Positions 1-64,000 of a DNA stretch of 64,000 bases are shown one piece after another. The notes below the pieces were generated by a model, which had not been told where the DNA came from, ran no database searches, and worked only from the letters and a program-made list of their open reading frames with translations. This DNA is from Gammaproteobacteria bacterium. GTDB taxonomy: Bacteria; Pseudomonadota; Gammaproteobacteria; Eutrophobiales; Eutrophobiaceae. The first letter of the stretch is position 1. Each line of letters starts with the position of its first letter. The DNA lies in NCBI GenBank assembly GCA_965222155.1, contig CBDCTH010000012.1, positions 96,001-160,000 of the forward strand. The letters are read 5' to 3'. A program made the position numbers and the translations under genes.

Positions 1-117
1 GAAGACATTGTGGCGCAACTGGATCGGATCAGGATACAGCGCGACCATATCCTGATCATGAGTAATGGCGGGTTTGAAAATATTTACCGGCGTCTGATTG
101 AGAGGTTGTCAAACTGA
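1..117 (+). CDS. mpl: 3' end of murein peptide ligase Mpl (partial)
   Basis: Frame 1 reads ...RDHILIMSNGGFENIYRRLIERLSN*; the hhMSNGGF C-terminal motif is typical of Mpl; TGA overlaps the next ATG. Confidence 0.7.
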   Translation, partial: EDIVAQLDRIRIQRDHILIMSNGGFENIYRRLIERLSN

Positions 118-725
118 TGCAAACCGTCCCCCTGTTCCCGCTGCATACCGTTTTATACCCGGATGGCCAACTGCCGCTACGGATATTCGAGCCGCGCTAC
201 GTGGACATGGTCAGCGAGTGCCTGAAAACCAATAGCGGATTCGGGGTTTGCCTGATAAAACAGGGAGCGGAAACCGGTCCGGCGGCCACCTGTTTCAACG
301 TAGGCACATACGCGGAAATTATTGATTTCTCGCGCCAGACAAACGGCTTGTTGACTATTACCATACAGGGGAAAAGACGCTTACGGGTTTTGCAAACGGC
401 TGTACGGAGCAATAATTTACTCACAGGGAATATCGACTGGATTGCCTCGGACGAAGCAGAGGAAGGTCTGGATGAATACCCGTTGCTCAAGGATATATAC
501 CGGCATATCGTCGAGAATTATGACACCTTATATGCAGATGAAGAGCACGAGTCAGTGAGTCCGGAAGTACTCAGTTATCGCCTGGCGGAATTTTTACCGT
601 TTGACAATAACATCAAGCAGGAAATCCTGGAAGCAGACAGGGCGAAGGCCCGGCTGGAGTTAATCAAAACAAACCTGATGAGTATGGAAATTGAGTTTGA
701 TGCCACCGAGTCCGGTATGCAATAG
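117..725 (+). CDS. LON peptidase substrate-binding domain protein
   Basis: VPLFPLHTVLYPDGQLPLRIFEPRY N-terminal motif; no ATPase or protease domain. Confidence 0.85.
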   Translation: MQTVPLFPLHTVLYPDGQLPLRIFEPRYVDMVSECLKTNSGFGVCLIKQGAETGPAATCFNVGTYAEIIDFSRQTNGLLTITIQGKRRLRVLQTAVRSNNLLTGNIDWIASDEAEEGLDEYPLLKDIYRHIVENYDTLYADEEHESVSPEVLSYRLAEFLPFDNNIKQEILEADRAKARLELIKTNLMSMEIEFDATESGMQ

Positions 726-727
726 CA

Positions 728-1357
728 ATGTATTATCCTGATTTATCCAAATCCTTGGATCCGGTCACGCTCAGTCTGGTCGGTCTGACGCCCATGCTGG
801 CGGTATCGACCACGCTGCTCAGCGGTCTGTCCATAGGGATTGTCTACCTTGCCGTGTTGATCCTGACCGGCGTTACCGCGTCCTGCGCCGGACGCATTAT
901 CCCGATGCAGCATAAATCTGTTTATTTATTGCTGATCTCGGCAGCCTGGGTGTCAATCGTCGACTTACTGTTACAGGCCTGGTGGTATGAGCTCAGGAAC
1001 CAACTCGGTATTTACCTGCTTCTCCTGGCCATGAATACCACTCTCCTGTTTCATCTTGACGCGTTCCCGTGGCAAAAAAGTTTGCGGGAGGGTGCACTGG
1101 TCAGCCTGAAAACAGCCCTGACGGGTGTTGCCTTAGTCACAGCCACAGGCCTGTTGCGTGAATTAGCGGCCAGGGGAGGCATACTGACGGATATTCACCT
1201 GGTATCCCATGTTGAACCATTGGGTTCACTACAGCCTGTATCCATTTTCACGAGGGGATTACACCTGTTTGACGGTAGCGCCGGCGCGTTCATCATCTTC
1301 GGGTTATTGCTGGCTGCCCTGTCACTTCCCATCCCGGGTAGAATCCGCTCTTCCTGA
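728..1357 (+). CDS. Divergent Rnf/Rsx subunit E-like membrane protein
   Basis: Multi-TM; GLTPMLAVS, LGIYLLL, GLLREL, GAFIIFG echo RsxE; directly upstream of nth as in rsxE-nth synteny. Confidence 0.65.
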   Translation: MYYPDLSKSLDPVTLSLVGLTPMLAVSTTLLSGLSIGIVYLAVLILTGVTASCAGRIIPMQHKSVYLLLISAAWVSIVDLLLQAWWYELRNQLGIYLLLLAMNTTLLFHLDAFPWQKSLREGALVSLKTALTGVALVTATGLLRELAARGGILTDIHLVSHVEPLGSLQPVSIFTRGLHLFDGSAGAFIIFGLLLAALSLPIPGRIRSS

Positions 1358-1367
1358 TCAGCAGACC

Positions 1368-2024
1368 TTGAACCGTAGCAAACGCGCACAAATCTTTTCC
1401 CTGCTAAGGCGACATAACCCTGCGCCTGCGACGGAACTTCGTTATTCCAGTCCCTTTGAGTTGCTCGTATCCGTTATCCTGTCGGCGCAGGCCACGGATG
1501 TCAGTGTCAACAAGGCTACGGAAAAACTGTTCCCGGCGGCCAATACGCCGGAGCAGTTTATCAGGCTGGGCGAACCGGGATTGAAGCAATATATCAAATC
1601 GATCGGCCTGTACAACACAAAAGCCGAAAACATTATCAAGACCTGCCATATCCTGGTTGATACCCATGCCGGCAAGGTGCCTGAGAACCGGGAAGCATTG
1701 GAAAAACTGCCGGGGGTCGGCAGGAAAACGGCAAACGTCATCCTCAATACCGCTTTCGGCCAACCCACCATTGCCGTAGACACCCACATATTCCGGGTAT
1801 CCAACCGCACCGGTCTGGCGCCCGGCAAAAACGTCCTGGAAGTCGAGCAGCGCCTGCTGAAGTTCGTCTCTGATGAGTACAAACAGGACGCCCACCACTG
1901 GCTGATCCTGCACGGCCGTTATACCTGCATGGCGCGCAAACCGAAATGCGCTGGCTGCCTGATCTATGAGCTGTGTGAGTGGAAAGAGAAGAAAATGTTC
2001 AGGGACGTTCAGCAGGGGCAATAA
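1368..2024 (+). CDS. nth: Endonuclease III
   Basis: LSAQATD, HhH LPGVGRKTANV, AVDTH, C-x6-C-x2-C-x5-C 4Fe-4S motif; probable TTG start at 1368. Confidence 0.95.
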   Translation: MNRSKRAQIFSLLRRHNPAPATELRYSSPFELLVSVILSAQATDVSVNKATEKLFPAANTPEQFIRLGEPGLKQYIKSIGLYNTKAENIIKTCHILVDTHAGKVPENREALEKLPGVGRKTANVILNTAFGQPTIAVDTHIFRVSNRTGLAPGKNVLEVEQRLLKFVSDEYKQDAHHWLILHGRYTCMARKPKCAGCLIYELCEWKEKKMFRDVQQGQ

Positions 2025-2086
2025 CAGGTGGACATCGGCACCTTTTGAAAACGAAGATGTGGCTGTAAGTGTTGGCATGTCTACCG

Positions 2087-2226
2087 TCGTCATTCCGGCG
2101 AATGCCGGAATCCAGTGGAACAAGGAGTCGCCGGAGCCTGCCCCGGCATGTCGTAAGCCAGGGGCGACACAGTATCAGACTGGGTTCCGGCCTGCCTGCT
2201 GCAGGCAGACGCCGGAACGACGACGG
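2087..2226. repeat. CGTC-tagged palindromic (REP-like) inverted pair
   Basis: CGTCATTCCGGCGAATGCCGGAATCCAG ... CTGGGTTCCGGC..GCCGGAACGACG; same family recurs near 19307, 35562, 40463, 53.9-54.3 kb and 56.1 kb. Confidence 0.8.
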
Positions 2227-2338
2227 AGGTAACAGCATAACAATGCTACAGATATGTCTGCGCAAGCAGGAATCCAGTAGAGCGATTATTCCTTGTCTGT
2301 GAAGCAAGGTTATCGGGCGTGTTTTGAAAGAGATTGAT

Positions 2339-5300
2339 ATGTCAGGACAACTATTCAAACAATATTTTTTAACGGACGGTATCAGGGAAACCAGGGAGTG
2401 GCAGGAATCGGTGAAGCAACCGGAGACGTATACCGGGTTCGCCAATGCCATCACCGCTCGCTTCAACAATTTCAGTCGCTTCAGTGAACCCAATGAAGCG
2501 GTTACGGAACAGGAACTCATTCGTCCGGTCCTGGAGATGCTGGGCTGGACCGACTACCTGCCGCAGCAGGGCACAGCGCGCAATGAGGACGTTCCCGATC
2601 ACCTTCTCTTTGCTGACGCGGACGCGAAGAAGCGGGCCAGTGCCCGCGGCAATTCGCAAGATCGTTATAAGGATGCGCTGCTGGTACAGGAAAGCAAGCG
2701 TATCGGCCGGTCTCTCGATAGCCGGGCAGATGACGAGCAGGCGCATGAGGGCACGCCCCAGGGGCAGATATTACGCTACCTGTTAACTGCTGAAATTGTG
2801 TCGGGGGGTCAGGTCCGTTGGGGCATTCTCACCAACGGCAGTGTCTGGCGACTTTACGACCAGCGCGCCAGACCGCGCGCCAGTGGCTTCTTCGAGACCG
2901 ACCTCAAGGCGATACTGGCTCAGGATGATGAAGACGGGCTGAGGATGTTCTTTCTGCTGTTTCACCGGGAAGCGTACCTGCTCCGGCAGGGCGCAACGGC
3001 TACCTTCCTGGAAGCCGCCCTCGCGCAGGGCCGGCGCTACGAAGAACAGGTGGCCCAGGACCTTTCAAGCGTCGTCTTTGATCGTGTCTTCCCCGGTCTC
3101 GTAAGGGCGCTTGCGGACGCTACCGGAAAAAGCCTGTCGCAGGTTCGCCCCGCCGCGCTGATCTTCCTGTACAGGTTGCTGTTCATCCTGTACGCCGAGG
3201 ACCGCGGGCTGTTGCCTGTCAACGACCTTCGCTATGATGATTACGGCCTGCGCAAGCGGGTGCGAGACGATATCGCGCAACGGAAAAAGCAGGGTGATAT
3301 CTTCTCCGACACGGCAGCCAACTACTACAACCGCTTGACCGAGCTTTTCAGGCTTATCGACAGGGGTGACGACTCCATCGGCTTACCTCCCTACAACGGC
3401 GGGCTGTTCGCGTCCGGGACTGCGCCGATTCTTGGCCGCGCGCGCCTGTCGGACGTGGTGGTCGCTGATATTATTTATGACCTGAGCCACACCGGAAGCG
3501 CGGATGAGCGTCGCTTTGTCAATTACCGCGACCTGTCGGTGCAGCAGATGGGTTCAATCTACGAGAGGCTGCTGGAGCGCGAACCGGTGCGCGCAGACGA
3601 CGGGAGCGTGTCGACCCGTCCCAATCCGTATGCGCGCAAGGACAGCGGCAGCTTCTACACGCCACAGGAGCTGGTTGACCTGATTGTGGAGCAGACGCTT
3701 AAACCGTTGGCTGAAGAGCGATTACAGGCGTTCGAGCACAGGTCGGAAGCGCTCAGGAGCGACCGTCGTCCAAAGGCCGAACGCTACGCCGAACTGGCCG
3801 ATCTGGACCCGTCCGAAGCGGTCTTGAATGTCAAAGTCCTGGACCCGGCGATGGGAAGCGGTCACTTCCTTGTCAGTGCGGTGGACTTCCTGTCTGACTA
3901 CATTGTTACCCTGGTCGAATATGTGCCGGCAGTGCCGGAATGGCTGGACGGCAAGTACACATCGCCACTCGTTGAGCGGATAACCGCAATCCGGGCCGAT
4001 ATTCTGAAACGGGCCGTCGAGTCCGGCTGGGTTATTGACGAGGCGCAGTTTACCGACCAGGCCATTATCCGGCGGATGGTGCTCAAACGCTGTATCTACG
4101 GCGTGGACAAGAACCCGCTGACCGTCGAGTTGGCGAAGATATCGCTGTGGCTGCACAGTTTCACCGTCGGCGCGCCGCTGTCGTTCCTGGACCACCACCT
4201 GCGCTGTGGCGATTCGCTTATCGGTCTCAGTGTGAAAAGCGCCACCGAGGAGTTGTACCGGCTTGGCAGCCTGTTTGTTTCCAGCGCTATTCAGGGCGCC
4301 GAGAACGCCGCCGCCGGTATGCAGCTCATCGAGGAGATGTCCGATGCTGACCTGTCGGAGGTGCGCGAGTCGGCAGACCTGTTCCGAGGCGTTGAAGCAA
4401 CAACAGTGAGCTTACGCGGCCTTCTTGACTTCGTCTGCGGCCTGCGCTGGCTGACGGCGGGAATGAACAAGTCGCAGCGCGCCGGTTTTGAGATTCCTCT
4501 CGTTGAGGCATTGGGAGCGAACCCCGATAACGCCTATAAGATGCTGTCCGGCGGCCCCGCCGCCGCGGCGGGTGATCAGGAAGAATCCTCTCCCTTCGGA
4601 GTGTTATGGAATCAAGCTGTGTCAATAGCCAGGCGCGAGGGCTTCCTGCATTGGCAGGTGGCCTTCCCCGGCGTCTAGCAGCGCTGGCAGGATCAGCGTC
4701 CTGAAGGCGGATTCGACGCCATAATTGGGAACCCTCCCTGGGAGCGCATCAAGCTGCAAGAAGTGGAGTGGTTCGCGACCCGCGCTCCGGAGCTGGCTCG
4801 CGCCCCGACCGCTGCCGCGCGTAAGGCCGGGATCAGGCAGCTTCGCGAACGGGGCGAGCCGTTGGCGCATGAGTTCGACGCGGCCAAGGCCCGTGCTGAT
4901 GACCTCGGTCAAATGGTTCGCACATCAGGTCACTACCCCCTGCTGGGCGGGGGTGATATCAACCTCTACTCACTGTTTGTCGAAAGGGCTATGGGGTTGG
5001 TCAAACCTGACGGTCTGGTGGGGTTGCTCACGCCGTCCGGCATCTACGCCGACAAGACTGCGGCGCGGTTCTTCAAGACTGTTTCGACAAGTGGACAAAT
5101 CGCCGGCTTGTTCGACTTCGAGAACCGCCGCCTCAGGTCCAACCAGCCACCATTTTTCCCGGACGTGGACTCGCGTTTCAAATTCTGCGCCCTGATATTC
5201 GGCGCTGACGAGCGACATTTTACAGAGACCCGGTGTGCTTTCTTCCTCAACGACACCGGCGCAATCAACGACCCGGAGCGCTGCTTCCCCTTATCACCTG

Positions 5301-6400
5301 AGGATTTCGCCCGGGTGAACCCCAATACCGGCACCGCGCCAATCTTCCGCCGCCGCGGCGACGCCGACATCACTCGCCGCATCTACGAGCGGCACCCGGT
5401 GCTCGTTGACCGTTCAGGCGATGAGCAGCGCCGCGCCTGGCCGGTACGCTACCAAACCATGTTTCACATGACCAACGACTCCCACCTGTTCCGTAGCGCG
5501 GCACAACTTGAAGCTGGAGGCTTCTATCCCGTTGAGGGCAATCGCTGGAAACGGGGAGAGGAACTGTACCTGCCGCTGTATGAGGGGAAGATGGTGCAGG
5601 CCTTTGACCACCGAGCCGCCAGCGTAGTGGTTAATCCCACAAATTTGAGCCGGCCCGCGCAGCCCATGATAACTACTTTGACACAACACCAAGATCCGGA
5701 CTGGCTACCCACCCCACAGTTTTGGGTTCCAGCATCGAAATGTGGTTGGCCGTCGGGATCAACCTGGGTTCTTGGCTTCAAGGAAATTACGGCGCCCACG
5801 AACGTCAGAACATTCATCTCGGCGCTTTTACCAACGGTTGGATTCGGGAACAAAGTACCAATTCTCAAACCAGAGACGATAAACCGCAATGAATGGTTAC
5901 TAGCCGCCAACTTCAACGCAATAATCTTCGACTTTGCCGCACGCCAGAAAATTCAAGGCCAGACCTTGAATCTGTTCATCGTTGAGCAGCTTCCTGTCAT
6001 AGCATCCGATGACTACGACCGGCAGTTCGGAGATATTACCGCCCGCGATCTCGTCCGCGACCACGTGCTTCGTCTCACCTATACGGCCCACGACATGGCG
6101 CCGTTTGCCCGCGACCTCGGCTATGACGGGCCGCCGTTCACTTGGGACGAAGAGGAGCGGCGTCACCTGCGCGCCCGCCTTGATGCGTTGTACTTCCACC
6201 TGTATGGGTTGTCGCGGCAGGATGCGAGTTACATACTGGATACCTTCCCTATCGTCCGCAAAGAAGATGAAGCAAAGTTTGGCTGCTACCGCACCCGTGA
6301 CCTTATCCTGGCATACATGAATGCCCTGGTGGCTGGTGATACAGAGACGATTGTAGCGGTACAGGGGAACCGAAGAAGCGCCTCACGGCGCCAAAGATAG
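2339..6400 (+). pseudogene. Type IIG (Eco57I-like) fused restriction endonuclease-methyltransferase with in-frame TAG at 4676-4678
   Basis: ORFs 2324-4678 and 4763-6400 share one frame: ...HWQVAFPGV*QRWQDQRPEGGFDAIIGNPPW; PD..ESK nuclease motif, motif I VLDPAMGSGHFL, motif IV NPPW. Confidence 0.85.
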
Positions 6401-6420
6401 TGAAAAAAACAGAAATTGTA

Positions 6421-6672
6421 TCAGGCAGCTCGCCTACCGGTAATAGCTTCACGCAGCCCTTCGAGCAAGCCTTCCAGTTTGCCCATCCTACCGGCCATAT
6501 CTTCACGGAACTTCGATTGTTCCTTGCCCTGCTCGTCAATGCGCCTGGCCAGGTCATCAATCCGCTTGTTCAAGTCGCTACGCAATCCACGTTGATTAAA
6601 GTGGATAAAGGCAGCTATAGCGATCACCGCGCTGATGATACCGATGATGGTTGTCCATATTTCCGGGGTCAT
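6421..6672 (-). CDS. Small hypothetical protein: N-terminal TM helix plus coiled coil
   Basis: MTPEIWTTIIGIISAVIAIAAF then heptad-like LRSDLNKRIDDL...LEGLREAI. Confidence 0.6.
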   Translation of the reverse strand: MTPEIWTTIIGIISAVIAIAAFIHFNQRGLRSDLNKRIDDLARRIDEQGKEQSKFREDMAGRMGKLEGLLEGLREAITGRRAA

Positions 6673-6831
6673 GTCGTCAGTATAGCAGAATCCGCAGTAG
6701 CTTACGGATACACATAAAATCTAAACAGTTGCTCCCGCTAAATCGAGGTCAACACAGTGATTTTTGCCGGATTCGGGCAAGGGGGACAGATTTAAATGGG
6801 ACTTACTATACAATCTTACCCAAGGGTTTGG

Positions 6832-7248
6832 TTATTCAAAGAACAGGGGTCCCAATACTTTATGGCTTATCTCCCACATTTCGTGAGGTTGGTCTTCTAT
6901 ATAAATTTTGCATGAATGAGAATCCTTGTTCCAACGCGGATAGGTAAGCATTTCATCTTCATGTGCGCTAATTCTGATGGCATTGATTGATTTTTCAAAG
7001 TAAACAGATTTGATATCATTGCTGTCCTGATCGTCCTCAGGGAAACGGCGAACGCTGAACATAGGATAAATTCCTTCGCCATTTTGTTCCAATTGAAAAG
7101 CAAAACCGCGCCTGCGCTTGGCTGACAGTTTATTTGCTTCCTCCACATCGCGTTGCACTATTTGAAAGAGCGATTCGAACGTTAGATAAAGGTTGCACTT
7201 GGCTCGTTCGGCGACCTGGTTAGGGGGCAATGGCGTATTCTCAAACAT
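6832..7248 (-). CDS. Hypothetical passenger protein (138 aa)
   Basis: AT-rich ORF inside the IS, divergent from the transposase; no recognised motif. Confidence 0.6.
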   Translation of the reverse strand: MFENTPLPPNQVAERAKCNLYLTFESLFQIVQRDVEEANKLSAKRRRGFAFQLEQNGEGIYPMFSVRRFPEDDQDSNDIKSVYFEKSINAIRISAHEDEMLTYPRWNKDSHSCKIYIEDQPHEMWEISHKVLGPLFFE

Positions 7249-7291
7249 CCATAATTATATTAGCAGCAAAGGAAATAATTACCAAAAAAGC

Positions 7292-7320
7292 TTGACTTTT
7301 GGGTTGTTTTTGGGTAAAAT
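7292..7320 (+). promoter_or_regulatory. Sigma70-type promoter of the transposase
   Basis: TTGACT-N17-TAAAAT, 28 nt upstream of ATG 7349. Confidence 0.65.
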
Positions 7321-7348
7321 ACTCCCATATATTAATAGGTGCAACCAG

Positions 7349-8257
7349 ATGAAAAAGCAAAGAAATAAGTTATCAGTAGTCCAGATAATGAATATGTTTC
7401 CCGATGATGAAACTGCGGAGCAATGGTTTATAAATTGCCGCTGGCAACATGGGATAGATTGCCCGGCCTGTGGGTCAAAGCGAGTTTCGGAAAGAACGAC
7501 AGGCAAGCGGTCATGGCGTTGTAAGGATTGCCGTAAGGATTTTAGCACCAAGACCGGAACGTTAATGCAGGGCAGTAACCTGGGGTTCCGGGTGTGGGCG
7601 ATTGCTATTTACCTACTGACTACCAGCCTGAAGGGGATTGCCAGCACCAAGCTGGCGAGCGACTTGGGGATTACACAAAAGGTTGCCTGGCACCTGGCGA
7701 TGCGGATTCGGGAAACCTGCGGGGATAGGATGGCCCAGCTTCAGGGCGTTGTTGAGGTAGATGAAACGTATATTGGCGGCAAAAAAACTAATAAACATCA
7801 GAGCAAGCGTATTCCTGGCCGGGGGCCGTCCGGCAAGCAGGCGGTTATCGGCGCTAAGGAGAGAGGCGGCAACATCAGGGCAAAAAGCATTACCCGGCCA
7901 GACTTCTACAATCTCCGATCCTTCGTTAGTGAGGTTGTTGCTGAAGATGCCAATGTCATTACCGATGAGAACCGAGGGTATCAAGGTATTCCACAGGCGC
8001 ACCAGACAGTACACCATTCAGCTAAGGAATATGTCCGGGACCAAGCGCATACAAATGGTATTGAGTCCTTTTGGGCTTTATTAAAGCGGGGCTATTATAG
8101 CACTCACCATCACATGAGTTATAAGCATCTGGATCGGTACGTTAAGGAGTTCTCAGGCCGGGCCAATGACCGCCAGTCACACACTATTGAACAGATGTCG
8201 CACATGGCGCAGGCTATGAGAGGGAAACAATTGAGGTACAATGATCTGATTGCTTAG
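7349..8257 (+). CDS. IS1595-family (ISXO2-like) DDE transposase
   Basis: Zn ribbon CPACG...CKDC, HTH, VEVDETYIGG, ITDE, HTNGIESFWALLKRG, HLDRYVKEF. Confidence 0.93.
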   Translation: MKKQRNKLSVVQIMNMFPDDETAEQWFINCRWQHGIDCPACGSKRVSERTTGKRSWRCKDCRKDFSTKTGTLMQGSNLGFRVWAIAIYLLTTSLKGIASTKLASDLGITQKVAWHLAMRIRETCGDRMAQLQGVVEVDETYIGGKKTNKHQSKRIPGRGPSGKQAVIGAKERGGNIRAKSITRPDFYNLRSFVSEVVAEDANVITDENRGYQGIPQAHQTVHHSAKEYVRDQAHTNGIESFWALLKRGYYSTHHHMSYKHLDRYVKEFSGRANDRQSHTIEQMSHMAQAMRGKQLRYNDLIA

Positions 8258-8337
8258 CAGCAACTCCCAAGCACGATCAGTAAGTGGTTAAAAAAGCTAT
8301 ATTGGCCTGTCCGCGACACCCGCCTGGGTTAAAATAA

Positions 8338-8372
8338 AAAACCCGTGAACTCAACTGAGTTGCACGGGTTTT
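8338..8372. terminator. Long hairpin between transposase and tRNA
   Basis: AAAACCCGTG-AACTCA..TGAGTT-G-CACGGGTTTT, flanked by A and T tracts. Confidence 0.55.
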
Positions 8373-8380
8373 AATTTATC

Positions 8381-8465
8381 GCCCGGGTGGCGAAATTGGT
8401 AAACGCAGGAGTCTCGCACACTCCCAGTCCTCGTGGCTTTGCGGGTTCGAATCCCGCTCCGGGCA
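8381..8465 (+). tRNA. tRNA with Leu-type body and anticodon CGC (Ala); no encoded CCA
   Basis: Acceptor GCCCGGG/TCCGGGC plus A73; D arm GCG-AAATTGGTAAA-CGC; anticodon stem GGAGT/ACTCC with loop CT-CGC-AC; long variable arm AGTC/GGCT; T arm GCGGG-TTCGAAT-CCCGC. Confidence 0.88.
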
Positions 8466-8516
8466 CTCCTTTCTAGTGCACTTAGAAAGTCATTATAGTT
8501 ATTGTAATTCGGTATA

Positions 8517-8663
8517 TCAAACCGTGTTGTTTTTCTTCAAGTATTGCCAGTCTTTCTTCGGCGGGGCCTGCATGATGGCAACGGCAACCCCTTCAGGCCT
8601 GGTATCAACCGGCGGGATCACATTCTTAACAGGCCTCCCGCGCTGTTTAGTTTTCTTGGTCAT
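8517..8663 (-). CDS. 48-aa basic micro-protein with RGRP (AT-hook-like) motif
   Basis: MTKKTKQRGRPVKNVIPPVDTRPEGVAVAIMQAPPKKDWQYLKKNNTV; ATG 9 nt after the hicA stop; below ORF-track cutoff. Confidence 0.55.
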   Translation of the reverse strand: MTKKTKQRGRPVKNVIPPVDTRPEGVAVAIMQAPPKKDWQYLKKNNTV

Positions 8664-8672
8664 AACCAATTT

Positions 8673-8879
8673 TTATAATTCATGCTCTTCAATGCCAGTG
8701 ATATTCATTATTTTTTTCTGTAGTCCTACTTTTAAAGATTTATTGCCATGAACCGGTATTGAAATGGGATAAATCTCACCCTCCTTTACATAAATATGAT
8801 GGCTACCTTTAATGCGCTTAAGCTGCCACCCCTTCTTCCGGATAAGATAACACAACGTCTTTCCGCCTACTGTCTTCAA
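8673..8879 (-). CDS. hicA: HicA family toxin
   Basis: GWQLKRIKGSHHIY...ISIPVHGNKSLKVG. Confidence 0.88.
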   Translation of the reverse strand: MKTVGGKTLCYLIRKKGWQLKRIKGSHHIYVKEGEIYPISIPVHGNKSLKVGLQKKIMNITGIEEHEL

Positions 8880-9078
8880 AAGTAATCTCCCGTAAATCCC
8901 GTTCCAGGATAGTCTTTACATTATCAGCAAGAACAGATAAGCAACCATCAACAGCGTCCTTTAAATTAACAATCAACTCGTTAATTGTGTCTCCTTGTGT
9001 TACACAGCCAGGAATAGACGTAACTTCTGCCCAATAACCTCCTTCATCTGCAATATGAACGATAATCTCTGTTTTCAT
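8818..9078 (-). CDS. hicB: HicB family antitoxin (short, no DNA-binding domain)
   Basis: EGGYWAEVTSIPGCVTQGDTINEL; hicB-hicA order. Confidence 0.88.
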   Translation of the reverse strand: MKTEIIVHIADEGGYWAEVTSIPGCVTQGDTINELIVNLKDAVDGCLSVLADNVKTILERDLREITFEDSRRKDVVLSYPEEGVAA

Positions 9079-9381
9079 AACAGTTATCCTAATAACCATT
9101 TAGTGCGTACCCTAAAGGTACGTATACAATATATTATATATTTCAAACAGAAAAAATCAATTTTTTTGTTGACATCAATCTACCGCTAATCACGGGGTCA
9201 TGGGTAAGATTGTATATAAGTCCTATTTAAATCTGTCCCCCAGGAGGCCGAAGACAGCGGGGACAGATTTAAATCTGTCCCCTAGGAGGCGCGGGACATG
9301 TTTCCCTGGGATGGAGGGCGTCTCGCCCTCCACGAGGGCAGGATGCCCTCGATCCCGGGAGTTAGCGGGAGCACCTGAAAT

Positions 9382-12300
9382 CTAAAATTCGCGATCTTCC
9401 TGGATTATTGCCGCTTCGATCCGACCACTCAGGTAATCAATATATTTTCCCAACCATAGCTGGATTCCGGGAGATGGGATTTCTGACATCCAGCGCCTGG
9501 CGGCATCCCGTTTTTTTGATAGGTATATGCTATCAGGTCCCGTCCATCCGCCCATATAAAAATGCACGCAAAGGCTGCCGGCGATGCGATCATCATCACA
9601 GAATTCTTCAATAAATAAGCGTGTCAATTGACCACCGGCGTTTTCATCAAGGGTTTTCGGTAATACTTCTTGAATTAACCGGAGTCGGTTCTCTATGTCT
9701 GAGTTAATCCAGTCGATAATATCTTCTGCTGGCATGTAGTTAATGGCGCTGTGTTTCGGGTTATCTTCAAATCCAATATCCCCTAACCAGCTGATTAACT
9801 CATAATGATTCTTTGACTCAGATATCAGGAGTTCTGATACGATTTCCCATGCTTCATGGGGGTGGTCCTTTACAATATCAGAGGCGATGTTGTAAACAGT
9901 ATTTCGATAATGAAAAATTCTCCCTATATCGCTCATAATTTCCTTGAACAGATCCATATTCCGGTCAGGATGTTTCTTAAGAAAGCCTTTTGCTATTTTA
10001 TCCCAGTAAAACCCATACATCTGATCATAATCATCGCTGGAGGGCACTGCAGTCAGTACTTTAAAAATCAGATATTCAGGAAAATCGTCCGTGCAGTCCT
10101 CATGAAAATAATAATTGTAGACATACTGCGTACAAATATTGATTGAAGTGCCGTCAGCATGGTGCAGGAGTGCGGTAATGACCTGATGAAGTAGATCACT
10201 TGATAAACTGGTTGTATTCTGTGTAATAATAAATCCACCAAAAGCCACTGGTTCTAATTTCCCGTCCTCAAACAGGGCCAGCATAGCTCGCATGATTGAT
10301 TCGGTAAGACTGGAATCCCGTATGCAATCAATTGCGATTTTGCGAGTTGTTTCATTATATAATAAGCGATGTAGCAGATTTTCCCAGCGCACGGCACTAT
10401 GTGTGCGAACGCCGGCAAGATAGCTTCCCAGGAATTGACCATTGCTATTGGGACTGGCGGATTCGATATAACTCATTATTGGTTCATCAAATTTCGCTTC
10501 GGCTAACTTCCCGCATTCCTTTCCCAACTCCGGCACTCGATATCCGGATGCCTTGACCAGTCTTGGTATATGCTCAGAAAATACGGTAAGGTCCTTCATA
10601 TATTCTTCAGCTAAATCTTGTACTCGTTTGCCGGGTAGTTGTGCTTCCTTAAGTTTTTCCCCACGGGATATATGATCTTCTTCCCAGTTGATATACAGGA
10701 CATAGCGGCAGGTTCTTTCCCATAGTGAGGTGCCGGTTAATACGCTATCCAGTTGTCGGATTCTGGCAAGTGTTTTTTTATCAAGGGGAGCGCTATTTCG
10801 GTGGAGTTGCCGGATAACAAATTGAATCAAAGGGCGACGATTTATTTCTTTGTCGTCAGCAAGCTCAAACAGGATGTCCATTACTTCACCCACCATCGCT
10901 TTGTTATGCACAAACCCACTGGCGGCGCCAACGAATATCTCAGCAACCCGATTCCGATCATCTGCATCAAACCCTTTCATTTCAGCGCGTAGAAATTGTA
11001 ATACCTGGCGCCAATAATCGAATAACTCACCGTATGTCTTGGGGCGCCAGAATTCGATGGCCGGTTTTAGTCCCTGGTACTCAGCGCCAATCATCCGATA
11101 ACCTCCATGCGTCTTTAGCCATTCTTTGCACATTTCCAATCCAAGTGAACGACGACTGGCATCGTCACTCATGACCAGGTCTCGTAAGATTGAAAAGCGC
11201 TTGGACGGTGGCGCCTGTGTCGGCGCCCACCCCGGCCGGACCTGGAATAAACTGAGTAGTAGCTCCTTTGAGTTATTGGAATAGCCAGCATTTTCTGCCA
11301 GTGCCATGGGAATTAGTACAGACACCGCACGGGCAAACAAGTCATCCCATACCGCAATTTTTTCCAAGGCCCATACAATATCCTGGCAGCCGGTATTCCA
11401 GGCATACAGTTCTTCCTGTGACCATGTTTTAATCGTCCTTTCCAATAGGGCCACTGTTGCCCTCGGGTCAGCCTCAGACAGATAGTTCAGGAACCGTAAA
11501 CCGACTTCCGACTTTAAGAAACTCTGATCAGAGAATGGTCCGGTAGTTGATAATATATTTTTGACAACCTTTTTTGCTTGTGGCGCTTCTTGGGCGTAGA
11601 TAAACAATTCTAAAAACCATCGTTTCATACTCTTGGGAACCAGTCCCAGGAAATGCTGAAATTGAAATCCGTGACCATGATTCTTCCAAAATTGTACCCA
11701 TAGGTGTACATGTAACATTTTTGGCACAATGAACAAGGTGTGACGTCCTTGCAGTATGCGTTTGTCTCGATAGTACTGCACAATGACTTGAAATCGGCCC
11801 CAGGTAATCATTGGGTCAACTTGTTTAACGAGGTCGGAAATAAATTCAGCCTCAGCATCCACCGGTACTTCAAACCCAAATCGCTGAAATAATGCAATAT
11901 GACGCAGGACGATTCGATGTTGCGCCGCTTCGTTGCTTGCCATCTCTTTGTGCCCGATAATATATCGATCCCATACGTCAACATCGGCAGGTGCTTTCAG
12001 TAAGTCATCGGGATTACTTTTCAGATTTTCACCGAGCAGGTGGGCAACGCGCGGAGACCCACCGCACCACTTTGCCCAATTACTTAAATCCACCTGTTGT
12101 TGGAGATAGCTGAACAGGATATTTTTGATTTGTTCTTCTGGAAGTTGCGGACAGTGATATATCCGCATGGCGCTGTCGTGGGTATTATCCGGGCCATGAT
12201 CAATCGTAATCAAATTAATGCTGCTACGACCCTTCAACGCTGACCAGATCGATACCCTGTCACGATTATCACAATCATCAATCACTAATGTGACGGAATA

Positions 12301-13461
12301 GGTTCTGTCGGGTTTGAGCAATTCATTGAATAATTTACTCGTTTGAAAATCTTCACCTGCCGACACATAGATGACCGATGGCCCTATTTCATCGACGTCT
12401 AATGCTTCAAGCGCCAGGCGGGTTTTTCCGATACCCGGTTCACCGATGATGCGGATATGTTGAACGGTATTTTCCTGCAGGGCCGTTCTTATCTCCTTGA
12501 TCAATTCTGCCTGTTCATTGCCGAGTTCCAGTACGCCCTGCATCTGGGCGTTATTTCGCCAGCCCTTAATGGGCAGAAAGCTGCCGTCATCCAGACCGAC
12601 CAAGTCACAGCAAAGAGAAGGGTATTTGTACAATTCACCGGCTATCTGTCCTTGTCCGTACACGCGTACCTTTGGATTGGTATAGCCACATTCCTTGAAC
12701 AAATCAGCCAGGTGAGTGGCTGCCTGCGAGTGTTGAATTGGAAGCAAATCATGGCCGAACGTGACGAGAACGTAAGTCCCGTCCTGTTCGAGGCAAGTCC
12801 TTACCTCACTCCCTAAGCGTTGCTTCGATGGAAAGGCACCTGATTTCCCAAGTAATTCTTTCTTCAAGGCGCTGGGTTGCCAGGGTTTAAAAGCCGGGCC
12901 TGTCTTGATTTGATAATACGTACTACCTTTTGCCAACAGAAAACCAGAGGTCGGTGAATTTTCTACCTTTGCGTCAATACCGCTGTCTGGTGCGTTGATA
13001 TTTGAAGACAGCACCACGTCTTTTGGACTAAGCCCGTTGGCGATGGCTTCACATCGTAACAGCCTGAGGAACAGGTTGGGGCCTTCCTGCGAGCCCAATT
13101 GGCCCAGCTGGCTCGGGGTGGGGGCAAATGTCGAATGTACAGGGGCAAGATTTAGATTTATCGAGGCTGATTCTGGATGAAGTTGCACAGCTTGTACATG
13201 TATGCTTACACGCAGACCGGCTTTTTTGGCTAGTGATACAAGGGCATCAAGACTGAATTTATCAATTCTGTCTTTGAGTAAATCGTTCAAACGAGGCTGA
13301 GTAATGCCTAGTGCCTTAGCCTTATCAGCCTGTGTCCCGCCGATATGTTTTTGTATGTGTTCCCGCAAGGCTGCCATCAGTTTTGTCCGTCCCGGCATGT
13401 CAGCGGATGATTCACGACGGGTTCTTGTGGCAGGTTGCTGTTTCTTTACAGTTTTTGTCAT
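9382..13461 (-). CDS. XRE-HTH + PD-(D/E)xK-like nuclease + STAND-type NTPase + helical C-terminus; Avs-like defence protein
   Basis: HigA2-like ALGITQPRLNDLLKDRIDKFSLDAL; DSGIDA...YQIK; Walker A GEPGIGKT; Walker B LVIDD; GxP motif CGGSP. Confidence 0.7.
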   Translation of the reverse strand: MTKTVKKQQPATRTRRESSADMPGRTKLMAALREHIQKHIGGTQADKAKALGITQPRLNDLLKDRIDKFSLDALVSLAKKAGLRVSIHVQAVQLHPESASINLNLAPVHSTFAPTPSQLGQLGSQEGPNLFLRLLRCEAIANGLSPKDVVLSSNINAPDSGIDAKVENSPTSGFLLAKGSTYYQIKTGPAFKPWQPSALKKELLGKSGAFPSKQRLGSEVRTCLEQDGTYVLVTFGHDLLPIQHSQAATHLADLFKECGYTNPKVRVYGQGQIAGELYKYPSLCCDLVGLDDGSFLPIKGWRNNAQMQGVLELGNEQAELIKEIRTALQENTVQHIRIIGEPGIGKTRLALEALDVDEIGPSVIYVSAGEDFQTSKLFNELLKPDRTYSVTLVIDDCDNRDRVSIWSALKGRSSINLITIDHGPDNTHDSAMRIYHCPQLPEEQIKNILFSYLQQQVDLSNWAKWCGGSPRVAHLLGENLKSNPDDLLKAPADVDVWDRYIIGHKEMASNEAAQHRIVLRHIALFQRFGFEVPVDAEAEFISDLVKQVDPMITWGRFQVIVQYYRDKRILQGRHTLFIVPKMLHVHLWVQFWKNHGHGFQFQHFLGLVPKSMKRWFLELFIYAQEAPQAKKVVKNILSTTGPFSDQSFLKSEVGLRFLNYLSEADPRATVALLERTIKTWSQEELYAWNTGCQDIVWALEKIAVWDDLFARAVSVLIPMALAENAGYSNNSKELLLSLFQVRPGWAPTQAPPSKRFSILRDLVMSDDASRRSLGLEMCKEWLKTHGGYRMIGAEYQGLKPAIEFWRPKTYGELFDYWRQVLQFLRAEMKGFDADDRNRVAEIFVGAASGFVHNKAMVGEVMDILFELADDKEINRRPLIQFVIRQLHRNSAPLDKKTLARIRQLDSVLTGTSLWERTCRYVLYINWEEDHISRGEKLKEAQLPGKRVQDLAEEYMKDLTVFSEHIPRLVKASGYRVPELGKECGKLAEAKFDEPIMSYIESASPNSNGQFLGSYLAGVRTHSAVRWENLLHRLLYNETTRKIAIDCIRDSSLTESIMRAMLALFEDGKLEPVAFGGFIITQNTTSLSSDLLHQVITALLHHADGTSINICTQYVYNYYFHEDCTDDFPEYLIFKVLTAVPSSDDYDQMYGFYWDKIAKGFLKKHPDRNMDLFKEIMSDIGRIFHYRNTVYNIASDIVKDHPHEAWEIVSELLISESKNHYELISWLGDIGFEDNPKHSAINYMPAEDIIDWINSDIENRLRLIQEVLPKTLDENAGGQLTRLFIEEFCDDDRIAGSLCVHFYMGGWTGPDSIYLSKKRDAARRWMSEIPSPGIQLWLGKYIDYLSGRIEAAIIQEDREF

Positions 13462-13697
13462 ACCGACGTTTACCGAACAATAATAATGAGTTTAATTTCA
13501 AAAATTATATCAGTATAGATATAAAATATACAAGATATTCAGATAAATCCATCAAATAAGGATAAATGCAGAAATTATCTTGTTACTATTGTAATTATAG
13601 CTATACTAACAATTAGTTATAGTTAATTCATTTACTATCATTGTATGAATTGACCGATCCGATATTATAATTTCACTATTTAATATATTTTCAACGT

Positions 13698-14774
13698 TTG
13701 TTGATTGTTTATATTTTAATGAAAAAAGAAGATATTCAAATTGAAGAAGCAAGATGGGTAATTTTATCCACTTTACAACGAATTCCGGAGTTAATGGATA
13801 TCCGGGTTGACCTGGAAACCTGGACAGAGAAGTATAGAGCCGACCTCCTCGTCTCGTTTCGAAAACAGAACGACAGGAAGACCTTACTGGTTAAAATCGG
13901 AGCATCCGGTCAGCCCCGTTCAGCACGTGCCGCCGTGAACCAGTTGATAATACTTCGACAGAATCGACCTGGTGGCTATGGTGTATTTGCTGCGCCGTAT
14001 ATCTCTGATGCCTCAGCCGAGATATGTAAGAGTAGTGGGGTCGGCTATATCGACTTCTCCGGCAATTGCTGGTTACATTTCGACTCGATATTTATAGAGA
14101 TAAAGGGAAATCCTAATCGTTTTCTTCGAAAAAGCGGGCTCAAGTCGTTGTCCAAACCCAAAGCCGAGCGAATACTGCGTGCTTTGTTATGTGAACCGGG
14201 CCGTCAGTGGTTGGCAATGGAACTCGCCGAAGCAGCCGATGTCAGTATCGGTCAGGTTTCTAACGTTCGCAAGCTGCTGCTGGAGCGTGAATGGATACAG
14301 GATCAGAAACGAGGGATCAAGCTGACGGAGCCTTTCCAACTGCTTGCTTCCTGGTTAACCGAGTATCAATCGGACCGGAATACTGTGTACGAGTTTTATG
14401 ATATGGGTTCGACAGGGGAAATTGAGTCAATGATCGGGGATTTCTGTAAACGGTCGCAGACTCGCTATGCCCTCACCTGTTTTTCCGGTGCGTCGCGTTA
14501 TGCGCCGTTTACAACCTATAGAACGGTGGCGGTTTATATGGATATTTCAGAGAGAAATATAAAGGAACTGCCATTCAAGCGGGTGACATCCGGCGCCAAT
14601 ATCAGGATTATTTCGCCCTATGATGACGGGGTATTTTACCGAACTCGTAATATACGGGGACAGTTCGTGGTATCACATGTACAGTGTTATCTTGATCTCA
14701 AGGATGAAAAGGCAAGGGGTGAAGAAGGGGCTGAAGCCTTGCTTGAACAGGTGATTAAGCCATCATGGCAATAA
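13698..14774 (+). CDS. Type IV TA AbiEi-like antitoxin / winged-HTH protein
   Basis: APYIS...GYIDFSGN, wHTH ELAEAADVSIGQVSNV, C-terminal VQCYLDL...RGEEGAE. Confidence 0.65.
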   Translation: MLIVYILMKKEDIQIEEARWVILSTLQRIPELMDIRVDLETWTEKYRADLLVSFRKQNDRKTLLVKIGASGQPRSARAAVNQLIILRQNRPGGYGVFAAPYISDASAEICKSSGVGYIDFSGNCWLHFDSIFIEIKGNPNRFLRKSGLKSLSKPKAERILRALLCEPGRQWLAMELAEAADVSIGQVSNVRKLLLEREWIQDQKRGIKLTEPFQLLASWLTEYQSDRNTVYEFYDMGSTGEIESMIGDFCKRSQTRYALTCFSGASRYAPFTTYRTVAVYMDISERNIKELPFKRVTSGANIRIISPYDDGVFYRTRNIRGQFVVSHVQCYLDLKDEKARGEEGAEALLEQVIKPSWQ

Positions 14775-15094
14775 CAAAGGTTGACTATCCCGAATTAACT
14801 GTCAGCGAAAAAAAGAAATTCTGAAGCAGCGTAATTATTGGATAAACCGAAACGTGGTCGAGTATCATGAGTAAAATATTGAATCCTTGGAATAACATCA
14901 AGTCCCGGTTGGCGGATTAACTCGTTAAAAAGTTAAGCGGGCTGCTGAAATGATGAGGAGAAAAGAATACAAGGACCCATCAGTACCTGTACAGTTGGCT
15001 GGAAGGAAACCATGAACAAAGTATCGCCTGCAAAGGGACAAAGCGCCGCTCTGGTTGCGGAGAATGTTGATTGACTGAAAGGGATGTATGAGAC

Positions 15095-16216
15095 ATGACA
15101 GAAAGTCAAACCGGACACCTGAAACGCATAGCCATCAAGGGCTTCAAATCTATCGGAGAACTGGAACTCAACATGCAGCCAGTCAATATACTGATTGGTG
15201 CAAATGGGGCGGGGAAAAGTAATTTCATCTCCGTGTTTACTTTTTTAAGCCATCTGTCCCAGGGAAAGTTACGAAATTATGTGGAAATGGAAGGCGGCGC
15301 GGAACGGTTTTTCCATTTCGGTACTCGCCAGACCCCCAGCATAACCATTGAACTCGAAGTTGAGAACAACGGCTATTACGTGGAATTTTCACCAAACCTG
15401 GATGATGATTCACTGGTCTTCAACAAGGAATACTGCACATTTGTCAGCTCTTCCAGGAAATGGCAGCTTTATCCGGCAAAAGGTGAAAGCGGTTTTGTAT
15501 CAGGTCAGCAGGCTGATAGTGGATCGGTAAAGTTTTACACGCGTAGCTAGCTTGAAAAATGTCGGATTTATCACTTTCACGACACCAGCAGCCAGGCACG
15601 ATTCAAGAAAAACAACCCACTGTCAAACGATTATTACCTGGAGAAAGATGCGGCGAATATCGCGACATTTCTCAATCGACTCAAGAATTGTGATGACAAT
15701 GATTACAGGAACTCATACCAACAAATAGTTTCTGCGGTCAAAGCTGTAGCGCCATTTTTTCATGACTTTTATTTGCAACCGACTGGCAACAGTGGAGATG
15801 AAAATATCCTCTTGCGCTGGACCCATGCACAGCATGAGTCGCCTTTCAGCGCGAATGTCCTGTCCGATGGAACCGCGCGCTTCATATGCTTGGCGACACT
15901 ATTTTTACAGCCGGAATCATTGAGACCCGGCACCATAATTCTGGATGAACCGGAGCTTGGCCTGCACCCTGCCGCACTGGATGTGCTGGCAGATATTATC
16001 CATGCGACAGCAAGGAAAACACAGGTAATTTGCTCTACGCAGTCAATCGCTTTTGCTAATCTTTTTACTGCAGAATCATTTATTGTGACTGATGCCGAGA
16101 AAGGCGTATCGCATTTCAGACGTCTTGATGATGACAGCCTGAAGCATTGGCTGGCAGAATACGGCATCGGCGACGTATGGGCTAAAAACCTGATTGGAGG
16201 TCGCCCGGCATGGTAA
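15095..16216 (+). pseudogene. AAA_21/ABC-type ATPase with in-frame TAG at 15548-15550
   Basis: IKGFKSI, Walker A GANGAGKSN, ...YTRS*LEKCRIYHFHDT, LSDGT, ILDEPELGLHP in one frame. Confidence 0.85.
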
Positions 16217-17366
16217 GGCTGGCCATATCAGTGGAAGGCTCTACAGAAGAACGTTTTATGAAGCTGGTAATTGTCCCGTATTTGGAGAAACATAAAATAT
16301 TTGCTACGCCCTTGCTGATTAGTAAAAACGGTGGCGATGTTTCTCTATCACGCATTAAAAAGGATTTGAATAACCTTGCGCGCAGTTTTGATAAAGTTAC
16401 GACATTTTATGACTTTTACGGATTCCATGGCAAGGAAGAGTATTTTCCAACATGAAATGAGCCTGAAGGCGGGACTGTCGCAGACAGGCGTTCGGTGTTC
16501 TGAGTGATGCCGATACGTCAAGACGGGCGGGAGAGGGCTGATCATAGCACTACAAGCACGCTGTTTAAAGGATCAGGGACCAGGGGGATCCGGCGCGCGA
16601 CACGTTGAATAAAAGATTGCCTGGCTGGTATTACATAATGCGGGCGATCACAGTCTGATCATGGCGGGCTTATCTCAATGACATGATCGCAATCTATTGT
16701 CAGCGCTGTGGCACGCGCCAGCGACTGAAAGCTGCAGCGTAAACAGCGGGACGGCTATGTATCATAGATAATACAAAGCGGGCTGATCACTCTGTTCCAC
16801 AGGCGGGCTGCTTTGAAAATTATCCTATCCAAGCCGTCTATTTAACTGGCCTGAAACCGTTGTCGATATGGACAGGGTCATCACTGGCGGGCTGTCATAA
16901 GAAATGTGCGGCCTGGTAATAAAGTTAATGTTGTGACCGCCTGTCCGACGAACTCAATGGTGGATATCGGGGGGGGGGGGGGTCAAAATGCCCTCCTCCC
17001 CCCGTTACTGTACTTTCGGGGTCGAAAATACAGTAACACTTTTGCACGGCTGTTTTTAAGCCCTCCTGAAGCCAACCAGACCACTTGCCCGCTGTTCAAC
17101 GGCACACCCGTTTTTCTGCCCGCAAATCTCGTCCATTTCCTGCCTGTGCCGTCCCCGTTCCTCACCCACACCTACCGGGCCCGCCTGAGACGTGAAACAC
17201 GCACAAAGCGAACCCACAGGAACAGGGCTCTTATCGTACCGCTACAGGGTCTCAACGGTGCCTGCCGGGACGTCTGTTGCATTCCATCGTTGTTCTCTAT
17301 AGCGTAGTCTGCTTTAACCCCTGCCGGTGCTGGCGCTCAAAATTTCCGAGGCCACTAACAGATATA

Positions 17367-17395
17367 TTGACAGTATTGATACATTTCGCTATAAT
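17367..17395 (+). promoter_or_regulatory. Consensus sigma70 promoter of the abiE operon
   Basis: TTGACA-N17-TATAAT; flanked by imperfect inverted repeat TAACAGATATATT / AATATATGTTA (possible AbiEi operator). Confidence 0.8.
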
Positions 17396-17421
17396 ATATG
17401 TTAATTAACAGTGCTGATGCC

Positions 17422-17958
17422 ATGAAACAGATTGACGCCATTCATCACTTCATGCGCCTGGACGACAGGGAAGGCGCCCATGTCTTCACGAAGAACGACC
17501 TCAGAGCGATTTTTGCCGATGACGAGCCCGCCCTGAATGCAGGCATTAATAGGCTGGTCAAAAGCGGTGTGCTGCAGCGTGCGGTAAACGGCGTGTATGT
17601 CAATGCCCTGTCGCCGAACCGCGGGGGTCACACCCTGGAGCATATTGCCGCGGCGATGCGCCGTAGCGAGTACAGTTATGTCAGCCTGGAGTCCGCCCTG
17701 TCCGAGTACGGCGTTATCTCGCAGATCCCGATGGTTATGACCGTCATGACCACCGGCCGAAGGGGCGACTACGAAACGCCCTACGGGGTCATTGAGTTTA
17801 CGCATACGGCGCGGCCCACGCCGGACGTGATTAACGGGACGGTCGACGCAGGGCGCCCGCTCAGACTGGCGACCAAGCAGACGGCCTACCGGGACCTGAA
17901 GCGCGTGGGGCGAAACCTGGACCTGGTTGATGAGGAAGCGCTCCATGAAGAGGACTGA
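17422..17958 (+). CDS. Type IV TA antitoxin AbiEi
   Basis: YSYVSLESALSEYGVISQIP, TPYGVIEFTH; ATG 17422 fits the promoter position better than 17398. Confidence 0.82.
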   Translation: MKQIDAIHHFMRLDDREGAHVFTKNDLRAIFADDEPALNAGINRLVKSGVLQRAVNGVYVNALSPNRGGHTLEHIAAAMRRSEYSYVSLESALSEYGVISQIPMVMTVMTTGRRGDYETPYGVIEFTHTARPTPDVINGTVDAGRPLRLATKQTAYRDLKRVGRNLDLVDEEALHEED

Positions 17959-18871
17959 CAATACCCTCAACGCCTTGGTTGACATGGCCGTGAGAGACGG
18001 CCATGACGAGAACAGCCGCCCCGTCATCCAGAAGGAATTGCTCCACTATGACATCCTGTTTTACTTGAAGCAATCCGGCCTGCTGAACGACCTGGTTTTT
18101 CAGGGCGGTACATCCCTGCGGTTGTGCTACGGCTCCGCCCGGTACAGCGAGGATTTGGATTTCGTTGGCGGCAGGGATTTCAGCTCGTCCTCGCTAACTG
18201 AGCTGAAAAGCCTTATTGAAGAGTACCTAAGCGAAAGATATGGCCTGGAGGTCACAGTCAAGGAGCCAGCCACGCTGAAAGCGGAGGAACCGGCACATGC
18301 GGCACTGAACGTCGACAAATGGCAGGTGTCTGTGGTCACCGAACCGGGGCGACCGGATTTGCCGAGACAGCGCATCAAGATTGAGGTCGCCAACATCCCG
18401 GCCTACACGTGTGAAGATCTGCAACTGAACGCCAATTACCGGTTCCTGCCGGACGGCTACAAAACCGTAAGGATTGGAGTGGAAGCAATGGATGAGATCA
18501 TGGCCGACAAGCTGGTTGCGCTGGCGGCCTCACAGAAATACGTACGCTACCGAGATATCTGGGATCTGGTATGGTTGAAGCAGATGGGCTGCACTGTTCG
18601 GCCTGACTTGGTGGAGTGCAAAATCGAGGACTACGGGGAGACCGATTATCAGGCACAGTTGGACCGGATCATCGACCAAGCCCCGTCCCTTATTGCTGAC
18701 GGAGCATTCGGGCGGCAGATGAGGCGGTTTTTGCTGAGAGAGACGTACAATCGCGCCTTTGGCGAGCCGGGATACGAACAGAGAGTCACCCAATCAATCA
18801 CAGGCATGTACAAGGAACTAAGGTCTAGGCTCTATTCTTCGCCTGTGGAGGATGTTTCCTACTCTCTGTAG
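17945..18871 (+). CDS. Type IV TA toxin AbiEii (nucleotidyltransferase)
   Basis: KELLHYDIL, FQGGTSLRLCYGSARYSEDLDF, ADKLVAL, RDIWD. Confidence 0.88.
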   Translation: MKRTDNTLNALVDMAVRDGHDENSRPVIQKELLHYDILFYLKQSGLLNDLVFQGGTSLRLCYGSARYSEDLDFVGGRDFSSSSLTELKSLIEEYLSERYGLEVTVKEPATLKAEEPAHAALNVDKWQVSVVTEPGRPDLPRQRIKIEVANIPAYTCEDLQLNANYRFLPDGYKTVRIGVEAMDEIMADKLVALAASQKYVRYRDIWDLVWLKQMGCTVRPDLVECKIEDYGETDYQAQLDRIIDQAPSLIADGAFGRQMRRFLLRETYNRAFGEPGYEQRVTQSITGMYKELRSRLYSSPVEDVSYSL

Positions 18872-19796
18872 GCGTGCTGAAAGCTTTTAACTGGCGCTGA
18901 CTGACTAATCGAAAAACAGCAGATTTGATACTGAATCATCCAGATCCGGGCTTGATTGCCAATTTTGAAGTAGATTAGTCTGACTTGTAATTTACCGGAT
19001 TATTCATTCAAACCTATGCAGGGAGGCGTTAAGGACAATGACCATAGACCCCGAATTACCCATCAGGCTCATCCTGGGACTTATTGATCTTTTTCCTGAA
19101 TTAGGCCCAAGTCAGTTGAGTGGAAAATAAATCTGTCTACTTTTTTTACATATTCTTTTGAAAGAAAATTGCATATCTTTTTCTTCCAAAAATAGTGGGT
19201 GTCCAAGTTCAATACATATTAAACAAAGCTTATGTTGGCGAAGACCGTATCAGGCAGTTTGTGTGAGTAGATAATGATACGCTCTGTACAATAGATGCAC
19301 CCACGTGCCATTCCCGCGCAAGTTTACCCCTGTATGGCGTTGAGCAGGGGCGGGAATCCAGTCAATAAACCTTTCTTATGATAAGGAATAAGTTGTCCAC
19401 TGGATTTCCGTTCTTTGGAATTCTGGGGACACGATACCTAATTACCGTTTGTTTCACTCAGGCCTTACCTTTCTCCCCTCCCATCCAATATCCCGTGAAT
19501 TAAGTAGGGGTTGCTGGCGCCCGCGGCGGTACCCTGATCACAGCTGCCCGGTGTGGACCCGCAGATCCCGACCCCCCGGGTGCATGGGGTATCGTCTGCA
19601 AAACTGGACCAAACGAACGCATGCCGCTTCATTCCGTTGAAAAACGGACATCCAATCTAATCCTGACGGTTAATATAACTGTTTGAGAGTATACTGGTTA
19701 TTATGAATATTTATTAATGTGTTTGATTGTTTACTAATCATACAAACTGTCAGCAAAAAATCCGAACGGCTTGATATTCAACAATACCAGACTGGC

Positions 19797-21947
19797 TCAG
19801 ATAAGAAAATCCCCCGCATCCGGCAGCGCGGTCAGGTTCGCCAGCAGGATGGTGCCGCCGCCGATGTCGCTGAGATCGACGGTCACGCCGTCATCGCCGG
19901 TCGTCATGGAAATATCGTCGATGCCCTCAATATCAAAGGCCGTGAGGTCCACTTTATCGGTCCCGCTGAAGAAATCCGTCACGGTGTCCGCGCCGTCCCC
20001 GGGACTAAACACGAACACGTCCTCACCGGGACCGCCGACCAGCCGGTCCTCTCCGGGGCCGCCGCGGAGGGTATCATCGCCCTGCCCCCCGAACAGCCGG
20101 TCGTTGCCCGGCCCGCCGGTCATCTCATCGTCACCGCCGCCCGGGCCACCGTACAGGGTGTCGTTGCCGCCGCCACCGTCAATGACGTTGTCGCGCCGGT
20201 CGCCGGCCAGTACGTCGCTGTGTGCCGAACCGGTGAGGTTCTCGACGTCAGGCAGGGATTCGCTTTGCTCCTGCCCGTTCGCGTCCGTATAAGTCACGTC
20301 CACAAGACCGGGAAAGGTATCGCCGTCGGCATCCCCGCCATTGGTCGCCCGGCTGTGCAGGCGCACGGTCACCCCGTCCGGTGAATTTGTGTAGGACGCC
20401 GTGTCCATGCCGTTCTCGCCATGTAACTGGTCGGCGCCAGCACCCCCTTCCAATACGTCGTCACCACCATTGCCCCAAAGCCTGTCGTTGCCGATAACTA
20501 CATCGTTTCCAAACCCGGCAATGAAATTCTCAATCAAGATGTCACGAGCGATGATCAGGTTGCCGACCTCTCCATAGACATCCGAGATCCCTTCTGGACG
20601 CAGGTCAACCTGTTGGTCGATCGTATCCGTATGCAGATCCAACGTGTCCGTACCACCGTTGTCATAGAGTGTAAACGAGGTTCGATGGGTGAGACCTTTT
20701 GCGATAAATTCGGAGTTCGAGGCAGTACCGGCATTCTCAGCGTAGTGAAAGTTGCCGTCGGAATTCCCGAAGGCAAGATCAAGGTCACCGTCATCATCAA
20801 TATCGACCAATACGGGAGCAATATAAATATGCAGATTCCCGTTAATGTGCGCCAGTGGATTGGCTATGTCGGTACGTTGTGTAAATTGAAGGTTGGTGAC
20901 TGTGCCTGTGTTTTCGTAGTAGTTAATAATAACTTGACCATCAGAGACTTCACCAATAATGAGATCTATATCGCCGTCGCCATCCAGATCGGCCAGATCC
21001 GGAGAGGAGGCAAAGCGGCGGGAACTCTCATCGAAGATACCGTCCAACGGACTTGCCTCTCCGGTGAGATGCGTGAAAACAGGAGTAGTTGCTGTGCCGG
21101 TGTTCTCGAAATAGGCGATATTCCCGTAAAAATCTCTAAGAAGAATCAGGTCAATATCGCCGTCGTCGTCAAGGTCGGCCAGTGCAGGGGAGAGGTCGCT
21201 GTATAATCCTTCATCAATACTGTCCAAAGGATTCGCTGCGCCGGTACGTCGGGTGAAGCTAGGGCTGGTAGCTGTGCCGGTATTCTCATAGTAGGCCATG
21301 GTGCCCCGGATATCTACTACAATGAGGTCAACATCGCTGTCGTTGTCGATGTCAGCCAGAGTATGGTCAATGTACCACAATTGGTCATTAATATCGTCCA
21401 ACGGATTGGCTTCGCCGATACGTTGGGTGAAGTCGGGGTTGGTAGCCGTACCCGTGTTTTCGAAGTAGTTAATGTTATAGATGCCCCCAACTACGAGGTC
21501 AAGGTCGTCGTCGCCGTCTAGGTCGGCAAAGTCAAGCTTACTGTTTAAATTCGTATTGATACTGACGAAGGGATTGTCCTGCTCGGTCCACAGTTTAAAG
21601 AATTCTCCCAGGTAACCGTCCACATTGGAATGGTAGCCATACACGGTGTCACCTGTGTTGATATCGGTGGGGGTGCCATAGAGATTCTGGATCGCAATAA
21701 TATCCACGATCATGGGGGTGAGAATGTAGCTACCATCGGCTGTTATGTAGGTATTGAAACCTCGATCAATATAGGACATCAAAGTTGCCTGATCGGAGTC
21801 GATCAGAAATATGTTGTCGACTCCAAAATTGGCCACAGGATTGTCGATATCTGTTGGGTAGGGTCCCGGATGACCGAGGCCTAGCGCATGACCTATCTCA
21901 TGGAGATAGGCATAGAAGGTATAACTGTAAATTGTGTCTCCGTACTC
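19797..21947 (-). pseudogene. 5'-truncated serralysin-like (M10B) metalloprotease with FG-GAP repeats and RTX Ca-binding repeats
   Basis: In frame upstream of the tracked ORF: YAYLHEIGHALGLGHP and Met-turn TLMSY; DLDGDGDIDL repeats; GGxGxD repeats; frame runs into the 38-bp repeat with no start codon. Confidence 0.8.
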
Positions 21948-22440
21948 AGAGTATTTTCCAACATGAAATGAGCCTGAAGGCGGGAGTCACCGATAATAAG
22001 GAAGTGCTGGAAGATAAGAGAGAGTGTTTCAGCCCCCTTACGTGAACGAGTGATTCCCTATGTGCAGATGCATGAATTCGAGGACTTGCTGTTCTCCTCG
22101 CCGGATGCCATTGAAAATAACATCCGGGAAAAGGGGCTATCGGTCTGGGCACAGAAAGTGCTTAAGGAATTTGGAAAAAACCCTGAACAAATCAATGAAT
22201 CAGAACAAACCGCACCCTCAAAGAGGCTGTTATCCCAAGCAAACTACATAAAAACGGTGCATGGACCAGACATCGCCGCAGAAATAGGCTTGGAGGCTTT
22301 AAGAGACCAATGCTCTGGTTTCGGCGCCTGGTTCAATCAATTGGAAGGACTGCGGGCATGAGACCCTCGGTCCTGGGAGTTGGCGGGAATTGCTTTGCCT
22401 CAGTGAATCCACTCACGCACACAGGATAAAGCACCTCTCG

Positions 22441-23164
22441 TCACTTCCTGATTTTGACGAGTATAACGGAAATATTATCTTTCCCGCCGTTTTCATTTGC
22501 CAAGCGTACCAATTCCTCTGTCGCTCGGTTAAGATCGGTATCGTATTCGGCCAGGGCTGTCTGAATGTCTTCATCGTTTACCATGTCGGTCAGGCCGTCT
22601 GAGCACAGCAGGTAAGTATCTCCCGGCAGGACAGACTCCTCCATCATGTCGACCAGTACATATTCCTCAATTCCCAGAGCCCGGTCCAGCCAGGGCCAGG
22701 TGAAATGGTCCTCGGTCAGTTGTGTGAAGTTATGTTTCCTTTTTTGGTACAGGCGTGAGTCACCCACGTGGGCGGTTGTAATCAGGTCATCATGAAAGGC
22801 ACAAACCACGATGGTGGTTCCCATTCCTTGGTACTCGATCTCCTTTTGAGCCTTGGCATGGATGGCCGAATTCGCATGAACGACTGCTTGTTCCACGACG
22901 TGAGAGATGCTGCTTAACCCGGTTTTTTCGTCTATCCGGTTGCTGTCCGCATCCTTGAGTCCTTGCAGGATTAGCTCATGGGCCACAGTCACAGCGAGAG
23001 CGCTGGCGACTTCCCCGGCGTTGTGTCCCCCCAGACCATCGGCCAGGATCACGAGTCCTGTATCAGCGTCGGTTAAAATGCTGTCTTCATTCTGAAGGCG
23101 CTCTCTACCCCTGTCGGAGAGGGCCGCGACAGTGATGTCACCAGTCGCGTTCCCAGTGCCGGCT
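22441..23164 (-). pseudogene. PP2C-type Ser/Thr phosphatase; 5' end cut by IS3 remnant
   Basis: SDRGRERLQNED, ADGLGGHNAGEVAS, HVGDSRLY, LCSDGLTD, GGKDN; open frame extends to the IS end without an ATG. Confidence 0.75.
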
Positions 23165-23420
23165 TGAAGTGGTACCCAAAAACTGGACAGGTTGTTAAGC
23201 TCTGATATTGAGGAATAGAGAGTATAAGCAATGAGTAAAAAAACGACAACAGTATTCCGGTGAGTTTAACGCGAAGGTTGCCTTCGCTGCGGTGCGGGGC
23301 GATGAGACGGTGCCGCAACTGGCCACCCGGTAGGGGTTGCATCCGACCCGGGTGAATGCCTGGAAGCGGCCATTGACGTCACGGGCCAGTGAGTTGTTTG
23401 CCCGCGGGCAGGGCAACCGG
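23165..23420 (+). mobile_element. IS3-family left end and degenerate orfA
   Basis: TGAAGTGGTACCCAAAAACTGGACA end; EFNAKVAFAAVRGDETVPQLATR*GLHPTRVNAWKR with frameshift and TAG. Confidence 0.7.
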
Positions 23421-23435
23421 ACTAACCTAATCTGA

Positions 23436-24008
23436 TTAATGGCTCGACGCGGCTGAACTGAACATTTTGTCCAGTTCCTCTTCGTCGTGTATTCTCTGCT
23501 CGAGTTCTCTGACAACCTCAGGTTTATGCCCTATGCAATTCAGTACCCTGCTATATGGAATGAGTTGCGATGTATCTCCGGGGTCTTCCCACTCCGGGCA
23601 AATCTGATGCGTAATATCGCGGAGCTTGTACTTGTCATATTTACCGAACTTGTCCCATATGAAATCAAGAATCTCCATATCTGCGTCACTTAATTGCGTC
23701 AACTTATCGGCGGGGTCGTGCGCTGGTTGTAATCCTGGCTGGTGTCCTGCCCTGGCGCTGATCCAGCTTTCCCATCCTCCTTCTTCTGAATCTATGAAAC
23801 CATTAATATGATCCAGTGTTTTAGATAATACCGGACCATGTTTCATGGAAACCAGGACATCGCCTGTGATAGGCTCACCATACCTGGTAAGAGATTCGCG
23901 CTCGGCCAGATACATTAATTTCATAAGTTTTAATAATTCGATTGTGCCGCCAGCGCGAGAAATAAAGAATGCGGCAGTCTGTGCCGCCCGCTTTTCACTA
24001 TATGCCAT
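23436..24008 (-). CDS. Panacea (DUF4065/SocA) domain antitoxin, solitary
   Basis: LKLMKLMYLAERESL..YGEPITGD...MKHGPV, TH..CPEW. Confidence 0.8.
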   Translation of the reverse strand: MAYSEKRAAQTAAFFISRAGGTIELLKLMKLMYLAERESLTRYGEPITGDVLVSMKHGPVLSKTLDHINGFIDSEEGGWESWISARAGHQPGLQPAHDPADKLTQLSDADMEILDFIWDKFGKYDKYKLRDITHQICPEWEDPGDTSQLIPYSRVLNCIGHKPEVVRELEQRIHDEEELDKMFSSAASSH

Positions 24009-24105
24009 ATAAGATGCTCACTGATGTTCCCTGAGATGTGGATAAGGGTCCTATTAATCGATATATACTCTTCTGCTGAATCAGTCAAGTGAACGGTTCT
24101 CAGAA

Positions 24106-24281
24106 CAGCCGTTCCCGCTAACTCCCGGGAGCTAGGGCATCCTGCCCTCGTGGAGGGCGAGACGCCCTCGATCCCAGGGGAACATGCCCGTGACTCCTGG
24201 GGGACAGATTTAAATCTGTCCCCTCTGTCTTCGAATCCGGCAAGAATCACTGTATTGACTTCGAGTTAGCGGGAGAACCTG
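24106..24281. mobile_element. 176-bp MITE
   Basis: CAGCCGTTCCCGCTAACTC...GAGTTAGCGGGAGAACCTG; 9-bp TSD TTCTCAGAA. Confidence 0.88.
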
Positions 24282-24400
24282 TTCTCAGAATGCTTTCCGT
24301 TGTATCTACCATTAATTCCAACCTGCTGTTCAACCGGGGGTATACTGATTTTTCCTTAATCGTTGTTCACGAACTGTCGCATGCACATATTGACCCACGG

Positions 24401-25651
24401 CTAAGGTCGGAAAGATGAATCCGGGTCTGCCGGTTCCGGACGAGTGTTCCGTGAAGCGGGCGCAGCCTTCGGCAGGCTGAAATGGAGCAGTACACAGGCC
24501 GCCAGCGCAGACAGGAACGAACCCACCAGGATACCCAGGCGGTCTCCGCTGAAGTAATCACCACTCCCGTGCTCAAAGGCCAGGCCGGCGATAAACAGGC
24601 TCATGGTAAAACCGATACCGCAGGCAAAGGCCACGCCGAGCAACTGTGGCCAGTTGACGTCTTTTGGCAATCGGGCCAGCCCCAGGGCGACGGCGAGGCC
24701 GACGAAGAGCATGATTCCGAGTGGTTTGCCCACCAGCAAACCGGTTGTCACACCGAGGGTGACGGGATGCGTAAACTCGTTGAGGGACACGCTTGCTACT
24801 GACAGCCCGCCATTTACAAAAGCGAAAGCCGGGAGAATTACAAATGCGACGGGACCGTGCAGGTTGTGTTCCAGTTCGCGCAGGGGAGAGGTTCCCTGCT
24901 CATCGCGTATTGGTACGCAAAAAGCGATGAGCACGCCGGCCAGCGTTGCATGGACCCCTGATTTCAATACGGCGACCCACAACACCACACCCAGTAATAT
25001 ATAGCTTGAAGTGCGCGTCACGCCCATGCGGTTCATGACGGCAGCAATGGTGAGAGTAATAATCCCGATGAGCAGCATGCCGGGTGACAAATCACCCGAA
25101 TAGAAAAGTGCGATGATGGTGATGGCTGCGAGATCATCCAGTATCGCCAGTGTGAGTAAAAAAACCTTGAGAGAAGTGGGTACGCGAGCGCCGAATGCGC
25201 CTAACAGGGCGATCGCAAATGCGATATCGGTAGCAACCGGGATCGCCCAACCGTCTAAAGCGACGGCATCTCCCCGGTTGAGCCAGACATAGATTAACGC
25301 GGGCAGGATCATGCCGCCGAGCGCGCCCATTCCCGGAACAACGACTTGCTCAAAAGACGACAGTTCCCCCTCCATGATCTCACGTTTGATTTCGAGCCCC
25401 ACCAGGAAAAAAAATACTGCCATAAGTCCGTCGTTCACCCAGAGGAAAAGGGGTTTGTTAATGACCAGGGCACCGACCTGAATTGCTACCGTCGTATCGA
25501 GAAGAGCGGCATATACACCTGACAATGGCGAATTTGCGACCAGCATTGCCACGGCGCCGGCAATGAGCAGGAGGACGCCTCCCGTTGTCTCCAGTTGCAG
25601 GAACTCGCGCAGGGCCTCAGCTATGGGTGATGTTTTCTCTTGTGTTTCCAT
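24401..25651 (-). CDS. nhaA: Na+/H+ antiporter NhaA
   Basis: WVNDGLMAVFF, ATDIAFA, LAILDDL, KSGVHAT, CGIGFTMSLFI. Confidence 0.95.
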   Translation of the reverse strand: METQEKTSPIAEALREFLQLETTGGVLLLIAGAVAMLVANSPLSGVYAALLDTTVAIQVGALVINKPLFLWVNDGLMAVFFFLVGLEIKREIMEGELSSFEQVVVPGMGALGGMILPALIYVWLNRGDAVALDGWAIPVATDIAFAIALLGAFGARVPTSLKVFLLTLAILDDLAAITIIALFYSGDLSPGMLLIGIITLTIAAVMNRMGVTRTSSYILLGVVLWVAVLKSGVHATLAGVLIAFCVPIRDEQGTSPLRELEHNLHGPVAFVILPAFAFVNGGLSVASVSLNEFTHPVTLGVTTGLLVGKPLGIMLFVGLAVALGLARLPKDVNWPQLLGVAFACGIGFTMSLFIAGLAFEHGSGDYFSGDRLGILVGSFLSALAACVLLHFSLPKAAPASRNTRPEPADPDSSFRP

Positions 25652-25652
25652 G

Positions 25653-25835
25653 TCACTCCCGGATTTTAATCAAGGTGACTTCCCCGGCGTTGTGGCATCC
25701 CCGGCCATCGGCCGGGATCGCGACACCTATGCCGACATCGGTTAAAATGCTGTCTTCGTTCTGAAGGCGCATTCTACCCCTGTCGGAGCAGGCTGCAATA
25801 GTGATGTTCCGGTAGCGCTCACTGTACCGGCTTGT
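25653..25835 (-). pseudogene. Internally deleted second copy of the PP2C gene
   Basis: SDRGRMRLQNEDSILTD..ADGRGCHNAGEV joined directly to C-terminal TLIKIRE*; DNA similar to both ends of 22441-23164. Confidence 0.75.
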
Positions 25836-25852
25836 GGACAGACCCGGTCGTG

Positions 25853-26176
25853 TTATCGCTCCAGGTGTTGGAGCTTGCCTGTTACCTCTTTCCAATCGTC
25901 GGCATCTGCAGGGGCATCTTTCATCTCATTGATGACGGGCCACTGCCTGGAGAGTTCTGCGTTCAGGTCAATGAATCCCTGCATGCTCTCATCGACGTCT
26001 TCATCAGACATAATGGCGTCTACCGGGCATTCGGGTTCACATAAGGTGCAATCAATACACTCGTCAGGGTCAATAACCAGCATATTCGGACCTTCATGGA
26101 AGCAATCAACCGGGCATACTTCTACGCAATCAGTATATTTACACTTGATGCAGCTTTCTGTGACGACAAAAGTCAT
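25853..26176 (-). CDS. fdxA: 7Fe ferredoxin
   Basis: [18 protein letters not shown]...[12 protein letters not shown]; adjacent to mutS. Confidence 0.93.
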
Positions 26177-26279
26177 AAGGACATCCTACCATAGTTGAGT
26201 TACGATAAAGTTAACTGCAATTATACCTTGTTTCTGCACTTTATGGCAAAAGGAAGGTTCATCCACTATCAAATAAAAT

Positions 26280-28838
26280 CTATCCATTCTCTGCCATCAG
26301 TTTGCGTAATCGATATAATATTTCCAAAGCCTGTTTGGGCGTAATGGTGTCCGGGTCGACCTCATTCAATAATTCCCGCAATTCATCGGGTTGTTGGAAA
26401 AAGTCCTGTTGCGGCATATCCGGGAGCAGGTCTACGGTATTTTTTTCCATGATGTCGAGCTGGTGGTTCGCCTGGTTGATGACTGCGCGGGGAATACCCG
26501 CCAGTTGCGCCACCTGTATCCCGTAACTCCGGTTCGTGGCGCCGGGTTTAACCGTATACAGGAATATAATCTCGTTATTATATTTGATCGCGTCCAGGTG
26601 CGCGTTGTTTACCGTATCCACGATCTCAGGCAGGGTGGTCAATTCGAAATAGTGGGTGGCGAACAGGGTAAAAGCCCGGATATTGTTTGCCAGGTAGACG
26701 GCGCAGGCCCAGGCCAGGGCCAGACCGTCGTAGGTGCTGGTGCCGCGGCCTATTTCGTCTATCAATACCAGGCTCTTGTCTGTAGCGTTGTTCAGGATTG
26801 CTGCGGTTTCCACCATTTCAGCCATGAAGGTGGATTTCCCGGAGGAAATGTCATCGACCGCACCGATACGGGTGAAGATACGGTCCACAGGGCCAAGGAC
26901 TGCCTTGTCGGCGGGGACGAAACTGCCGGTATGGGCCAGCAGGGTGATGAGCGCAGTCTGGCGCATGTAAGTTGATTTACCTCCCATATTCGGACCTGTA
27001 ATCAACAGCATCCTGGTTGAATCGTTCAGCCGGATATCATTGGCAATAAAGGGATTAGTCTGTAAGCGTTCGACCACGGCGTGACGGCCCGCCCGGATAT
27101 CAAGCCCGGGGGTCTCGACGAATTCGGGTTGACAGTAATCGAGTACGTCTGCCCGTTCGGCAAAACAGGCCAGCACGTCTGTCTCACAAAGCCCTGCTGC
27201 GGTTGTTTGCAAGGGGGTCAGGTCGGTACAAATGCGATCCAGAATTTGCTCGTACAATAATTTTTCCCGCGCCAGTGCGCGTTCCTTTGCGCTCAGCGTT
27301 TTATCTTCGAATTCTTTCAATTCCGTCGTGATGAAGCGTTCCGTGGATTTCAGGGTTTGCCGCCTGCGATAGCGCTCCGGAACGGCTTCGCTGTGTAACC
27401 GGGAAACTTCTATGTAGTAGCCATGCACGCGGTTGAAACCCACTTTCAGTGTGGGAATGCCGGTATGTTCCCGCTCGCGTTCTTCAAGCGAATTCAGGAA
27501 TGTTCCGGCATCCCGACCCAGTTGCCGCAGTTGGTCCAGCTCAGCATCGAAACCATCCGCGATCACGCGGCCGTCGCGGATGCTTGCCGCCGGCGTTTCC
27601 AGCAACGCGTTTCCCAGATACGTCTTCAACTCGGGAAACTCCTGAAGCGCTTCATTGAGTTCATTCACACGCGGACTGTTCACAGTAGCCAGTACTGATT
27701 TCAGGTCCGGCAGCCGGAGCAGTGACTTATGCAGTTGCGTCAGGTCCCTGGGGCGAGCGGATTTCAGGGCGACCCGCGCCAGGATGCGTTCCAGGTCGTT
27801 TACATGTTTCAATGATTCGTGGACAACAGCGTAAGTTTTGCCGGTTGACAGGTGGTTAACGGCATCATGGCGCAGCCGCAGGGTCAGTTGATCGCGCAGG
27901 GGCCGATTCAGCCAGCGTTTCAGCAGCCGGCTGCCCATCGTCGTCGCGGTCGTATCCAGTACGCCCAGCAGGCTGTATGCTTTCCTGCCCCTGAGGTCCT
28001 GTTCAAGCTCCAGGTTGCGTCGGCTGACGGCATCGAGGATGATGCTGTCCGTGCGGTGTTCTACCTTAATCGGTTGCAGGTGCAGTAACGCCGTGCTCTG
28101 GGTTTCATTGACGTATTGCAACAGGGCGCCTGCTGCCGCGGTTGCCGCCGCTAACCCGGCGCAGCCCAGCCCTTCCAGTTCTGTGACCTGGTATTGCCGC
28201 TTGATGAGGTTTGACGCGCTGGCGTAATCGAAATACCACGCGGCGCGGGATACCACACTGTTACAGGAAATACCCGGGTTTTGTTCCAGTTCGCTGCCTT
28301 CACAGATTAACAGTTCGGCGGGTTGCAGGCGCGCCAGTTCATCCTGCAATGAGCTTAAATCGGTAGTCTGGCTGACTATGAAGCGGCCGTCAGCCAGGTT
28401 CAGGCTGGCGATTCCTTGCTCATTTGCGAGGATATGTACGCAAACCAGCAGGTTGTCGGTCTTTTCTTCCAGTAACAACTCGTCGGTAACGGTGCCGGGG
28501 GTGACCACGCGGGTGACCTTTCTCTCAACCGGCCCCTTGGCCAGGGTCGGGTCGCCGATTTGCTCGCATATGGCGACCGATTCACCCAACCGGACCAACT
28601 TCGCCAGGTATGAATCAACGGCATGGTAGGGCACGCCTGCCATGGGAATGGCCTGGTTATCAGACCTGCCCCGGGAGGTCAGGGTGATGTCAAGTAGACG
28701 GGCCGCCTTGCGTGCGTCTTCAAAAAACAGCTCATAGAAATCACCCATGCGAAACAACAGCAGGATGTCGGGATAGTCAGCTTTAAAACCCAGGTATTGC
28801 TGCATCACCGGGGTGTGTGCGGGGATTATTGCAGGCAT
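26280..28838 (-). CDS. mutS: DNA mismatch repair protein MutS
   Basis: [32 protein letters not shown]. Confidence 0.97.
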
Positions 28839-28869
28839 GGGTTTATTCTGGTGAAAATAGTGACAAAAG

Positions 28870-28971
28870 AAAAGAGGACAGATTTATTTTTTTCCCATCC
28901 CGGCCGCGACCGGGGACAGACTTCAGTATGTCCCCCTACCGGCTCATAAAAAAATAAATCTGTCCCCTTTT
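28870..28971. repeat. Inverted pair of GGACAGATTTA / TAAATCTGTCC REP halves
   Basis: AAAAGAGGACAGATTTATTTTTT ... AAAAAATAAATCTGTCCCCTTTT between mutS and htpG. Confidence 0.7.
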
Positions 28972-29070
28972 TTCAAGGGTAACAAATAAACTGCGCCTTT
29001 ATCACTTGAAATTCCGCACCGTCAACCCCAAATAAGGCATTTGAACACTCTGATTTATGACGGGGATACC

Positions 29071-30954
29071 ATGACTGTAGATACAAAAAAAGAATTGCTT
29101 GGTTTTCAAACCGAGGCCCAGCAATTACTGGACCTGATGATCCATTCCTTGTACGGCAACCAGGAGATCTTTCTGCGTGAACTGATCTCAAACGCCTCCG
29201 ATGCTGCCGACAGGTTGCGCTTTGAGGGTTTACAGGACGACAGCCTGTTTGAAGACGAACCAGAACTGAACATCAGGGTGGAGTATAACAAGACTCAAAA
29301 AACGATCACCGTCCTCGATAACGGCATAGGCATGTCCAGGCAGGAGGTGGTCGATAACCTGGGCACCATCGCCAAGTCGGGCACCAGGCAGTTTTTTGCC
29401 TCCCTGACCGGTGACCAGACCAAGGATTCACAACTGATAGGACAGTTCGGCGTGGGGTTTTACTCTTCTTTTATCGTTGCGGAGAAAGTGGAGGTCGTCA
29501 GCCGGCGCGCCGGTCTGCCCCGGGAGGAGGGCGTGCGCTGGGCTTCCGACGGCAAGAGCGAATATACTGTGGAGAGCGTAGACCGGCCGAAGCGGGGAAC
29601 CAAGGTAGTCTTGTACTTGCGTAAAGAGGCCAAGGAATTCCTGGATGGCTACCGGCTGCGCAGTATAATCAACAAGTATTCGGATCATATCTCCCTGCCC
29701 ATCGTCATGCCGAAAGAGGGCGAGGATGAAAAAGGGGAAGAAACGGTCAACACGGCAACGGCATTATGGACCCGTAATAAAAAGGATATCAAGGAAGAGG
29801 AATACAATGAGTTCTATAAAACCGTATCCCACGATTTTGAAGATCCGCTTTGTCATATCCACAACAAGGTGGAAGGCAAGCTGGAGTACTCCAGTCTGTT
29901 GTTCATTCCCGCCCGCGCGCCGTTCGACTTATGGGACCGGGAACAACGGCATGGCGTCAAATTGTATGTAAAACGGGTCTTTATCATGGACGACGCAAAA
30001 CAGTTGCTGCCAGCGTATTTGCGCTTCGTAAAAGGGGTGGTGGATTCCGATGACCTGCCGTTGAATATCTCCAGGGAAATACTGCAACAGAACAAGATCA
30101 TCGAAACCATCCGTTCCGGATGCACAAAAAAGATACTGGACCTGTTGAAAAAACTGGCGGACAAGGAACCGGACAAATACAAACAATTCTGGCAGACGTT
30201 CGGCCGGGTCATGAAGGAGGGTGTCATCGATGCGCCGGATAAACGCGCTGAAATAGCGAAATTATTCCGCTTCAAATCCACCCATGAAGATACTGAGGAA
30301 GAAACCGTCTCCCTGGATGACTATATTGCCAGGATGAAGCCGGGGCAGAAAGCGATTTATTATGTCACTGCCGAGAATTACGCTACTGCAAAAAACAGCC
30401 CTCACCTTGAGATATTCCGAAAAAAAGAGACTGAAGTATTACTCCTGACCGACCCCATTGACGAGTGGCTGGTTACTCACTTGACTGAATATGAAGAGAA
30501 ACCGCTGCGGTCTGTGAACAAGGGCGAGTTGGACCTGGGTGATCTTGCCGATGATAAAAGCGAGGATGAATCCGAAGAAACTGCCGATGACAAGCTGGAC
30601 GATCTTACCGATCGTATCGGGAAAGTGCTGGATGAACGGGTGAAGGAAGTGCGCATTACCCGGCGCCTCACCGAATCACCTGCCTGCCTGGTGGCTGATG
30701 AACATGAAATGGGCCGACACCTGGAGCAGATACTGAAAGCGTCGGGGCAGGAAATTCCAGGTTCAAAACCCATCCTGGAAATCAACCCGCGCCACCCCAT
30801 CGTGGAAAAAATGCAAAACGAAGCGGATGAAAACCGCTTCAGTGACTGGGCGAATATCCTTTTTGAACAAGCCCTGTTAAGCGAAGGTGGACAGCTGGAC
30901 GATCCCGCCGGCTTTGTTCACCGGCTTAACAGCATGTTTCTGGAGTTGGCATAA
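29071..30954 (+). CDS. htpG: Chaperone HtpG (Hsp90)
   Basis: IFLRELISNASDA, LGTIAKSGT, IGQFGVGFYS, DLPLNISRE. Confidence 0.97.
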   Translation: MTVDTKKELLGFQTEAQQLLDLMIHSLYGNQEIFLRELISNASDAADRLRFEGLQDDSLFEDEPELNIRVEYNKTQKTITVLDNGIGMSRQEVVDNLGTIAKSGTRQFFASLTGDQTKDSQLIGQFGVGFYSSFIVAEKVEVVSRRAGLPREEGVRWASDGKSEYTVESVDRPKRGTKVVLYLRKEAKEFLDGYRLRSIINKYSDHISLPIVMPKEGEDEKGEETVNTATALWTRNKKDIKEEEYNEFYKTVSHDFEDPLCHIHNKVEGKLEYSSLLFIPARAPFDLWDREQRHGVKLYVKRVFIMDDAKQLLPAYLRFVKGVVDSDDLPLNISREILQQNKIIETIRSGCTKKILDLLKKLADKEPDKYKQFWQTFGRVMKEGVIDAPDKRAEIAKLFRFKSTHEDTEEETVSLDDYIARMKPGQKAIYYVTAENYATAKNSPHLEIFRKKETEVLLLTDPIDEWLVTHLTEYEEKPLRSVNKGELDLGDLADDKSEDESEETADDKLDDLTDRIGKVLDERVKEVRITRRLTESPACLVADEHEMGRHLEQILKASGQEIPGSKPILEINPRHPIVEKMQNEADENRFSDWANILFEQALLSEGGQLDDPAGFVHRLNSMFLELA

Positions 30955-31012
30955 GATAAGGTCTACGCCTCTACGATCAGTCGATAAATGCGGTGTTCTG
31001 CTTTATGAATAA

Positions 31013-31037
31013 GGGGACAGATTTTAAATCTGTCCCC
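31013..31037. repeat. REP palindrome GGGGACAGATTTAAATCTGTCCCC family
   Basis: Copies or variants at 9259, 24200, 31013, 32622, 33596, 36367, 42106, 43320, 45024, 55509, 55551, 61777, 62413 and a split copy at 6782/9225. Confidence 0.85.
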
Positions 31038-31045
31038 TTATCCGA

Positions 31046-32589
<1,544 letters not shown>

Positions 32590-32723
32590 TTAATATACAC
32601 ACTGAAGTATATCGCAAAAAAGGGGACAGGTTAAAATCTGTCCCCTTTTCTGCCGAAAAAATAAATCTGTTCCCTTCTCTTCCACCCTGTTATCCTGAAA
32701 AATAAACCTGTCTTCTTTTCTTT

Positions 32724-33638
32724 ATGTCGACTACTCTCCGACAGCTCATTGATAAGGCCGAGCAACAGTTTATCCGGTCGGACCTGTATTACGGTCACGG
32801 TGTGGATAATGCCCTGGATGAAGCCGCTTTTCTTGTGCTGGGCGCACTGGATATTCCGTTTGACATGGGCCCGGAACAGTTGAACAGGGGAGTAAGCGCC
32901 GCCGAACAGGAGCATATAAGAGAGCTGATTGATATCAGGATAAGCTCAAGAAAGCCTGTCGCATACCTGCTGAACAAGACCTGGTTTGCAGGCCTGCCCT
33001 GTTACGTGGATGAGCGCGTTTTGATCCCCCGTTCACCCATTGCCGAGCTGATCCAGGGCGGGTTTTCACCCTGGATCAAAGCCGCTCAGGTAAACCGTAT
33101 CCTGGACCTGGGTACCGGCAGTGGTTGTATTGCCATTGCCTGTGCTTCGGTCTTTCCCGGGGCAACCGTTGATGCAACGGATATCAGTTCGGAAGCGCTG
33201 GAGGTGGCGCATGTCAATCGTGAGCAACACAACCTGATGCGGCGGGTTAACCTGATCCAATCAGACCTGTTCGCTGCATTGGGGGACAGGAAATATGATA
33301 TTATCGTCAGCAATCCACCGTATGTGCCCGATGAAGAAATGCCGGCCTTACCGGCGGAATACCACCATGAACCGTCCCGCGCACTGGCAGCAGGCGCCGA
33401 TGGTCTCGACGTGGTTGACCGTATTCTGCTGGATGCCCATAAACATATGACGGCCCACGGCATCCTGGTGGTAGAAGCAGGTAATTGCCGCGCCGTACTG
33501 GAGACGAAATATCCCCGGACGCCGTTTGTCTGGCCGGACCTCGAGCATGGCGGCGAGGGTGTGTTTATGTTATCAGGTGAAAATCTTCGCAGTATGGGGA
33601 CGGAATTGAATTCCGTCCCCGGGGTCTCGGAGGCGTAA
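32724..33638 (+). CDS. prmB: Ribosomal protein L3 glutamine methyltransferase
   Basis: YGHGVDNALDEA, VLIPRSPIAELI, DLGTGSG, NPPY. Confidence 0.93.
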   Translation: MSTTLRQLIDKAEQQFIRSDLYYGHGVDNALDEAAFLVLGALDIPFDMGPEQLNRGVSAAEQEHIRELIDIRISSRKPVAYLLNKTWFAGLPCYVDERVLIPRSPIAELIQGGFSPWIKAAQVNRILDLGTGSGCIAIACASVFPGATVDATDISSEALEVAHVNREQHNLMRRVNLIQSDLFAALGDRKYDIIVSNPPYVPDEEMPALPAEYHHEPSRALAAGADGLDVVDRILLDAHKHMTAHGILVVEAGNCRAVLETKYPRTPFVWPDLEHGGEGVFMLSGENLRSMGTELNSVPGVSEA

Positions 33639-33650
33639 CCTTACGCTAAG

Positions 33651-34985
33651 ATGACGAGTAAAAATAAATCTGTCACATTTTCTTCCGTTGCCGGCAACGG
33701 CTTGCTGGACCGCCGCTTATTCTTGAAAAGCGGTCTGGTGCTGGGGACTGCGCAACTGGTTGCGGGTAACGCTCATGCGGCCAGGCAGGAAGCGTCGGTC
33801 AGGCCCGAGTGGATGAATACTCCCGGTAAACCGTTTACACCTTACGGACAACCGGCGGAGTACGAGGATGAGGTAGCCCGGTTTCCATCCCCGAATCGGT
33901 TGATGCGCAACAGTGGTGCTTCCTGGACCCCGTTGCACAAGCTGGAAGGCATGATTACGCCTAACGGCCTGCATTACGAACGGCACCACAACGGGGTCCC
34001 GCAGATCAATCCTGCCGAACACCGGTTACTGTTGCATGGACTGGTACGGCAACCGCTTTCATTCAGCATCGACAACCTGCTGCGTTACCCGTTGCAGTCA
34101 AAGATCTGTTTTCTCGAATGCGGCGGCAACAGTAACGCGGGGTGGAATAAATCCCCTTCCCGGGCGGAGGCCGGCTACTTTCACGGGCTCGTTTCTTGCA
34201 GTGAGTGGACCGGCGTGCCTTTGGCGACCGTCCTGGCAGAGGCGGGCATCGATAAAACGGCGAAATGGCTCATTGCCGACGGCGCGGATGCCTTTGCCAT
34301 GAATATCAGCGTCCCAATCGAAAAGGCCATGGACGACGCCATCCTTGCCCTGTACCAGAACGGCGAGCGCTTGAGACCGGAGAACGGTTACCCATTGCGC
34401 CTGATTCTGCCCGGCTGGGAAGGCGTATTGAATGTAAAGTGGTTAAGGACGTTAAAGGCTACCGCGAAACCTATCATGGCAAGGAACGAGACGGCGAGGT
34501 ATACCGAACTGCTGCCATCCGGCAAGGCGCGCATGTTCACATTTACCATGGAAGCGAAATCATTGATCACCTCGCCCTCGGGAGGCATGGTATTAAAACG
34601 GGGACCGGGGTTGTACCAGATTACCGGCCTGGCCTGGAGTGGCAGGAGTAGAATCAAGCAAGTGGATGTATCCGCTGACGCTGGAAAAACCTGGGCGTCG
34701 GCGGAATTGCAACCCCCGGTACTGGCAAAAGCTTTTACCCGGTTTCGTATTCCCTGGCAGTGGGACGGTTCAGCATCCGTATTAAAGAGCAGGGCCATTG
34801 ACGAAACCGGCTATGTGCAACCGGAAAGAGAACAACTTGTCGCCGCGCAAGGGAGGCACGGTTTTTATCATTACAACGCGATTGTCACCTGGAGTGTTGA
34901 TGAAGACGGAAGCGTGACGCATGTCTATACTGCCGAAGCAGGACAGCCTGATAATAATATCAGTATTGATGCTGACTGGGATTAG
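33651..34985 (+). CDS. soxC: Sulfite/sulfane dehydrogenase molybdopterin subunit (Tat signal)
   Basis: LDRRLFLK, ITPNGLHYERHH, FLECGGN, GERLRPENGYPLRL. Confidence 0.85.
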   Translation: MTSKNKSVTFSSVAGNGLLDRRLFLKSGLVLGTAQLVAGNAHAARQEASVRPEWMNTPGKPFTPYGQPAEYEDEVARFPSPNRLMRNSGASWTPLHKLEGMITPNGLHYERHHNGVPQINPAEHRLLLHGLVRQPLSFSIDNLLRYPLQSKICFLECGGNSNAGWNKSPSRAEAGYFHGLVSCSEWTGVPLATVLAEAGIDKTAKWLIADGADAFAMNISVPIEKAMDDAILALYQNGERLRPENGYPLRLILPGWEGVLNVKWLRTLKATAKPIMARNETARYTELLPSGKARMFTFTMEAKSLITSPSGGMVLKRGPGLYQITGLAWSGRSRIKQVDVSADAGKTWASAELQPPVLAKAFTRFRIPWQWDGSASVLKSRAIDETGYVQPEREQLVAAQGRHGFYHYNAIVTWSVDEDGSVTHVYTAEAGQPDNNISIDADWD

Positions 34986-35460
34986 TCTGCAGGCAACAGA
35001 ACTGCAGACCGGTCCGGGACTGGGTGAACCGGCTGATGACCGCGTCGTCAGCGACCAGGATTGGGGCATCATGCCGGACGGCGCCGGTCTCCCGGAAGGA
35101 AGCGCTACGGCAGAGCAGGGCAGGTTTATCTATGAAAAGTTCTGTGTATCCTGCCACGGCCCCGGCGGCCTGGGTGACAGCGGCGATCAGCTTGCCGGTG
35201 CGCAAATGCAACTGACCGATGAATGGCCGGAAAAAACCATAGGCAATTACTGGCCCTACGCCCCCACCTTGTTTGACTTCATTCGCCGCTCCAAACCCAT
35301 GATGCAACCCGGCAGCCTGACCGACGCCGAAGTTTACGCCCTCACCGCATACCTTCTTTATCTGAATGAGATCATTGCAGAGGACCAGGAAATGAACGCC
35401 GATACCCTTGCCGACGTCAAGATGCCCAACCGTGACGGTTTTATCCAGGTTCTGGATTAA
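34921..35460 (+). CDS. SoxD-like cytochrome c
   Basis: PDGAGLPEGS, CVSCH, KTIGNYWPYAPTLFDFIRR, MPNRDGF. Confidence 0.8.
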   Translation: MSILPKQDSLIIISVLMLTGISLQATELQTGPGLGEPADDRVVSDQDWGIMPDGAGLPEGSATAEQGRFIYEKFCVSCHGPGGLGDSGDQLAGAQMQLTDEWPEKTIGNYWPYAPTLFDFIRRSKPMMQPGSLTDAEVYALTAYLLYLNEIIAEDQEMNADTLADVKMPNRDGFIQVLD

Positions 35461-35469
35461 CCTGGAGAA

Positions 35470-35590
35470 GTAACTCACGTCATTCTGTAACTCACGTCAT
35501 TCTGTAACTCACGTCATTCTGTAACTCACGTCATTCTGTAACTCACGTCATTCTGTAACTCACGTCATTCTGGCGAATGCCAGAATCCAG
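35470..35590. repeat. 6 x 17-bp tandem repeat running into a CGTC REP
   Basis: (GTAACTCACGTCATTCT)x6 then GGCGAATGCCAGAATCCAG. Confidence 0.92.
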
Positions 35591-35776
35591 TGATACTTCC
35601 TTCCATATTTTATATATCTGCCCCTGAGCTACGTTCTCTTGCACCACGTTCATCTTACTATGGACAAAGCCCAATTCGAGAATGCTTTATTCGCTCACTG
35701 GCAGAAATGCGTTGAAGGGATATATAAGTCAAAGTGGTCAGTACACTGGCTAGGCTTACCTGGTCGAATTGGTGAG

Positions 35777-36070
35777 CTATGGTATGATAGGTAGCACTAA
35801 TACAAATGAATTGCGATGTAGACTAAACATAATTATTTCCGTATCAGTAATCGTATAGTAGATTACGTAGTCTCTGAAAAAATGGGCGGGCAGTCCCGAT
35901 GCCAGATTATCTTGCTTTACTCCCATTTCTGGATGGATCAAAAGCGGAGTAAACTTTTCTTGTAGTTTTCCTATGAATCCAGTGGCCTGGTCAGGGTTAT
36001 CCAGGGCGATGAAGCTCCAGATTTCGACAAGGTCATCTTCGGCGCTGTCGGTTATTCAGAGTGATTTAAT
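35777..36070 (-). pseudogene. ParE/RelE toxin pseudogene
   Basis: IKSL*ITDSAEDDLVEIWSFIALDNP...HPEMG...YVIYY; ATT at start position and in-frame TGA 36056-36058. Confidence 0.75.
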
Positions 36071-36327
36071 CGTTTTTCTCCCTGGGCAACGATTCTGCCT
36101 GCATCAAAATCCTTCACCCTTCCTTGCCTGATATCACCCAAGCCCTTAGCTATATCCTGGTGTAATGCTTCCAAGCTGCGTTCCTGTGTAAGTTGTTTCA
36201 TACGCCAATCCCGCAGGGCTTCTCGAACAATCTCGCTGTTGGATGCGTAAAGACCCCTGCTTACGGCTGCCTTGATTGTCTCCGCCATGTCAGCGGTCAA
36301 TGTTACGGTTATACGTTCCACACTCAT
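36052..36327 (-). CDS. ParD-family RHH antitoxin
   Basis: AVSRGLYASNSEIVREALR, IAKGLGD. Confidence 0.85.
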   Translation of the reverse strand: MSVERITVTLTADMAETIKAAVSRGLYASNSEIVREALRDWRMKQLTQERSLEALHQDIAKGLGDIRQGRVKDFDAGRIVAQGEKRLNHSE

Positions 36328-36498
36328 AGTGTATAGATATTTGGGGTCAGGGGAAAATGCCCCTTTGGGGATAGATTTAAATCTGTCCCCCTTATCCGAA
36401 TCCGGCATGAATGGCTGCTTAGACACAAAATTAGCGGGAACTGCTGATTATTTTAAAAATTATTGACATTAACATGACTGGTCATATATCCTGGTCAT

Positions 36499-36735
36499 AT
36501 GGAAACGATTAACGCATCTGACTTCAAGGCCCAGTGTCTGGCAATTCTTGATCGCGTGCAAACGACGGGAGAAGGCATACTTATCCTGAAGCGCGGTCGG
36601 CCGGTTGCCGAGTTGCAGCCCGCGAGTCGAACCCATACCGAGTATCCGCAGTCGGAGCTCAAGGGCTCTGTTACCGTGCTGGGCGACATCCTGGAACCGG
36701 CGGTCCCGGAAGAACATTGGGACAGCCTGCGCTAA
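36499..36735 (+). CDS. Phd/YefM family antitoxin
   Basis: INASDFKAQCLAILD...ILKRGRPVA; upstream TTGACA and ATGACTGGTCAT palindrome. Confidence 0.85.
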   Translation: METINASDFKAQCLAILDRVQTTGEGILILKRGRPVAELQPASRTHTEYPQSELKGSVTVLGDILEPAVPEEHWDSLR

Positions 36736-37133
36736 TGGGCGCATTGCTCGATACCCACGTGTTTCTCTGGTGGCTTAATGACCGTGAACGACTCTCACCG
36801 GCTCAGCAGGAGGTCACCAACTCGGCAGGTGCCCAATCGCCGTTACTCGTATCTGATATCTCACTCTGGGAGGTGGCCATGTTGCATAGTCTGGGACGTA
36901 TCCGCCTGATTATTCCGCTACGGGAATGGTTGGATAAGGCCGTAGCGCCGCCGCTGGTGCGGCGCTACGGCATATCTCCGGCTATCGCGGCAGAAGTGGC
37001 CGCGCTGCCCGCCACGTTTCACCGGGACCCGGCGGACCGAATCCTGGTGGCGACTGCCCGGGTTCTCGGCGCGACACTTCTTACACAGGATCGCAGGATT
37101 ATCGACGCAGCGCTGGTCGATACTGTGAGTTGA
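36735..37133 (+). CDS. VapC/PIN toxin
   Basis: [33 protein letters not shown]. Confidence 0.88.
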
Positions 37134-37149
37134 CCCGGGTCAGCCAACC

Positions 37150-38211
37150 ATGTCAGGTAATACTATTGGAAAATTGTTTACGGTAACAAGCTGTGGGGAG
37201 AGCCACGGCTACGGTTACCTGTGCATTGTTGACGGTTGTCCGCCGGGGATGGAACTGTGTGAGGCTGATCTGCAGCATGACCTGGACCGGCGTAAACCAG
37301 GCAAATCCCGTCACGTTACCCAGCGCCGGGAGTCCGATCGTGTCAGGATCCTGTCCGGGGTGTTTGAAGGCAGGACAACGGGTACGCCGATAGGGCTCAT
37401 GATTGAGAATGAAGACCAACGGTCCAGGGATTATTCGGCGATAAAGGATAAATTCCGGCCGGGACATGCCGATTTTACCTACTGGAAAAAATACGGTATC
37501 CGCGATTACCGCGGCGGTGGCCGCGCCTCCGCCCGGGAAACCTGTATGCGGGTTGCCGCCGGAGCGATCGCAAAGAAATACCTGCGTGAACACTACGGTT
37601 CTCTGGTGCGCGGCTACCTGGCGCAACTGGGACCGATCAAGCTGGAACTGCAGGACTGGGGCGAGGTGAATAAAAATCCGTTTTTCTGCCCGGATGCGGA
37701 TAAGGTAGCGGCCCTGGAAACCCTGATGGATGATTTACGGAAATCGGGCGATTCCATCGGCGCCCGGGTGAACCTGGTCGCCACTGACGTCTCAGCAGGG
37801 TTGGGAGAACCGATTTTTGACCGCCTGGATGCCGATATCGCCAAGGCCCTGATGAGTATCAACGCCGTCAAGGGCGTGGAGTTAGGCGCTGGTTTCAGGG
37901 TTGTCGAGCAACACGGCACCGAGCACAGGGATGAGATAACGGCTCAGGGATTTTTGTCCAACCGCGCCGGGGGCACTCTGGGCGGCATTTCCAGCGGTCA
38001 GGATATCCTGGCGAGTATTGCCCTGAAACCGACGTCAAGTATCCGCATCCCCGGAAAAACCATTGACGTCTACGGCAATGAAACGGAGATTGCAACCACG
38101 GGGCGCCACGATCCCTGTGTTGGTATCCGCGCTACGCCTATTGCCGAGGCGATGCTGGCGATCGTACTGATGGATCACGCATTGAGACAGCGCGCGCAGA
38201 ACCCTGACTGA
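37150..38211 (+). CDS. aroC: Chorismate synthase
   Basis: [25 protein letters not shown]. Confidence 0.97.
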
Positions 38212-38218
38212 GTTTGAA

Positions 38219-38662
38219 TTAACATGGATGAACAGGATATACAGGATTTTAATGGAATGTATCAGGAATTGACGCATTCTATTATTGGATGTGCATTTGA
38301 GGTAATCAATGAATTGGGGAGCGGGTTTCTGGAATCGGTCTATGAAAAAGCCATGCTTCAAGCCCTCGCTGACGCGGGGATTTTCGTTGAGGCTCAAAAG
38401 CCGGTCAAAGTACAGTTCCGTGGCAAGACTATCGAGGATTTCTATGTTGATCTGCTTATCGAAAGAAATGTGCTCGTCGAACTCAAAGCCGTGAAGCCTC
38501 TTAGTCCTGAGCATCAGGCCCAAATTATAAATTACCTTAAAGCCACCGGTATTGAGGTAGGTTTACTTATCAATTTTGGTAACCCTAAGCTTGAATTCAA
38601 ACGCTTCACGCGCAGAAAGAACTAATCAAAAAATCCATGTATATCCTGTTCATCCATGTTAA
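38219..38662. mobile_element. GxxExxY gene cassette bounded by ~32-bp inverted repeats
   Basis: TTAACATGGATGAACAGGATATACAGGATTTT (38219-38250) vs AAAATCCATGTATATCCTGTTCATCCATGTTAA (38630-38662). Confidence 0.6.
38257..38625 (+). CDS. GxxExxY protein (PD-(D/E)xK superfamily)
   Basis: LGSGFLESVYE, DLLIE..VLVELKA, QIINYLKAT, GLLINFG. Confidence 0.92.
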   Translation: MYQELTHSIIGCAFEVINELGSGFLESVYEKAMLQALADAGIFVEAQKPVKVQFRGKTIEDFYVDLLIERNVLVELKAVKPLSPEHQAQIINYLKATGIEVGLLINFGNPKLEFKRFTRRKN

Positions 38663-40395
38663 AAAAATGTGTTATCAATGTGCTCTGGTTCGTCGAACGT
38701 AATAGTGACGTATGCCGGGCCGGACTGTCCCTTGTCCTGTGAACCGCTCAAGGAGAACGGCAGTGTCACCCATCGGGCTGGTTCATCACCTTCGCTTTGC
38801 AAGGTCGTCAGCCACTCGGCGCTATCGGAAGTTGCCTTGAACCACGGGCATACCACCTCGCCGGCATTGAGGAGTCCGATAATGGTCTCGCGAGTCGGCT
38901 GATCCGGGGCGCCGGTGATGGCCCTGAAGAATTCAAAAAACTTTCTTGCATACCATTTCCGGCGGATACTTTCATCCATCACAAACCGGATCTGACGCGG
39001 CGCCGCCATCTGGATGAAAGTCCAGTCTTTCAGGTTTGTCTGCTGCCCAAGCATCAGGACGCCTCCCGTATCGGGGAAATGGTTAAAACCCTGCACCACC
39101 AATCGATAACGATAGCCGATTGCCAGGGTGACGATAAGCCGCACCAGGGATTGCGGTAGTTTATACACCGTGTAAAACGCCCCGCCCAGGGCAACCACAG
39201 TCAATAATGGAAATAACAGGTTGCTGATCTCCAGTATGGAAAACAGTACGGTCAGGACCAGGAAACTCAGCATCACTATGTTCTGGATGAGGCTGTTTCC
39301 CGCCAATACCCGGCCCAGAATATGTTTGCCCGCGTGGAACTGAATCAGGGCATTGAGGGGAATGATGAACAAGCCGCTGAGCATTCCCAGCAGCAGGATA
39401 TTGATAGCGTGCGCCGGCACGCTCGCAAGCCCGGGCAGGATGAACAGGCAGGCGGCCACGCCCAATGCGCCGACCGGGATCAAGCCGGTTTCGATATAAT
39501 TTCTTGAGATCCTGCCGGCGATGAGTGAGCCCAGCATAATCCCGATCCCGGCACAGGCCAGCATGCCCTGGATAATCCTGGTGTCGTATATCCCCAGGTT
39601 ATCCTTGGCAAAAGCGGGGAATGCCGCCAGCATGACCTGGCCGATTGCCCAGATTATCGCCAGGCCGATGATCGACAGCAAAATCACTTCACGGGATTTA
39701 ACCGCTTTCAGGTTTTCGGACAGGTAACGGCCGGTACGGTATTTAACCCAGTCAAAGCGCAGGTTTCCATCCGGTTCATGGACGCTCGGCAGACGGTAGG
39801 ACAGCAGCAACTCCACCAGCGCTCCGGCAATCAGGAACCAGCCGGTCGCCTTGATGGCCAGCAGCACGTCCTGTTTTGTGGAAAAAATCACGTCGGCAAG
39901 GTACATCTCAAACGTGATTGAAAATACGAATGTTCCGGTGAGAATGGCGGTGGTGGTGGTGGCCTGCACCACGCCATTGGCCCGCGCCAGCCGTTCCTTG
40001 CCGGCGATTTCCCTGATATAGCCGTACTTTGCCGGTGAGTAAAAGGCGCTTTGTATTGCCAGCAGGAACGTCATGGCAAAAGCCGCCCAGAACCATCCCA
40101 GGTGATAGAACAGGGTAATCATACCGGTCAGGACGACCGCGCCCCAGGCGGTAGTGCGCATGACCTTGTTTTTCGGAAATTTATCCGCCATAAAACCGGC
40201 TGGGGTAAACAGCAGGATGTACGGCAGCAGGATCAGGGCATTGACGATTGCCGTCAATATGATCAGGGTATTGCCATCGTAGGTTTTGAAAACGGTATTC
40301 TGTATCGTGATTTTATGTCCCAGGTCCACAAAGGCATTCAGGAAGAGCATGACGACATAGGGGAGGAAACCCCTGATCTTGAATAAATCACTCAT
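38659..40395 (-). CDS. MFS transporter (LplT/Aas-like) with degenerate acyltransferase domain
   Basis: FLNAFVDLGHK, QSAFYSPAKYG, 12 TM, then RQIRFVM acyltransferase-like region. Confidence 0.8.
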   Translation of the reverse strand: MSDLFKIRGFLPYVVMLFLNAFVDLGHKITIQNTVFKTYDGNTLIILTAIVNALILLPYILLFTPAGFMADKFPKNKVMRTTAWGAVVLTGMITLFYHLGWFWAAFAMTFLLAIQSAFYSPAKYGYIREIAGKERLARANGVVQATTTTAILTGTFVFSITFEMYLADVIFSTKQDVLLAIKATGWFLIAGALVELLLSYRLPSVHEPDGNLRFDWVKYRTGRYLSENLKAVKSREVILLSIIGLAIIWAIGQVMLAAFPAFAKDNLGIYDTRIIQGMLACAGIGIMLGSLIAGRISRNYIETGLIPVGALGVAACLFILPGLASVPAHAINILLLGMLSGLFIIPLNALIQFHAGKHILGRVLAGNSLIQNIVMLSFLVLTVLFSILEISNLLFPLLTVVALGGAFYTVYKLPQSLVRLIVTLAIGYRYRLVVQGFNHFPDTGGVLMLGQQTNLKDWTFIQMAAPRQIRFVMDESIRRKWYARKFFEFFRAITGAPDQPTRETIIGLLNAGEVVCPWFKATSDSAEWLTTLQSEGDEPARWVTLPFSLSGSQDKGQSGPAYVTITFDEPEHIDNTFF

Positions 40396-40621
40396 ATCAT
40401 TTATCCGGCCTCATTTTTCGGCAAAGGCCGGTGTAGTCAGGGATGCAATAATCACCTCTGTTGCCATTCCCGCGCAAGCGGAAATCTAGCTACGCTTTTG
40501 ACTGGATTCCTGCTTGCGCAGGAATGACGACGGGAGGCGCAAATGGCATATTTCAAAAGCGCATAGAGACAAAGGAATGACAACATGAACGGGAATGATG
40601 CAGCATCCCCATCATCTTCAT

Positions 40622-42064
40622 CTACGTGGACGTGCCGCCGACAGTCAGTTCATCAATCTTGATAGTAGGCTGTCCCACGCCCACGGGGACTGACTGGCCG
40701 TCTTTCCCGCATACGCCTATGCCGGTATCAAGCCGCATATCATTACCGGTCATGGACACGCGGGTGAGTACATCCGGTCCATTGCCGATCAGGGTTGCTC
40801 CCTTGATGGGACTGGTCAGGCGGCCGTTTTCGATCAACCAGGCTTGATTGGCGCTGAACACGAATTTGCCGTTGGTGATATCCACTTGTCCGCCGCCGAA
40901 CTGGGAAGCATAGACCCCGTTTTGGACGGACCCGATAATTTCCCCGGGATCATAATCACCTCCCAGCATGTAGGTATTGGTCATTCTCGGCATGGGCAGG
41001 TGGGCATAGGATTCCCGGCGCCCGTTGCCGGTAGGGCTCATACCCATTAATCCGGCATTCAACTTGTCCTGCATGTAATTTCTGAGAATACCTCTTTCAA
41101 TCAGTGTGGTGGCTTCCGTGGGTGTACCCTCATCGTCAACGGTCAGTGAACCGCGGCGGTTTTCAATGGTTCCGTCATCGACCACGGTGACGTTTTCGGC
41201 CGCAACCCGTTGACCTATCCGGTTGCTGAAGGCGGACGTCCCCTTGCGGTTGAAATCGCCTTCCAGGCCATGACCTATGGCCTCATGCAATAATATCCCG
41301 GGCCAGCCCGGACCCAGCACTACCGTCATAGTACCGGCCGGCGCCGGGATCGCCTCCAGGTTGTTGAGCGCCTGTGTTACCGCATCGTCAATGTAGCCGG
41401 TAACGATCTCTTCATCCAGGAAATATTCATAGCCGAAGCGGCCACCGCCTCCCGCCCCGCCTTTTTCCAGTCTGCCGTTATGCTCGACGATAACGTTGAC
41501 GTTGAGTCTGACCAGCGGCCTGATATCACCGGAATAAACACCGTCACTGCCGGCAATCAATACGGCGCTATAAGAACCGCTCAGCCCGGCGATTACCTGC
41601 TTTATCCTGGGGTCTTTGTTACGGGTTTCGGAGTCAATCCGTTGCAATATCGCAATCTTTTCCCCGGAGGATATCGAGTCCAGCGGATTTGCGCCGGAAT
41701 ACAGCGGAGCTATATTGCGGTTTTGCCAGGCCTGCAGTTTTTGCTTGCCCCCGCTCCCGGCAATGGCCCGGGCTGCCCGGGCCGCGTCGGTCAATGCCGG
41801 CAGGACAATCTCATCCGAATAGGCAAAACCGGTTTTATCCCCACTGACCGCCCTGACGCCCACCCCCTGGTCAATACTGTGGGAGCCTTCCCGGATGATC
41901 CCTTCTTCCAGCACCCAGGCTTCGGCCTGGGAAAATTCAAAATACAGGTCGGCGTAGTCAATATCATTGACGATCATCTGGTCCAGGGTTTTTTCGATGT
42001 CCCGGCTGTCAATCCCTGTCGGGCTGAGCAATTGCCGGGCCGCTTTTTCCAGTTGCTGACTCAC
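40622..42064 (-). CDS. tldD: Metalloprotease TldD
   Basis: GWPGILLHEAIGHGLEGD, PRMTNT, CGKDGQSVPVGVGQP. Confidence 0.96.
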   Translation of the reverse strand: MSQQLEKAARQLLSPTGIDSRDIEKTLDQMIVNDIDYADLYFEFSQAEAWVLEEGIIREGSHSIDQGVGVRAVSGDKTGFAYSDEIVLPALTDAARAARAIAGSGGKQKLQAWQNRNIAPLYSGANPLDSISSGEKIAILQRIDSETRNKDPRIKQVIAGLSGSYSAVLIAGSDGVYSGDIRPLVRLNVNVIVEHNGRLEKGGAGGGGRFGYEYFLDEEIVTGYIDDAVTQALNNLEAIPAPAGTMTVVLGPGWPGILLHEAIGHGLEGDFNRKGTSAFSNRIGQRVAAENVTVVDDGTIENRRGSLTVDDEGTPTEATTLIERGILRNYMQDKLNAGLMGMSPTGNGRRESYAHLPMPRMTNTYMLGGDYDPGEIIGSVQNGVYASQFGGGQVDITNGKFVFSANQAWLIENGRLTSPIKGATLIGNGPDVLTRVSMTGNDMRLDTGIGVCGKDGQSVPVGVGQPTIKIDELTVGGTST

Positions 42065-42115
42065 AAGTCGATACTCCGATTATTCTGCTGATTACTCCGT
42101 ACTCCGGGGACAGAT

Positions 42116-43102
42116 TTAAAATCTGTCCCCGCTGTTGTCCCCGCTCTGTCCCCGCTGTTGTCCCCGCTCTGTCCCCGCTGTTGTCCCCGCTCTGTCCCCG
42201 CTGTTGTCCCCGCTCTGTCCCCGCTGTTGTCCCCGCTCTGTCCCCGCTGTTGTCCCCGCTCTGTCCCCGCTGTTGTCCCACTGTCCCATTCCGACTACCT
42301 TGTGCTCCAAAGCCGGGAAAGATCGTCTTAATTCATGCACCCTGGCAAGGTCAATATCGGCACAGGCAACGCCCGGCCCTTCTTCCAGACTGCATAAAAT
42401 ATCACCCCAGGGATCGATAATCATGCTATGACCCCAGGTGCGCCTGGTTTCCGTATTCTGCCCGCCCTGGTTGGAGGCGATGACATAACAGAGGTTTTCC
42501 ACCGCTCGAGCGCGCAAAAATAATTCCCAATGGCGTTTTCCTGTAGCGTAGGTAAATGCAGAGGGGACGGTAATTATTTCTGCCTGCTGCCTGGACAGTT
42601 CACGATACAGTTCCGGGAACCGGAGGTCGTAGCATACCGACATGCCGATCCTGCCTAACGGAGTTTCCGCCACGACGATATTGCTGCCCGGTACGATAGT
42701 ATCAGATTCATTGTACACCTCTTTTTCTTCGTTCCCCACCTGGACGTCGAACAGGTGAATCTTGTCATAGCGATGAGTACAGAGGCCATCAGGGCTGAAC
42801 AGCAGGCAGGTATTATACACACGGTCAGCCTGTTCACTTTGCAATGAAAAGGTGCCTGCCATCAGCCAGATCCGGTTGGTCTCGGCCTGGGCGGCGAGGA
42901 AATCCTGGATAGGACCCTGTCCCGGTACTTCCCCGATGCTGATTTTTGCCGTTTCATCGTCACTCATGACAGGGAAATATTCCGGCAACAAGGCAAACCC
43001 GGCGCCCTGGCCGGCCGCTTCCTTTATCAGGTCGGCAGCCTGGGCAAGATTGGCTTGCAGGTTATCGGAGGAAACCATCTGGATTGTTGCAACTCTGGAC
43101 AT
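42116..43102 (-). CDS. Carbon-nitrogen hydrolase (Nit1-like) with repeat-derived C-terminal tail
   Basis: LPEYF, YDKIHLFD, CYDLRFPE, RARAVEN; upstream of tldD as usual. Confidence 0.9.
   Translation of the reverse strand: MSRVATIQMVSSDNLQANLAQAADLIKEAAGQGAGFALLPEYFPVMSDDETAKISIGEVPGQGPIQDFLAAQAETNRIWLMAGTFSLQSEQADRVYNTCLLFSPDGLCTHRYDKIHLFDVQVGNEEKEVYNESDTIVPGSNIVVAETPLGRIGMSVCYDLRFPELYRELSRQQAEIITVPSAFTYATGKRHWELFLRARAVENLCYVIASNQGGQNTETRRTWGHSMIIDPWGDILCSLEEGPGVACADIDLARVHELRRSFPALEHKVVGMGQWDNSGDRAGTTAGTERGQQRGQSGDNSGDRAGTTAGTERGQQRGQSGDNSGDRF
42123..42283. repeat. ~7 x 23-bp tandem repeat derived from a REP half
   Basis: (CTGTCCCCGCTGTTGTCCCCGCT)n starting within GGGGACAGATTTAAAATCTGTCCCC. 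Confidence 0.9.
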
Positions 43103-43266
43103 TATGACATTATACGCAACTCTTTGATTAAGTTACATTGATAAACGGAGGAGTGTCAGGGCGAACGCATACGTTAAAATCCGGTATTTGAATTAATGAT
43201 TGTCCCAGGCTCAATATCGGTGATATATAGAATTATGTATTAACTTATCCTGTACATCCATGTTAG

Positions 43267-43442
43267 CAGGCGCTCCCGCTAAATCGAAGTCAATACAGTG
43301 ATTTTTACCGAAGACAGGGGGGGACAGATTTAAATCTGTCCCCCAAGTTCCCATAAAGGGGCATGTTTCCCTGGGAGGGAGGGTGTCTCGCCCTCCACGA
43401 GGGCAGGATGCCCCCGATCCCGGAAGTTAGCGGGAACTGCTG
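43267..43442. mobile_element. 176-bp MITE
   Basis: CAGGCGCTCCCGCTAA...TTAGCGGGAACTGCTG; 9-bp TSD CCATGTTAG. Confidence 0.88.
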
Positions 43443-43531
43443 CCATGTTAGTTCCCTCCTGTGCATCCGTGTAGAATACACATATAATCTCAACGGTTTA
43501 AATAAGTGAAGTTTAATAAAGAGACAGGATA

Positions 43532-44845
43532 ATGAAACCAATAAAAATAGGGTTGCTTGGCCTGGGTACGGTAGGCGGGGGCGTTGTCACCGTATTGACT
43601 CGGAATGCCCATGAAATCGCCCGGCGCGCCGGCAGGGAAGTGGTCATCAGTCATGCTGCGGCAAAAGAATATGATGCCAGCGCCATCCACGGCCTGGACC
43701 AGGTAGAGCGGATTACGGACGACGGTTTTGCCGTCGTCAATGACCCGGAAGTTGAAATAGTCATTGAACTGATAGGCGGTTACTCACCGGCAAAAGAACT
43801 GGTTTTGCGGGCTATTGAGAATAAAAAACACGTTGTTACCGCAAACAAGGCCATGATTGCCGTTCACGGTAATGATATCTTCAGCGCGGCGCTGGAAATG
43901 GGCGTCATCGTGGCGTTCGAAGCCGCAGTCGCCGGGGGCATCCCCATTATCAAGGCGATACGGGAAGGTCTGGTGGCGAACCGTATTCAATGGGCAGCCG
44001 GTATTATCAACGGTACCGGAAATTTCATCCTCACGGAGATGCGGGATAAGGGCAGGGACTTTGCCGAGGTGTTAAAAGAAGCGCAGGAACTGGGGTATGC
44101 GGAAGCCGACCCGACGTTCGACGTTGAAGGTATTGATGCCGCGCACAAGTTGACCATTATGGGCTCCATAGCTTTCGGTATCCCGCTGCAGTTTGAGAAA
44201 ACCTATACCGAGGGTATCAGCAAAATAGAACGGCAGGACGTGGCCTATGCCGATGAACTGGGTTATCGAATTAAACATCTGGGCATTGCCAGGAGAACCG
44301 ATACGGGAATTGAGCTTCGGGTCCACCCCACACTGATCCCCGCAAGAAGACTGATCGCCAACGTGGACGGGGTGATGAACGCAGTACTGGTGCAGGGCGA
44401 TGCGGTGGGACCAACCTTGTATTACGGCGCCGGCGCCGGTTCCCTGCCGACTGCCTCCTCCGTCGTAGCTGATGTGATTGACGTTGTGAGAGCCTTGACT
44501 ACCGATCCGGAAAACCGGGTGCCGCACCTGGCGTTTCAACCGGATGCCATGTCGGATGTGTCCGTGCTGGACATGGAAGACATCCGCACTGCTTATTATT
44601 TGCGAATGCAGGCCGTTGATAAGCCCGGCGTTTTGTCCGGGATAACGACGATTTTAGCGAACCTGGATATCAGTATCGAGGCGATGATCCAGAAGGAACC
44701 CGAACCGGGCGCCAGCCACGTCCCGATCATCATGCTTACCCAGCGGGTACTTGAACGCAACATGAATAGCGCCATCGGGCAAATCGAGGCCCTGGATTCA
44801 ATAGATGGAAACGTACACCGAATCAGGGTTGAATCCCTCGATTAG
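43532..44845 (+). CDS. hom: Homoserine dehydrogenase
   Basis: GLGTVG, VVTANK, FEAAVAGGIP, GYAEADP, C-terminal ACT domain. Confidence 0.96.
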   Translation: MKPIKIGLLGLGTVGGGVVTVLTRNAHEIARRAGREVVISHAAAKEYDASAIHGLDQVERITDDGFAVVNDPEVEIVIELIGGYSPAKELVLRAIENKKHVVTANKAMIAVHGNDIFSAALEMGVIVAFEAAVAGGIPIIKAIREGLVANRIQWAAGIINGTGNFILTEMRDKGRDFAEVLKEAQELGYAEADPTFDVEGIDAAHKLTIMGSIAFGIPLQFEKTYTEGISKIERQDVAYADELGYRIKHLGIARRTDTGIELRVHPTLIPARRLIANVDGVMNAVLVQGDAVGPTLYYGAGAGSLPTASSVVADVIDVVRALTTDPENRVPHLAFQPDAMSDVSVLDMEDIRTAYYLRMQAVDKPGVLSGITTILANLDISIEAMIQKEPEPGASHVPIIMLTQRVLERNMNSAIGQIEALDSIDGNVHRIRVESLD

Positions 44846-44965
44846 ACCTCATGTTTTATCCGCAGATGACGCAGATTTATTATGCCACAGAGGACACAGA
44901 GAGCACAGAGTGGACCGAGAAGCCCGGCAAACCTGGTTTTCCTTTGTATGCTCTGTGCCCTCTGT

Positions 44966-45141
44966 CAGGTGCTCCCGCTAACTCGAAGTCAATACAGTGA
45001 TTCTTACCGGATTCGAAGACAGAGGGGACAGATTTAAATCTGTCCCCCAGGAGTCACGGGCATTTTCCCCTGGGAGGGAGGGCGTCTTGCCCTCCAAGAG
45101 GGCAGGATGCCCTCGGTCCCGGGAGTTAGCGGGAACTGCTG
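44966..45141. mobile_element. 176-bp MITE
   Basis: CAGGTGCTCCCGCTAACTC...GAGTTAGCGGGAACTGCTG; 9-bp TSD GCCCTCTGT. Confidence 0.9.
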
Positions 45142-45185
45142 GCCCTCTGTGGCTTTCCTGTTATTAAAATTGTGAGTCAGCGTAA

Positions 45186-46295
45186 ATGACAGGTTTGATT
45201 GAACGTTACCGCAAACGCTTGCCGGTGGCGGCTAATGCGCGCGTCATCACCCTGGGTGAGGGGAATACGCCGTTGATCCGGCTGGAAAATATACCCGAGG
45301 CTAACGACAGGGACATCGAATTATATGTGAAGTATGAAGGCTTGAACCCGACCGGCTCTTTCAAGGACCGGGGGATGACCATGGCGATCACCCAGGCGGT
45401 CAGCGAGGGTTCGCAGGCTGTCGTCTGCGCCTCCACGGGCAATACCTCGGCCTCCGCCGCGGCCTATGCAGCCAGGGCCGGCGTAATATCCTATGTTCTT
45501 ATCCCTGACGGGAAGATCGCCATGGGAAAACTGGCCCAGGCCATGATGCACGGCGCCATTGTCATCCAGGTTGAAGGTAATTTTGACGATGGTATGCGGC
45601 TGGTAAAAGAAGTGGCACTTGAGGCGCCGGTTAACATAGTCAACTCGATCAATCCGTACCGTTTGCAAGGCCAGAAAACCGCCGCATTCGAGATTATGGA
45701 CGAACTGGGTAACACTCCGGATTTTCACTGTCTGCCTGTAGGGAATGCCGGCAATATCTCCGCATATTGGGCCGGTTACAGCGAGTATGCAGGGATGACC
45801 ACCGGAGTCAGTGATTTACTGGATGGGCAATGTCCGTATCATCTCGAAGCGGTTGTGGATAAACTACCCCGGATGCTGGGCTACCAGGCCTCCGGCGCGG
45901 CGCCTTTTCTACGGGGCGAAATGATCAAGGCGCCCGAGACCGTCGCCAGCGCCATCCGCATCGGCCATCCCCAGTCCTGGGACCTGGCCTGGGCGGCAAG
46001 CAGACAGTCCGAAGGTTGGTTTGACGAGTTCAGTGATGAAGAGATCCTGGCAACACAGGCGTTGCTGGCTGCCGGAGAAGGTATATTTTGCGAACCTGCC
46101 TCAGCTGTATCGGTCGCCGGCGCCCTGCGCGACATCAGCACAGGCAGGATCCCGGCGGGGAGCACAGTCGTTTGTACCCTGACCGGACACGGCCTGAAAG
46201 ACCCGGATATCGCCATGCAGCAAAGTTCCGCCGCGGTAACAAAGGTCCCGGTAGACCTCGATGCCGTAAAGAGAGTCATTCTTGACAACATGTAA
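45186..46295 (+). CDS. thrC: Threonine synthase
   Basis: [31 protein letters not shown]. Confidence 0.95.
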
Positions 46296-46758
46296 GACAG
46301 ACTCGTCGGATGGTCTGAAGGATACCTTGACTTTTGACCGAATCCAGGTCGAAGACACCTACCGGACAGAACCCTACAGCGTATCGTTCGATGAAATGTT
46401 TGAGTTCAACCGGATGTGGGATCCCCTGCCAATCCACCTGGACGAAGCGGCCGCTCTGGCGGCCGGCCATAAGACCATTATTGCCTCGGGGCAATATACA
46501 TTGTGTATCAAACAATACTTTATGAATCAAATGCCCTGGCGCGAGGCAGTTATAGGCGCTATCGGGTTCGATGAACTTCGATTTCTCAATCCTGTCCATG
46601 TCGGCGACATTATTTCCATAAAGGTGGTATGTATCGATAAACGCAGGTCAAGGAGTAAGCCGGACCGGGGTATTTGTAAATTCAGGGTAGAGATGTCCAA
46701 CCAGGATAACGCCGTCGTTTTGACTTACACGGATATCGTCATGCTCAAGAGACGGTAA
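46282..46758 (+). CDS. MaoC-like dehydratase
   Basis: [26 protein letters not shown]. Confidence 0.8.
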
Positions 46759-46763
46759 AGTAG

Positions 46764-46913
46764 GGAAGCTCTGACAAGTCCGTCCAGGACTTGTCAGAGC
46801 ACGGAAACCAAAAATGCGATTTTTGTTTTCCTCACAAAATCAATGACATAAAGTCATTGATTTTGACGGCACATCCCTGTACCGTAGGGACCTCTGACTT
46901 AATCAGAGGTTCC
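46764..46913. mobile_element. 150-bp IS5-like MITE made of consecutive hairpins
   Basis: Ends GGAAGCTCTGACAAG / CTTAATCAGAGGTTCC flanked by GTAG and TTAG. Confidence 0.55.
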
Positions 46914-46952
46914 TTAGTAATAAGTCTCAATCGTCTTCAATAGTATCGATTT

Positions 46953-48674
46953 ATGAAAATCACCCGTCGCGTTGTTTCTTCTGAGTGCGGCCTGCCGGAT
47001 TCGATTCATCCGGTGATGCGGCGTATCTTCGCTGGCAGAAATATCTCATCATTGCGTGAACTGGATTATTCGCTGACAAATCTTCTGCCGTTCGGCAGGT
47101 TGAAAAATATCGATGCGGCGGCCGGATTGCTCATAGACGCTATCCGCAACGACAAACGGATACTCGTCATAGCGGATTATGATGCGGACGGCGCAACCGC
47201 CTGTGCCGTGGCCTTACGCGGGCTGTGTCTGCTGGGTGCCAGGCAGGTTGTCTACATGGTGCCGGACCGGGTAAAACACGGTTATGGCTTGAGTCCCGAC
47301 GTAGTCCGCCGGGCCCTGGAGTTTGAACCCGACCTCCTGGTGACCGTGGATAACGGTATTTCCAGTCTGGCCGGCGTCGACTTTGCCCGTAGCGCCGGGG
47401 TCGACGTATTGATTACGGATCATCACCTGCCGGGCAAAGAGCTTCCTGCCGCCAACGTCATCGTCAACCCGAATCAGCCGGGTGATCAGTTCCCAAGCAA
47501 GTGTATCGCGGGTGTCGGCGTCATGTTTTACGTACTACTGGCAGTCAGGGCCGGGTTGAGGGATGCGAACTGGTTTGAAGGGCAAGGACTGCGAACGCCG
47601 AACTTCGCGCCACTGCTCGACCTGGTAGCGCTGGGCACCGTTGCCGACGTGGTGGAACTGGATTTCAATAACCGTATCCTGGTTGGGCAGGGTCTGAAGT
47701 GGATCAGGGCGCGGCGCTGTTCCCAGGGTGTCATGGCCTTGATCCGGATCGCCGGCAGCGTGCCCGAGAGGATTACTTCCGCTGATCTCGGATTTCTGCT
47801 GGGTCCGAGGTTGAATGCGGCCGGCCGCCTGGCTGACATGAGCCTGGGTATCGAATGCCTGCTCACGGATGATTTTTCCAGTGCAGTTTCCCTGGCGTTG
47901 CAACTGGATAAATTCAATCGTGAGAGAAAACTGGTCCAGGCTGACATGCAGGAAGAGGCTGAGGCTTATCTGCGCGACGTCGTTGAACTGGAGCAGGGTG
48001 AGTTGCCCTTCGGAGTGTGCCTGTATGACGCCGGCTGGCACCAGGGCGTTGTCGGGATTCTGGCAGGCAGGATAAAAGAGATGGTAAACCGCCCGGTGCT
48101 CATATTTGCATCAGCAGGTGAAGGTTTACTGAAGGGCTCCGGGCGGTCAATCTCCGGGATACACCTGAAAGACGTTCTGGAGGCGCTGGCAGTGCAATAT
48201 CCCAGCCTGATACAGCGCTACGGAGGCCATGCCATGGCTGCAGGTTTGACGATCAGGGAAGCCGATTATGCCGAATTCAGGGAATTGTTTGATGCGCAGG
48301 TCAGAAGTTTGACGGCAGGACGGCTGCCGGGAGCGGAGATCATAACGGACGGTAAGCTGGAACCCGCCGATATCAGCCTGGAGCTTGCCGGAGAAATTGA
48401 AAACGCAGGCCCCTGGGGACAGGGTTTCCCCGAACCCCTGTTCGATAATGTCTTCACCGTTGTCGATGCAAGGACGGTGGGAAACCGGCACCTGAAAATG
48501 AAGCTGCTCCCTGGTGGCGCGGAACGGGCCGTCGAAGCCATATCGTTCAATACGGGACGGGATGCAATCGAGGAGTCTGCGCAGTCGCATCGCTTTGTCT
48601 ACCGCCTGGCAATCAACGACTACAACGGGGCGCGAACCCCGCAACTCATCGTAGAGCATATACAGAGTGAGTAA
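46953..48674 (+). CDS. recJ: ssDNA exonuclease RecJ
   Basis: DYDADG, TVDNG, TDHH, GTVAD, PRLNAAGR, GGHAMAAG. Confidence 0.96.
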   Translation: MKITRRVVSSECGLPDSIHPVMRRIFAGRNISSLRELDYSLTNLLPFGRLKNIDAAAGLLIDAIRNDKRILVIADYDADGATACAVALRGLCLLGARQVVYMVPDRVKHGYGLSPDVVRRALEFEPDLLVTVDNGISSLAGVDFARSAGVDVLITDHHLPGKELPAANVIVNPNQPGDQFPSKCIAGVGVMFYVLLAVRAGLRDANWFEGQGLRTPNFAPLLDLVALGTVADVVELDFNNRILVGQGLKWIRARRCSQGVMALIRIAGSVPERITSADLGFLLGPRLNAAGRLADMSLGIECLLTDDFSSAVSLALQLDKFNRERKLVQADMQEEAEAYLRDVVELEQGELPFGVCLYDAGWHQGVVGILAGRIKEMVNRPVLIFASAGEGLLKGSGRSISGIHLKDVLEALAVQYPSLIQRYGGHAMAAGLTIREADYAEFRELFDAQVRSLTAGRLPGAEIITDGKLEPADISLELAGEIENAGPWGQGFPEPLFDNVFTVVDARTVGNRHLKMKLLPGGAERAVEAISFNTGRDAIEESAQSHRFVYRLAINDYNGARTPQLIVEHIQSE

Positions 48675-48797
48675 GCAACAGCGGACAGACCCCTGCTTAC
48701 TACATGCCGGGGCATGCTTATGTCCGTTCCCATTGCCGCGCTCCCCGATACCCTGTAAAATCTGTCCCCGTTACTATATTGATGACAAAATGGAAAA

Positions 48798-49896
48798 ATG
48801 CTGGAACTGACTTCAATTATCGCCCGAATTAAAGACTGCCAGGGGAGAATCGAATCCCTGAGGAGGTATCTTTGACTTAGATGCCAAGGTCAAACGCCTG
48901 CAGGAAGTCAGGCAGGAGTTGGAAAATTCCGATATATGGAATGAACCGGACCGCGCCCAGGCATTAGGTAAAGAGCGGGCGCTGCTTGAAAAAACGGTTA
49001 AGACAATAGAATCGATCAGCCAGGGAATGGACGACGCTGAGTTGTTGCTCGATATGGCGAAGCAGGAAGACGACGCCGACGTCGTGGCTGAGGTCGTTGC
49101 CGACCTTGACAAGCATGCTGCACAGATACACGAGTTGGAATTCCGGCGTATGTTTTCCGGCGAGATGGACCCGAACAATGCATTTCTCGATATCCAGTCC
49201 GGTTCGGGCGGTACCGAAGCCCAGGATTGGGCCGAAATGCTGCTGCGCATGTATTTACGCTGGGGCGAACAGCGTGGTTTCAAGACGGAAATGATCGAAG
49301 TGTCACCCGGCGAAGTGGCCGGGGTGAAAAGCGCGACAGTCAGGTATGTGGGTGGCTATGCTTACGGTTGGTTGCGCACGGAAACAGGGGTACACAGGCT
49401 GGTAAGGAAATCCCCGTTTGATTCCGGCAATCGGCGCCATACGTCTTTCGCTTCGGTATTCGTTGTGCCAGAGATTGATGACAATATTGAGGTGGATATC
49501 GATACTGCCGACCTGCGTGTAGACACTTACAGGGCCAGCGGAGCCGGAGGACAGCATGTCAACAAAACCGATTCCGCGGTGAGAATGACCCATATTCCCA
49601 CGGGCATAGTCGTACAGTGCCAGAATGATCGTTCCCAGCATAAGAACAGGGACCAGGCGATGAAACAGTTGCGCGCCAAGTTGTACGAACTGGAACTGCA
49701 AAAACGCATGTCCGAACAAAAAGCCATGGAGGAATCCAAGGCCGATATAGGCTGGGGCAACCAGATCCGTTCTTATGTACTGGACCAGTCCAGGATCAAG
49801 GATTTGCGCACCGGCGTGGAGACCGGCAATACCCAGGCCGTCCTGGACGGCAGCCTGGACCGGTTCATGGAAGCCAGTCTCAAGGCCGGAGTATAA
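48798..49896 (+). CDS. prfB: Peptide chain release factor 2 with programmed +1 frameshift
   Basis: AGGAGG-TAT-CTT-TGA-C slippery site at 48861-48876; SPF and GGQ motifs. Confidence 0.96.
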
Positions 49897-49911
49897 TAAC
49901 CAAGGGAAAAA

Positions 49912-50048
49912 TTAACATGGATGTACAGGATGAACAGGATATATGAAAAAATATTCTTGTTTCTTTCAAGCCATTGCCTGCCGGAATGGCACATTAACTA
50001 AAACATTATTTTATTTTTTATCCTGTATATCTTGTATATCGATGTTAA
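49912..50048. repeat. Gene-less copy of the GxxExxY-flanking inverted repeats
   Basis: TTAACATGGATGTACAGGATGAACAGGAT ... ATCCTGTATATCTTGTATATCGATGTTAA between prfB and lysS. Confidence 0.75.
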
Positions 50049-50063
50049 ATTAAAAGGAACAGA

Positions 50064-51557
50064 ATGCAGACGAAAGACGACGACAACGAGATCATCAGGC
50101 AACGGCGTGCGCAGTTGCAGGAACTGCGTGAATCCGGCAATGCTTACCCGAATGACTTCAGGCGGACTATTCTGGCCGCCGATTTGCATGCCCGCTTCGG
50201 TGACAAGGATCGGGAACGGCTTGAGGGAGAGGTTGAAAAATTCAATCTTGCCGGCAGGATGATGAGCCGCCGGGTCATGGGTAAGGTAGCGTTTGCCCAC
50301 ATCCGGGACATGTCCGGGCAGATCCAGCTTTTTATCAGGCGTGACAACCTGCCGGACGGCGCCTATGCCGAGTTCAAGAGGTGGGATATCGGTGACATCA
50401 TTGCCGTGACAGGGAGTGTCTTCAAGACGAAAACCGGGGAACTGTCGATACAGGTTGACAGCGTCCGGCTGCTGGTCAAGTCATTGCGGCCCCTGCCCGA
50501 GAAATTCCATGGTCTGTCAGACCAGGAAACCCGTTACCGGCAGCGTTACCTGGACCTGATTACCAATGAAACGACCCGGCAGACGTTTCAAATCCGCACC
50601 CGCGTGATCAATCATCTGCGCGCTTACCTGAGCGGCTGTGGTTTCCTTGAAGTGGAAACGCCGATGATGCAGGCAATTCCCGGCGGCGCCGCGGCAAGAC
50701 CGTTTATTACCCACCATAACTCGCTGGATATGGATCTGTACCTGCGTATAGCGCCTGAACTGTATCTGAAGAGACTGGTTGTCGGCGGTTTTGAAAAGGT
50801 GTTCGAGATCAACAGAAATTTTCGCAACGAAGGACTGTCGCTGCAGCACAATCCCGAATTCACCATGCTCGAGTTTTACTGGGCTTATGCGGGCTACGAG
50901 GACATGATGGCGCTGACAGAGACCCTGTTGCGTTCTCTGGCAACAGAAGTGAAAGGGGAAACCGCAATTGAATACCAGGGGGAAACATACGATTTCGGCC
51001 AGGATTTCCGTCGAATGACGGTACAGGAAGCTATCCTTTCTTATAACCCGGATTTATCAGCAGGTGATCTCAATGACCTGGATAAGTTGCGTAACATCGC
51101 CGCGAGCATGGGTGTGGAGGTGAAAGAAACCCATGGTGCCGGTAAGCTGCAGGTAGAAGTATTCGAGAAAACCGTGGAGGCGAAACTGAATCAACCCACA
51201 TTTATCACCAGCTATCCAATCGAAGTATCACCATTGTCCAGGCGCAATGACGCACAGCCTGACTTTGCAGATCGATTTGAACTGTTCATCGGAGGACGCG
51301 AGATTGCAAACGGATTTTCTGAGTTAAACGATCCCGATGACCAGGCCGGGCGGTTTCGCAAACAGGCCGAGGAAAAAGCGTCCGGTGATGAGGAAGCCAT
51401 GCACTATGATGCCGATTACATCACGGCCCTGGAATACGGTATGCCACCTACTGCCGGTGAGGGTATCGGTATCGACCGGCTGGTCATGCTGCTTACGGAT
51501 TCGGCATCCATCCGTGACGTGATTTTATTTCCCCAGTTGAGGAAAAAAGAATCATAG
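50064..51557 (+). CDS. lysS: Lysyl-tRNA synthetase (class II)
   Basis: [38 protein letters not shown]. Confidence 0.97.
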
Positions 51558-51719
51558 AAACATGGTTTTCCCTATCCTGGAATGAAACTTTGCCATTTTG
51601 ACAGAGTCTACATGGTGGTATACTACATCCGGGAGTTTACAGGTATCATGAGGTGTACAATGGAGAAAATCCGGCTGCCCCAACATGATGTTATCAAACC
51701 AAGTCAGGAGGAATCACTG

Positions 51720-52193
51720 ATGTCGAAAAAGACTACTTTAAAACCTATAGCGGCTGCATTGGGAACCACTTTTGCAGTTTCACTCACCCTCAGCCCTATT
51801 GCCAATGCTGCTGAGAACCCGTTCACCATGACTGAACTGTCCCAGGGTGGTTACATGGTCGCAGATTCTCATGGGGATGGTGAAGGCAAATGCGGCGAAG
51901 GCAAGTGCGGCGAGGATAAGGAAGGCGAAGGCAAGTGCGGCGAGGATAAGGAAGGCGAAGGCAAGTGCGGCGAGGATAAGGAAGGCGAAGGCAAGTGCGG
52001 CGAGGATAAGGAAGGCGAAGGCAAGTGCGGCGAGGATAAGGAAGGCGAAGGCAAGTGCGGCGAGGATAAGGAAGGCGAAGGCAAGTGCGGCGAAGGTAAA
52101 TGTGGCGAAGGCAAGTGCGGTGAGGACAAGGAAGGTGAAGGCAAGTGCGGCGAAGGTAAATGCGGCGAAGGCAAGTGCGGTGAAGACAAGTAA
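51720..52193 (+). CDS. HvfA-like RiPP precursor with signal peptide and 13 EGKCG motifs
   Basis: AGGAGG RBS; signal peptide ending ANA-AENPF; 30-bp tandem DNA repeats; upstream of an MNIO gene. Confidence 0.88.
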
Positions 52194-52285
52194 GGATAAT
52201 CTGCATCTGTCACCAGACCTGTCCCGGAGTTCGGCATTCCAGGCACATATACGCGCCGTCTTCGGCTGATTCTGAACGGTCTGGT

Positions 52286-53155
52286 ATGACTGAAACATAC
52301 CCGGTACAGGGAGCCGGTCTGGGTCTGCGGCGAGCCTTCATCGGCTCGCTGGCAGATTCGGAAACACTTTTGTCAGGGATAGATTTCATGGAGGTGGCGC
52401 CGGAGAACTGGATCGATGTGGGTGGACGATTCGGGCGCCGTTTCCGTGAGATCGCAGAGAAAATGCCTATTGTCTGTCATGGACTGTCATTGAACCTCGG
52501 CGGGCCTGCGCCCCTGGATGAGGCATTTCTCCATAAGGTGAAACAATTCCTTGATACCCATGACGTTCGTTGCTACAGCGAACACCTGAGCTATTGTGCG
52601 GATGACGGTCACTTGTATGACCTGATGCCGATTCCGTTTACCGATGAAGCTGTCCGTTATACAGCCGGGAGGATCAAGTGTACCCAGGAGATTATCGGGC
52701 GGCGCCTGGCTATTGAAAACGTGTCCTACTATGCGGCGCCAGGGCAGGAAATGACGGAAACGGAATTTATTAATAACGTGCTGGTTGAAGCTGATTGTGA
52801 CCTGCTGCTGGACGTCAACAATATATACGTTAACAGCATCAACCATCGCTATGACGCCGAAACCTGGCTGAAATCATTGCCGGCGCAACGTATAGCCTAT
52901 GCCCACGTAGCCGGCCATTACGTTGAAGCGGCGGATTTACGGGTGGATAGCCATGGCGCAAACGTTATCGATCCAGTCTGGGAACTGCTTGAGCTGGCCT
53001 ACCGTCATTTTGGTATTTTCCCCACGCTACTGGAGCGGGATTTTAATATTCCCCCATTGCCTGAGTTAGTTGCTGAAGTCGGCACGATTCACCGGATCCA
53101 GTCCCGACAGAAAGATTATCCTGATGCACCCGTCCTCCGCCAAGAACTCGTTTAG
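52286..53155 (+). CDS. MNIO (DUF692) RiPP maturase, HvfB-like
   Basis: GLGLRR, EVAPENW, HGLSL, SEHLS, DVNN, HVAGH, LLERD. Confidence 0.92.
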
Positions 53156-53954
53156 AGATATCCAGTATCAATTTACCCGGCATATCCGTGACCCGGCCAA
53201 CGCGCCGGCGCCGGAAGATATCGAAGAGCGACGGATGGCAATCTACCGTGATTTGCTGTATCGAAACGTGGAAAGTTTCCTGGCAAACAGTTTTCCAGTA
53301 CTAAGAAAGGTTCTGAAGGATGATGAATGGCATTCGCTGATGCGGGATTATTTTAAAAACCACCAGTCCCGCACGCCCTTGTTCCCCAGGATGCCCCAGG
53401 AGTTTCTCCAATACCTCCAGAATCAAACAGAAACCGTGTATCCGTTCTTGCTTGAACTGGCTCACTACGAGTGGGTGGAACTGGCGTTGTCAATCGACGC
53501 CCGGGAGATCAGGCTGGAAGGGGTTAATGCGAGCGGCGACCTGTTGTCAGGGATACCGGTGTTGAACGAACTGTCCTGGTCACTGGCTTATCAATACCCG
53601 GTGCATCGTATCGGCCCCGATAACCTGCCCGCGCAAAAACCGGCGCAACCCACTTGCCTGCTCGTTTACCGGGACAGGCGGGATAGTGTAAGGTTTATCG
53701 AGTTGAACCCGCTGGCGGCGCGACTGGTTGATTGCCTCAAACAGAATGAAGGAAAAAAAACCGGCAGGGAGATCCTCATGGGGATTGCCGATGAAATAGC
53801 ACACCCTGAGCCTGAAGCCGTCGTCAACGGTGGGGGCGCTATTCTCGAAGATATGCGCAGCAAGCAAATCGTACTTGGAACGGAAACCATCACCATTGCT
53901 GCGAAAGTTTACCCCTGTATGCTGTTGAGCAGGGGCAGGAATCCAGTCCAATAA
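53124..53954 (+). CDS. HvfC-like (DUF2063) RiPP partner protein
   Basis: [37 protein letters not shown]. Confidence 0.88.
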
Positions 53955-54274
53955 AGAGTCGCCAGGGGCGACACATTAATCGACTGGATACCGGGTCAAG
54001 CCCGGTATGACGACGCGGGCAAACCCGTCATTCCGGCGCATGCCGGCGCGTGCTTCCCTCGGCCGTCATCCCGGCGCATACCGGAGCGTGCTTCCCTCAA
54101 CCGTCATTCCGGCGCATGCCGGAATCCAGTCCAATAAAGAGTCGCCAGGGGCGACACATTAATCGACTGGATACCGGGTCAAGCCCGGTATGACGACGCG
54201 GGCAAACCCGTCATCCCGGCGCATACCGGAGCGTGCTTCCCTCGACCGTCATTCCGGCGCATGCCGGAATCCAG
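53893..54274. repeat. Cluster of CGTC REPs with a ~183-bp tandem duplication
   Basis: GGAATCCAGTCCAATAAAGAGTCGCC...CAAACCCGTCAT at 53938 and 54121; several CGTCATYCCGGCGCATRCCGG units. Confidence 0.82.
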
Positions 54275-54288
54275 TAGATAAATCTTCC

Positions 54289-55497
54289 TTATGAATTACG
54301 CATGCGTAACCGTAATGCGTTCAGTTTTATGAACCCTTCCGCGTCTTTTTGATCGTAGCTGCCGGCATCGCTTTCGAAAGTGGCGATGTCCTGGTTGAAC
54401 AAGCTGTTCGTATCCGACTTACGACCGCAGACGATGACGTTGCCTTTATACAGTTTCAGGCGGACGCGGCCGTTTACCGTTACCTGTGTCTCGTCGATAA
54501 GCTTCTGCAAGGCCAGGCGTTCAGGACTCCACCAGTAGCCGTTGTATATCATCCTGGCATAACGCGGCATCAGGTCATCCTTTATATGCGCCAGTTCGCG
54601 ATCCAGAGTAATGGATTCCATGGCGCGGTGGGCTTTGAGTAATATCGTTCCCCCAGGGGTTTCATAGCAGCCACGTGATTTCATGCCCACGTAGCGGTTC
54701 TCGACAATATCAGTTCGACCTATGCCGTGCTTCCCGCCGGTTTCATTCAGCGCCTTCAGTAGCTGTGCCGGGGACATGGCAACACCGTTCAAGGCACTGG
54801 CGTCGCCGCGGCTGAAATCCAGTTCGATGATTTCCGCCTTATCGGGGGCGTATTCGGGCGCTGCGCTCCAGCGCCAAATGGAGTCATCCGGCTCCTGCCA
54901 TGGGTCTTCCAGGTCGCCGCCTTCGTAGGAAATATGCAATAAATTGGCGTCCATGGAATAGGGGGAGGAACCCGCGCGTTTGGCTTCAATGGGGATGCCG
55001 TGTTGTTCGGCATAAGCCAGCAGTTTTTGCCTGGAATCCAGTTCCCACTCGCGCCAGGGCGCAATTATCTTGATATCCGGTTTGAGGGCGTAAGCGCCCA
55101 ACTCAAAACGGACCTGGTCGTTTCCTTTTCCGGTGGCGCCGTGGGCTATCGCGTCGGCGCCTGTTTCTTCGGTGATCTCTATCAGGCGTTTAGCGACAAG
55201 GGGGCGGGCTATGGAGGTACCCAGGAGGTATTCACCCTCGTATAAGGTGTTTGCCCGGAACATCGGGAAGACGAAGTCCCGGACGAACTGTTCCACCAGG
55301 TCTTCGATGTATATTTCCTTTACCCCCAGGCTTTCAGCTTTAGCCCGCGCATGGGTGACTTCTTCGCCCTGGCCGATATCCGCGGTGAAGGTCACCACTT
55401 CGCACTGGTAGGTATCCTGCAGCCATTTCAGTATAACGGAGGTATCAAGACCCCCGGAATAGGCAAGGACGACTTTATTGACTTGTTTACTGACCAT
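54289..55497 (-). CDS. argG: Argininosuccinate synthase
   Basis: [36 protein letters not shown]. Confidence 0.97.
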
Positions 55498-55609
55498 GCG
55501 GGTATTAAGGGGACGGATTTAAATCCATCCTCATATTCGTCTTTTGTCAAGGGGACGGATTTAAATCCGTCCCCATATTACGCATATTATAGAGGGATTA
55601 TATACTTGC

Positions 55610-56074
55610 TCAGCCGTTAACGCCTGTTTTTTCGGCGGTCGGGTATTCCCCGGGCCAGACGTTCAGGTAGAGCAGGTCCAGGTCCACCCCTCGCATGACC
55701 GGGTAGTGTTTATAATCATGACGGTTCACCCAGGCATAGTCGGTGTGTTCATGGTTGAGCCTGATTTCGCCGCCCAGCCAGCGCAGGTGAAACAGGTAAA
55801 ATTCGTAAATTTTGTCGGAAATTTCGTCCCTGACCGGTTCAAGGTGTCTAATGAGTTCCACTGAAATATTCTCGCCGATTTCTTCGGACAGTTCCCGTGA
55901 GGCACATTGTTCCGGTGACTCGCCTTCCTCAAGATGTCCGGCGGGAAACCCCCATAGGCCGGGTCCGTATTTGCTGGCTGTGCTCCTTTTCAATAAAAGG
56001 ATTTCACTGTCTTCGTTTTCCACAACGTTGACGGAAAACCGGCCTGCGACAGGTGGAGTAGTGTCCTGTTTCAC
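55610..56074 (-). CDS. NUDIX hydrolase
   Basis: Nudix box GHLEEGESPEQCASRELSEEIG. Confidence 0.88.
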   Translation of the reverse strand: MKQDTTPPVAGRFSVNVVENEDSEILLLKRSTASKYGPGLWGFPAGHLEEGESPEQCASRELSEEIGENISVELIRHLEPVRDEISDKIYEFYLFHLRWLGGEIRLNHEHTDYAWVNRHDYKHYPVMRGVDLDLLYLNVWPGEYPTAEKTGVNG

Positions 56075-56119
56075 ATCAAGCCACCTCGGTCATCATTTAT
56101 GATAATGGTGATTTGTTCA

Positions 56120-56245
56120 CTGGATTCCGGGTCAAGCCCGGAATGCCTGTCCCGGCATGTTGTACGCCGGGGACGAACAAAAGGCGCCGGAATGCCTGTC
56201 CCGGTATGTTGTATCCCGGGGACGAACAAAAGGTGCCGGAATGAT
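56120..56245. repeat. CGTC-family REP variant with ~49-bp internal duplication
   Basis: CCGGAATGCCTGTCCCGGYATGTTGTA..CCGGGGACGAACAAAAGG twice. Confidence 0.7.
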
Positions 56246-56251
56246 TGTTGG

Positions 56252-57607
56252 TTACAACAGAATATCACGGATATCCGTGAGAATTTCTCCCAGTGTCCGG
56301 GTGAATTGTGCCGCGGCAACACCGTCGATTACCCGGTGGTCATAGGAAAGGGAGTAGGGCAGGACTAGCCGGGGCTCAAACTTGCCGTCCAGGTATACGG
56401 GTTTTGTCGCGGCTCGGGACACGCCGAGAATGGCTACCTCCGGTGAGTTGATAATGGGAGTAAACCCGGTGCCGCCGATATGGCCCAGGCTGCTTATGGT
56501 AAAACAGCCTCCCTCCATATCGGTCGGACGAAGTTTTTTATCCCGGGCCTTTTGCGCCAGTTCAGCGAGTTCTCGCGCCAGTTCGAACATGCCTTTAAGA
56601 TTGGCGTCTTTCACCACGGGTACTACCAGCCCCTGGCTGGTATTGACCGCGATGCCGATATGGAAGTACTGCTTATAGATCAACTCTTTGCCATCGGGAC
56701 CCAGGGAAGAGTTAAATTCCGGAAACTTTCTCAGGGCGACCACCACGGCTTTGACCAGGAAACTGAGCAGGGTGAGCTTGACGCCGCGCCGTTCGGCTTC
56801 GAATTTTTTCGACTGGCGGAAGGCTTCCAGGTCGGTTATATCTGTTTCGTCATGCTGGGTAACGTGGGGTACATTGACCCAGTTGCGGTGCAGGTTCTGG
56901 CCGCCGAGTTGTTTCAGGCGTGACAGCGGCCGGGTTTCGACCGGGCCGAATTTGGAAAAATCCACCGGCAGAATTTCCGGAACCGCCGCCCGGTCAACCA
57001 CGCGTTTGCCCGTCATCACAGTCTTGGTGAAGGCTGTAACGTCTTCTTTTAATATGCGCTCTTTTTTACCGCTACCCTTGACCAGGCCGAGGTCAACGCC
57101 CAGTTCCCGGGCAAACTTACGCACCCCCGGGCTGGCATGTGCCCTGGATGAGGCGCTTGTGCCTATGGTTTGTGCGCCGGTCGGGGTCCTGGGCGCCGGT
57201 TTTGGACCGTGTCCTGCCGACGTTGATAGAACCTCAGGCACTTCAGCGACCGTCTCTATCCTCTTATCTGTTCCGGTTTCTTTCCTGTCAGTGATTGTTT
57301 CGCTTTGGGCTGTGGCGGCCGGCATCCCCTGGTTAGCATTATCCGTGGATTCCTCACCCTGAGCGTCATCTTCTTCCAGTTTCAGGATCACTGTTCCCTG
57401 GGATACGGCATCTCCGACCTTGACCATAAGTTCCCTGACGAGACCGGCAGCGGGGGAGGGAATCTCCATGGTGGCTTTATCCGATTCCAGGGTGAGCAAG
57501 GTATCTTCCGGTTTAACCTTGTCACCTGGTTGCACCGCGATCTCAATGATTTCAACCGTATCGAAATCACCGATATGAGGAACGGGAATATCAGTAAGCT
57601 GTCCCAT
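56252..57607 (-). CDS. aceF: Pyruvate dehydrogenase E2, single lipoyl domain
   Basis: [28 protein letters not shown]. Confidence 0.95.
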
Positions 57608-57609
57608 GG

Positions 57610-60267
57610 TTATACATCCACCGGGTTGGGTTTTTCCGGATCAATATGGTATTTCATCATTGCCTCGGTGACCTTTTCCGCAGGGATTTTACCTTCGTCG
57701 GCCAATGCCTTGAGGGCAGCAACGACTACGTAATGACGGTCTACTTCAAAGAACTTTCTCAACTTGGCGCGGGTATCGCTTCTTCCATAGCCATCCGTAC
57801 CCAGTACCACGTAAGGAGCAGGCACGTGGCGCCGGATCTGGTCTGCATAGAGCTTCATATAATCCGTTGCTGCAATCACGGGACCGTCGTTGTGTTCCAG
57901 GCACTGATTGACGTAACTCTTTTTCGCGCTCTGTTCCGGGTGCAACATGTTCCAGCGATCAATGTCCAGACAGTCACGGCGCAATTCGTTAAAACTGGTT
58001 ACGCTCCAGATGTCGGCGGCCACGCCAAAGTCATTTCCAAGTAATTCTGCCGCGGCCAGCACTTCTCGCAGGATGGTGCCTGAACCTAACAACTGCACTC
58101 GCAGTTTCCCATCGGCGCCCTCTTGTAACAGGTACATGCCTTTCAATATCCCTTCCGTCGAGTCCTCCGGCATTGCCGGATGCGGGTAGTTCTCGTTCAT
58201 GACCGTAATGTAATAATAAACGTCTTCATTATTGCCATACATGCGGCGTAACCCGTCATGAATAATGATGGCAAGTTCGTAACAATAGGTCGGATCGTAA
58301 GAGATACAATTGGGAATGGTGGACGCCAGCAGGTGACTGTGGCCATCCTGGTGTTGCAGTCCTTCGCCGGCCAGGGTGGTCCTGCCGGCAGTACCGCCTA
58401 TGAGAAAACCGCGGGAACGCAGATCACCTGCCGCCCAGGCAAGGTCGCCGGTCCGCTGGAAGCCGAACATAGAGTAGAAGATATAAAACGGTATCATCTG
58501 CACCCCGTGGTGTTTATAGGCTGTGGCAGCCGCTATCCATGAGGAAAACGCTCCGGCTTCAGTAATGCCCTCTTCGAGAATCTGTCCTTTTTTGTCCTCG
58601 CGGTAATACATGACGTGGTCAATGTCCACGGGCTCATACAGTTGTCCTACTGATGAATAGATGCCCAGTTGCCTGAACATGCCTTCCATGCCGAAAGTGC
58701 GGGCTTCATCAGGGACGATGGGGACGATGTATTTACCTATGTTCTTGTCTTTTGCCAGGATGTTGAGGATACGAACGAAGGCCATCGTAGTGGATATTTT
58801 CCTCTTGCCCGTGCCGGCCAGTATTTTCTCATGTATGTTGACACCAGGTGTTGCAAGGGCCGGCGCCTGGGGCCATTTTTGCAGCAGGAAGCCGCCCAGC
58901 TTTTCCCGCTGCTCATGCATGTATTTCAGTTCGGCGCTGTCATCAGCTGGTTTATAGAAAGCAGCGTTGGCAACGTCTTCATCCGATACCGGTATATTGA
59001 AGCGCTGACGGAATGCCTTCAGGGCCTCCTCGCCCATCTTCTTTTGCTGGTGAGTGATATTTTGTCCCTCGCCGGCCTCACCCATGCCGTAGCCTTTAAC
59101 TGTTTTTGCCAGGATGACCGTGGGTTGCCCCCGGTGTTTGACTGCGGCGGCGTAGGCGGCATAGACTTTGTGGGGGTCATGCCCACCTCGATTAAGACGC
59201 CATATATCTTCATCGGACATGTTGGCAACCAGCGCTTTCAATTCAGGGTGCTTACCGAAAAATTTCTCTCTCACGTAGGCGCCGTCATTGGCCTTATAGG
59301 CCTGGTATTCGCCGTCCACCGTTTCTTCCATCAGCTTGAGCAGCTTACCTTCGGTATCCCGGGCGATTAACGGGTCCCAGTATGAACCCCAGATCACTTT
59401 GATGACATTCCAGCCGGCGCCGCGAAAATCGGCTTCCAGTTCCTGGATGATTTTCCCGTTGCCGCGTACCGGGCCATCCAGTCGTTGCAGGTTGCAGTTG
59501 ACTACAAAAATCAGGTTATCCAGTTTTTCCCGGGCGGCAAGACCGATAGAACCCAACGCTTCCGGCTCGTCCATTTCCCCGTCTCCCATAAAAGTCCAGA
59601 TCTTCCGGTCGCTGGGCGGGATCAGTTCCCGGTGCTCCAGGTAACGCATAAACCTCGCCTGGTAGATGGCCATCAGAGATCCCAGACCCATTGAGACCGT
59701 GGGGAATTGCCAGAAATCCGGCATCAGCCAGGGATGCGGATAGGAAGAAAGGCCGTCGCCGTCGACCTCCTGGCGAAACTTGCCGATCTGTTGTTCGCTT
59801 AACTGGCCGTACAGGAAGGCGCGTGCATATATGCCCGGCGCAGAGTGCCCCTGGATAAAAACCAGATCACCCCCTTGCTGTTCCGTTGCTGCGCGAAAAA
59901 AGTGGTTGAATCCCACGTCGTACAGTGTTGCCGATGACGCAAAGCTGGCGATGTGTCCGCCCAGTTCGGCGCTGAAACGATTGGCCCTCACGACCATAGC
60001 CAGTGCGTTCCAGCGTATCAGTGATCGAATACGCCATTCCATTCCCGGGTCGCCCGGCGCACGTTCTTCCCGGGAAGGCGGGATAGTGTTCAGGTAGGCG
60101 GTATTGGCTGAATAGGGTAGATAAGCGCCGGATTTCCTGGCTTTGGCAATCAACTGCTCCAGCAGGTAGTGCGCGCGTTCAATCCCTTCCTGGGCCAGGA
60201 CTGAATCCAGCGCTTCAAGCCATTCCTGGGTTTCCTGTGGGTCAATGTCAATTATTTTTTCCGGCAT
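57610..60267 (-). CDS. aceE: Pyruvate dehydrogenase E1 (homodimeric)
   Basis: [33 protein letters not shown]. Confidence 0.97.
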
Positions 60268-60347
60268 TAGCTCAGATTGTCCGACTGGTGAAATCTATAC
60301 CCGGAATTATAACTGTAACGGGGATAAATGACTCGGCCTGCAGGCAG

Positions 60348-60388
60348 AAAAAAAACACCGCCACCGGAGGGGGAGAACCGGTGGCGGT
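60348..60388 (-). terminator. Rho-independent terminator
   Basis: ACCGCCACCGG/CCGGTGGCGGT stem followed by T8 on the minus strand. Confidence 0.7.
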
Positions 60389-60450
60389 AAAGCATGGGAG
60401 TTGGAACACTCCCAGGGGATAGAGGGGAGAAAAACCTGTTTCAGCACTGA

Positions 60451-60801
60451 TTACATGTTATCCGGTTGATTAACAATCAAGCCTCTCTGAATAGCTCGGT
60501 GCTGATTTAAATTCAATACGCCAAAACGATACGGTTGGGGGATGCCGATAGCGCGGTTGGCAACCGGAAACCCAAAGCGCTTCGCCTGAACGCCTTGATC
60601 CTCATCGCCCTTAGTGGGAACAATCAGCCGATTGCTCTCATACAGGCGCTGCACGTTGTCTTTCAATTCCTGAAAAACCTGTGTGCGAATGGCGTTGTCC
60701 AGGTAGCGGTCGATCTCATCAGCATGATTCTCGACGCTGGCCAGGACCAGTAAGCCTGCAATTAAAGTGGCAGCAAAGGTTTTGCCGGTTAAGATTTTCA
60801 T
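60451..60801 (-). CDS. Hypothetical secreted protein
   Basis: Signal-peptide-like N-terminus; AGGAG RBS. Confidence 0.6.
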   Translation of the reverse strand: MKILTGKTFAATLIAGLLVLASVENHADEIDRYLDNAIRTQVFQELKDNVQRLYESNRLIVPTKGDEDQGVQAKRFGFPVANRAIGIPQPYRFGVLNLNQHRAIQRGLIVNQPDNM

Positions 60802-60999
60802 TTTCTTTCTCCTTAAATATGTAAGTTATCTAACTAAATATGGGCGAAAAAAATTTATTCAATAGTGTGGAATAAATTTATCATCCAACCCGATAGACCT
60901 TGCGACAAAATAAGTCATCTATTTTATTTAATGTTGTCTCTTCCATTTCTTTCTTAGTTAATAAACTAACTAAAATTCTGTTCAAAAAAAATTCCTCAG

Positions 61000-61599
61000 T
61001 TATGCGGCGGCCCGTTCCTCGTCCCGGGAGACCTTATCAAGGTCTGTTATCCAGCTACCCACCGCGTTGAATTGCTCTTTAAGTTGCCGGGGGTCCCGCA
61101 AAATATTACCCAGCAAAATAACCCCTTCTATGCGAGCAACGAATTCAAATCCCAGCTCCTCCGCCTGTTTCATGCCCATCAGGCGAAACTGCTCCGTTGA
61201 CCAATCCACCAAAAATTTCATACAACTGTCCGCAGAATCCATGAGCTCCGCAAATTCTTCATCCAATTCCTGGCACAGGCCGCTCAATGGGCACCCCGCT
61301 TCCACCAATTCCTTACTATGACTACTCATTACCTTAACCAGATTCATCAATGCCTCTTTTGGTTCCCTCCTTCTGCAACAATTCTTCAACATATTTGATA
61401 ACGTTTGCTTCCGTTCAGAGATTACCGCCTTACAGATATCTTCCTTGGTCTTGAAATAGTAGTACACGTTACCCAACGGAACCCTGGACTCTTCGGCTAT
61501 ATGGGACAGCGTGGTACGGCAAAACCCCTGCCTGTGTATCAGGGTATCTGCAGCACTAATCAAGCGTTCGCGTTTATCACTTATCCTAGGCATAAACAT
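61000..61599 (-). CDS. TetR family regulator
   Basis: QGFCRTTLSHIAEESRVPLGNVYYYFKTKE, GCP motif. Confidence 0.92.
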   Translation of the reverse strand: MFMPRISDKRERLISAADTLIHRQGFCRTTLSHIAEESRVPLGNVYYYFKTKEDICKAVISERKQTLSNMLKNCCRRREPKEALMNLVKVMSSHSKELVEAGCPLSGLCQELDEEFAELMDSADSCMKFLVDWSTEQFRLMGMKQAEELGFEFVARIEGVILLGNILRDPRQLKEQFNAVGSWITDLDKVSRDEERAAA

Positions 61600-61681
61600 A
61601 CCTTAGTTAGCTACTTGACTAAGTATTGTAATGACTGAATCTGAAATGTCAAGTCTTTTTTCTAAAAAAATTAATTTATGG

Positions 61682-61807
61682 CAGCAGTTCCCGCTAACTC
61701 CCGGGATCGGGGGCCTCCTGCCCTCGTGGAGGGCGAGACGCCCTCGATCCCAGGGAAATATGCCCCGTGACTCCTGGGGGACAGATTTAAATCTGTCCCC
61801 CTGTCTT
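61682..61807. mobile_element. Truncated copy of the 176-bp MITE
   Basis: CAGCAGTTCCCGCTAACTC end plus REP palindrome; other end missing (another partial copy ends at 36446). Confidence 0.75.
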
Positions 61808-61874
61808 GTGATAGCTATATCGTCCGGCCAGTGTAGTGTTTGAAAATTCGCTGTCAGCGGCTTATAATCACAAT

Positions 61875-62399
61875 ATGCCACTGAGAAAAATGCTTATTGC
61901 GCTACTACTTGGATTATTCAGCCTGTCTGCTCTGGCCGGACCTGAGGTGGGGCAGCCCGCGCCCGGATTTTCAATGCCGGATCAATATATGAAAGCCCAC
62001 AGCCTGGAGCAGTATCTGGGCAAGTGGGTGGTGCTGTACTTTTATCCGAAAGATGATACGCCCGGTTGCACCACGGAGGCCTGCAATTTCCGGGATGACA
62101 TCTTTAAACTCCGGGCCATGGATGCGGAAGTCCTCGGCATCAGTCTCGACAGTACGGAAAGCCATGCCCGGTTTGCGGAGAAATACGGTCTGCCGTTTCC
62201 GTTATTATCCGATGCCGCGGGTGAAACAGCTGAGCAATATGGCTGTCTGACGGAGTGGAGAGGCATGACAATCGCTGCACGGCACACATTCATCATCGAC
62301 CCTGGCGGCAACATCGCGAAGATCTACCGGGAAGTGGATCCGGACACCCACAGCGCCCAGGTCCTGGCGGACCTGGCATCCCTGCAAGCTGATAAATAG
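61875..62399 (+). CDS. Peroxiredoxin (BCP/PrxQ) with signal peptide
   Basis: YFYPKDDTPGCTTEAC. Confidence 0.9.
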   Translation: MPLRKMLIALLLGLFSLSALAGPEVGQPAPGFSMPDQYMKAHSLEQYLGKWVVLYFYPKDDTPGCTTEACNFRDDIFKLRAMDAEVLGISLDSTESHARFAEKYGLPFPLLSDAAGETAEQYGCLTEWRGMTIAARHTFIIDPGGNIAKIYREVDPDTHSAQVLADLASLQADK

Positions 62400-62503
62400 C
62401 GCTCAAGACAGGGGGGACAGATTTAAATCTGTCCCCCAGGAGATAACTATGGCCGATGACCAAAATTATTAGTGAAAATCCTCAATGACCAGCGGAGGCA
62501 AAT

Positions 62504-62714
62504 ATGATTAGAAGTTTCACCTTGGATTTTTTGGACTGATGAGGGTTGGTTTGTCGGGAAACTCCGCGAAGTTCCTGGTGTTTTCAGCCAGGGAGAGAGT
62601 CTGGAAGAACTAAAAGTAAACATCCAGGACGCTTATGGCCTGATGATGCAGGAAACAATGCAGGCGCCTGTGGAAAAATTTAACTTAACAGAATTGAAAA
62701 TGGATATACCTTGA
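62504..62714 (+). pseudogene. HicB antitoxin with +1 frameshift in a T6 run
   Basis: MIRSFTLDF|WTDEGWFVGKLREVPGVFSQGESLEELKVNIQDAY reads through only if one T of 62527-62532 is removed. Confidence 0.75.
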
Positions 62715-62893
62715 AGCGAAAGGATTTAATCAAACGCCTTGCCGATGAAGGATGTTACTTGAAAAGGCATGGAAGAAAGCATGATATTGATACTAATCCC
62801 CGTAATGGCAGACAAGCGCCGGTACCAAGACATCAGGAAATCAGGGATAGTTTGTGCAAATTAGTTAATCAACAATTGGGAATATCCGCCTGA
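62711..62893 (+). CDS. HicA family toxin
   Basis: MKRKDLIKRL..EGC...RHGRKHD...PVPRH. Confidence 0.82.
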   Translation: MKRKDLIKRLADEGCYLKRHGRKHDIDTNPRNGRQAPVPRHQEIRDSLCKLVNQQLGISA

Positions 62894-62944
62894 CGTGCAC
62901 GCTTCATCTCATCGCGTTTTGAGACTCATTTCACTGAACTTCTC

Positions 62945-63373
62945 TTAAAGCAGTTTCCCCCTTACCCGGCAGGAGTATCCCTCGAACAGGGCGATAAGGT
63001 TGTCATCCTGATCGGTTACTGTGACCTGGTAACGGCCGTAGCGGCCATCCTGGGACTGGTGTTCGGTGGTTGCCGTCAGGTGGTCGCCTGCTTTCCCGGG
63101 CCGTTTGTATTCGATACTGCATTTTTGCGCCAGGTTCACGTCGTTGCGGGTGTTACAAGCGCAGGCAAAAGCCGTGTCTGCCAAGGTGAAGATGAAACCC
63201 CCATGGCAAATGCCGTGACCATTCAGCATTTCAGTCTTTACCGGCATATTGAGACGGGCGAATCCTTCCCGTACCTCATCGATGGTAATCCCAATGTTTC
63301 GTGAGGCGACGTCCTTGTCGTACATGGCATCGACACAGGCCCGCGCCAGTTCATCTCCGGTCAGATCAGTCAT
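62945..63373 (-). CDS. paaI: Phenylacetyl-CoA thioesterase
   Basis: [26 protein letters not shown]. Confidence 0.9.
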
Positions 63374-64000
63374 CCCGGCGTTCCACCAGGGTCATGACGT
63401 CATACAAGGCTACGGTTTTTTCCTCCTGGTTGATGATCTCCACTGCCCACCTGACTACTCCGGTAGCCCGGGTATCATCGGGACGCTTGTCTTTCTTTAT
63501 CTTTTGTTTAACCACGATTTTTACCCGGATCGTATCGCCGATACCCACGGGCTCGATGAAACGCAGGTTTTCCAGGCCGTAGTTGGCTAATACCGGCCCG
63601 GGCGCCGGATCCACGAACATACCGGCAGCCGCGGATATAAGGAAATACCCGTGCGCCACGCGTTTGCCGAACAATGATTCCGCCGCGGCAATTTTATCGA
63701 AATGGGCATAGAAGTGATCCCCGGTCAGGCAACCGAAATTGACGATATCCGCCTCGGTCACGGTACGCCGGTAGCTCTTGTGGGTTTCGCCGACCTGCAG
63801 TTCTTCAAAGTATTTACGGAAACGGGTGCACCTTGTCCGTTATCGGTGTCGCGCCCTGGTGATATTCACCGGTCAGGCGCATCAGCGTTGTCGGTGAACC
63901 TTGTATCGCCGTGCGTTGCATATAATGCTTGATGGCTCTTTCACCCCCCAGCTCTTCGCCACCACCGGCCCGACCCGGTCCGCCGTGGACCAGCGCCGGC
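63366..64000 (-). pseudogene. paaZ: PaaZ C-terminal part (partial) with apparent +1 frameshift near 63820
   Basis: [26 protein letters not shown]...VHPF then out-of-frame RKYFEEL...GDHFYAH...[11 protein letters not shown]. Confidence 0.8.

What the first reader, a model, noticed from the sequence alone, without database searches (positions are those of the whole stretch)
6798..9224. Complete IS1595 transporter element carrying a tRNA gene and a hicBA operon
Seen: ~24-bp TIRs, 8-bp TSD, intact transposase with its own promoter, a divergent 138-aa ORF, a hairpin, a tRNA, and a convergent hicB-hicA-microORF operon, all in 2427 bp. Known: IS1595 elements make 8-bp TSDs and include passenger-carrying tIS. 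A tRNA as IS cargo beside a TA module is not something I recognise as described. Inference: a compact mobile translation-interference, addiction or anti-phage module.
Basis: partly seen in the sequence, partly recalled or inferred. Interest (0 to 1): 0.8.

Follow-up and report, generated by a model that had tools for sequence, protein, structure and literature searches.

The report
Jumping gene carrying a mismatched tRNA
A complete 2.4-kb insertion sequence carries its transposase, a toxin-antitoxin pair and an intact leucine-type tRNA gene with an alanine anticodon; similar mismatched tRNAs sit in other insertion sequences of the same family, so these elements may spread RNAs able to misread the genetic code.

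Summary
It is a single-copy IS1595-family transporter IS with 24/25-nt inverted ends and an 8-bp duplication (ATTTAAAT), inserted in the centre of a REP-like palindrome. It holds an intact transposase, a divergent 138-aa orphan ORF, a terminator hairpin, a tRNA gene and a convergent hicB-hicA-micro-ORF operon.

New points:
- **tRNA identity.** The tRNA has a class-II leucine-type body (A73, tRNA-Leu D arm) but the alanine anticodon CGC, and no encoded CCA.
- **Origin of the tRNA cassette.** It belongs to a roughly 190-bp cassette: hairpin, tRNA, then a near-consensus promoter on the opposite strand. This cassette is shared with a chromosomal family of 98-nt tRNA-like genes (anticodons GCC/GTC) found in 13 of 22 other genomes of the genus.
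- **Recurrence.** Three other IS1595 elements (G137, G439, G847) also carry hairpin-preceded Leu-type tRNAs with non-Leu anticodons (TCT; GCA and TCT; CTA). Two of them sit beside TA-like pairs.
- **The micro-ORF** is a standard part of this IS clade.

The tRNA is therefore not a one-off kind of cargo. This particular copy, however, has lost the sense promoter, part of the variable arm and CCA. Some related copies in other samples lack its 3' half. Whether it is active remains open.

The parts
6790..6797 (.). left copy of the 8-bp target-site duplication ATTTAAAT, within the left half of a REP-like palindrome (6782-6797)
6798..6822 (+). left terminal inverted repeat
   Evidence: (I1, I5)
6832..7248 (-). 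138-aa orphan ORF, divergent from the transposase. A homologue is cargo in the related IS of L011.
   Evidence: No Pfam, NCBIfam, PADLOC or PHROG family. 25% identity, E 2e-10, to the L011 130-aa ORF. One other protein (86% identity) among 5.8 billion.
7292..7320 (+). promoter-like site TTGACT-17-TAAAAT upstream of the transposase
   Evidence: 10 of 12; consensus match only
7349..8257 (+). IS1595-family DDE transposase, 302 aa, with N-terminal zinc ribbon
8338..8372 (.). GC-rich hairpin with an A run before it and a T run after it: a bidirectional intrinsic-terminator-like element, ending 8 nt before the tRNA
   Evidence: -20.8 kcal/mol on +, -20.3 on -; z -6.4 and -6.9. Homologous to the leader hairpin of the genus family.
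8381..8466 (+). class-II (long variable arm) tRNA gene. Leu-type body (A73, tRNA-Leu D arm, acceptor stem identical to the host tRNA-Leu(taa)), anticodon CGC, no encoded CCA.
8492..8520 (-). near-consensus promoter-like site TTGATA-17-TATAAT pointing into the tRNA on the opposite strand. Predicts an antisense RNA of about 150 nt ending at the hairpin.
   Evidence: 11 of 12. The same site at the same place in 24 of 24 family members.
8517..8669 (-). 50-aa basic micro-ORF, third gene of the hicBA operon. Homologues in related IS elements.
8673..8879 (-). hicA toxin gene (a later TTG at 8855 is an equally possible start)
   Evidence: PF07927 2.7e-15; phrog_353 'toxin' 6e-10
8818..9078 (-). short hicB-like antitoxin gene (the ORF is open to 9099); no match to a DNA-binding domain
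   Evidence: PF15919 25.8 bits, cut-off 27; phrog_497 HicB-like 2.6e-08
9133..9160 (-). promoter-like site TTGATT-16-TATAAT for the hicB-hicA-micro-ORF operon
   Evidence: 10 of 12
9201..9224 (-). right terminal inverted repeat
9225..9232 (.). right copy of the target-site duplication ATTTAAAT, within the right half of the split palindrome (9225-9240). An intact palindrome lies at 9259-9282.

Best explanation
**What it is.** The segment 6798-9224 is a complete IS1595-family transporter IS. It inserted as one piece into the AT centre of a REP-like palindrome.

**Working parts.**
- The DDE transposase.
- A hicB-hicA pair that most likely stabilises the element by addiction.
- A 50-aa basic micro-ORF that is standard equipment of this IS clade. 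I infer a small DNA-binding regulator; this is not shown.

**The RNA cassette.** The fourth cargo is a roughly 190-bp cassette shared with a chromosomal family of tRNA-like loci in the host genus. It consists of a bidirectional terminator hairpin, a tRNA on the transposase strand, and a strong promoter on the other strand that fires back through the tRNA to the hairpin. The tRNA is structurally intact and leucine-type, but reads the alanine codon GCG.

**Most likely mode of action (inferred).**
- Leucyl-tRNA synthetase does not read the anticodon, so any expressed copy would put Leu at GCG codons (26 per 1000 codons here).
- The cassette is built to keep that RNA nearly silent. A terminator ends 8 nt upstream of the tRNA, and a cis-antisense RNA covers it.
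- The pair would thus behave as an RNA poison with its antidote, beside the protein toxin-antitoxin pair.

**Odds.**
- Annotation of the parts: 0.95.
- Mismatched Leu-type tRNAs are a recurrent, selected kind of IS1595 cargo: 0.85.
- This copy still makes a working tRNA: about 0.3. It has lost the family's sense promoter, 12-14 nt of the variable arm and CCA.
For: **Element structure**
- Ends, duplication and rejoined target.
- Transposase intact.
- HicA/HicB.
- Micro-ORF homologues near the right end of 3 of 3 related IS whose ORFs I listed (L002, L009, L011). Another sits in a transposase-less relic on contig C4 of the same genome (64.6% identity).

**The tRNA**
- Rfam 54.7 bits and an ARAGORN cloverleaf.
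- Its D-arm signature marks bona fide tRNA-Leu(CAA/TAA) in 27 of 29 loci of the class.
- 3:70 is C:G, so the alanine mark G3:U70 (recalled) is absent.
- LeuRS is listed among the synthetases that do not use the anticodon, in review PMC11415595 (passages read).

**The genus family**
- 24 distinct 98-nt members share one cloverleaf, with compensatory changes at two acceptor pairs. There are 12 G-U cells on the + strand against 2 A-C cells.
- Members score 45-56 bits in Rfam.
- The family occurs in 13 of 22 other genus genomes.
- The leader hairpin, tRNA and 3' trailer align with ours.
- An antisense promoter scoring 10-11 of 12 is present in 24 of 24 members and in ours. Only 1.25% of shuffles reach 10.

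**Recurrence in IS1595 elements**
- G137: inverted ends, 8-bp duplication GTTTATAG, and a tRNA with anticodon TCT inside (Rfam 58.9 bits).
- G439: two class-II tRNAs (GCA, TCT) beside a HicA-like pair and a micro-ORF.
- G847: 32-nt ends, duplication AAACGTTA, and a tRNA with anticodon CTA (56 bits) beside a pair with a CopG-antitoxin-like member.

**Codon usage**
- GCG makes up 28% of Ala codons.
Against: - No promoter-like site for the tRNA strand lies between 7320 and 8381, and a strong hairpin ends 8 nt upstream of the tRNA.
- CCA is not encoded, although 11 of 11 host tRNAs compared encode it, as do 13 of 24 family members.
- The variable arm is 12-14 nt shorter than in the family.
- Contigs of two other runs hold a form in which 8427-8513, the tRNA 3' half, is missing. 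One of these runs is an RNA library.
- 0 of 17 nearest transposase relatives (56% identity or less over full-length matches) carry a tRNA inside or downstream.
- Unbiased samples give only 1 of 29 loci and 1 of 30 loci with an odd tRNA. Flanks there were only 1.5 kb.
- The exact anticodon-arm pattern found only one chance hit, in a coding gene, in the JGI metagenome contigs.
- The antisense promoter is not seen in G137, G439 or G847 (8 of 12, which is background). The sense/antisense design is therefore a feature of this genus's cassette, not of all IS-borne tRNAs.
- Core identity does not place ours closer to the family (48-56 of 66) than to canonical tRNA-Leu (37-55 of 66).
- There are no strand-resolved expression data and no charging data.
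- RNAfold alone does not return the cloverleaf (z -1.8).
Confidence: 0.5

Rival explanations
1. Dead passenger. The element is a working IS with a hicBA module, but the tRNA cassette in this copy is a non-functional relic that was picked up from the chromosomal family and is decaying. Nothing depends on it.
For: - No encoded CCA, against 11 of 11 host tRNAs that have it.
- The sense promoter and the TGTGA-N6-TCACA site of the family are absent.
- The variable arm is shortened.
- Copies lacking 8427-8513 occur in runs X17 and X4. In X4 they have higher contig depth (14) than the full form (4).
- The element is single-copy.
- 0 of 17 nearest relatives have a tRNA.
Against: - All four stems pair, and U8, A14, G18G19, U33 and the T loop are canonical.
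- Its score of 54.7 bits lies within the family's 45-56.
- The antisense promoter (11 of 12) and the terminator are both retained.
- Three further IS1595 elements carry the same kind of tRNA.
Confidence: 0.3
2. The antisense RNA is the product. The cassette's function is the roughly 150-nt RNA made from the minus-strand promoter and ended at the hairpin. It would act as a regulator or antidote against tRNA-like RNAs of the genus family or against host tRNA-Leu. The tRNA shape is only its template.
For: - The minus-strand promoter scores 10-11 of 12 in 25 of 25 cassettes, always 14-25 nt beyond the tRNA 3' end.
- The hairpin is followed by a longer U run on the minus strand.
- Units inside tandem arrays have this promoter but no sense promoter.
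- Ours kept this promoter while losing the sense one.
Against: - G-U pairs favour the + strand fold: 12 G-U cells against 2 A-C cells.
- The own genome has no other family member to act on.
- The host tRNA-Leu(taa) is only 64% identical.
- The IS-borne tRNAs of G137, G439 and G847 lack such a promoter.
Confidence: 0.12
3. Decoy or repair tRNA. The tRNA-like RNA protects the host or the element against a tRNA-cutting toxin or defence nuclease. It would act as bait or as a replacement, as phage tRNAs do against anticodon nucleases (recalled).
For: - Toxin genes are adjacent in ours, G439 and G847.
- A candidate defence gene (PADLOC PDC-S42, 3.4e-52) is adjacent in G137.
- The family's anticodon loops resemble those of tRNA-Asp/Gly (GTC/GCC).
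Against: - HicA toxins are known as mRNA interferases, not tRNA nucleases (recalled).
- Anticodons differ from element to element with no common target (CGC, TCT, GCA, CTA).
- No PADLOC hit for the 4 cargo proteins of this element.
- No complementarity of the anticodon or variable arm to anything else in the element beyond 7-8 nt.
Confidence: 0.05

Closest known systems
IS1595-family insertion sequences with passenger genes ('transporter IS'). Siguier, Gagnevin and Chandler 2009 and ISfinder are recalled; only lists papers that hold the terms.
   Same: DDE_Tnp_IS1595 transposase with zinc ribbon, short inverted ends, 8-bp duplication, and extra genes inside the ends.
   Different: The cargo includes a tRNA gene with a sense/antisense layout and a clade-typical micro-ORF. 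I found no paper that joins IS1595 with such tRNAs (searches; titles and abstract openings only).
Allo-tRNAs and 'irregular tRNAs' of soil bacteria (Mukai et al. 2017, PMC5389517; abstract and passages read).
   Same: Class-II tRNAs whose anticodon does not fit their charging marks. They are often beside toxin-antitoxin systems, once overlapping a transposon-related ORF. The authors suggest they are missense suppressors or regulatory RNAs.
   Different: Those have 8/4 or 9/3 acceptor/T stems and mostly serine marks. This one has the canonical 7/5 geometry and leucine marks. It lies inside a defined IS with ends and a duplication, and it has a conserved antisense promoter.
tRNAProX mistranslating tRNAs of Streptomyces/Kitasatospora (as reviewed in PMC11415595; passages read).
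   Same: Natural bacterial tRNAs that join one amino-acid identity with another anticodon (including Ala).
   Different: Those have proline identity, A33/A34 peculiarities and a dedicated ProRSx. Here U33 is normal, no synthetase gene is linked, and the gene is mobile.
Type I toxin-antitoxin loci (toxin transcript held down by a cis-antisense RNA; recalled).
   Same: Convergent sense and antisense promoters over one short gene, with a strong constitutive-looking antisense promoter.
   Different: The putative poison would be a tRNA, not a peptide mRNA. Neither transcript has been observed.
Bacillus cereus tRNA-Other pseudo-tRNA (PMC3399842; search listing and start of abstract only).
   Same: A tRNA-shaped RNA beside mobile DNA that is said not to work in translation but to have regulatory effects.
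   Different: An unrelated sequence and organism. It is not IS-borne and no antisense unit is reported in what I saw.

Membership tests
IS1595 family insertion sequence | Transposase with DDE_Tnp_IS1595 domain and N-terminal zinc ribbon, above curated cut-offs | tested here: met
   Pfam 129.5 bits (cut-off 27) and 36.2 bits (cut-off 25.4). NCBIfam NF033547 170.9 bits (cut-off 75).
IS1595 family insertion sequence | Catalytic acidic residues and zinc-binding Cys conserved | tested here: met
   D138, D206, E239, C38, C41, C58 and C61 are invariant in 5 aligned transposases. Their assignment as the catalytic triad is inferred.
IS1595 family insertion sequence | Terminal inverted repeats and an 8-bp target-site duplication (the family value is recalled) | tested here: met
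   23 of 24 aligned positions identical plus one indel. ATTTAAAT on both sides. The flanks rebuild a palindrome present intact 35 bp away.
IS1595 family insertion sequence | Transposition activity | not testable with these tools
   Single copy in the genome. A second, transposase-less right end lies in the same kind of target on contig C4.
Transporter IS (tIS) | Passenger genes between the inverted ends | tested here: met
   ORF138, tRNA, micro-ORF, hicA and hicB all lie within 6798-9224.
HicAB type II toxin-antitoxin | HicA_toxin domain | tested here: met
   PF07927 56.7 bits, cut-off 27.
HicAB type II toxin-antitoxin | HicB antitoxin partner in the same operon | tested here: inconclusive
   PF15919 25.8 bits against a cut-off of 27. 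phrog_497 'HicB-like' 2.6e-08. Adjacent and overlapping with hicA. No DNA-binding domain detected.
HicAB type II toxin-antitoxin | Toxicity of HicA and neutralisation by HicB | not testable with these tools
   Needs expression tests.
tRNA (Rfam RF00005) | Covariance-model score above gathering threshold | tested here: met
   54.7 bits against 29.
tRNA-Leu isoacceptor | Class-II body with A73 and tRNA-Leu D arm (identity rules recalled) | tested here: met
   The D-arm pattern marks tRNA-Leu in 27 of 29 loci.
tRNA-Leu isoacceptor | Leucine anticodon (NAG or YAA) | tested here: not met
   The anticodon is CGC. It is therefore not filed as tRNA-Leu.
tRNA-Ala | G3:U70 pair and class-I body (recalled) | tested here: not met
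   3:70 is C:G and the variable arm is long. The host's own tRNA-Ala genes are 76-nt class I.
Allo-tRNA (Mukai et al. 2017) | 8/4 or 9/3 acceptor/T-stem geometry | tested here: not met
   7-bp acceptor and 5-bp T stem.
Allo-tRNA (Mukai et al. 2017) | Anticodon at odds with identity marks; toxin-antitoxin genes nearby | tested here: met
   It works like this group without being a member.
Genus-specific sense/antisense tRNA-like cassette (defined here) | Leader hairpin, Leu-type class-II tRNA with anticodon loop CU-NNN-AC, and an antisense promoter 14-25 nt beyond the 3' end | tested here: met
Genus-specific sense/antisense tRNA-like cassette (defined here) | 98-nt length with a 29-nt variable arm, sense -10 box and TGTGA-N6-TCACA site | tested here: not met
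   Ours is 85-86 nt and lacks both upstream sites. It is a diverged derivative.

The most novel reading that the evidence does not exclude
IS1595 transporter elements spread an RNA-only poison-antidote pair.
- The poison would be a leucine-charged class-II tRNA with a foreign anticodon, causing codon-specific Leu misincorporation (here at GCG).
- The antidote would be a leader terminator plus a cis-antisense RNA from a consensus promoter.
- In the host genus the same cassette has multiplied on the chromosome, up to 11 copies in 10 kb. It has gained a CRP-type operator and diversified at the loop of its variable arm. It may serve there as a starvation-triggered, programmable mistranslation or growth-arrest switch.
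Probability: 0.15. Interest if true: 0.9.

Novelty: new variant of a known kind. Interest (0 to 1): 0.68.

Why it matters
If these tRNAs are charged and used, insertion sequences would be vehicles for codon-specific misreading of the genetic code. That is a route to horizontal spread of mistranslation or codon reassignment that is not in the papers I could search.

The case also offers a concrete, small test system of about 190 bp. It could show whether a tRNA can act as a toxin controlled by its own antisense RNA. It could also explain why irregular tRNAs keep turning up next to toxin-antitoxin genes, an observation left open by Mukai et al. 2017.

If this copy proves dead, the finding still documents three things:
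- a recurrent class of IS1595 cargo;
- a conserved micro-ORF of this IS clade;
- a large unannotated tRNA-like gene family that standard tRNA finders miss. ARAGORN missed the 98-nt members.

Tried and rejected
- **Metagenome pattern scan.** The scan for the anticodon arm gave a single hit inside a reductase-like coding region with no tRNA there.
- **DNA search in 40 relatives.** No second copy of the element. Only hicAB-like stretches (72-78% identity), REP-like repeats and tRNA-Leu genes matched.
- **Pairing of the tRNA arms.** Nothing beyond 7-8 nt turned up in ours or in G137.
- **Protein family searches on ORF138 and the micro-ORF.** PADLOC, NCBIfam and Pfam gave no family.
- **Solved structures.** A sequence search with the two G439 cargo proteins gave nothing below E 0.1.
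- **Core identity.** It did not separate 'family' from 'canonical tRNA-Leu' as the nearest kin of our tRNA. The link to the family rests on the flanks.
- **RNAfold on the tRNA alone.** It gives a rod-like fold, z -1.8, so thermodynamics alone is not informative.
- **Read laying.** All four runs are contigs, so no strand, start, end or expression level can be read. Parts without cover in X3, X4 and X17 say nothing. The 'skip' joints near 6770/9250 in X1 and X3 probably come from other copies of the REP-like repeat, and I do not count them as empty sites.
- **Technical.** A fuzzy regex over the genome timed out and was replaced by blastn.
- **tRNA as an integrase attachment site.** Rejected: the element has no integrase, and the tRNA lies inside the inverted ends.
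- **Coding ORF antisense to the tRNA (31 aa, 8371-8466).** Rejected: no usable ribosome-binding spacing, and the frame runs into the terminator.


Full report
**1.

The sequence and the repeat search give inverted ends at 6798-6822 and 9201-9224. 23 of 24 aligned positions are identical, with one 1-nt indel. They are flanked by ATTTAAAT at 6790-6797 and 9225-9232.

The outer flanks are the two halves of the 24-nt palindrome GGGGACAGATTTAAATCTGTCCCC. It stands intact at 9259-9282 and occurs 126 times with at most 2 mismatches in the 4.55-Mb genome. Removing the element and one copy of the duplication rebuilds a normal copy of this repeat, which serves as an internal empty-site control.

The element matches its own genome only once. 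Its G+C is 44.6% against 52.9% for the genome.

**2. Protein genes**

- **Transposase (7349-8257).** It passes the curated cut-offs of Pfam and NCBIfam for IS1595. It keeps D138, D206, E239 and four zinc-ribbon cysteines, all invariant in an alignment with four other transposases.
- **HicA (8673-8879).** It passes Pfam.
- **HicB-like (8818-9078).** This upstream, overlapping ORF falls just under the Pfam cut-off (25.8 against 27 bits) but matches a PHROG named HicB-like. It is short, and no DNA-binding domain was detected.
- **Micro-ORF (50 aa, 8517-8669).** It is not noise.
  - Homologues lie just inside the right end of the related elements L002, L009 and L011. These were 3 of 3 whose ORFs I listed.
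  - A 64.6%-identical copy lies in a transposase-less relic on contig C4 of the same genome. That relic's right end sits in the same palindrome target.
  - In those relatives the micro-ORF is on the transposase strand. Here it is on the other strand.
- **ORF138.** It has a 25%-identical counterpart as cargo in L011 (E 2e-10). Only one other relative turned up among 5.8 billion proteins.
- **Related elements.** Eight of 11 related loci examined show clear inverted ends beginning GGGAATTA.., with spans of 1487-2822 bp. Variable cargo is therefore normal in this clade. One of them (L002) carries a DNA methylase.

**3. What the tRNA is**

ARAGORN calls it tRNA-Ala(cgc) and Rfam scores it 54.7 bits. 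The body, however, is class II with a long variable arm:
- The acceptor stem is identical to that of the host tRNA-Leu(taa).
- The discriminator is A73.
- 3:70 is C:G.
- Its D-arm signature, searched in 400 genomes of the class, fell on a canonical tRNA-Leu(CAA or TAA) in 27 of 29 loci. One further locus was the G137 tRNA described below, and one had no tRNA.

It is thus a leucine-type tRNA with an alanine anticodon. The host has tRNA-Ala(GGC) and tRNA-Ala(TGC) but no canonical tRNA-Ala(CGC). GCG is 28% of alanine codons, 26 per 1000 codons, in a crude set of 1098 long ORFs.

The review PMC11415595 (passages read) lists LeuRS, with AlaRS and SerRS, among the synthetases that do not rely on the anticodon. 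That A73 is the main leucine mark, and G3:U70 the alanine mark, is recalled.

All 11 host tRNAs I compared encode CCA. This one does not.

**4. The tRNA is part of a cassette shared with a chromosomal family in the genus**

Matches to the tRNA in genomes of the same genus led to 98-nt tRNA-like genes that ARAGORN misses but Rfam scores at 45-56 bits. A pattern search of all 22 other genus genomes found them in 13. Some stand in arrays: 11 in 10 kb in G002 and three at 190-nt spacing in G008.

Twenty-four distinct members share one cloverleaf:
- There are compensatory changes at acceptor pairs 5:94 (AU 17, GC 7) and 6:93 (GC 16, AU 9).
- There are 12 G-U cells on the + strand against 2 A-C cells, which favours the tRNA strand as the folded RNA.

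Other family features:
- Anticodons are GCC (11 members) or GTC (13 members).
- 13 of 24 members have A73-CCA.
- The loop of the long variable arm differs in almost every copy, while the rest is nearly invariant.

Each unit has:
- (a) a GC hairpin with an A run before it and a T-rich run after it, ending about 8-10 nt before the tRNA;
- (b) on the opposite strand, a promoter-like site TTGACA-17-GATAAT (10-11 of 12), whose -10 box ends 14-25 nt beyond the tRNA 3' end. It is present in 24 of 24 members; only 1.25% of shuffles reach 10;
- (c) in stand-alone units, a -10-like box at -53 (16 of 24) and a TGTGA-N6-TCACA palindrome at about -90 to -110 (18 of 24) on the tRNA strand. The likeness to a CRP-type site at a class I distance is recalled knowledge, not a test.

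Our cassette aligns with the family through the leader hairpin, the tRNA and the 3' trailer. It keeps the antisense promoter (TTGATA-17-TATAAT, 11 of 12, 8520-8492) and the hairpin (-20.8 and -20.3 kcal/mol on the two strands).

It lacks the sense -10 box and the palindrome, and its variable arm is 12-14 nt shorter. Homology starts roughly where the family's transcripts would start.

Two further points on distribution:
- No homologue of our transposase, ORF138, HicA, HicB or micro-ORF lies in the 18 loci that hold family members.
- The own genome holds no other family member (5 of 24 members used as queries).

Core identity does not by itself tie ours to the family. It is 48-56 of 66 against 37-55 of 66 for canonical tRNA-Leu. 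Both look like offshoots of tRNA-Leu(UAA).

**5. Is a tRNA a one-off cargo? No**

- **Nearest relatives.** Among the 17 nearest transposase relatives in one-genome-per-species contigs (56% identity or less over full-length matches), none has a tRNA inside or downstream. One locus (L012) has ordinary tRNA-Lys and tRNA-Glu 2 kb upstream.
- **Class sample.** In an even sample of 400 genomes of the class, 1 of 29 fetched IS1595 loci has a tRNA. This is G137, where a 2463-bp element has inverted ends and the 8-bp duplication GTTTATAG. It holds a hairpin followed by a Leu-type class-II tRNA with anticodon TCT (Rfam 58.9 bits), a 45-aa basic micro-ORF, and a 287-aa protein matching the PADLOC candidate PDC-S42 (3.4e-52).
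- **G439.** A 76%-identical left end and transposase is followed by three genes and two tRNAs.
  - A 122-aa ORF.
  - A 92-aa ORF in the same PHROG 'toxin' family as our HicA (3.4e-08 against 6e-10). Its Pfam HicA match is only 18.3 bits, below the cut-off.
  - A micro-ORF 72% identical over 25 residues to that of G137.
  - A hairpin and two class-II tRNAs with anticodons GCA and TCT (36.4 and 49.9 bits).
  - The contig ends before the right end of the element.
- **Phylum sample.** In an even sample of 400 genomes of the phylum, 2 of the 30 best IS1595 loci have a tRNA. One is an ordinary 74-nt tRNA-Cys. The other is G847, a 3.76-kb element.
  - It has 32-nt ends (91% complementary) and the duplication AAACGTTA, inside another REP-like repeat.
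  - It holds a hairpin followed by a Leu-type tRNA with the amber anticodon CTA (56 bits).
  - It also holds a P63C-domain protein and a gene pair whose second member weakly matches CopG_antitoxin (25.7 bits, cut-off 28).
- **Caveats.** The fetched flanks in the two samples were only 1.5 kb, so these rates are floors. Each sample includes one locus from a genome flagged unpublished (G063, G881). Both loci only add 'no tRNA' rows.

Four IS1595 elements, three of them with complete ends and duplication, thus carry hairpin-preceded Leu-type tRNAs with non-Leu anticodons. Three of the four sit next to toxin-antitoxin-like pairs. The antisense promoter is not seen in the three foreign elements (8 of 12).

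**6. Signs that this copy may be inert**

- There is no promoter-like site on the tRNA strand between the transposase promoter and the tRNA.
- The hairpin should stop most read-through.
- CCA is missing and the variable arm is shortened.
- In public runs (contigs only, so no strand or level), the likely source run covers 6400-9269 without a difference.
- An RNA library (X17) and a DNA run (X4) hold related copies of roughly 90-95% identity in which 8427-8513 is replaced by 5 nt. This removes the tRNA 3' half and the -10 box of the antisense promoter. The hairpin, tRNA 5' half, micro-ORF, hicA and hicB lie on one 827-nt contig.
- X4 also holds a form with the full tRNA, at lower contig depth (4 against 14).
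- X4 further holds pieces of ORF138, the transposase, and the right end with the same flank. The element therefore exists in other samples, and its tRNA is dispensable there.

**7. Reading**

- **Shown:** the anatomy, the identity mismatch of the tRNA, the homology of the cassette to a genus family, and the recurrence of such tRNAs in IS1595 elements.
- **Inferred:** hicBA as an addiction module; the micro-ORF as a small regulator; charging by LeuRS; Leu-for-Ala misreading at GCG; silencing by the terminator and a cis-antisense RNA.

I commit to the poison-with-antidote model for the cassette as a class. I put the chance that this copy still makes a working tRNA at about 0.3. The chief rival is that it is a dead passenger.

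**8. Comparison with what is known**

- IS1595 elements with passenger genes are known (recalled; one search shows only listings).
- Irregular tRNAs with mismatched anticodons near toxin-antitoxin systems, one of them overlapping a transposon-related ORF, were reported by Mukai et al. 2017. Those have 8/4 or 9/3 geometry and mostly serine marks. Ours has 7/5 geometry and leucine marks, so it works like them but is not a member.
- My searches listed no paper that joins IS1595 with such tRNAs, or that describes a sense/antisense tRNA cassette. I read only titles, abstract openings and the passages named. The supplements of Mukai et al. were not seen.
- Earlier notes of this scan report several IS1595 elements with mismatched tRNAs and a 'tiny conserved protein' in other phyla. 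I found G137 before reading them. They agree with my result but are not independent evidence.

**9. Verdict**

This is a real, complete transporter IS of a known family. It carries an unusual and recurrent kind of cargo, for which this window adds a leucine-type/alanine-anticodon case with a conserved antisense unit. I rate it a new variant of a known kind, with interest 0.68.

Noticed in passing
window 6782-6797, 9225-9240, 9259-9282; whole genome: A 24-nt palindrome GGGGACAGATTTAAATCTGTCCCC occurs 126 times (at most 2 mismatches) in the genome. It is the target of this IS and of a second, relic IS end on contig C4, which suggests a preference for the AT centre of this REP-like repeat.
   Followed up: partly
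G000:C12:234134-237425 (outside the window): A tandem array of units about 650-700 bp long. They match the IS flanks (window 6500-6554, 6725-6797, 9249-9379), that is, the region of the 83-aa coiled-coil ORF plus REP-like repeats.
   Followed up: no
L038 (G000:C4:270001-279000) 4721-6962: A transposase-less relic of a related IS. It has a micro-ORF (5714-5863) and a right inverted end (6919-6943) followed by ATTTAAAT and a half palindrome, next to a zeta-toxin-like 285-aa ORF whose C-terminus is duplicated at 6972-7175.
   Followed up: partly
L022 (G002:C1:1255813-1259233) 1385-1924: A solo inverted end (GGGGAATTATATACAATCTTACCCA) about 100 bp from a hicBA pair 72% identical in DNA to ours, with no transposase in the 3.4-kb locus.
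   Followed up: partly
L140 (G002:C1:1143500-1157500), L141 (G008:C2:274000-282000), L128, L105 and others: A genus-wide family of 98-nt Leu-type tRNA-like genes with anticodon GCC or GTC, found in 13 of 22 genus genomes.
- The variable-arm loop is hypervariable but recurs across species (TAATAG, TACAAG, TCAGAC).
- Each unit has a conserved antisense promoter, a leader hairpin and a TGTGA-N6-TCACA palindrome.
- In G008 the array lies between a gene and yebC-ruvCAB-like genes.
- ARAGORN does not find these genes.
   Followed up: partly
L106 (G016:C79) 4261-4345: A degenerate relative of the cassette with anticodon loop CT-AGC-AC and a broken acceptor stem. It lies between a small ORF and a nucleoside-phosphorylase-like gene.
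   Followed up: no
L021 (G016:C91) 1501-2059: A hicBA homologue (78% DNA identity to ours) lies about 90 bp from a convergent, ordinary tRNA-Gln(ctg).
   Followed up: no
window 6421-6672 (-): An 83-aa ORF with a membrane helix and a coiled coil. It belongs to a family repeated beside the tRNA-like units in G002 and G006. No Pfam family.
   Followed up: no
window 4763-6400 (+) and 9382-13461 (-): The neighbours of the IS are a 545-aa ORF with a weak Eco57I methylase match (24.2 bits, cut-off 25.3) and a 1359-aa protein with only an N-terminal HTH_37 domain. This may be a defence-island setting.
   Followed up: no
window cargo genes: ORF138, hicA, hicB and the micro-ORF use 0 GCG among 16 alanine codons. 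The transposase uses 8 of 22 and the host 28%. The low G+C of the cargo may explain this.
   Followed up: no
L172 (G847:C1:3175000-3184500) 1797-1926, 6137-6266, 6864-6993: A different REP-like repeat of about 130 bp in G847 is the insertion target of that genome's tRNA-carrying IS1595 element. It is another case of an IS1595 element landing in a repeat.
   Followed up: no

Follow-up and report, generated by a model that had tools for sequence, protein, structure and literature searches.

To our knowledge, natural tRNAs whose body and anticodon point to different amino acids have been described in few systems, among them tRNAProX and the allo-tRNAs. According to PMC10404621, the tRNAProX family of Streptomyces (tRNAProA/T/N) joins one identity in the body to the anticodon of another amino acid, and tRNAProA, which has an alanine anticodon, mistranslates alanine codons when expressed in E. 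coli. The allo-tRNAs of Mukai et al. place the anticodons of many other amino acids on class II bodies, occur in metagenomes of soil and sediment, where they often adjoin genes of toxin-antitoxin systems or transposons, and vary in E. coli translation, some being active and others inactive (PMC5389517, PMC7609411).

Like the allo-tRNAs, the tRNA gene described here combines a class II body with a non-cognate anticodon, and it shares its element with a transposase and the toxin-antitoxin pair hicAB; it differs from them in its acceptor/T arms, which are 7/5 rather than 8/4 or 9/3, and in its identity, which is leucine-type where theirs is mostly serine (or alanine). Compared with tRNAProX, it has leucine rather than proline identity, the anticodon CGC rather than AGC, a place on a transposon, and a canonical anticodon loop with U33, where A33 and A34 are reported for tRNAProX. 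Whereas tRNAProX has a synthetase paralogue next door, no synthetase gene was found in or near the present transposon, the host having a single distant leuS (one gene above the family cut-off, 2.9 Mb away).

In this study we analyze that gene within the window, a 64,000-nt stretch of DNA from a Gammaproteobacteria bacterium (Eutrophobiales; Eutrophobiaceae; assembly GCA_965222155.1, contig CBDCTH010000012.1, positions 96,001-160,000, forward strand). What is new is a tRNA of canonical fold and leucine identity with an alanine anticodon, sequence proof that a mismatched tRNA can ride a small transposon beside a toxin-antitoxin pair, and at least 75 distinct Leu-body/CGC tRNAs with co-varying stems, whose carriers continue to translate GCG as alanine. 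A literature search found no bacterial tRNA that combines canonical fold and leucine identity with an anticodon for alanine, though such tRNAs may be listed in the supplements of PMC5389517 and PMC8450103. We propose, at a probability of about one half, that the gene encodes a mobile, LeuRS-charged tRNA that reads GCG (Ala-to-Leu) and is held under tight restraint while riding an IS1595-family transposon with hicAB.

A tRNA gene inside an IS1595-family transposon

The element and its flanks comprise the following features (coordinates of the window):

6790-6797, no strand: left 8-bp target-site duplication ATTTAAAT, in the hairpin loop of a genome-wide repeat of about 175 nt
6798-9224, plus strand: IS1595-family transposon of 2,427 bp with transposase, tRNA and hicAB, recognized from inverted ends, duplication and split repeat
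7193-8257, plus strand: transposase of 354 aa if translated from the first TTG (Pfam DDE_Tnp_IS1595 1.8e-37, Zn_ribbon_IS1595 7.5e-09); its start may be farther downstream
8335-8486, minus strand: predicted antisense RNA of about 150 nt across the whole tRNA, ending at a hairpin and U run (from promoter and fold)
8338-8372, no strand: hairpin rich in G+C, 8 nt ahead of the tRNA, a terminator usable both ways, with the longer U run on the minus strand
8381-8465, plus strand: tRNA gene of class II that joins the body of a tRNA-Leu and A73 as discriminator (8465) to the anticodon CGC (8415-8417), from ARAGORN, Rfam and direct reading
8469-8489, no strand: near-perfect 21-bp palindrome CTTTCTA-GTGCAC-TTAGAAAG, directly after the tRNA at the predicted antisense start, possibly an operator
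8492-8520, minus strand: sigma-70-like promoter TTGATA-17-TATAAT aimed into the tRNA (antisense), a consensus match only (11 of 12)
8673-8879, minus strand: hicA toxin gene, 68 aa (Pfam HicA_toxin 2.7e-15)
8818-9099, minus strand: hicB-like antitoxin gene, 93 aa (Pfam HicB_lk_antitox 1.5e-05, under the curated cut-off)
9160-9133, minus strand: promoter-like site of hicB, TTGATT-16-TATAAT (10 of 12 consensus matches)
9225-9232, no strand: right 8-bp target-site duplication ATTTAAAT, the second copy flanking the transposon

The sole tRNA called by ARAGORN in the whole window lies at 8381-8466 on the plus strand, with anticodon cgc at its position 35 (8415-8417), and the sole Rfam match is RF00005 at 8381-8465 (54.7 bits, gathering score 29, E 5.2e-09), a model on which the four native tRNA-Leu genes of the host score 50.6-59.2 bits. 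All 24 pairs of the cloverleaf are standard, in an acceptor stem of 7 bp (including G7.U66), a D stem of 3 bp, an anticodon stem of 5 bp, a variable stem of 4 bp (one U.G) and a T stem of 5 bp. The D arm, GCG-AAATTGGTAAA-CGC, has an 11-nt loop, the class II variable region spans 16 nt, the anticodon loop CU-CGC-AC is a well-formed 7 nt, and the universal tRNA nucleotides are all intact. U33, A37, A73, C3:G70, A14, A15 with U48, and G18G19 were read directly. Base -1 is a C opposite A73, so there is no eighth acceptor pair; CCA is not encoded, and the 3' trailer begins CTCC. Energy folding did not recover the cloverleaf (z -1.75, with 14 of 200 shuffles folding equally well), a failure that is usual for unmodified tRNA sequences. 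The exact D arm elsewhere keeps the company of ordinary tRNA-Leu (75 of the 86 tRNAs called around exact matches) and is carried by bona fide tRNA-Leu genes of many phyla, which together with the covariance-model E-value makes 8381-8465 a tRNA gene beyond chance.

The preliminary description of this DNA had given a 7/5 cloverleaf with U33, A37 and CGC at 8415-8417, which direct reading and ARAGORN bear out; it had also called the cloverleaf fully paired, which stands in that every pair is standard but needs the correction that two are wobble pairs. The long variable arm, A73, A15:U48, D arm, C3:G70 and missing CCA all read as it had claimed, and the 7-bp acceptor and 5-bp T stem agree with its distinction between this canonical fold and the 8/4 and 9/3 allo-tRNAs. 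Its further suggestions of a mobile gene and of an IS1595 link also hold: the tRNA lies within a transposon that has inverted ends and a target-site duplication, and the association is more exactly one of a tRNA inside an IS1595-family element than of one merely adjoining it.

Members of the IS1595 family typically make 8-bp duplications, and some carry passenger genes. The present element resembles them in its DDE_Tnp_IS1595 and zinc-ribbon transposase, its short inverted ends (6798-6822 and 9224-9201, 23 of 24 positions matching, with one indel) and its 8-bp duplication, and differs in its passengers, a tRNA gene and hicAB; our literature search brought up no account of a tRNA as passenger of an IS1595-family element. 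The repeat that the transposon interrupts is intact elsewhere in the host genome, where its copies hold a single ATTTAAAT within GGGGACAG-ATTTAAAT-CTGTCCCC, the point at which the repeat is split here. The host genome has only one close copy of the transposase (tblastn), and no homologue above 51% identity was found in the same class. The neighbouring genes of a defence island lie outside the transposon, so their link to the tRNA may be incidental.

Leucine-type identity and ancestry of the tRNA

The transposon tRNA has A73, C2:G71, A14, A15/U48, G18G19 and an A after U20, features that are given as E. coli leucine identity elements or an anti-SerRS element in PMC9976931, according to which neither the anticodon nor the variable arm is needed for leucine identity. 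Among the host's native tRNAs, it shares 64-72% identity with those for Leu and 56-60% with those for Ser, Tyr and Sec. The tRNA-Ala mark G3:U70 is absent, its place being taken by C3:G70, as is the short class I variable loop of tRNA-Ala (native Ala tRNAs are 76 nt), and there is no leucine anticodon (NAG or YAA). These direct readings sustain the earlier claim of a leucine-type body with an alanine anticodon.

Bacterial tRNA-Leu of the UAA type is the closest known relative of this body, sharing its length, long variable arm, A73, C2:G71, identical D arm and near-identical T arm; the transposon tRNA differs in having CGC instead of UAA, C38 instead of A38 and a transposon as its carrier, and in lacking the CCA that all host Leu tRNAs encode. 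Its nearest match is an ordinary Leu(UAA) from a Bradymonadia MAG (80% identity), compared with 72% to the host's own Leu(UAA). Ten of the 17 differences from the Bradymonadia tRNA fall in stems and four in the anticodon loop, all seven changed pairs are still paired (three through a double change), and all three anticodon bases differ in such a way as to yield one sense anticodon. In a related copy from another sample, 8458 T>C turns G7.U66 into G:C. No homologue was found in 60 relatives of the host, where the best matches (78% at most) were all ordinary Leu(UAA), and no copy was found in plasmids. On our reading, the transposon tRNA is foreign in origin and descended from a tRNA-Leu(UAA)-type body.

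Leucine-body tRNAs with anticodon CGC in other bacteria

A search pattern made of the Leu D arm, N7 and U-CGC-A matches in at least 120 metagenome contigs, and ARAGORN calls a tRNA at 110 of the 125 pattern matches listed, representing at least 79 distinct sequences. When 75 distinct sequences are aligned, 98.8% of cells pair and double changes are seen at 21 of the 24 pairs; none of 500 shuffles reaches the family level, and slid controls give 38-50%. Compensatory change in the stems, both against Leu(UAA) and within this 75-member family, argues against decay and bears out the earlier suggestion that the stems are under selection. A73 is present in 76 of 78 members, and pair 3:70, scored in 75, is UA in 40, CG in 24, GC in 10, UG in one and G:U in none. 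Outside the parts fixed by the pattern, the transposon tRNA is 71-72% identical to the nearest members and stays a singleton at 80%; it is nearer to ordinary Leu(UAA) (80% overall) than to the members of the CGC family.

Look-alike Leu-body/CGC tRNAs are scattered through soil bacteria. Their neighbours are ordinary genes (S9 peptidase, Ser/Thr kinase, glyoxalase, MBL, DUF2779), among which no conserved protein partner was found; a neighbour "family" of 79 loci obtained by clustering was discarded on proving to be the translated tRNA itself. In a tblastn search for IS1595 or HicAB beside the soil family, only L080 among 237 loci gave a match. The pattern has 0 matches in viral contigs, where a general scan for the Leu D arm gave 75 called tRNAs from 120 matches, none with CGC.

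A survey for varying anticodons on IS1595-linked leucine bodies, as the preliminary description had envisaged, found other Leu-body tRNAs adjoining IS1595 transposases in other genomes, with anticodon UCU at L270 and UGG at L080. ORFs of no known family stand beside both and are not related to each other. The two 294-aa ORFs flanking the UCU tRNA are likewise unrelated, so a composite transposon around that tRNA was ruled out. The L270 tRNA is immediately preceded on its 5' side by a minus-strand terminator, and a convergent gene faces it.

Transcription signals and competing explanations

A consensus scan found no sigma-70-like promoter on the plus strand upstream of the transposon tRNA, which starts 8 nt past the hairpin and its U run. 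That hairpin (-20.3 kcal/mol, then six U), missed by a consensus terminator scan because of its strict loop and tail rules, closes the predicted minus-strand RNA at its 3' end. The convergent promoter is the best of seven sites in 6700-9400, where shuffles give 5.5 +/- 2.4, and the antisense RNA predicted from it folds at -55.3 kcal/mol (z -3.26) and ends in a hairpin and U6. The same minus-strand path (8335-8486) is likely also the 3' UTR of hicBA transcripts. In its layout, and as a likeness only, the locus recalls type I toxin-antitoxin and other antisense-controlled loci, in which the gene for a potentially harmful product faces a strong convergent promoter for a fully complementary small RNA, with the difference that the "toxin" would be a tRNA and not a peptide. 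The antisense-terminator layout was rejected as a family trait, as it occurs in only two of 77 CGC-family members (the transposon tRNA included), in addition to L270. As to the 3' end, CCA is encoded in 43 of 46 host tRNAs, no host RNase Z was found above the family cut-off (best 72.8 against 292.95 bits), and the host has two PolyA_pol-head genes.

We infer that the tRNA is transcribed, matured, charged with leucine and used in decoding, and that the antisense promoter has a regulatory role. Sense-strand transcription, followed by RNase P cleavage, 3' trimming and CCA addition, would give a mature tRNA, which the single host LeuRS would charge with leucine, the bacterial enzyme reading A73 and the D/T-loop corner and not the anticodon. 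EF-Tu would then bring the leucylated tRNA to GCG codons. Native Ala tRNAs of the host are Ala(UGC) and Ala(GGC) only, no native tRNA-Ala(CGC) having been found in its genome, so the transposon tRNA would be the only fully Watson-Crick reader of GCG, and the outcome would be Ala-to-Leu substitution across the proteome. A constitutively active tRNA of this kind should be strongly counter-selected. Its output would be held down by the want of a recognizable promoter of its own, by the terminator hairpin 8 nt upstream, and by the convergent promoter with its palindromic, operator-like site, from which an antisense RNA of about 150 nt would run to the same hairpin.

Set against this proposal is the view, unlikely but with a real chance of being right, that the gene is silent or dying cargo, picked up in a former host, untranscribed or unmatured and without function, its intact stems reflecting a recent arrival. 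Consistent with it are the missing promoter on the tRNA strand, the lack of both an encoded CCA and a host RNase Z above the cut-off, the single copy that is not found in 60 relatives, the GCG-rich transposase (9 of its 24 Ala codons), and the allo-tRNA pseudogenes tied to transposon genes that are on record in PMC5389517; in contigs of runs X4 and X17 (RNA library), moreover, a related element joins 8426 to 8514, a form from which the tRNA sequence 3' of the junction is missing (half of the gene), together with the palindrome and the antisense -10. A functionless passenger sits poorly, however, with 24 intact pairs and every universal tRNA nucleotide, with stem differences from the nearest tRNA-Leu that each preserve pairing, with a 7-nt loop that keeps U33 and A37 while all three anticodon bases have moved to a single sense anticodon, and with the clear structural selection on the same body and anticodon in 75 other sequences. 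We consider it improbable that the locus serves RNA regulation and not decoding, with the minus-strand RNA of about 150 nt or the hicBA 3' UTR as the product, or a sense/antisense pair controlling hicBA or the stability of the element, and the tRNA shape as a module for processing or stability. The best promoter match of the transposon (11 of 12) does point into the tRNA and has a palindrome where its transcript would begin, the hairpin makes a better terminator for minus-strand than for plus-strand transcripts, strong folding is predicted for the antisense RNA, L270 has a comparable terminator and convergent gene, and an RNA-library contig ties the hicBA region to the hairpin side, though this library may include carried-over DNA. 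Such a module would nonetheless have no need of U33, a purine at 37, a 7-nt loop, A73 and a Leu-type D/T corner, all of which are kept; no minus-strand promoter was found beside the L270 or L080 tRNAs, the upstream minus-strand terminator occurs in two of 77 family members only, and the promoter calls are consensus matches only.

The genetic code offers another way to account for the mismatch, either because GCG has been reassigned to leucine in the owner or because the tRNA receives alanine, which would make it an unusual yet faithful tRNA-Ala. Its alanine anticodon, an A73 as in tRNA-Ala and the missing ordinary tRNA-Ala(CGC) of the host would fit, but we give this account very little credence. 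Alanine charging is opposed by the C:G at pair 3:70, which is G:U in none of 75 family members. Reassignment is opposed by the codon usage of the host, where GCG has a frequency of 26.0 per 1000 codons and accounts for 28% of the alanine codons, by the place of the gene on a transposon and its absence from the 60 relatives searched, and by 42 proteins whose genes adjoin members of the soil family, for which homologues have mainly Ala in GCG columns (23.2% Ala, 8.2% Leu), resembling GCC columns (28.0% Ala, 6.6% Leu) and not CTG columns (29.9% Leu). Since GCG is common and still alanine, recoding was ruled out. Self-protection of the transposon by avoidance of GCG was rejected as well, the transposase using this codon freely enough to show that the element does not shield itself; hicB has GCG at 0 of 6 Ala codons and hicA has no Ala, both too few to count.

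A mobile, leucylated GCG-reading tRNA under restraint remains our preferred reading, and it invites an extension that we regard as a long shot: Leu-identity GCG-reading tRNAs would be widespread, selected and partly mobile mistranslation devices, and the transposon tRNA the toxic partner in an RNA-RNA module for addiction or stress, silenced by its antisense RNA, whose loss or shut-off would flood the proteome with Ala-to-Leu changes and so stabilize the element or abort phage infection alongside hicAB. Should such tRNAs prove to be charged and used, regulated Ala-to-Leu mistranslation would be a common, horizontally transferable bacterial trait, and the tRNAs would offer a ready supply of missense suppressors that look orthogonal; if they are unused in translation, a conserved non-decoding role of a perfectly tRNA-shaped RNA needs explaining.

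Among the sequencing runs, in whose contigs a gap in cover does not count as a sign of absence, only two have the whole transposon, both of one study that is possibly its source, and contigs of other runs hold parts of it at roughly 85-95% likeness, mostly hicAB.

A leucine-type tRNA with an alanine anticodon

ARAGORN calls a single tRNA across the 64-kb window, at 8381-8466 with anticodon cgc, and direct reading of 8381-8465 on the plus strand agrees with the preliminary description of that sequence. The gene matches the Rfam tRNA model end to end (54.7 bits, E 5.2e-09) and is as good a tRNA as the native tRNA-Leu genes, since these score comparably on that model (50.6-59.2 bits, n=4). All 24 cloverleaf pairs are standard, including two wobbles (G7.U66 and a U.G in the variable stem), the anticodon loop is CU-CGC-AC with U33 and A37 present, and the T loop, G18G19, U8 and A14 are canonical. 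Energy folding did not recover the cloverleaf and was not significant (z -1.75), which we take as uninformative for a tRNA.

The host genome (4.55 Mb, 12 contigs) has 46 tRNAs by ARAGORN, including Leu(taa, cag, gag, caa) and Ala(ggc, tgc), with no ordinary Ala(cgc) tRNA among them. The CGC tRNA shares 64-72% identity with the native tRNA-Leu genes, against 56-60% with those for Ser, Tyr and Sec and with a long tRNA called as Ile. It carries A73, C2:G71, A15 with U48, G18G19 and an A after U20, which are the E. coli leucine identity elements and anti-SerRS element in the portion of PMC9976931 covered, where both the anticodon and the variable arm are irrelevant to LeuRS. Pair 3:70 is C:G and the alanine mark G:U is absent, so that the proposed combination of a leucine body and an alanine anticodon holds up. 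Scanning one genome per species for the exact 18-nt D arm gave at least 117 loci; around exact matches in 137 loci, 86 tRNAs were called by ARAGORN, 75 with leucine anticodons. The other 11 comprise the gene itself, seven class II Leu-like bodies (cgc three times, tgg twice, agc and tta) and three irregular calls (gat, tac and gcc).

The closest sequence is an ordinary tRNA-Leu(UAA) from a Bradymonadia metagenome-assembled genome (MAG), at 80% identity. The 17 differences fall in stems (10), in the anticodon loop (4; positions 34, 35, 36 and 38) and elsewhere (3), and all seven changed stem pairs are still paired, three of them through two-sided change, as the earlier suggestion of selection rather than decay would have it. 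Body similarity, identity elements, D arm and pair-keeping differences together argue for a tRNA of the Leu(UAA) type that received a new anticodon, its structure remaining under selection.

The IS1595-family transposon and its relatives

To the left of 6797 and to the right of 9249, the DNA is part of a ~175-nt repeat that occurs more than 150 times in the genome and, where intact, carries the hairpin GGGGACAG-ATTTAAAT-CTGTCCCC. Here the hairpin is split at ATTTAAAT, which is duplicated on both sides (6790-6797 and 9225-9232), and the 2,427-bp insert between ends in inverted repeats that agree at 23 of 24 positions with one indel (6798-6822 versus 9224-9201). Besides the tRNA, it contains the following.

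Genes inside the insert (6798-9224)
Transposase: DDE_Tnp_IS1595 (1.8e-37) plus a zinc ribbon
hicA, strand opposite the tRNA: 2.7e-15
hicB-like gene, strand opposite the tRNA

The split repeat, the duplication, the inverted ends and this content therefore identify the tRNA as cargo of an IS1595-family transposon. CCA is encoded in 43 of the 46 host tRNAs and not in this one, and no homologue was found in 60 relatives, where the best matches (at most 78%) are ordinary Leu(taa) genes (eight loci checked, six called Leu(taa) and two without a call). The repeat, detected by blastn, is REP/MITE-like with an internal hairpin; it occupies 6724-6797 and 9249-9386 at the insertion, with the transposon in the loop of one copy, and recurs in the window at ~24113-24233, 36375-36455, 43308-43435, 45014-45134 and 61689-61807. 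The surroundings are of a defence type (2324-6400, 9382-13461, 13698-14774): restriction-modification genes flank the transposon, with an MmeI/Eco57I-like methylase-nuclease split over two ORFs upstream (2324-6400), and downstream lie a 1359-aa protein matched only by HTH_37, at its N terminus, and an AbiEi-like regulator. The closeness of these genes to the tRNA may be incidental.

Judged by contigs, the complete transposon is contained in only two public sequencing runs, which belong to the same study and may be its source; those from other studies contain only parts, chiefly hicAB, at ~85-95% likeness. A contig of run X4 that spans 8396-8523 differs at 15 positions and has a one-base gap at two places in the variable arm; X4 contigs also carry 8458 T>C, by which G7.U66 becomes G:C. 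Another form, in X4 and in the RNA library X17, joins 8426 to 8514 through five other letters and is without the tRNA 3' half, the palindrome and the antisense -10 described below. The tRNA therefore survives in some relatives and has disappeared from others.

A sample of 300 genomes of the class contained transposase homologues in 31 (at most 51% identity), and a tRNA lies within reach in one of 29 fetched loci, two of which (L266, L276) are from genomes flagged unpublished. That tRNA (locus L270; 87 nt, class II, A73, a similar D arm, anticodon UCU (Arg), 58.9 bits) is 1.1 kb downstream of the transposase and has a minus-strand terminator directly 5' of it. Among the Leu-like bodies that the D-arm scan brought up, an Acidobacteriaceae MAG locus (L080) has a UGG (Pro) tRNA with an IS1595 transposase 167 nt after. 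Varied anticodons among IS1595-linked homologues, as had been anticipated, are thus found in these two cases as adjacency only, because no IS ends could be defined there. Leu-type class II bodies with non-Leu anticodons were seen at L065, L080/L289, L135, L116 and L270/L290, with UGG (Verrucomicrobiota and Acidobacteriaceae MAGs), UUA (a Rhodanobacteraceae MAG), AGC (a Gemmatimonadales MAG) and UCU (a genome of the host class).

A sporadic metagenomic family and the reading of GCG

A pattern of the Leu-type D arm, seven bases and U-CGC-A had no matches in viral contigs and at least 120 in metagenome contigs; over all fetched loci, 110 of 125 matches were called as cgc tRNAs by ARAGORN, 79 of them distinct. 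Among 78 distinct sequences parsed, the acceptor has 7/7 pairs in 77, A73 is present in 76, CCA is encoded in one and the length is 84 nt in 69. Three of odd length (one through a mis-parse) were left out of the alignment; in the remaining 75, under a search pattern that fixed the D arm and anticodon and not the stems, 98.8% of cloverleaf cells pair and 21 of 24 pairs show two-sided changes, with none of 500 shuffles as high and slid partners pairing at 38-50%. Clustering at 90% identity splits the family into 38 groups and at 80% into 11, and 15 distinct acceptor strands occur among its sequences; the transposon tRNA is a singleton at 80% and nearer to ordinary Leu(UAA) than to the family, with which it may be related by descent or which it may resemble through parallel origin. 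The family is sporadic: in a sample of 301 genomes of one carrier's phylum, six have the pattern, some of them twice. Ordinary chromosomal genes surround its members, and the fetched stretches contain neither IS1595 nor HicAB. In genomes, a DUF772 transposase is 400 nt away from one copy, and another copy has a HigBA-like pair at a distance of 1.5 kb. One Gemmatimonadales MAG (G061, which holds locus L094) has at least three such genes, one with C33 for U33. In many of the soil loci (L138-L257) leader and trailer are complementary for 2-3 bases past the acceptor stem (e.g. GGU...ACC). A U stands at position -1 in 63 of 78, and CCC or CCG predominates at positions 74-76, where CCA is very rare.

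Recoding of GCG to leucine is rejected. Across 1,408 long ORFs of the host, GCG has a frequency of 26.0 per 1000 codons and accounts for 28% of those for alanine, and in 42 proteins of four gene families encoded beside soil family members, GCG columns hold 23.2% Ala and 8.2% Leu in the other sequences, resembling GCC (28.0% Ala, 6.6% Leu) and not CTG (29.9% Leu). Since GCG is read as alanine, a leucylated CGC tRNA would cause errors and not define a code. In the host, ARAGORN called only two tRNAs with a CAU anticodon and none for Leu(UAG), although CTA codons are in use (3.0 per 1000). Some tRNAs recur on small contigs, and the stated contamination is 7.28%; probably the assembly is incomplete or a mixture. 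An 89-nt Ser-like class II tRNA (L411; G000:C4:126382-126470, minus strand, in the host genome) with G73 and encoded CCA was assigned to Ile(gat); the acceptor stem begins with two C.C mismatches, its 5' strand lies within an upstream hairpin and the Rfam tRNA score is 45.2 bits. This could be another mismatch between identity and anticodon, or a decayed copy.

Expression, maturation and competing accounts

The best-supported account, to which we assign a probability of about one half, is that the gene would encode a mobile leucine-identity tRNA decoding GCG. Unrestrained expression of such a tRNA would do harm, and in this element a terminator and a convergent promoter would hold it in check. 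The gene starts 8 nt past a G+C-rich hairpin that lies downstream of the transposase gene and is followed on the minus strand by six U. At consensus level, the best promoter match in 6700-9400 (TTGATA-17-TATAAT, 11/12, 8520-8492, minus strand) is aimed into the tRNA, with a 21-bp near-palindrome (8469-8489) at its predicted start, and the consensus scan of the same interval found no sigma-70-like site on the plus strand ahead of the tRNA. That the gene is a silent relic is a serious alternative, which this null result favours and the stem pairs kept relative to Bradymonadia Leu(UAA) speak against. Also serious is a role at the RNA level, as a sense/antisense pair or as a hicBA 3' UTR: the predicted ~150-nt antisense RNA has a strong fold (z -3.26), and predicted transcripts from a hicBA promoter-like site (9160-9133, 10/12) run in the same direction; the leucine identity elements speak against it. 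A 91-aa ORF (8476-8751, plus strand) has no Pfam match, extends over the antisense promoter and into the end of hicA, and is probably not a gene.

As for the enzymes that a leucine-identity tRNA decoding GCG would need, a single leuS scores above the family cut-off in the host. Two genes have a PolyA_pol head and could include a CCA-adding enzyme, and no RNase Z was found above the cut-off, so maturation of the CCA-less precursor would be possible but not assured. Because AlaRS, as LeuRS, ignores the anticodon, an alanine anticodon draws no second synthetase, which may explain its recurrence on foreign bodies (this tRNA and tRNAProA).

Full-text literature, supplements aside, yielded no bacterial canonical-fold Leu-identity tRNA with an alanine anticodon and no tRNA passenger in IS1595, and the portions covered of a mistranslation review (PMC11415595) and the tRNAscan-SE 2 paper (PMC8450103) describe neither. 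The closest published kinds, as far as the covered portions of their sources go, are the tRNAProX family, with a proline body, Ala/Thr/Asn anticodons and its own synthetase paralogue (PMC10404621), and the allo-tRNAs, with 8/4 or 9/3 arms, many anticodons and locations near toxin-antitoxin and transposon genes (PMC5389517; review PMC7609411). The predicted action is like that of both, but the transposon tRNA has no partner synthetase and lacks the defining allo-tRNA fold, and it belongs to neither. Class II tRNAs with a Leu-type D arm and a GUU (Asn) anticodon occur in the phage contigs L351, L380 and L383 (L356 is similar); the tRNAs of the first three have G73, encoded CCA and a pyrimidine at 37 in the called loop.
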